In this document: piece after piece, positions 1 through 20,210 of the stretch
How the letters are laid out: each line of letters begins with the position of its first letter
Numbering within the stretch: position 1 is the stretch's first letter
DNA from: Pontiella sp.
GTDB taxonomy: Bacteria > Verrucomicrobiota > Kiritimatiellia > Kiritimatiellales > Pontiellaceae
DNA length: 20,210 nucleotides
Direction: 5' to 3'
Assembly: GCA_050290185.1 (NCBI GenBank)
Contig: JBNKHE010000014.1
Coordinates: forward strand, 1 to 20,210
Notes under the pieces: model-generated
Databases searched by the model: none
Seen by the model: the letters and a program-made list of their open reading frames with translations, nothing else
Told to the model about the DNA's origin: nothing
Program-made: the position numbers and the translations under genes

Positions 1-689
1 AGGTTGCTGGTTTTCTCGCCGGCGAATCCAAAGTCGAGCTGGAGGAGTTGGACGGAGTCGATCTTTTCGACGGAGCATTGGGTTTGATCGTCGAAGTAGC
101 GGATGGAATCGATCTCGTTGCCGAAGAATTCGATGCGGACGGGGCGGGGCGATCCCGGCGGCCAGCAGTCGAGAATGCCGCCGCGCAGGGCGGCTTCGCC
201 CTGGGAGTAGACCTCCACACCGAATTCATAGCCGGCGTCCGACATCCACTCGGTCAGTTCTTCCAAAGGATGGATTTCGTTTACTCGCAACGTACGTACC
301 GCTTCTTCGGATTTTCCTGCTATCGGAACCTCCTGTTCCATGGCGTGGGGGCAGGTGACGATGATGAACGGTTTTTGTTCCGAGAGATGCTGGACGAGCT
401 TCAGGTGCTCGCCGAAAACAGCCGGATCCTTTTCCATGGGTTGGAAGAGCAACAACGTCGCATCTACGTTCCTTGCGAGCGTACGGATCGATTCGTTGAG
501 CCGTTCCATCTCGCGGACATCGCCTGCGATCCAGAGAATATTGCATTCCAGCGTTTGGAAAGCATCGAGGCCGAGCAAGGCCTGCGCGCTGATGGGGGCG
601 TCTGCCACCTGCACCGTTCCGGCTCCAACGCCTTTGAGCACCGCCCCGTCGACCCGGAGGGTGCTGTCTTTTTCATTTTCGCTGGTCAT
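1..689 (-). CDS. mfd: Transcription-repair coupling factor, N-terminal part (continues past the window start)
   Basis: Not in the ORF track. Manual translation from ATG at 689 is open to the edge: MTSENEKDSTLRVDG...GEAALRGGILDCWPPGSPRPVRIEFFGNEIDSIRYFDDQTQCSVEKI. This matches the Mfd UvrB-homology motif (GE.A.RGGILD..P....P.RIEFFG.EI.SIR.FD..TQ.S). Confidence 0.9.
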   Translation of the reverse strand, partial: MTSENEKDSTLRVDGAVLKGVGAGTVQVADAPISAQALLGLDAFQTLECNILWIAGDVREMERLNESIRTLARNVDATLLLFQPMEKDPAVFGEHLKLVQHLSEQKPFIIVTCPHAMEQEVPIAGKSEEAVRTLRVNEIHPLEELTEWMSDAGYEFGVEVYSQGEAALRGGILDCWPPGSPRPVRIEFFGNEIDSIRYFDDQTQCSVEKIDSVQLLQLDFGFAGEKTSN

Positions 690-802
690 GGAAAAAAGGT
701 ACGGAATCGGAGGATTTCTGGCAATGGATTTAACGAGGATGCTGGACTTTGGATACGGCATCGTTAATATTTTGGCCGAGTTGAAAAAGGGATGAACCGG
801 AT

Positions 803-1888
803 ATGTCGAACGAAAAAAATCTGAGTACTATTTCGTGGAAGGAATTCAAGACGCTTCCTTTGAAGGAGAAAGGGGCCTATTTCCAGCTGCATCCCCAGCA
901 CACGCTCATAGCGCAGCAGTTTTCGCGTGCCCAGCTGGAGAAGCTCTGTACGCTGGCCACGCGGATCAAGCGTATCAACAAGCGGCGCGATGGGGCCAAT
1001 TTCCTCAAGACCCTGCTATCCGATAAGCGCGCGATGCTCTACTTCGCTCAACCTTCGTCGCGCACCTATCTCTCGTTCAATGCGGCCTGCCAGATTCTGG
1101 GGCTGGATACGATGGATGTGCGCGATACCAAAACCTCGAGCGAGGTGAAGGGCGAGTCGCCGGAGGACACGTTGCGGACTTTCAGTTCGTATGTGGACAT
1201 GATCATCATGCGTCATCCGGTTGGGGGCTTTGCTGAGCGGGTGGCTTGGATGATGGCTCATACGAATCGGGAACTTCCGGTGTTGAATGCGGGTTCCGGT
1301 GCGGACCAGCACCCGACCCAGGCGTTGCTGGATGTCTATACTCTGGCACGCAGTTTCGAAACGATCGGCGGAATTGATGGAAAGCACGTGGCCTTTGTGG
1401 GCGATCTCCTGCGCGGCCGCACGGTGCGCTCGCTGGCCTGGATGCTTACCCTCTATCAGGATGTAACGCTCTATTTCGTGGCTCCGGAGCAATTACAGAT
1501 TGGTCAGGATGTTCTGGATCTGCTGGATCAGGCCGGTACGAAATATGTGGTTACCCAGGACTTCTCTTCGGTGATGCCGGTTGCTGATGCCATCTACATG
1601 ACCCGCATTCAGGATGAGTGGGATGTCGAAGGCGAAGCAAGCACTACGGACGCGTCGGACTTCCAGCTTGGAGTTGAACACATGGATGTCATTAAGAATA
1701 CCGCCGTGATCATGCATCCGTTGCCGCGCCGGAAGGAGATCAGCACCGATATTGATAATAAACCGCAGGCGGTCTACTGGCGGCAGATGCGAAACGGCAT
1801 GTGGATCCGGGCTGCGCTGATCCTTTCCTCATTCGGAAGGGAAGATGAAGTAAACCAATATTATGATAATTATAAACCCGAGGCGTGA
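803..1888 (+). CDS. pyrB: Aspartate carbamoyltransferase catalytic chain
   Basis: Motifs PSSRT, KGES, MRH, HPTQALLD, GDLLRGRTVRSL, TRIQ and HPLPR. The aspartate-binding R..SL and RxQ motifs distinguish it from an OTCase. Confidence 0.93.
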   Translation: MSNEKNLSTISWKEFKTLPLKEKGAYFQLHPQHTLIAQQFSRAQLEKLCTLATRIKRINKRRDGANFLKTLLSDKRAMLYFAQPSSRTYLSFNAACQILGLDTMDVRDTKTSSEVKGESPEDTLRTFSSYVDMIIMRHPVGGFAERVAWMMAHTNRELPVLNAGSGADQHPTQALLDVYTLARSFETIGGIDGKHVAFVGDLLRGRTVRSLAWMLTLYQDVTLYFVAPEQLQIGQDVLDLLDQAGTKYVVTQDFSSVMPVADAIYMTRIQDEWDVEGEASTTDASDFQLGVEHMDVIKNTAVIMHPLPRRKEISTDIDNKPQAVYWRQMRNGMWIRAALILSSFGREDEVNQYYDNYKPEA

Positions 1889-1957
1889 ACCGTGAAACGT
1901 GAGGCGTGATAAATCATTCACGTCTCAATCGTCACTCATCATGACTCCCGTATCACG
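1884..1957. repeat. 7-bp-period inverted repeat element
   Basis: CGTGAAC CGTGAAA CGTGAGG CGTGATA (1884-1911), a 6-nt spacer, then the degenerate complement in 7-nt phase TCACGTC TCAATCG TCACTCA TCATGAC TCCCGTA TCACG (1918-1957). Confidence 0.75.
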
Positions 1958-1967
1958 AGGAAACATT

Positions 1968-2900
1968 ATGGAACATTTGATTTCACTCAAGGAATGGAGC
2001 CCGGAGAAAATCCGGCAGGTGCTGGATCTGGCCAGGGATGTTAAGGCCAACCCTTCCAAATATCATAACGCGATGGCGTACAAGACACTGCTGATGATTT
2101 TCGAGAAACCAAGCCTGCGCACGCGCCTTTCGTTCGAGGCGGGAATGACCCAGATGGGCGGCCACGCCATCTACTACCACACCGGAAACTCCCCGATGGG
2201 CAGCGGCAAGGAAAGCATCAGCGACTCGGTCAAAACGGCCTCGCGGTTTGTCGACGTGATCATGGCGCGCCTCTTCAAGCACACCGATCTGCTGGAAATG
2301 GCAGACTATGCCACGGTGCCGGTCATCAATGCATTGACCGACGACAGCCATCCCTGCCAGATTCTTGCCGACCTGCAGGCGATCGAGGAAAAGAAAGGAA
2401 AGCTGGCCGGGCTGAAGCTCGCCTACCTGGGCGACGGCTTCAACAACGTTACGCACTCACTGATGTTCGGGGGTACAAAAATGGGGATGCATGTCAGTGT
2501 GGGATCGCCTGCGGGCGAAGACTATTCTCCGCGAGCCGATGTGGTGGCCGACTGCGAAAGATTTGCCGCCGGATCCGGTGGTTCCGTGTTTGTGACGGAC
2601 GATCCGGTCGAGGCCATCAAAGACGCGGACGTCGTCTATACCGACTCTTGGATGAGCTATCATATTCCAAAGGATCAGGAAGAGGCGCGCATTGCCAAAT
2701 TCATGCCGTATCAGGTGAACAGCGAGTTGATGTCGCACGCCAGTCCGGATGCCGTATTCATGAACTGTCTTCCGGCCATCCGTGGGTGTGAGCAGACGGC
2801 CGAAGTGATTGATGGCCCCCAGTCGATTGTCTTTGATGAAGCGGAAAACCGGTTGCACGCCCAGAAGGCGGTCATCCTGACGCTTTGCAACGCGGTCTGA
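1968..2900 (+). CDS. argF: Ornithine carbamoyltransferase
   Basis: Motifs FEKPSLRT, HPCQILAD, GDGFNNV, DVVYTD, CLPA and ENRLH. Start moved to ATG 1968 (MEHLISL), which follows GAGGA; the longer track start reads through the heptamer repeat. Confidence 0.9.
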   Translation: MEHLISLKEWSPEKIRQVLDLARDVKANPSKYHNAMAYKTLLMIFEKPSLRTRLSFEAGMTQMGGHAIYYHTGNSPMGSGKESISDSVKTASRFVDVIMARLFKHTDLLEMADYATVPVINALTDDSHPCQILADLQAIEEKKGKLAGLKLAYLGDGFNNVTHSLMFGGTKMGMHVSVGSPAGEDYSPRADVVADCERFAAGSGGSVFVTDDPVEAIKDADVVYTDSWMSYHIPKDQEEARIAKFMPYQVNSELMSHASPDAVFMNCLPAIRGCEQTAEVIDGPQSIVFDEAENRLHAQKAVILTLCNAV

Positions 2901-2942
2901 GCGGGCCCTGCCTGTTCCGGGTTTCAGCGGGAATAAACCATC

Positions 2943-3584
2943 ATGAAACTTACGGACTTCGACGCATTCATCTTTGATTTGGACGGTACGCTGATCGATT
3001 CCGAGCGGTATCATGCGCAGGCCTTCGCCGATGCGGTTTTAGCTCAAAGCGGATATCGAATCTCCCCGGACGAACATCTTGAGTTCTTTGGAAAGCACAG
3101 TGCCTGGTTTGCTGCAGAGTTGAATGACCGTCATGGCCTTACGCTTGTGCCTGAACTGGTGGTGGAAAAGAAACGGGAACGGGTCCACGAAATCTTCGAG
3201 GCCCGGCCGTTTGCCGGTGCTTGTGAATTCCTGGACCACTGGTTAGGGAAAAAGCCCATGGCATTGGCGACCAACTCTCCGAGGGACTTTGTCTTACCTG
3301 CTCTCGAAAAGGCGGATCTGCTGAAATATTTTGACCACGTAACGACGTCCGACGATGTACTTTGCCGCAAGCCGCATCCGGAAATTGTCGAGCTAACAGC
3401 GCAGCAGCTTGGCGTCGATCCGTTACAAACACTGGTGTTCGAAGACCAACTGATCGGGGTACAGGCCGCCCGTGCGGCCGGCGCCTGTGTGGTTGCCGTG
3501 GATAACGGTCAGTCGGTCGATTTTCCCGCAGACCTCGAGCTCCATACCTGGCGGGAATTGATTGGCTTTTCTCAGGAGAATTAA
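2943..3584 (+). CDS. HAD-superfamily phosphatase (beta-PGM/YqaB-like, C1 cap)
   Basis: FDLDGTLIDSE (motif I), ATNS (II), KPHPE (III), VFED...G (IV). Confidence 0.85.
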   Translation: MKLTDFDAFIFDLDGTLIDSERYHAQAFADAVLAQSGYRISPDEHLEFFGKHSAWFAAELNDRHGLTLVPELVVEKKRERVHEIFEARPFAGACEFLDHWLGKKPMALATNSPRDFVLPALEKADLLKYFDHVTTSDDVLCRKPHPEIVELTAQQLGVDPLQTLVFEDQLIGVQAARAAGACVVAVDNGQSVDFPADLELHTWRELIGFSQEN

Positions 3585-4225
3585 TGGATTCGCAACTTCT
3601 TATTTTTGATTTGGACGGAACGTTAATAGATTCGCGCGCGGATCTGGCGGCTGGCATTAACCATATGCGCGCCCAGTACGGCCTTGAACCGCTTCCCCTT
3701 GAAACGGTGGTCGGCTATATCGGGAACGGCGTACGCCGCCTGGTCGAAGGATCTCTGCAGGGAGCCGATGTGGATGTCGACGAAGCTTTGCGCATCAACA
3801 AGGAATATTATTATTCGCACCTGACGGTTCACACCACGCTGTACGATGGCGTGGTTGATGGAATAGGCCGGCTTGCGAAGGCCGGCCATACGCTGGCTGT
3901 TTTGACCAACAAGCCCGGAAATCCAAGCCGGGCCATTCTGCAGCACTTCGGAATTTCCGACCGGTTCGCGGCCATCATTGGCGGCGGGGATATTGATGCG
4001 CTTAAGCCTGATCCCGGGGGGGTGTTCAGATGCAGCGAGCTGGCCGGGCTGGATCTGTCTGCGGCCTGGATGATCGGCGACCACTATACCGATCTGGCCG
4101 TAGCGGCCAATGCTGGAATCAGAAGTGCGTTTGTCCGGTATGGATTCGGCGAGGAGCGGGAATACAAACCCGATGTATATTTTGCTTCGTTTTCGGAACT
4201 GGTCGGGTACTTTTCAAAGCCATGA
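3584..4225 (+). CDS. HAD-superfamily phosphatase, phosphoglycolate phosphatase-like
   Basis: FDLDGTLIDS, IGNG, LTNKP, KPDP and IGDHYTD. TAATG overlap with the upstream gene and ATGA overlap with queE. Confidence 0.85.
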   Translation: MDSQLLIFDLDGTLIDSRADLAAGINHMRAQYGLEPLPLETVVGYIGNGVRRLVEGSLQGADVDVDEALRINKEYYYSHLTVHTTLYDGVVDGIGRLAKAGHTLAVLTNKPGNPSRAILQHFGISDRFAAIIGGGDIDALKPDPGGVFRCSELAGLDLSAAWMIGDHYTDLAVAANAGIRSAFVRYGFGEEREYKPDVYFASFSELVGYFSKP

Positions 4226-4971
4226 AGACATATCTTTCCGAAATTTTCAGCTCGGTTCAGGGCGAAGGGCCCTATGTAGGCGAGCGCCATCTATTCGTCC
4301 GTTTTTGCGGTTGCCACCGTGAATGCATTTTTTGCGATACAAATACGGAGAGGACGGAATCCGTTCTGGTTGAAACAGATCCCGGTTCCGGAACCTTCGA
4401 GCAGGTATCCAATCCGCTTGATGTGGAGCAGGTGGTGGAGCTTATCCGCAAGGTGGACCGCAAGAAAACAAACCGCCGGATCTCGTTCACGGGCGGTGCG
4501 CCGCTATTGCAGGCCCACTTTCTCCGCGAATTGCTCCCGCATCTGTGTGCGGATGACTACAGTATCTATCTCGAAACCGCCGGTGACCTCCCGCAGCAGC
4601 TCAAGTCGATCATCGAGTGGATCGATATCGTGGCCATGGACGTCAAGCTCTCCAGTGTCACCAAGGAAGCGAGTACTTTTCCGGCCCATTGGCAGTTTCT
4701 GAAAACCTGCCGCGATTTCGATGTCGAGGTGTTCGTGAAGATGGTGCTGTCGGCGGAAACGCATGATGGTGAATTGATCGAGGCGGCCAAGGGAATCAAA
4801 AAAGCCGGAGGTGAGCATACCCTGGTGGTAATTCAGCCGATGACCAAGGCCGAGAAAACCGATGCGGTGCCCACCGGGGAGCAAGTACTCCGCTGGCAGG
4901 AGAAGCTATTGGGCATCCTTCCCAATGTGCGTGTGATTCCGCAAACCCACAAGATGCTGGAAGTGCTGTAA
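4222..4971 (+). CDS. queE: 7-carboxy-7-deazaguanine synthase (radical SAM)
   Basis: EIFSSVQGEG, FVRFCGC, CxxxCxxC (CHRECIFC)DT, YLET, C-terminal RVIPQTHK. Start at ATG 4222 (MKTYLSEIF); adjacent to queC and queD. Confidence 0.92.
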   Translation: MKTYLSEIFSSVQGEGPYVGERHLFVRFCGCHRECIFCDTNTERTESVLVETDPGSGTFEQVSNPLDVEQVVELIRKVDRKKTNRRISFTGGAPLLQAHFLRELLPHLCADDYSIYLETAGDLPQQLKSIIEWIDIVAMDVKLSSVTKEASTFPAHWQFLKTCRDFDVEVFVKMVLSAETHDGELIEAAKGIKKAGGEHTLVVIQPMTKAEKTDAVPTGEQVLRWQEKLLGILPNVRVIPQTHKMLEVL

Positions 4972-4972
4972 C

Positions 4973-5049
4973 GCAGACAAGGCGTCCAGCCTCGTTGTGC
5001 ATGAATGGTGCGGTGGATCTGCCGCAACGAGGCAGGAAGCCTCGGCTAC
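4973..5049. repeat. REP-doublet (REPIN-like) inverted repeat
   Basis: Left arm GCAGACAAGGCGTCCAGCCTCGTT (4973-4996) matches the reverse complement of the right arm, GTAGCCGAGGCTTCCTGCCTCGTT (5026-5049), at 19/24. Each arm has an internal AGGC..GCCT palindrome and one arm has a GTAG end. Confidence 0.7.
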
Positions 5050-5055
5050 ATTGGA

Positions 5056-5757
5056 ATGATGGAAATGCAGAATGATATCAAAAAAGCGGTGGTTTTGCTG
5101 AGCGGCGGCCTGGATTCCGCTACGGCCATGGCGATTGCCCGCGACGCAGGATTCGATATCTATGCCATGTCCTTTTGCTACGGTCAGCGACATGCCATCG
5201 AACTGGATTGCGCCGCTGAACAGGCGGAAGCGGCCCGGGAACATCGCGTCGTGGAAATCGATCTGAGAGCTTTCGGTGGCTCCGCACTAACAGCCGATAT
5301 CGACGTGCCCAAGCATGACGCCGTAGACGAACTGACCGAAGATATTCCCGTGACGTATGTGCCGGCCCGCAATACGGTTTTTCTCTCCTATGCGCTGGCC
5401 TGGGCCGAGGTACTCGGAGCCGACGACATTTTCATCGGGGTAAACGCCCTCGACTACAGCGGCTATCCCGATTGTCGCCCGGAATTCATTGCCGCCTTTG
5501 AAAAGATGGCGAATCTGGCCACCGTGGCCGGCGTCAAAGGCCGGCAACTGACCATCCATACGCCGTTGATCGATTTGACCAAGGCTGAAATTATTCAACT
5601 CGGACTGGACTTGGGCGTTGATTACGCTAAAACCACGAGTTGCTACGATCCCGCTCCCGATGGCCGCGCCTGCGGGCGCTGCGATTCCTGTCTGCTTCGG
5701 AAGAAGGGATTCAAGGATGCGGGCACAAAAGATCCACGCGCATACGTTGAGGAATAG
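5056..5757 (+). CDS. queC: 7-cyano-7-deazaguanine synthase
   Basis: SGGLDS, YGQRH, TYVPARN, YPDCR and the Zn ligands SCY...CGRCDSC. Start is probably 5056, 5059 or 5065, not 5005, which lies inside the repeat. Confidence 0.96.
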
Positions 5758-5760
5758 ACC

Positions 5761-6126
5761 ATGCCGAAAATGAGAATCTACAAGGAATTCAAGTTTGACT
5801 CAGCGCATTGGCTGCCCAATGTGCCGCCGACGCACAAGTGCGCGAATATGCACGGTCATACGTATTACATCGAAATCCATGTGGAGGACGAGCTGGATCC
5901 CCGGCTGGGATGGGTGCTTGACTACAACGATCTTCGCAAAGTCGTAGAGCCGCTGGTCGACCAGCTCGACCACAAGGTGCTCAACGAAATCCCCGGACTG
6001 GAAAATCCGACGGCGGAATTCATCGCCCTCTGGTTCTGGAACCAGATCAAGCCTGAGTTGTCGCAGTTATGCCAGGTGGTGGTGAAGGAAAATCCCTCCA
6101 ACGTCTGCATCTATTCCGGCGAATAA
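5761..6126 (+). CDS. queD: 6-carboxy-5,6,7,8-tetrahydropterin synthase
   Basis: FDSAH, CANMHGHTY, LDH..LN and NPTAE; directly after queC. Confidence 0.94.
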   Translation: MPKMRIYKEFKFDSAHWLPNVPPTHKCANMHGHTYYIEIHVEDELDPRLGWVLDYNDLRKVVEPLVDQLDHKVLNEIPGLENPTAEFIALWFWNQIKPELSQLCQVVVKENPSNVCIYSGE

Positions 6127-6129
6127 AAA

Positions 6130-6187
6130 ACACAAAGGCACAAAGTCCACAAAGCTTCTTTTCTTCGGGCCCTTTGTGCCTTCGTGT
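6130..6187. repeat. CACAAAG-based inverted repeat between convergent queD and queF; possible bidirectional terminator
   Basis: ACACAAAGGCACAAAG (6130-6145) matches the reverse complement of CTTTGTGCCTTCGTGT (6172-6187) at 15/16. A third CACAAAG unit lies at 6148-6154. Confidence 0.75.
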
Positions 6188-6192
6188 GGAAT

Positions 6193-6609
6193 TTAGGCCT
6201 CGGACGAATCGATCTTCACGCTCGAAGTAATGCCGCCGCGCGCGGTAAAGTCGCCGTTCACCACCAGCCGTCTGGGCTTAAGCTGATCAAACAGGTCGGT
6301 GTAGATGCGGTTGACGATTTCCTCGTAGAACGTACCCGTCTGGCGGAACGAGAAAAGGTAGAGTTTCAGCGACTTGCTCTCCACGCACAGCTTTTCCGGA
6401 ATGTATTCGATCGTGATCGTGGCAAAGTCGGGCTGGCCGGTGATGGGGCAGAGCGAGGTGAATTCCGAGGTCTGGAATTGGATCCAGTAGTTGCGCTGCT
6501 GGTTGGCGTTTTCGAAGGTTTCAAGCTGCGCTTCATCGGGCGAGGTGGGATAGCGCGTTTCGCCCTTCTTCAGCAGGGTTAAATTGGAAAGTTTGGTTTC
6601 ATCGGTCAT
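6193..6609 (-). CDS. queF: NADPH-dependent preQ0 reductase (unimodular type)
   Basis: EFTSLCPITGQPDF (catalytic Cys/Asp), QueF motif VESKSLKLYL, and FTARGGI. Confidence 0.95.
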   Translation of the reverse strand: MTDETKLSNLTLLKKGETRYPTSPDEAQLETFENANQQRNYWIQFQTSEFTSLCPITGQPDFATITIEYIPEKLCVESKSLKLYLFSFRQTGTFYEEIVNRIYTDLFDQLKPRRLVVNGDFTARGGITSSVKIDSSEA

Positions 6610-6619
6610 GGTCGGTTCC

Positions 6620-7435
6620 TTATTTGATCTGATCGATCGCTACGAGTTTTTTCCACAGCTTTCCCATTTCCTGCAACGGGATCATGTTGGGGCCGTCCGA
6701 CAGGGCGTTGGCCGGGTCGGGATGGGTTTCGATAAACAAGCCGTCAACACCGACGGCGGTTGCCGCTTTGGCCAGATAGGGGGCGAAGCGGCCATCGCCG
6801 CCGGACGAGTCGCCCTGTCCGCCGGGGGACTGAACGGAATGCGTCGCATCGAAAATAACCGGATAGCCCATTTCGCGCATGATGATCAGACTGCGCATGT
6901 CGGCCACGAGCGTGTTGTAGCCGAAGGATGCTCCGCGCTCGGTGAGCAGAATCTTATTGTTGCCGGTCGATTCGAGCTTTTTCACCACGTTAACCATGTC
7001 CCACGGGGCAGCAAACTGCGCCTTCTTCACGTTAACGACCGCTCCGCTTTCGCCGGCGGCTACGACAAAATCGGTCTGCCGGATCATGAAGGCGGGCAAC
7101 TGGATAATGTCCACGACCTTGGAGGCAATATGGATTTCTTCGACACTGTGGACATCGGTCAAAACGGGAACGTTATACTTTTCCTTGATCTCTGCCAGGA
7201 TTTCCAGGCCCTTGGAAATACCCGGTCCGCGGTAGGCGTTGATGGAAGTCCGGTTGGCCTTGTCATACGATGCCTTGAAAACGAAGGGGATATCCTGCTT
7301 TTTCGCCAGCTTGACCAACTTGTCGGCGATCGCCATGCAGCCTTCGCGGCTTTCGATGACGCAGGGGCCTGCGATCAGGGCCAGCGGATGCTTTCCGCCG
7401 AATTTTACACCTTTTACATTAACTGTTTTTGTCAT
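6620..7435 (-). CDS. kdsA: KDO 8-phosphate synthase (probably the metal-dependent class)
   Basis: IAGPCVIES, KASYDKANRTS, KKAQF, ERG..FGY, DATHSVQ and SDG. Start at ATG 7435 after AGGAAC. The Cys in GPC suggests the metal-dependent class. Confidence 0.96.
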   Translation of the reverse strand: MTKTVNVKGVKFGGKHPLALIAGPCVIESREGCMAIADKLVKLAKKQDIPFVFKASYDKANRTSINAYRGPGISKGLEILAEIKEKYNVPVLTDVHSVEEIHIASKVVDIIQLPAFMIRQTDFVVAAGESGAVVNVKKAQFAAPWDMVNVVKKLESTGNNKILLTERGASFGYNTLVADMRSLIIMREMGYPVIFDATHSVQSPGGQGDSSGGDGRFAPYLAKAATAVGVDGLFIETHPDPANALSDGPNMIPLQEMGKLWKKLVAIDQIK

Positions 7436-7460
7436 GAAATGTTCCTGTTTTATTGGCCTG

Positions 7461-7484
7461 CAGATTACACAGATTGATGGGATT
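7461..7484. repeat. Short 9-bp-period repeat (unpaired)
   Basis: CAGATTACA CAGATTGAT GGGATT, with GATT at 7463, 7472 and 7481. Confidence 0.5.
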
Positions 7485-7485
7485 G

Positions 7486-8235
7486 TTAACTTAATTGTTC
7501 CAGCAATGCTTCGGCCTTGGCGACGTCTGAGGGGGTGTCGACGCCGATGCCGAAATCTTCCGTTTTGATGACCTTCATCCGGCACCCCATATCGAGCGCG
7601 CGCAACTGTTCAAGCTTTTCGAGGTTTTCCAGGTCGCAGGGCGGCTCGGCAACCAGTTTCAGCAGATAATCGCGGCGGTAGGCGTAGATGCCGATATGCC
7701 GCCAGTAGACTCCCGTCTTGGAAATTCCCTCCGGCTCGCGGATGTGCGGAATAGTGGAGCGCGAGAAATAGAGGGCCTGGCCGTGCCGGTTGAACAGCGC
7801 CTTTACCACGGATGGATCGTTGATCTGGGTTTCGTCCTGAATCGGGGTGGCCGCGGTGGCCATATCCCACCCACCGGAAGCGATGACGCCGGCCAGCTCG
7901 TCGATCAGGGCGGGGTCGATCAGCGGTTCGTCGCCCTGCACATTGATGACGGCATCGATCTCGAGATCCTGAACCGCTTCGGCAATACGGTCGGTACCGG
8001 ATGGATGGTCGGGGCGGGTCATGGAGACTTCAACTCCTGCGATTCCAAGACCCGTAACGCAATCCGCGATTCGCTGATCGTCGGTCGCCACAATTACGGC
8101 ATCCAGTTTTTTAGCCTGCTTTACCCGTTCGACGACCCATTGAACCATGGGTTTGCCAGCAATCATCGCAAGACTCTTGCCGGGAAAACGGGTAGACCCC
8201 CAACGGGACGGGATTACGCCCACTATGCTACTCAT
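7486..8235 (-). CDS. kdsB: CMP-KDO synthetase (3-deoxy-manno-octulosonate cytidylyltransferase)
   Basis: IPSRWGSTRFPGK, SGTDR, NVQGDEP, ALYFSR, HIGIYAY, EKLEQLR and VDT. Start at ATG 8235 after GGAG. Confidence 0.96.
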   Translation of the reverse strand: MSSIVGVIPSRWGSTRFPGKSLAMIAGKPMVQWVVERVKQAKKLDAVIVATDDQRIADCVTGLGIAGVEVSMTRPDHPSGTDRIAEAVQDLEIDAVINVQGDEPLIDPALIDELAGVIASGGWDMATAATPIQDETQINDPSVVKALFNRHGQALYFSRSTIPHIREPEGISKTGVYWRHIGIYAYRRDYLLKLVAEPPCDLENLEKLEQLRALDMGCRMKVIKTEDFGIGVDTPSDVAKAEALLEQLS

Positions 8236-8245
8236 CTGCTCTCCA

Positions 8246-9019
8246 TTATTTTGATTGATTCCAGAAACCAGTTCCTTCTCCGGTAACCGATTGTAGTTTG
8301 GCCGTAACCTTGCCCACGGCAATCTTGGCTTTGATGCATGTAACCACACGGCGCTTTTCCTTTGAAATCCAAAAGAACACTTTCCCCTTGCGCAGGAAAA
8401 TTCCGTCAAACTCGGCCTTGGGTTCGATTTCTATGCTGGCGATTTTACCAAGGCCGTCGACCTTGATGTTGTCCTCGTCCTTGATCCTAAGGTCAAGATC
8501 GTAGAGCTTGCCGGTGACAAAAAGCCTGTGTTTACGGGCGGCCAGCTCCTCAATGTCAGCATTGCGGTTGGCGTAGATGAAGCTGAAGATTTCCTGTGTA
8601 TCGCTCTCGATAGGTACTTCCTTTATATCCTTGCTGATGCGGTCCTGGAAGATGGCCAGCTTCTTGTCGTGGTAAAAGGTGGTGAGATGGCTTTTATGGA
8701 TCGTGCCTTCGTTGATGATCCAGTCGTGCCGGACGGGCAGGGCGGTTTCCGGATCGATGAATACTTCAGTCTTGTCGTCGACTTCGAAGATGTGTTTGTA
8801 GGCGGCGTAGGTCTGGACGGCCATGGTGATGTGGAAGAGCTCGCGGCCATCTTCGACGACCGTCTCTGTGGTGGTGGTAGACCATGCTATGGGAATGCCC
8901 AGCCAGTAGATCTTGTAGCTTACCTCTTCCCCGGGAATGAAGCATTTAGAATAGTCGGTGGCCATGCTCGTGCAGGCAAGCAACGTCATGATCAGGATGG
9001 AAATGATCCGTTTTATCAT
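8246..9019 (-). CDS. Exported protein, DUF3108-like
   Basis: Signal-peptide-like N-terminus (MIKRIISILIMTLLACTSMA); GEEVSYKIYWLG start and FWIS.....V..I......G.V...L end resemble DUF3108. Family assignment is from memory. Confidence 0.65.
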   Translation of the reverse strand: MIKRIISILIMTLLACTSMATDYSKCFIPGEEVSYKIYWLGIPIAWSTTTTETVVEDGRELFHITMAVQTYAAYKHIFEVDDKTEVFIDPETALPVRHDWIINEGTIHKSHLTTFYHDKKLAIFQDRISKDIKEVPIESDTQEIFSFIYANRNADIEELAARKHRLFVTGKLYDLDLRIKDEDNIKVDGLGKIASIEIEPKAEFDGIFLRKGKVFFWISKEKRRVVTCIKAKIAVGKVTAKLQSVTGEGTGFWNQSK

Positions 9020-9022
9020 GAT

Positions 9023-9487
9023 CTATCTCTCAAACTGCCGGCAAAGGATGCCCGCTTCGTCGAAAAGTCGACGGGCCTGATCGGTGAAGTGGTACTCGGT
9101 TTCGTAGACGACTTCCTTGATTCCGGCGTTGATAATCATTTTGGTGCACATCAGGCAGGGGCTCAGATTGCAGTACAACGTGCAGTCGCGGACGGATATT
9201 CCGTGGTATGCGGCCTGCACAATCGCATTCTCTTCGGCATGGGCACAAATGCACTCGCCCAGATTCCCTCCGGATGGGGCATCGCTGGCGCAACGGGGGC
9301 AACCTCCGTCGCAGCAGTTCGTGATACCACGAGGGGTTCCATTGTAGCCTGTGGAAATGATACGTCGGTCGCTGACAATCACTGCGGCGACCTTGCGGCG
9401 CGAACAATTGCCCCTGCGCGATACGACATGCGCAATATCCATGAAATATTCGTCCCAGCCGGGGCGTCTGTCATTTTGGTCAGTCAT
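9023..9487 (-). CDS. dCMP deaminase / ComEB family zinc deaminase
   Basis: RPGWDEYFM, STGYNG, HAEENAI and PCLMC. Confidence 0.9.
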   Translation of the reverse strand: MTDQNDRRPGWDEYFMDIAHVVSRRGNCSRRKVAAVIVSDRRIISTGYNGTPRGITNCCDGGCPRCASDAPSGGNLGECICAHAEENAIVQAAYHGISVRDCTLYCNLSPCLMCTKMIINAGIKEVVYETEYHFTDQARRLFDEAGILCRQFER

Positions 9488-9518
9488 CTCCGCACTTTAC
9501 GGTTTGCATCGGTCGCAT

Positions 9519-10379
9519 TCAAGAGCCGTAGAGCCGTATAATTGCGGGTGTGACATCGCACAGGGTTTGGGCTGAATTGAACGATTCAGCCGGTTCTCCC
9601 AAGGCGATGAGAGGGACCGGGTTGCGGGTGTGAGTCCGGACGGAAAGATCTTCAATATTGCCGTGGTCGCTCGACAGGAGGAAAAGACGGTTGGGCTGGT
9701 CGGCAAAATGCGCTGCCGCCACCACAAACCGCTCAAGCGTTTCGAGGCATGACACCGCGTGCTCGATATTTCCCGAATGTCCGGCCCGATCGGTAAGAAA
9801 GTGTTCGAACAACGTCAGGTCGTTTTCCTCCGTCGCAGCCATCAAATGATCGGCGGCCTCCTCGGGAGTAACCAGCGGGCCCTCATAACCTCTGGTATGC
9901 ATCGTCCGGCGGGTAATATCATGGGTAAGGGATTTTCCCGCGAACAGCTCTGTATTGCCCCGTACCTGACCGAGTGCCGAAAGCGTCATGACCGTGGTGA
10001 CCGACTGCCGTCGCGCCGGGATTCCGGAAGAATCTATATTCAGGTAGCAATTGGCAAAGGTACAGCGCTTGCCAAGCTCACGGAGCTTGGAGAAGAGGTT
10101 TGCGCGCTGGATCAGGTTTTTAAGCGAGGGAGGGGGGAACCCTTCGATATGCCGGCCCATTGCTTTGGGTGCATTGACGCCGGTAAGCAACGAAGCCTGT
10201 CCGGTGGCACTCTGCGGCATCCCTTCGACGCCGAGGCAGGCATCGAGCGGAACGGCTTCGCGGAGCATCTTTTCAAGCAAGGGAAACCGTCCACCCGCCA
10301 ATGGATTGACCGCCGGATCGTCGCAACCGATTCCCAGTCCATCCACGAATACGAATAAGGTCTTCAATCCAGCGTTCAT
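9519..10379 (-). CDS. Alkaline-phosphatase-superfamily metalloenzyme (phosphoglycerate mutase/phosphopentomutase-like)
   Basis: FVDGLG, PQSATGQ (putative Ser nucleophile), DRAGH, SDHGN and HTRNPVP metal-binding motifs. Confidence 0.8.
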   Translation of the reverse strand: MNAGLKTLFVFVDGLGIGCDDPAVNPLAGGRFPLLEKMLREAVPLDACLGVEGMPQSATGQASLLTGVNAPKAMGRHIEGFPPPSLKNLIQRANLFSKLRELGKRCTFANCYLNIDSSGIPARRQSVTTVMTLSALGQVRGNTELFAGKSLTHDITRRTMHTRGYEGPLVTPEEAADHLMAATEENDLTLFEHFLTDRAGHSGNIEHAVSCLETLERFVVAAAHFADQPNRLFLLSSDHGNIEDLSVRTHTRNPVPLIALGEPAESFNSAQTLCDVTPAIIRLYGS

Positions 10380-10420
10380 GTTGACTACATTAGCTACCTC
10401 TTTTTCAAGACGAGCGCAAA

Positions 10421-11449
10421 ATGAATAAAGCTAATTTCAAAGAATGGTTACGGGATACCGCTATAGCGGTCGGAGCGCATTCGGCGGCGTGCATCCATAT
10501 GGACAATCCCGAGCTGAAGCGTCGAGTCGGGGAAAACAATGACCTGGTGCAACAGTGGTTGAAGAATGGCATGCATGGCGGGATGAATTATCTCGAACGC
10601 ATGTATCCGGACAAAGCCGATCCCTGGAAGACCTTTTCGTTTGCGAAATCCGTGATTGTGCTGGCCTTTACAAATGACTGGGGCGACCCGGCGGCCACGC
10701 ATCCGTTTCCCGATCCCAAACCGGATGCTCTGCTGGGCTACATTTCGGCCTACGCGAAGGAGATCGACTACCACTCCAAAGGCCAAGCGATGCTGACCGA
10801 GCTGAAGCATCTGCTGGGCGAGGGGATTCGAGCCGAGGCGGCGGTGGATACCAAGGCGGTTTATGAGCGCTTGTTCGCAACGATCGGCGGCTTGGGTATT
10901 CGGGGCGGGAACGATCTGCTACGTGTGCCTGGCCGGACCAATGTGCGCGTGTTCATCGGATGCCTGTTCGTGGATGCCGAATTGCCGGAAGTGATCCACG
11001 ACCCCAAAATGCCGTTTTCGTGCGATGACTGCCAAGCCTGCATAAAAAAATGCCCGACGGGCGCCATTCAGTTTGGCGAACCGATTGATGCGCGCAAGTG
11101 CATCAGCTATCTCACCATTGAGAAACGCGGCGTACTTAATCGGCAGGAAGGCGAAATGATCGAAGATTGGCTGTTTGGCTGCGACTGGTGCTCGGTGGTC
11201 TGTCCGCCGCGCGACAAGATCGATACGCGCATTCCGGTTGATCTCGACTGGTTGCTGAAAACCCCTGCGGCGGAATTGCGGCGGCTGATCAAGGGGAATG
11301 CTGTTTCCTATGCCGGAATAACGCAATTACGGAAGAATGCCGTGGTTATCCTGAAGAAAAGAAACTCTCCGCTGGCGCAGGAGCTGCTCGAATGGGTGGA
11401 TAAAAAAACAGGCAGTGAGCTGGTCCGAGACCAACTCACCGCCTGGTGA
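10421..11449 (+). CDS. queG: Epoxyqueuosine reductase (cobalamin, 2x[4Fe-4S]), divergent
   Basis: MNYL, YA...DYH, VDT....ER, CDDCQACIKKCPTGA, CISYLTIE and FGCDWCSVVCP; near other que genes. Confidence 0.85.
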   Translation: MNKANFKEWLRDTAIAVGAHSAACIHMDNPELKRRVGENNDLVQQWLKNGMHGGMNYLERMYPDKADPWKTFSFAKSVIVLAFTNDWGDPAATHPFPDPKPDALLGYISAYAKEIDYHSKGQAMLTELKHLLGEGIRAEAAVDTKAVYERLFATIGGLGIRGGNDLLRVPGRTNVRVFIGCLFVDAELPEVIHDPKMPFSCDDCQACIKKCPTGAIQFGEPIDARKCISYLTIEKRGVLNRQEGEMIEDWLFGCDWCSVVCPPRDKIDTRIPVDLDWLLKTPAAELRRLIKGNAVSYAGITQLRKNAVVILKKRNSPLAQELLEWVDKKTGSELVRDQLTAW

Positions 11450-11601
11450 GGAGGAGATGTACCTGAATTAAAGCAGTTCGTGTGCCAGCGTGAGTGCTCT
11501 TATTTAGACACTCTTCGGGCTTCAATACGCTGGCATCGCTGGTACACTCCGCATTTTTCCACAAAGTTGGAGCAGGTTTAAACTCAACATATCGGTGCGT
11601 T

Positions 11602-12153
11602 ATGAACAGTAGGGAAGCAGGTCGTTCGTCGGTTCTTGGAGTTATTGGTGCGTATTGGGGTATAATCGGGCTGAGCTGGCTATTCACCAGTGCGTTGATC
11701 CGCCTTTATCCATATACCTTGAAAATGCATGGTACCGCTGAAAAACCCATCGCCCTGCTGTGGTATCACTGGGTAACGCTGGCCATCACACTGGTGTTCA
11801 TGGGATACGCGGAGGGCTACAAGGGATTCCAGCTCAGGTTTTCGCCCCGCGCCGCTGCCCGGGCGCTCTACCTGAAGCGCAACCCAACTATCATCCGCGT
11901 TCTTTTTGCACCGCTCTTTTGCATGGGCTATTTCCATGCCACGCGCAAACGCAAGATCGTGGCATATTCCCTGACGACGGGCATTATTGGTCTGATTATC
12001 TGCGTCCACCACACGGTACAACCGTGGCACGGGATTATCGATGTCGGTGTACTGTTCGGTTTGGGGTGGGGCATGGTATCCGTTTGGGTATTCGCCGCCA
12101 AGGCGCTGTTCGGAAAGGACTACAACGTTTCGCCCGAAACGCCCGACGCATGA
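11602..12153 (+). CDS. Hypothetical integral membrane protein
   Basis: About 4-5 hydrophobic segments with polar motifs EGYKGFQ.RFSPR and MGYFHA. ATG 11602 preferred over GTG 11494. Confidence 0.7.
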   Translation: MNSREAGRSSVLGVIGAYWGIIGLSWLFTSALIRLYPYTLKMHGTAEKPIALLWYHWVTLAITLVFMGYAEGYKGFQLRFSPRAAARALYLKRNPTIIRVLFAPLFCMGYFHATRKRKIVAYSLTTGIIGLIICVHHTVQPWHGIIDVGVLFGLGWGMVSVWVFAAKALFGKDYNVSPETPDA

Positions 12154-12331
12154 ATATAGGCGCGGGGCTTTCGGAGTTAAAGAAACGGGCAACTCTCGTC
12201 TACAATCCCGGCACATGATCTCTGTGGTGATATTGCGATTAGATCGCATCCGGATTCCTTGCCAAGCACTTGATGTTTTGCCACAATGTTTCACAATCCG
12301 AAGGGTTTGATACCCGGTTGAAGGGAATTTT

Positions 12332-14047
12332 GTGGAAGCATTGCATCACCTGATCGATTCAATTGTTAATGCCGGGCATCCGGGGCCATTTCTGGTGGTC
12401 AGTATTTTAATCCTCGCCGGCGTGTTGGGGGGATGGGTTGCAGGTTTGCTACGTCTGCCGCATATCACCGGAAATATACTTGGAGGTATCGTTGTCGGGC
12501 CTGCCTGCCTCGGCATCATCGGTTCCCACAGCGAAATGCTGGCTATGCAGCCGTTGTCGACGTTTGCCATGAGTCTGATTGCCGTAAGTATCGGCGGACA
12601 CCTTTCCTACCGGCGGATCCATAACTCCATCCGGCGTATTGTGGCCATCTCTGTCATGGAGGTAGGCGTTTGTGTGGCGGTGGTTATTGTGGTGGCCCGG
12701 TTGTTCCATATGGATTGGCCGATGGCGCTCCTGCTCGGTGCCATTTCCGCCGCAACCGCACCAGGAACCACACTGGCTTTGATCCGCGAGATGCGCAGCA
12801 AAGGCCCGTTCGTAAAGACGCTCGTATCGGTGGTGGCTCTCGACAACATTGTTTGCATCATGTTGTTCGTGATGATACGAACGTTCGTATCCGCCTACTA
12901 CAGGAGTGGTGAGGCCATGGCCGATGTCGGCGATGCCCTGTTCCTCACGTCCTATCACCTGATTGGGGCTTTGGCCCTGGGTATTTTGACGGGATGGATC
13001 TGCAAAAAGCTGGTCAGCAAGCCGCGGTTTCATGATTTCAGTACCATCTTCGTCGCCATCATGGCCTGTGACGGGTTGGCTGCTTATCTGGGCTTGAGTC
13101 CACTATTGGTCAACCTGTTTTTCGGCGTCTATCTCGGCAACAGTTCAGAAGTGGCAGAAAAGCAGCTCACAACCCTGGAACCGCTGGAGCCGATTCTTTA
13201 TATCTGTTTCTTCACGTTGGCCGGGGCATCACTTCATTTGTCTTCGCTGGCGGAGGTGGGCGTACTGGCGCTAATCTATTTTGCGGCCCGCTTTGTCGGC
13301 AAAGGGCTGGGGGCCGCGCTGGGAGGACTCGTCGGAAAATGTTCTAGGCGAATATGGCAGAATATGACCTTTTCCCTGGTGCCGCAGGCCGGGGTGGCGA
13401 TTGGTTTGGTGGTTCTGCTCGATGGTGACCAAAGCATTCCATCGGATATGACCCAAGCCGTCGGAGCCCTCATTCTGGCCGCCGTTACGATCAATGAAAT
13501 TGTCGGACCGTTTTTTACCAAGGCGGCATTGGTGCGCTCCGGCGAAGCCAATCGCGACCGCGAGCGCTTGGTCGAGTTCATGGCTGAGGAATTCATCATG
13601 GTCGACCTGAAGGCTCGCGACAAGTGGGATGCCATTCGCCAGCTCGTAGCCTTCCTGATGAGAACGCATCGCGTTGAGCATATCAGCCAGGAAGAGCTCT
13701 ACCAAACCGTCGCGTCCCGCGAAACGGAGTTCTCGACCGCGATGGGTAAGGGAATTGCCCTGCCGCACGGCCGCATCGAAAAAGGACCGGCCATTCAGGG
13801 GGTTATGGCGATTCTGCATGACGGCATTGATTTCGATGCGCCCGATGGCGAACCGGTGCATCTGATCATGTTGATTGTTACGCCCGAAGAAAAAAAGGAT
13901 ATGCATCTCAAGGTGCTGGCAAGTCTATCCGCCATGGTGCGCGACGAGGCCATCCGAAGCCGTCTTATGGCCGCCATCAGTCCGGAGGATGCGATGGAGG
14001 TTATCGAGAGCGAGGAAGCACGCGACTACAACTATTTTCTGGAATGA
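12332..14047 (+). CDS. Cation:proton antiporter fused to a C-terminal PTS EIIA (Fru/Mtl/Ntr-type) domain
   Basis: Polytopic N-terminal region with LPHITG, ATAP, ALDN and PQAGVAIG; C-terminal RE...STAMGKGIALPHGR, DFDAPDGEPVHL and HLKVLASLS typical of EIIA. Confidence 0.9.
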   Translation: MEALHHLIDSIVNAGHPGPFLVVSILILAGVLGGWVAGLLRLPHITGNILGGIVVGPACLGIIGSHSEMLAMQPLSTFAMSLIAVSIGGHLSYRRIHNSIRRIVAISVMEVGVCVAVVIVVARLFHMDWPMALLLGAISAATAPGTTLALIREMRSKGPFVKTLVSVVALDNIVCIMLFVMIRTFVSAYYRSGEAMADVGDALFLTSYHLIGALALGILTGWICKKLVSKPRFHDFSTIFVAIMACDGLAAYLGLSPLLVNLFFGVYLGNSSEVAEKQLTTLEPLEPILYICFFTLAGASLHLSSLAEVGVLALIYFAARFVGKGLGAALGGLVGKCSRRIWQNMTFSLVPQAGVAIGLVVLLDGDQSIPSDMTQAVGALILAAVTINEIVGPFFTKAALVRSGEANRDRERLVEFMAEEFIMVDLKARDKWDAIRQLVAFLMRTHRVEHISQEELYQTVASRETEFSTAMGKGIALPHGRIEKGPAIQGVMAILHDGIDFDAPDGEPVHLIMLIVTPEEKKDMHLKVLASLSAMVRDEAIRSRLMAAISPEDAMEVIESEEARDYNYFLE

Positions 14048-14067
14048 GCACCCGTCAGTGCGACCGC

Positions 14068-14105
14068 AAAAGAAAAGGACATCCCGCGGGATGTCCTTTC
14101 TTTTT
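14068..14105. terminator. Bidirectional intrinsic terminator
   Basis: Perfect 26-bp palindrome AAAGGACATCCCGCGGGATGTCCTTT (14074-14099) with an A-rich left flank and T-rich right flank, between convergent genes. Confidence 0.9.
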
Positions 14106-14120
14106 CAGAAGCCATCCGGA

Positions 14121-14618
14121 CTATTCTGCGACCGGAGATTGTGGTTCCGGCCGGTTTGCCGGGGCTTCATCGCGTTGCTGGCGAATGGCGGTGCGGTAGG
14201 CCTTCAATGCGGTGCGTTCGGCTTGCGACAGTTGTCCGTCTCCATCAATATCAAACTGCATCGCCCGTTGCCACCGGTTCTTCCGGTTGATTTCGGGGGA
14301 TGACGGTTGCTGCTGCTGGTTGTGCCGGAACCGTGCAGGGGACTGCTGCTGCGGTCCACGATTCCGGTAGTTTGCACGGTGGCGGGCATCGGCAGGCCGG
14401 TTAGGACCGGATTGGTGCCTGGCGTTGGCCTGCATACGTTGACGGCGGTGCTTCATGATGGCGGCTTTGCTTATGCAGGGACTGCCGCAGGTTGGGCACT
14501 GGAATCCGTCTGGTTTTCGGTTGGGTCGTTCAGTTCGTTCCCGTACCTGTGCACTGGCAGCAAAGGTCACTGCAGCGACGGTTGCTAGAATGGCCAGGGT
14601 CTTGATTCGAGTTTTCAT
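14121..14618 (-). CDS. Secreted low-complexity protein with a Cys cluster and one EF-hand-like loop
   Basis: Signal peptide ending ASA-Q, CPTCGSPC, R/Q-rich linker and DIDGDGQLSQAE. GAAGGAG lies upstream. Confidence 0.7.
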   Translation of the reverse strand: MKTRIKTLAILATVAAVTFAASAQVRERTERPNRKPDGFQCPTCGSPCISKAAIMKHRRQRMQANARHQSGPNRPADARHRANYRNRGPQQQSPARFRHNQQQQPSSPEINRKNRWQRAMQFDIDGDGQLSQAERTALKAYRTAIRQQRDEAPANRPEPQSPVAE

Positions 14619-14713
14619 GGTTCATGTCTCCTTCGGTTTTTCCCCGTTACATCCGAATAACGAATGGTGACCGGGATTATTTTGCCAAAGTGACAGGAGG
14701 TATGATGGCCATG

Positions 14714-15091
14714 CTATTGCACTTCGAAAACGTGATGCCAGATGGAGGTTCCGTTCATGATAAAGTCGAGTTGCTGCGAGTCGCCGGACCACGCAATGGA
14801 TGGCTCGGCCGTTTCGGGGGGGATGTTGGTGTAGGCCGGCAGATGGTACAGGCCCAGCCACATGGTTTTATCGGACTTGCGATAGTAGATTTTGTAGGAC
14901 GGTTGATTGTTGTAATAAAAATAGCGGCGCAGACGGGCGGTCTTCGTTCCGTCCGGAGACCGGACCTGCATCAGCTCGTCGCTCGGCGGCGTCAGTATCC
15001 TGAATGCCACGAAAACCACAAAGGTAGCGAATACGAGCGTTCCCAACTGTTTAAGGTCGAATGGCGACTTCTTCTTGTAGGAACGTTGCAT
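14714..15091 (-). CDS. Hypothetical membrane-anchored protein
   Basis: One N-terminal hydrophobic helix followed by a beta-rich domain (SPDG, WSGDS); starts 14 bp after the rseP stop. Confidence 0.65.
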   Translation of the reverse strand: MQRSYKKKSPFDLKQLGTLVFATFVVFVAFRILTPPSDELMQVRSPDGTKTARLRRYFYYNNQPSYKIYYRKSDKTMWLGLYHLPAYTNIPPETAEPSIAWSGDSQQLDFIMNGTSIWHHVFEVQ

Positions 15092-15105
15092 GGAGAGATG
15101 GCCCG

Positions 15106-16503
15106 TTATTCAGCCGGTACCGGCTCGGGGGCCGCCGTTTGTTCGGCCGGCGCCTTCTTGAAGAAACGGCTCACATTCCAGTTGCGGTCCACATCCCGCC
15201 AGGAGAGGAAGACCATGGCGCCGATCAATAGAATGGCAAATATGTTTACCAGCGATGCCACCACCTTGGGGTGGACCTTGCGGCGGGTGATCCCTTCCCA
15301 CAGCGCAAAACAGATATGCCCTCCGTCAAGCACGGGCAACGGGAGCAGGTTCAGTACGGCGAGGTTGATATTGATGAATCGGATCAGGCCAATGGCGGTG
15401 ATCAGACTCATTTTGAGTGAGATCCAGATCATGGTGAAAATAGCCACTGGTCCGCCAAGACCGCTGGCAGCCTGCTTGGCTTCTCCCCTGGTGGTCAGGG
15501 CCTTGAGCAACCGGAAGATCGATGACGCATCGCTGTGGATCTGTTCAATAGGATTGCCGGTCAGCGTCCAGGGCAGTGAAAGCGCTCCGCCAAACTGGAT
15601 GCCGATCATGACAGTATCGTGCGATTTATCGTATTTTGGCGTAACGGTCAGTGTTTTGGTTTCCCCTTGCCGTTCAATAACCATCGGAAGCGGCGTGTCA
15701 GGATTGTCCTGGATGATATCGATGAAATGCCGGGTGCCTTGAATCATGATGTTGTTGATGCTGATGATGACATCGTCGGACATTAATCCGGCGGTCTCCG
15801 CCGGGCTCCCTGCAACGACATCAAGAACCTGGCACGGCGTGGCCGGAGAAACGCCGGTGATGAGATCGTCGGATTTGTCCGGGTGGTTGACGGGAACCGT
15901 AAGCACCCGTTCTCCAAGTTCGGTTCCTTTGACGGTAAGTTCAACCTGTTGTGCATCGCCCCCGCCGAGCAGGCATTCAACCCGCGTTGCATACCAGCTC
16001 TTGACGGGATTTCCATTCACTGCAACGATTTCGTCGCCACCGTGCAATCCGGCTTCATCGGCCGGGCTTCCGGTTTCGACCTGTGCAATGAACACGCCTT
16101 CTTCCTCCGCCATCTTTTCGGCTGGCGTAAGCATTACTATGGTGGCGAGAATAAGGGCAAAGACGATGTTGCAGAACGGACCTGCGAACGCAACGGCAAT
16201 CTTCTTCCAGGGAGAGACGTCCGGCAGCTCCCTGCGGTCGGTCTCATTGTCGCCTTGAACCTTTTCCATGCCTTCGGGGTCGAGCTGCGGGAGCGAAACA
16301 TAGCCGCCGATGGGGAAGGCGCCGATCTTGTAGACCACCCCGTTGATCTCCTTCTGCCAGATGGCCGGACCCATGCCGATTGAAAAGGTTTCCGCAACCA
16401 GACCCAGTTTGCGTGCAACGATAAAATGGCCCCATTCGTGGACAAAGATCGTAATTCCAAACAAGAACAGCATCATGAAAATAATATAGAGAACTTCAAG
16501 CAT
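15106..16503 (-). CDS. rseP: Site-2 intramembrane metalloprotease RseP
   Basis: HEWGH, PIGGYV, AGP..N, two GSPA-containing PDZ-like repeats and NLLPLPVLDGGH. Confidence 0.95.
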   Translation of the reverse strand: MLEVLYIIFMMLFLFGITIFVHEWGHFIVARKLGLVAETFSIGMGPAIWQKEINGVVYKIGAFPIGGYVSLPQLDPEGMEKVQGDNETDRRELPDVSPWKKIAVAFAGPFCNIVFALILATIVMLTPAEKMAEEEGVFIAQVETGSPADEAGLHGGDEIVAVNGNPVKSWYATRVECLLGGGDAQQVELTVKGTELGERVLTVPVNHPDKSDDLITGVSPATPCQVLDVVAGSPAETAGLMSDDVIISINNIMIQGTRHFIDIIQDNPDTPLPMVIERQGETKTLTVTPKYDKSHDTVMIGIQFGGALSLPWTLTGNPIEQIHSDASSIFRLLKALTTRGEAKQAASGLGGPVAIFTMIWISLKMSLITAIGLIRFININLAVLNLLPLPVLDGGHICFALWEGITRRKVHPKVVASLVNIFAILLIGAMVFLSWRDVDRNWNVSRFFKKAPAEQTAAPEPVPAE

Positions 16504-16524
16504 TGTGGTGGTTCCTTGCGGGGG

Positions 16525-17394
16525 TTATTTGAGGAAGAATTCGATGTAGATGTATAGCATGGGTGCGGCAAACAGGATGCTGTCGATCATGTCAAGGATG
16601 CCGCCCAGTCCATAGACCATGGTGTTGGAGTCTTTGACATCAACCGCGCGTTTGAACAAGGACTCAACAAGATCTCCCAGTGTGCCGACGATGGGGAAGA
16701 GGATGCTGAGTGCAAGGGCATCCAGGAATGAGAACGAAATGGCACTGTTGATCTGGCCTTGGGAAACGATCAGCCAGATGATATTTACGGCCGCGCAGAA
16801 CACCACGCCGCCCAGTAGACCTTCCCAGCTTTTTTTTGGCGATATGATGGGAGCCAACTTATGCTTTCCAAATCGTGTGCCGAAAAAGTAGCCGCCGGAG
16901 TCGGACATTTTCATGCAAAGGATTACGTAGAATGCGGCCCAGCCGGGTTTCCCCAGGTTTCCGATGAGAAATAGCCGAACCACAAAGCTCCATAGCAAAG
17001 GAACGTAGATCAGTCCCATGATGGTGCCCATGCAGCTGTCGAGCCCTTTGCGCAGGTCGGGGTAGGAGAGGATCCGGAAGAAGTTGGAGGTTACCACGAG
17101 CAGCAGGATGCACCACAGAGCGGTATCGGATATGCTGAATCCGGTGTAGGTGAGATGTTTGCCCAGCATGTTGAACCAGGTGGCGCCCACCAGAACCAGC
17201 CCGCTGGCCGTGCCCCATTTTTTGGAGACGGAAAGGCCTCCTGCCTGGAGCAGTCCATAGAATTCCCAGGTGCCGAAGCCCGCGAAAAGGAGCAGTCCGA
17301 TCAGCCCGATAGGCCAGCGGCAGGGAACCAGGCAAAAGGCAGGTATGAGAACCGCTGCGATGCTCAGGGCTATGATAATGCGTTTCTTATCCAT
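16525..17394 (-). CDS. cdsA: Phosphatidate cytidylyltransferase
   Basis: SDSGGYFFG, ISPKKSWEG and GDLVESLFKR...KDS.....G.GGILD..DS. Confidence 0.95.
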   Translation of the reverse strand: MDKKRIIIALSIAAVLIPAFCLVPCRWPIGLIGLLLFAGFGTWEFYGLLQAGGLSVSKKWGTASGLVLVGATWFNMLGKHLTYTGFSISDTALWCILLLVVTSNFFRILSYPDLRKGLDSCMGTIMGLIYVPLLWSFVVRLFLIGNLGKPGWAAFYVILCMKMSDSGGYFFGTRFGKHKLAPIISPKKSWEGLLGGVVFCAAVNIIWLIVSQGQINSAISFSFLDALALSILFPIVGTLGDLVESLFKRAVDVKDSNTMVYGLGGILDMIDSILFAAPMLYIYIEFFLK

Positions 17395-18123
17395 CTATTT
17401 TTTTACTCCGCCATATCGCCGGTCCCGGTGGCTATAATCCGCCAGGGCGTCATAAAACTGCTCCTCACGGAAATCCGGCCAATACGTATCGGTAATGTAG
17501 AACTCGGAATAGGAAAGTTGCCACAATAAAAAGTTACTGAGTCGCAGTTCCCCGCTGGTGCGGATCATCAGTTCCGGATCGGGAATATCCGGCAGATAGA
17601 GGTGGTCGGCGATGGTCTGCTCGTCGATTTCCTTCGTTTTTAGTTCTCCGCTTTTGACCTTGGCTGCAATCTTTTTGGCCGCGTCGGCAATTTCCGTGCG
17701 CGATCCGTAGCTTAGCGCAATAATGAAGGTATGGTCGGTGTAGTGCGCGGTCGCATCGATGGTTTTCTGCAACCGCAGACGCACGGGCAGGGGCAGCCGT
17801 TCAAACTGGCCCATCACGAGCAGGCGGATATTGTTATCGTGCAGCTCCTGTTCATAGGTATTAAGCGAGCTGATCAGCAACTTCATCAACCCGTCAACCT
17901 CCTGCGGCGGACGCTTCCAGTTTTCGGTGCTGAAGGCATAGACCGTGATGAACTCCACGCCAGCCTTGGCCGCGGCGCGCAACACAGCGCGCACCGATTG
18001 CGCGCCCTCCTTGTGCCCCTCGATCCGCGAAAGCCCGCGCTCCTGCGCCCAGCGCCCGTTGCCATCCATGATGAGGGCCACGTGGCGCGGGATCTTTTCA
18101 AGGCTCTGGAGATCAACGCTCAT
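17395..18123 (-). CDS. uppS: Undecaprenyl diphosphate synthase (cis-prenyltransferase)
   Basis: HVALIMDGNGRWA, FSTENWKR, RTSGELRLSNF and RRYGG. Confidence 0.97.
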   Translation of the reverse strand: MSVDLQSLEKIPRHVALIMDGNGRWAQERGLSRIEGHKEGAQSVRAVLRAAAKAGVEFITVYAFSTENWKRPPQEVDGLMKLLISSLNTYEQELHDNNIRLLVMGQFERLPLPVRLRLQKTIDATAHYTDHTFIIALSYGSRTEIADAAKKIAAKVKSGELKTKEIDEQTIADHLYLPDIPDPELMIRTSGELRLSNFLLWQLSYSEFYITDTYWPDFREEQFYDALADYSHRDRRYGGVKK

Positions 18124-18135
18124 AGAATTTAATTA

Positions 18136-18222
18136 GACAGAATAATTGAGTGGCAGAATAATTCTTCCCGATCGGGTTTTTAAATCATTTTGCCACAAAA
18201 TCATTCTGCCTATCGTTCTGCC
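18136..18222. repeat. 16-bp-period GGCAGAAT/ATTCTGCC inverted repeat element
   Basis: GACAGAATAAT (18136) and GGCAGAATAAT (18152), central CCCGATCGGG palindrome (18167-18176), then ATCATTTTGCC (18184), ATCATTCTGCC (18200) and ATCGTTCTGCC (18212). Confidence 0.75.
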
Positions 18223-18253
18223 GCTGTTTAGCGTCATTCCGCGATTTCTGCGG

Positions 18254-19531
18254 TTATCTATCAAGAAGCAATGTGCTTGAGCGCTTGGGGCCGACGGAGA
18301 GGATCGAAACCTTCACGCCGGTCAACTCTTCGAGGTAGGCGACATATTTCTTCGCCTGCTCGGGCAGTTCGTCCCAGCTGGTGCACTCGGTGGTGGGGCA
18401 GTTCCAGCCTTGGAACTCCTCGTAGATCGGCTTGCAACGTTCCAGTCTGCGGATGCTGGCCGGCACGTTGGTGATCCGCTCGCCGTCCACTTCGTAGGCC
18501 ACGCAGACTTTAATGGTTTCCACGGCGTCGAGCACGTCGAGCTTCATCAGTGCCCATTCGTTGATCCCGCCGACCATGGCGGAATAGCGGGCTATAACGG
18601 CGTCGAACCAGCCGCAGCGGCGCGGGCGACCCGTGGTCGCTCCGAATTCATGGCCGACCTTGGCAATGTGCGCGCCCATGTCGTCATGCAGTTCGGTCGG
18701 GAAGGGGCCTTCGCCGACGCGGGTAGTGTAGGCCTTCACGATGCCGATTACGCGGTCGATCGCATTTGGCGGGACGCCGGAGCCGGCCGGGGCGCCTCCC
18801 GCTCCGGTGCTGGACGAAGTCACAAAGGGGTAGGTGCCGAAGTCGACGTCGAGCATCACGCCCTGTGCGCCTTCGAAGAGCATTTCGTCGTCGTTCTGCA
18901 CGGCTTCGTGCAGCAGCGGAATGGTGTCGCAAATGAACGGACGCAGGTAGTCGGCTGCCTCCTGGACCTGCGGCAAGAAGGTGTCGATGTCCAGCGGCTC
19001 GGCACCCATTGCAACGAGGATTGCGTTTTTCCTTTCCGCCTGTTCCTTGACCATGTCGAGGAAGTCGTTTTCGAGAATATCGCCGAGGCGAAGGCCGATT
19101 CGGTCGGCTTTGTCCATGTAGGCCGGGCCGATGCCGCGCTGGGTGGTCCCGATCTTCTTGCCGGAACCTGCTTTGCCTTCCTTCGCGCCGTCGACCATCT
19201 TGTGGTATTGCAGAACGATGTGGGCGCGGTCGGAAATGAAGAGGCGGCCGTCGAGCTTGATGCCGCGTTCGACCAGTTCCTTAAGTTCACCCATCAGGCC
19301 GACGATGTCGACCACCAAGCCATTGCCGATTACGCACTTGCACGTTTCGCGCAGGATGCCGGAAGGGGTGAGGTGGAGCACATATTTCTGATCGCCGATT
19401 TCGACCGTGTGTCCGGCGTTGTTGCCGCCTTGGTAGCGTACCACCCAGTCCGCGTTGGCGGTCAGTACGTCAATGATTTTTCCCTTGCCCTCGTCGCCCC
19501 ACTGCGACCCGATCAATACTGTCTTCGACAT
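18254..19531 (-). CDS. purA: Adenylosuccinate synthetase
   Basis: QWGDEGKGK, GGNNAGHT, IGTT.RGIGP, EGAQG, GTYPFVTSS and GATTGRPRRCGW. Confidence 0.98.
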   Translation of the reverse strand: MSKTVLIGSQWGDEGKGKIIDVLTANADWVVRYQGGNNAGHTVEIGDQKYVLHLTPSGILRETCKCVIGNGLVVDIVGLMGELKELVERGIKLDGRLFISDRAHIVLQYHKMVDGAKEGKAGSGKKIGTTQRGIGPAYMDKADRIGLRLGDILENDFLDMVKEQAERKNAILVAMGAEPLDIDTFLPQVQEAADYLRPFICDTIPLLHEAVQNDDEMLFEGAQGVMLDVDFGTYPFVTSSSTGAGGAPAGSGVPPNAIDRVIGIVKAYTTRVGEGPFPTELHDDMGAHIAKVGHEFGATTGRPRRCGWFDAVIARYSAMVGGINEWALMKLDVLDAVETIKVCVAYEVDGERITNVPASIRRLERCKPIYEEFQGWNCPTTECTSWDELPEQAKKYVAYLEELTGVKVSILSVGPKRSSTLLLDR

Positions 19532-19614
19532 GTCGTATCTTCTCCGGTTGTCGGTTTTGAACTGATCGGTTACCGGAAGATCCGCATCTGTCCGCCTTTT
19601 TTCAGATAACCACT

Positions 19615-19653
19615 AAAAAAGCCCGCTTTTCATAAGGGGGCTTATGAAGCGGG
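19615..19653 (-). terminator. Terminator-like hairpin in the purA upstream region
   Basis: Minus strand CCCGCT-TCATAAG-cccc-CTTATGA-aa-AGCGGG-c-TTTTTT. Confidence 0.7.
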
Positions 19654-19654
19654 G

Positions 19655-19683
19655 AACTTAGGGAAACCCGTCCCATGCGTCAA
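19655..19683 (-). promoter_or_regulatory. Putative sigma70-type promoter for purA
   Basis: Minus strand TTGACG (19683-19678), 17-nt spacer, TAAGTT (19660-19655). Confidence 0.55.
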
Positions 19684-19791
19684 GTTTGGAGCGTGGATAT
19701 TGAATGTTAGGGGTGATCTCCACGGAGTTTATGCGTTTAGGAATAAAAACTTGCTTGTGAGGCCGTAGCCTCGGAGAAGGCTAATGCTTTT

Positions 19792-19820
19792 ACCGCGTAA
19801 GGTCCACGCGCTGGTTCGAC
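19792..19820 (-). mobile_element. Truncated attC-like half-site (R''-spacer-L'')
   Basis: Minus strand GTCGAAC-cagcg-CGTGGACC-TTACGCGG has the 7+5+8 layout of an attC left half. No complementary right half follows. Confidence 0.5.
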
Positions 19821-19888
19821 CATCTTGTTTTTATCCGTATTTATTACTTCATGCCGAGCATGTCTTTATCTAGTTCCGCTGAGTATAT

Positions 19889-20014
19889 TTAGTTTTTCTC
19901 CTTTTCCAGGGCTGTTACAATTCGTTTAAGCGAGGTCATAGCTGACCAAGCAACGCACACGAAGTATATGACTGTCAGTACTTTGAGAATATTGAATATT
20001 GCGTTTGGTGACAT
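19889..20014 (-). CDS. Small 41-aa single-pass membrane peptide (probable cassette cargo)
   Basis: Manual translation MSPNAIFNILKVLTVIYFVCVAWSAMTSLKRIVTALEKEKN*, preceded by AAGGAAAGAGGAactc. Shorter than anything in the ORF track. Confidence 0.6.
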   Translation of the reverse strand: MSPNAIFNILKVLTVIYFVCVAWSAMTSLKRIVTALEKEKN

Positions 20015-20129
20015 GAGTTCCTCTTTCCTTATTTTTTGTTAGTCAAACCATGGGTGTTTGAACATATGAGTAGAATAACAGTTTGATTATATTTCGAAAT
20101 TATAACGTAAGTTGATGTTTATAGTCTCA

Positions 20130-20210
20130 TTCGAATGCGGCGCTCACCAACTTTCGGGTGGACGGTAGCAGGCGGAGCCTGCGGACGGCCAGCCGGAATG
20201 TTGGTGCAGC
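20130..20210 (-). mobile_element. attC-like recombination site (R'' would lie beyond the window end)
   Basis: Minus strand GCTGCACC-AAC...GTT-GGTGAGC-gccgc-ATTCGAA. The 8-nt L'' pairs with the 7-nt L' leaving one extra base; imperfect inner stem with GCAGGC/GCCTGC; 5-nt spacer; R'-like heptamer. Confidence 0.65.

Follow-up and report, generated by a model that had tools for sequence, protein, structure and literature searches.

The DNA analysed here (the window, 20,210 nucleotides) is the entire contig C14 of a 3.58-Mb draft genome of Pontiella in 163 contigs, a genus that we take to belong to the class Kiritimatiellia; the contig stops at 20210. The host is placed in Pontiella by a genome of the same genus whose purA bears the name Pontiella desulfatans. 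Its last 2 kb hold, all on the minus strand, purA with a predicted promoter, a cassette with a small open reading frame (ORF) and a damaged attC site, and part of a second, gene-less element, which we call the mini-cassette (Table 1).

Table 1. Features at the end of the window. Slashes in triplets mark the cassette boundary.
Feature	Position	Strand	Details
purA, adenylosuccinate synthase	18254..19531	-	NCBIfam 605 bits, cut-off 402
Predicted purA promoter	19655..19683	-	-35 at 19683-19678, 17-nt spacer, weak -10
Decayed 3' half of terminal attC	19703..19749	-	L' 19718-19712, 6-nt spacer, R' ATT 19705-19703
Terminal cassette	19705..20135	-	431 nt, AT-rich, 121-nt leader before ORF
Presumed REP-like hairpin inserted in variable part of terminal attC	19763..19780	-	Single copy at up to 3 mismatches
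R'', spacer, L'' and stem of terminal attC	19788..19820	-	29/29 nt from AAC equal the species consensus
41-aa ORF	19889..20014	-	Purine-rich RBS-like stretch, hydrophobic N half, charged tail
Crossover triplet A/TT	20134..20136	-	A from mini-cassette, TT from next cassette
attC 3' part of gene-less mini-cassette	20136..20210	-	L'' with one extra base, variable hairpin, L', 5-nt spacer, terminal A

The motifs on which the original prediction was built are present on the minus strand: an L''-like box (20210-20203), an L'-like box (20148-20142) and, after a 5-nt spacer, ATTCGAA (20136-20130), then distally GTCGAAC (19820-19814), a 5-nt spacer and CGTGGACC (19808-19801). The stretch 19861-20100 is AT-rich as described, with a GC content of 0.358 against 0.543 genome-wide, and the cassette start TTCGA complements TCGAAC of the distal R'' box.

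By BLAST, the window end matched two distinct repeats elsewhere in the genome. For one of them, a search of the genome with 29 nt (19788-19816) gave 122 matches on 44 contigs at up to 5 mismatches; these 29 nt form the 5' half of a species-type attC of 82-83 nt with the layout AAC, 5 nt, 8-nt L'', stem, 7-nt L', 6 nt, GTT. The palindromes flanking variable ORFs that had been anticipated are there: the genome holds 100 full standard copies of this attC, and the attC profile gave 175 hits on 49 contigs, some of which are halves or duplicates at contig ends. The sites are homogeneous, tandem and in one orientation, with variable ORFs between them. On large contigs we found three open array starts (C5 start, C3 start and C5 end, one of them with intI) and three open array ends (C14, C1 and C7), and C4 holds one internal array. 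The window end is the distal tail of a large chromosomal integron array beside purA, in agreement with the proposal that the last, eroding cassette of an array lies here: further sites and integrase genes occur elsewhere in the genome.

The search for intI in this genome and its relatives, suggested as a check, was positive. Two genes, neither on C14, exceed the TIGR02249 integron-integrase cut-off (405 and 379 bits against 265). One, on C5, is divergent from the C5 array start and lies behind an attI-like site; the second is isolated on C3 at 254.4-255.8 kb. In the genus, 22 of 53 genomes passed the cut-off, as compared with 0 of 14 controls. Near-identical attI-like sequence heads two arrays, at approximately C3:5870-5910 and C5:3070-3110; the C3 head has no integrase and adjoins a gene that we take to be HU-like. 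A synteny search for the head of the C14 array found no partner, the genes next to purA on its upstream side in relatives having their counterparts at other genomic locations; the array may thus be part of a complete integron or a CALIN, a cluster of attC sites with no integrase nearby.

We read the orientation of the arrays from GC skew, anchored on the skew switch at a gene on C6 that, by its motifs, is presumably dnaA-like. In all seven array segments (C1, C3, C4, both ends of C5, C7 and C14), the lagging-strand template carries the attC bottom strand. This orientation is prone to excision; according to the accessible text of PMC5371416, just 5 of 30 sedentary integrons have it, none of them with more than 22 cassettes; the Pontiella segments are thus oriented opposite to the other 25. 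As far as Vibrio-type sedentary arrays and their integrase-less parts (CALIN) are described in the available part of PMC4889954, the Pontiella array resembles them in its many near-identical attC sites and AT-rich orphan cassettes, and both have an intI gene with an attI-like site and decay at the distal end. Unlike in the Vibrio type, the Pontiella attC sites are spread over at least four arrays. Our literature search found no description of integrons in Pontiella; supplements of integron surveys may nevertheless list Pontiella arrays.

Only the triplet is fixed in the main attC family. It was GTT in 146 of 154 scoreable profile hits and ATT in 2, and it is called the most conserved part of attC in the accessible text of PMC4889954. 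Beyond it, the R' cores vary freely: among the 100 standard sites, R' starts with GTTCG in 36 and with GTTCGA in 16, and fits GTTRRRY in 18. TTCGA is therefore one common start among many, and the suggestion that the array has GTTCGA-type cores is not supported.

At its distal end the array is bounded by a housekeeping gene, purA, and the terminal attC stops 20 nt short of the -35 box predicted for purA. This promoter was not called by the consensus scan; its -35 motif is visible in 17 of 19 relatives, and in the remaining two the site is cut off by the edge of the sequence compared. No attC lies upstream of purA in any of these 19 relatives (the top 19 loci from 40 genomes searched, with 164-1685 nt per locus), and their neighbouring genes vary, which makes the location of the array lineage-specific. 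On the upstream side of the purA promoter, the adjacent gene is highly variable among the relatives (loci L012-L030), and one of the 19 has a transposase-like fragment there. This spot looks like a rearrangement hotspot. On the other side, the region that separates purA from the next gene (18130-18230) contains several inverted GGCAGAAT-type motifs; the same motif makes up the inverted pair of each attI-like site.

As integron biology goes, the terminal cassette is ordinary. Its GC content is 0.36, its body is single-copy in the genome and no reading frame in it is longer than the 41-aa ORF. The make-up of the predicted product points to a likely small membrane peptide; it matched no NCBIfam family, its Atlas hits scored 0.84 or lower and it formed a singleton cluster. 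The attC of this cassette (19703-19820) is canonical on its 5' side, with AAC at R'', a 5-nt spacer and an L'' box with an extra base, and its perfect 29 nt are shared by 39 of the 100 standard sites. The 3' side is not canonical: R' is ATT, and the bottom strand folds with a z of -0.58 and without the L stem. The decayed half is 36/46 identical to the closest standard site and scores above 5000/5000 shuffles and below all 100 standard sites, in an alignment one base short. A site truncated after L'' is ruled out by the decayed L' and R' at 19718-19703. The hairpin in the variable part, which we take to be REP-like, has a counterpart in a long attC variant (C1:11020-11265) that carries a related hairpin at the same position.

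In two public runs of a single study, individual contigs span the purA promoter and both the decayed and the pristine half without differences, and the uneven terminal attC is therefore real. The join between the cassette and its attC lies across a repeat of roughly 31 nt and was bridged by none of the contigs listed; two runs with a small share (X5 and X7), whose short records cover parts of the terminal cassette, were excluded as evidence. In runs X1 and X2, contigs over 19793-20184 show that, in the population sampled, both of these sites are also joined to further cassettes, and the summed depth of the attC 5' half is approximately 200 times that of single-copy DNA, with a contribution from other strains. 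The uneven site is likely a dead hybrid whose 5' half was refreshed through exchange among repeats; the last cassette would then now be fixed.

The second repeat, the palindrome at the contig end, is different. It is 80/80 identical to C7:247971-248050 and near-identical to copies on C1 and C4; besides the window, the genome holds three full copies (C1, C4 and C7) and a fragment on C150. The palindrome site and the terminal attC belong to different families, and the true oddity lies in the palindrome site, whose crossover has A where G is expected. The mini-cassette of the window runs off the contig end, where an R'' box ending in AAC had been predicted 5 nt past 20210. The other copies do have an R''-like box, AAC (C4, C7 and C150) or AAT (C1), but it lies 6 nt before the L'' box. 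The imperfect palindrome was correctly recognized: the plus strand of 20125-20210, which is the attC bottom strand, folds with a z of -5.08 (0/200 shuffles as good), and the other strand with a z of -2.51 (6/200 as good). The C4 copy gave z values of -7.0 (bottom) and -4.6 (top). With an L''/L' stem, an extra-helical base and a more stable bottom strand, but without the canonical G/TT at R', the mini-cassette site would work like an attC, yet is not a canonical member.

Its boundary is sharp. The four genomic copies are identical through ATT and then diverge into four different cassettes, whose own R'' boxes complement their starts over 7, 7, 7 and 5 bp. Across copies the mini-cassette measures 115-175 nt: the short form (C4, 115 nt) consists of a small hairpin and the attC, and the long form (173 nt) of two hairpins, an inverted arm and the attC. 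In silico, the circle junction folds as one long stem (-36 kcal/mol). An Rfam scan of five loci gave only sub-threshold hairpin hits, and a promoter consensus scan of 19500-20210, which covers the part of the mini-cassette inside the window, gave nothing above shuffles. At the C7 array end (C7:245200-245255), a truncated first hairpin of the mini-cassette directly abuts a housekeeping gene.

Relatives of the mini-cassette occur well beyond this genome. A BLAST search of the class matched 38 of 401 Kiritimatiellia genomes at E values up to 0.001 and 24 below 1e-5, with two candidates scored per genome and a query that itself ended in ATT; in the 52 other Pontiella genomes the palindrome had no real match (4 weak hits). 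When the R boxes were left free, a scan found the mini-cassette in another Verrucomicrobiota genome (L042 and L058), with ATT in both true copies, and a metagenome scan gave 8 true mini-cassettes among 18 matches, 7 of them with ATT. The remaining matches, 22 of 24 from genomes and 10 of 18 from metagenomes, were unrelated sequence or not the mini-cassette, respectively. A metagenome pattern search on both L boxes gave 0 matches, and 42 matches to a 16-mer in viral contigs were chance-looking coding matches only.

We profiled 54 loci, 11 of which gave no hit; the other 43 gave 44 hits, 10 of them without a 3' arm. The 34 copies with a 3' arm end in ATT (29), GTT (2) or other triplets (3), counts that are descriptive because the copies are kin rather than independent (L079, L087 and L151 are near-identical). 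Two loci, L133 and L136, were left out of the tally because they duplicate L058 and the C7 copy. The start of the downstream cassette complements its own R'' in 7 of 14 copies, and the other 7 had no match within the fetched DNA. On the left, the 15 resolved junctions show G in 11 and A in 4. Three of the four A junctions have no attC upstream by eye, one being just behind tRNA-Val, and the fourth follows a short attC. At L135 (genome G464), one copy lies 8-10 nt behind tRNA-Val, and L134 (genome G130) carries two almost identical AT-start copies one cassette apart. Ordinary-looking attC sites with A at R' precede the mini-cassette start at L058:1140-1240 and L137:1450-1500, and A is therefore also found at left junctions inside arrays.

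From these comparisons we propose that the array tail consists of an A-ending, gene-less mini-cassette followed by the last small-ORF cassette with its decayed site, and that the mini-cassette was probably moved by the host IntI at A/TT. Because the element is placed precisely between the G and the TT of attC or attI-like sites, its junctions were presumably made by integrase. The proposal also draws on the four different cassettes that follow the four genomic copies and, as detailed below, on the co-varying boxes of the AT-start variants, the complementary outer spacers and the position behind intI in L058. The mini-cassette would likely recombine through its inner fold, which mostly has AAC at R'' and ATT at R'. 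Because this R'' still places a G on the bottom strand once folded, recombination with a G site would involve one G-T wobble alongside one normal pair, rather than the double mismatch of the published mutants, and the wobble is likely to let the A-ended site recombine with ordinary sites. The outer, perfectly paired A-type fold would instead favour A targets. In the circle, the A end would pair perfectly with an inverted copy near the element's own start, so the A would tend to be kept; carrying no gene, the mini-cassette may well be a hitch-hiker on the integrase. Counting against this reading, the spacers are 6 and 5 nt here, as compared with 5 and 6 nt in the main family.

Published work on IntI1 also counts against this proposal: in the accessible text of PMC2811028, the first base of the triplet must match between partners, failing which recombination drops by 10^3-10^4. 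In the same work, the bottom-strand AAC is cleaved between A and C, G1-to-A substrates are still cleaved and a T2-to-A change is tolerated. According to the same text, both complementary positions of the attC mutants were changed together, and the triplet is absolutely conserved in nature.

The identity rule gives some weight to another explanation, that recombination takes place while the site is an ordinary G site and that the A is written in afterwards, repeatedly, by template switching from the inverted outer arm, with A-type copies locked as anchors. In 10 of 11 copies, with five spellings, the inverted 5' arm has a spacer perfectly complementary to the final spacer, and the sole exception is a GTT copy; L085, which lacks the outer arm, also has GTT. 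However, G-type donors are rare (2 of 34 copies and 0 of 4 in this genome), and the C4 and C1 copies still end in A although they lack the outer arm. In L058, moreover, the mini-cassette is the first cassette behind an intI N terminus (tblastn E 1e-4), which suggests recent movement. We consider this explanation unlikely.

Less probable still is a non-autonomous element that targets attC sites and depends for its movement on an enzyme other than IntI, for example a REP-associated Y1 transposase or a recombinase of the IS1111 type. The feet of the internal hairpins carry what we take to be a REP-like motif, the genome has four matches to Y1 transposase, and such an enzyme would fit both the copies outside arrays, including the one directly behind tRNA-Val, and the pair one cassette apart in L134. 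The mini-cassette contains a subterminal inverted pair of 14-15 bp, but its very ends are not inverted repeats, and it obeys the cassette rule, with an extra-helical base in its L box and R''-like boxes that co-vary with its first bases. The variants that start with AT after G (L134 twice, L139 and L145) have matching changes in both internal R''-like boxes, which locates the boundary where integrase cuts, with G on one side and the two bases that follow on the other.

Finally, a single array family with GTTCGA-type cores, in which the terminal palindrome is an ordinary member, is highly improbable: GTTCG is the commonest R' start and GTTRRRY fits few sites, but the cores vary freely past the triplet, and the palindrome, with 4-5 copies and no BLAST match to the main family, is part of a gene-less unit.

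Our preferred reading, movement by the host integrase at A/TT, can be set against known systems. With canonical attC sites, as described in the accessible parts of PMC2811028 and PMC5027507, the mini-cassette site shares the imperfect palindrome, the L box with one extra-helical base, the more stable bottom strand and a TT cassette start that complements its own R''. It differs in an R' that begins with A, in its 6/5 spacers and in a second, perfectly paired R''-like arm. Gene-less cassettes of Vibrio likewise have no ORF, are multi-copy and are conserved between species, and selfish or regulatory roles have been proposed for them in the available text of PMC1382264 and 10.1101/2023.11.21.568050. 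There, they are mostly promoters of apparently some hundreds of bases (controls 450-650 bp), whereas the mini-cassette has just 30-90 nt beyond its attC, is almost entirely hairpin and ends in A. Cassettes can also insert outside att sites at a three-base motif, attG, with the consensus GWT (10.1101/2022.09.11.507474, accessible part). Its second base, T or A, recalls the TT- and AT-start variants of the mini-cassette. Unlike at attG, the three copies without a visible upstream attC have A at the left junction, as an A-type circle would predict.

We found no published natural attC of the ATT type in a literature search of mostly openly accessible papers, and this family of gene-less cassettes with an A crossover is apparently unpublished. 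The first base of GTT is the only sequence identity that integron recombination reportedly needs and is described as invariant, as far as the accessible text of PMC2811028 goes; here, a natural family that keeps A spans a bacterial class and sediment metagenomes. It is possible, although we put this forward only tentatively, that the family represents a second recombination key: an A-type, payload-free cassette with a perfect circle-junction hairpin that enters G sites by wobble, inserts elsewhere at AWT rather than GWT, spreads by parasitizing the integrase and alters which of its neighbours are excisable. Searches anchored on GTT will miss or mis-split cassettes that end in A. The family offers ready-made substrates for asking whether wobble relaxes the first-base rule, whether A and G sites recombine in separate pools and whether a gene-less cassette can behave selfishly.
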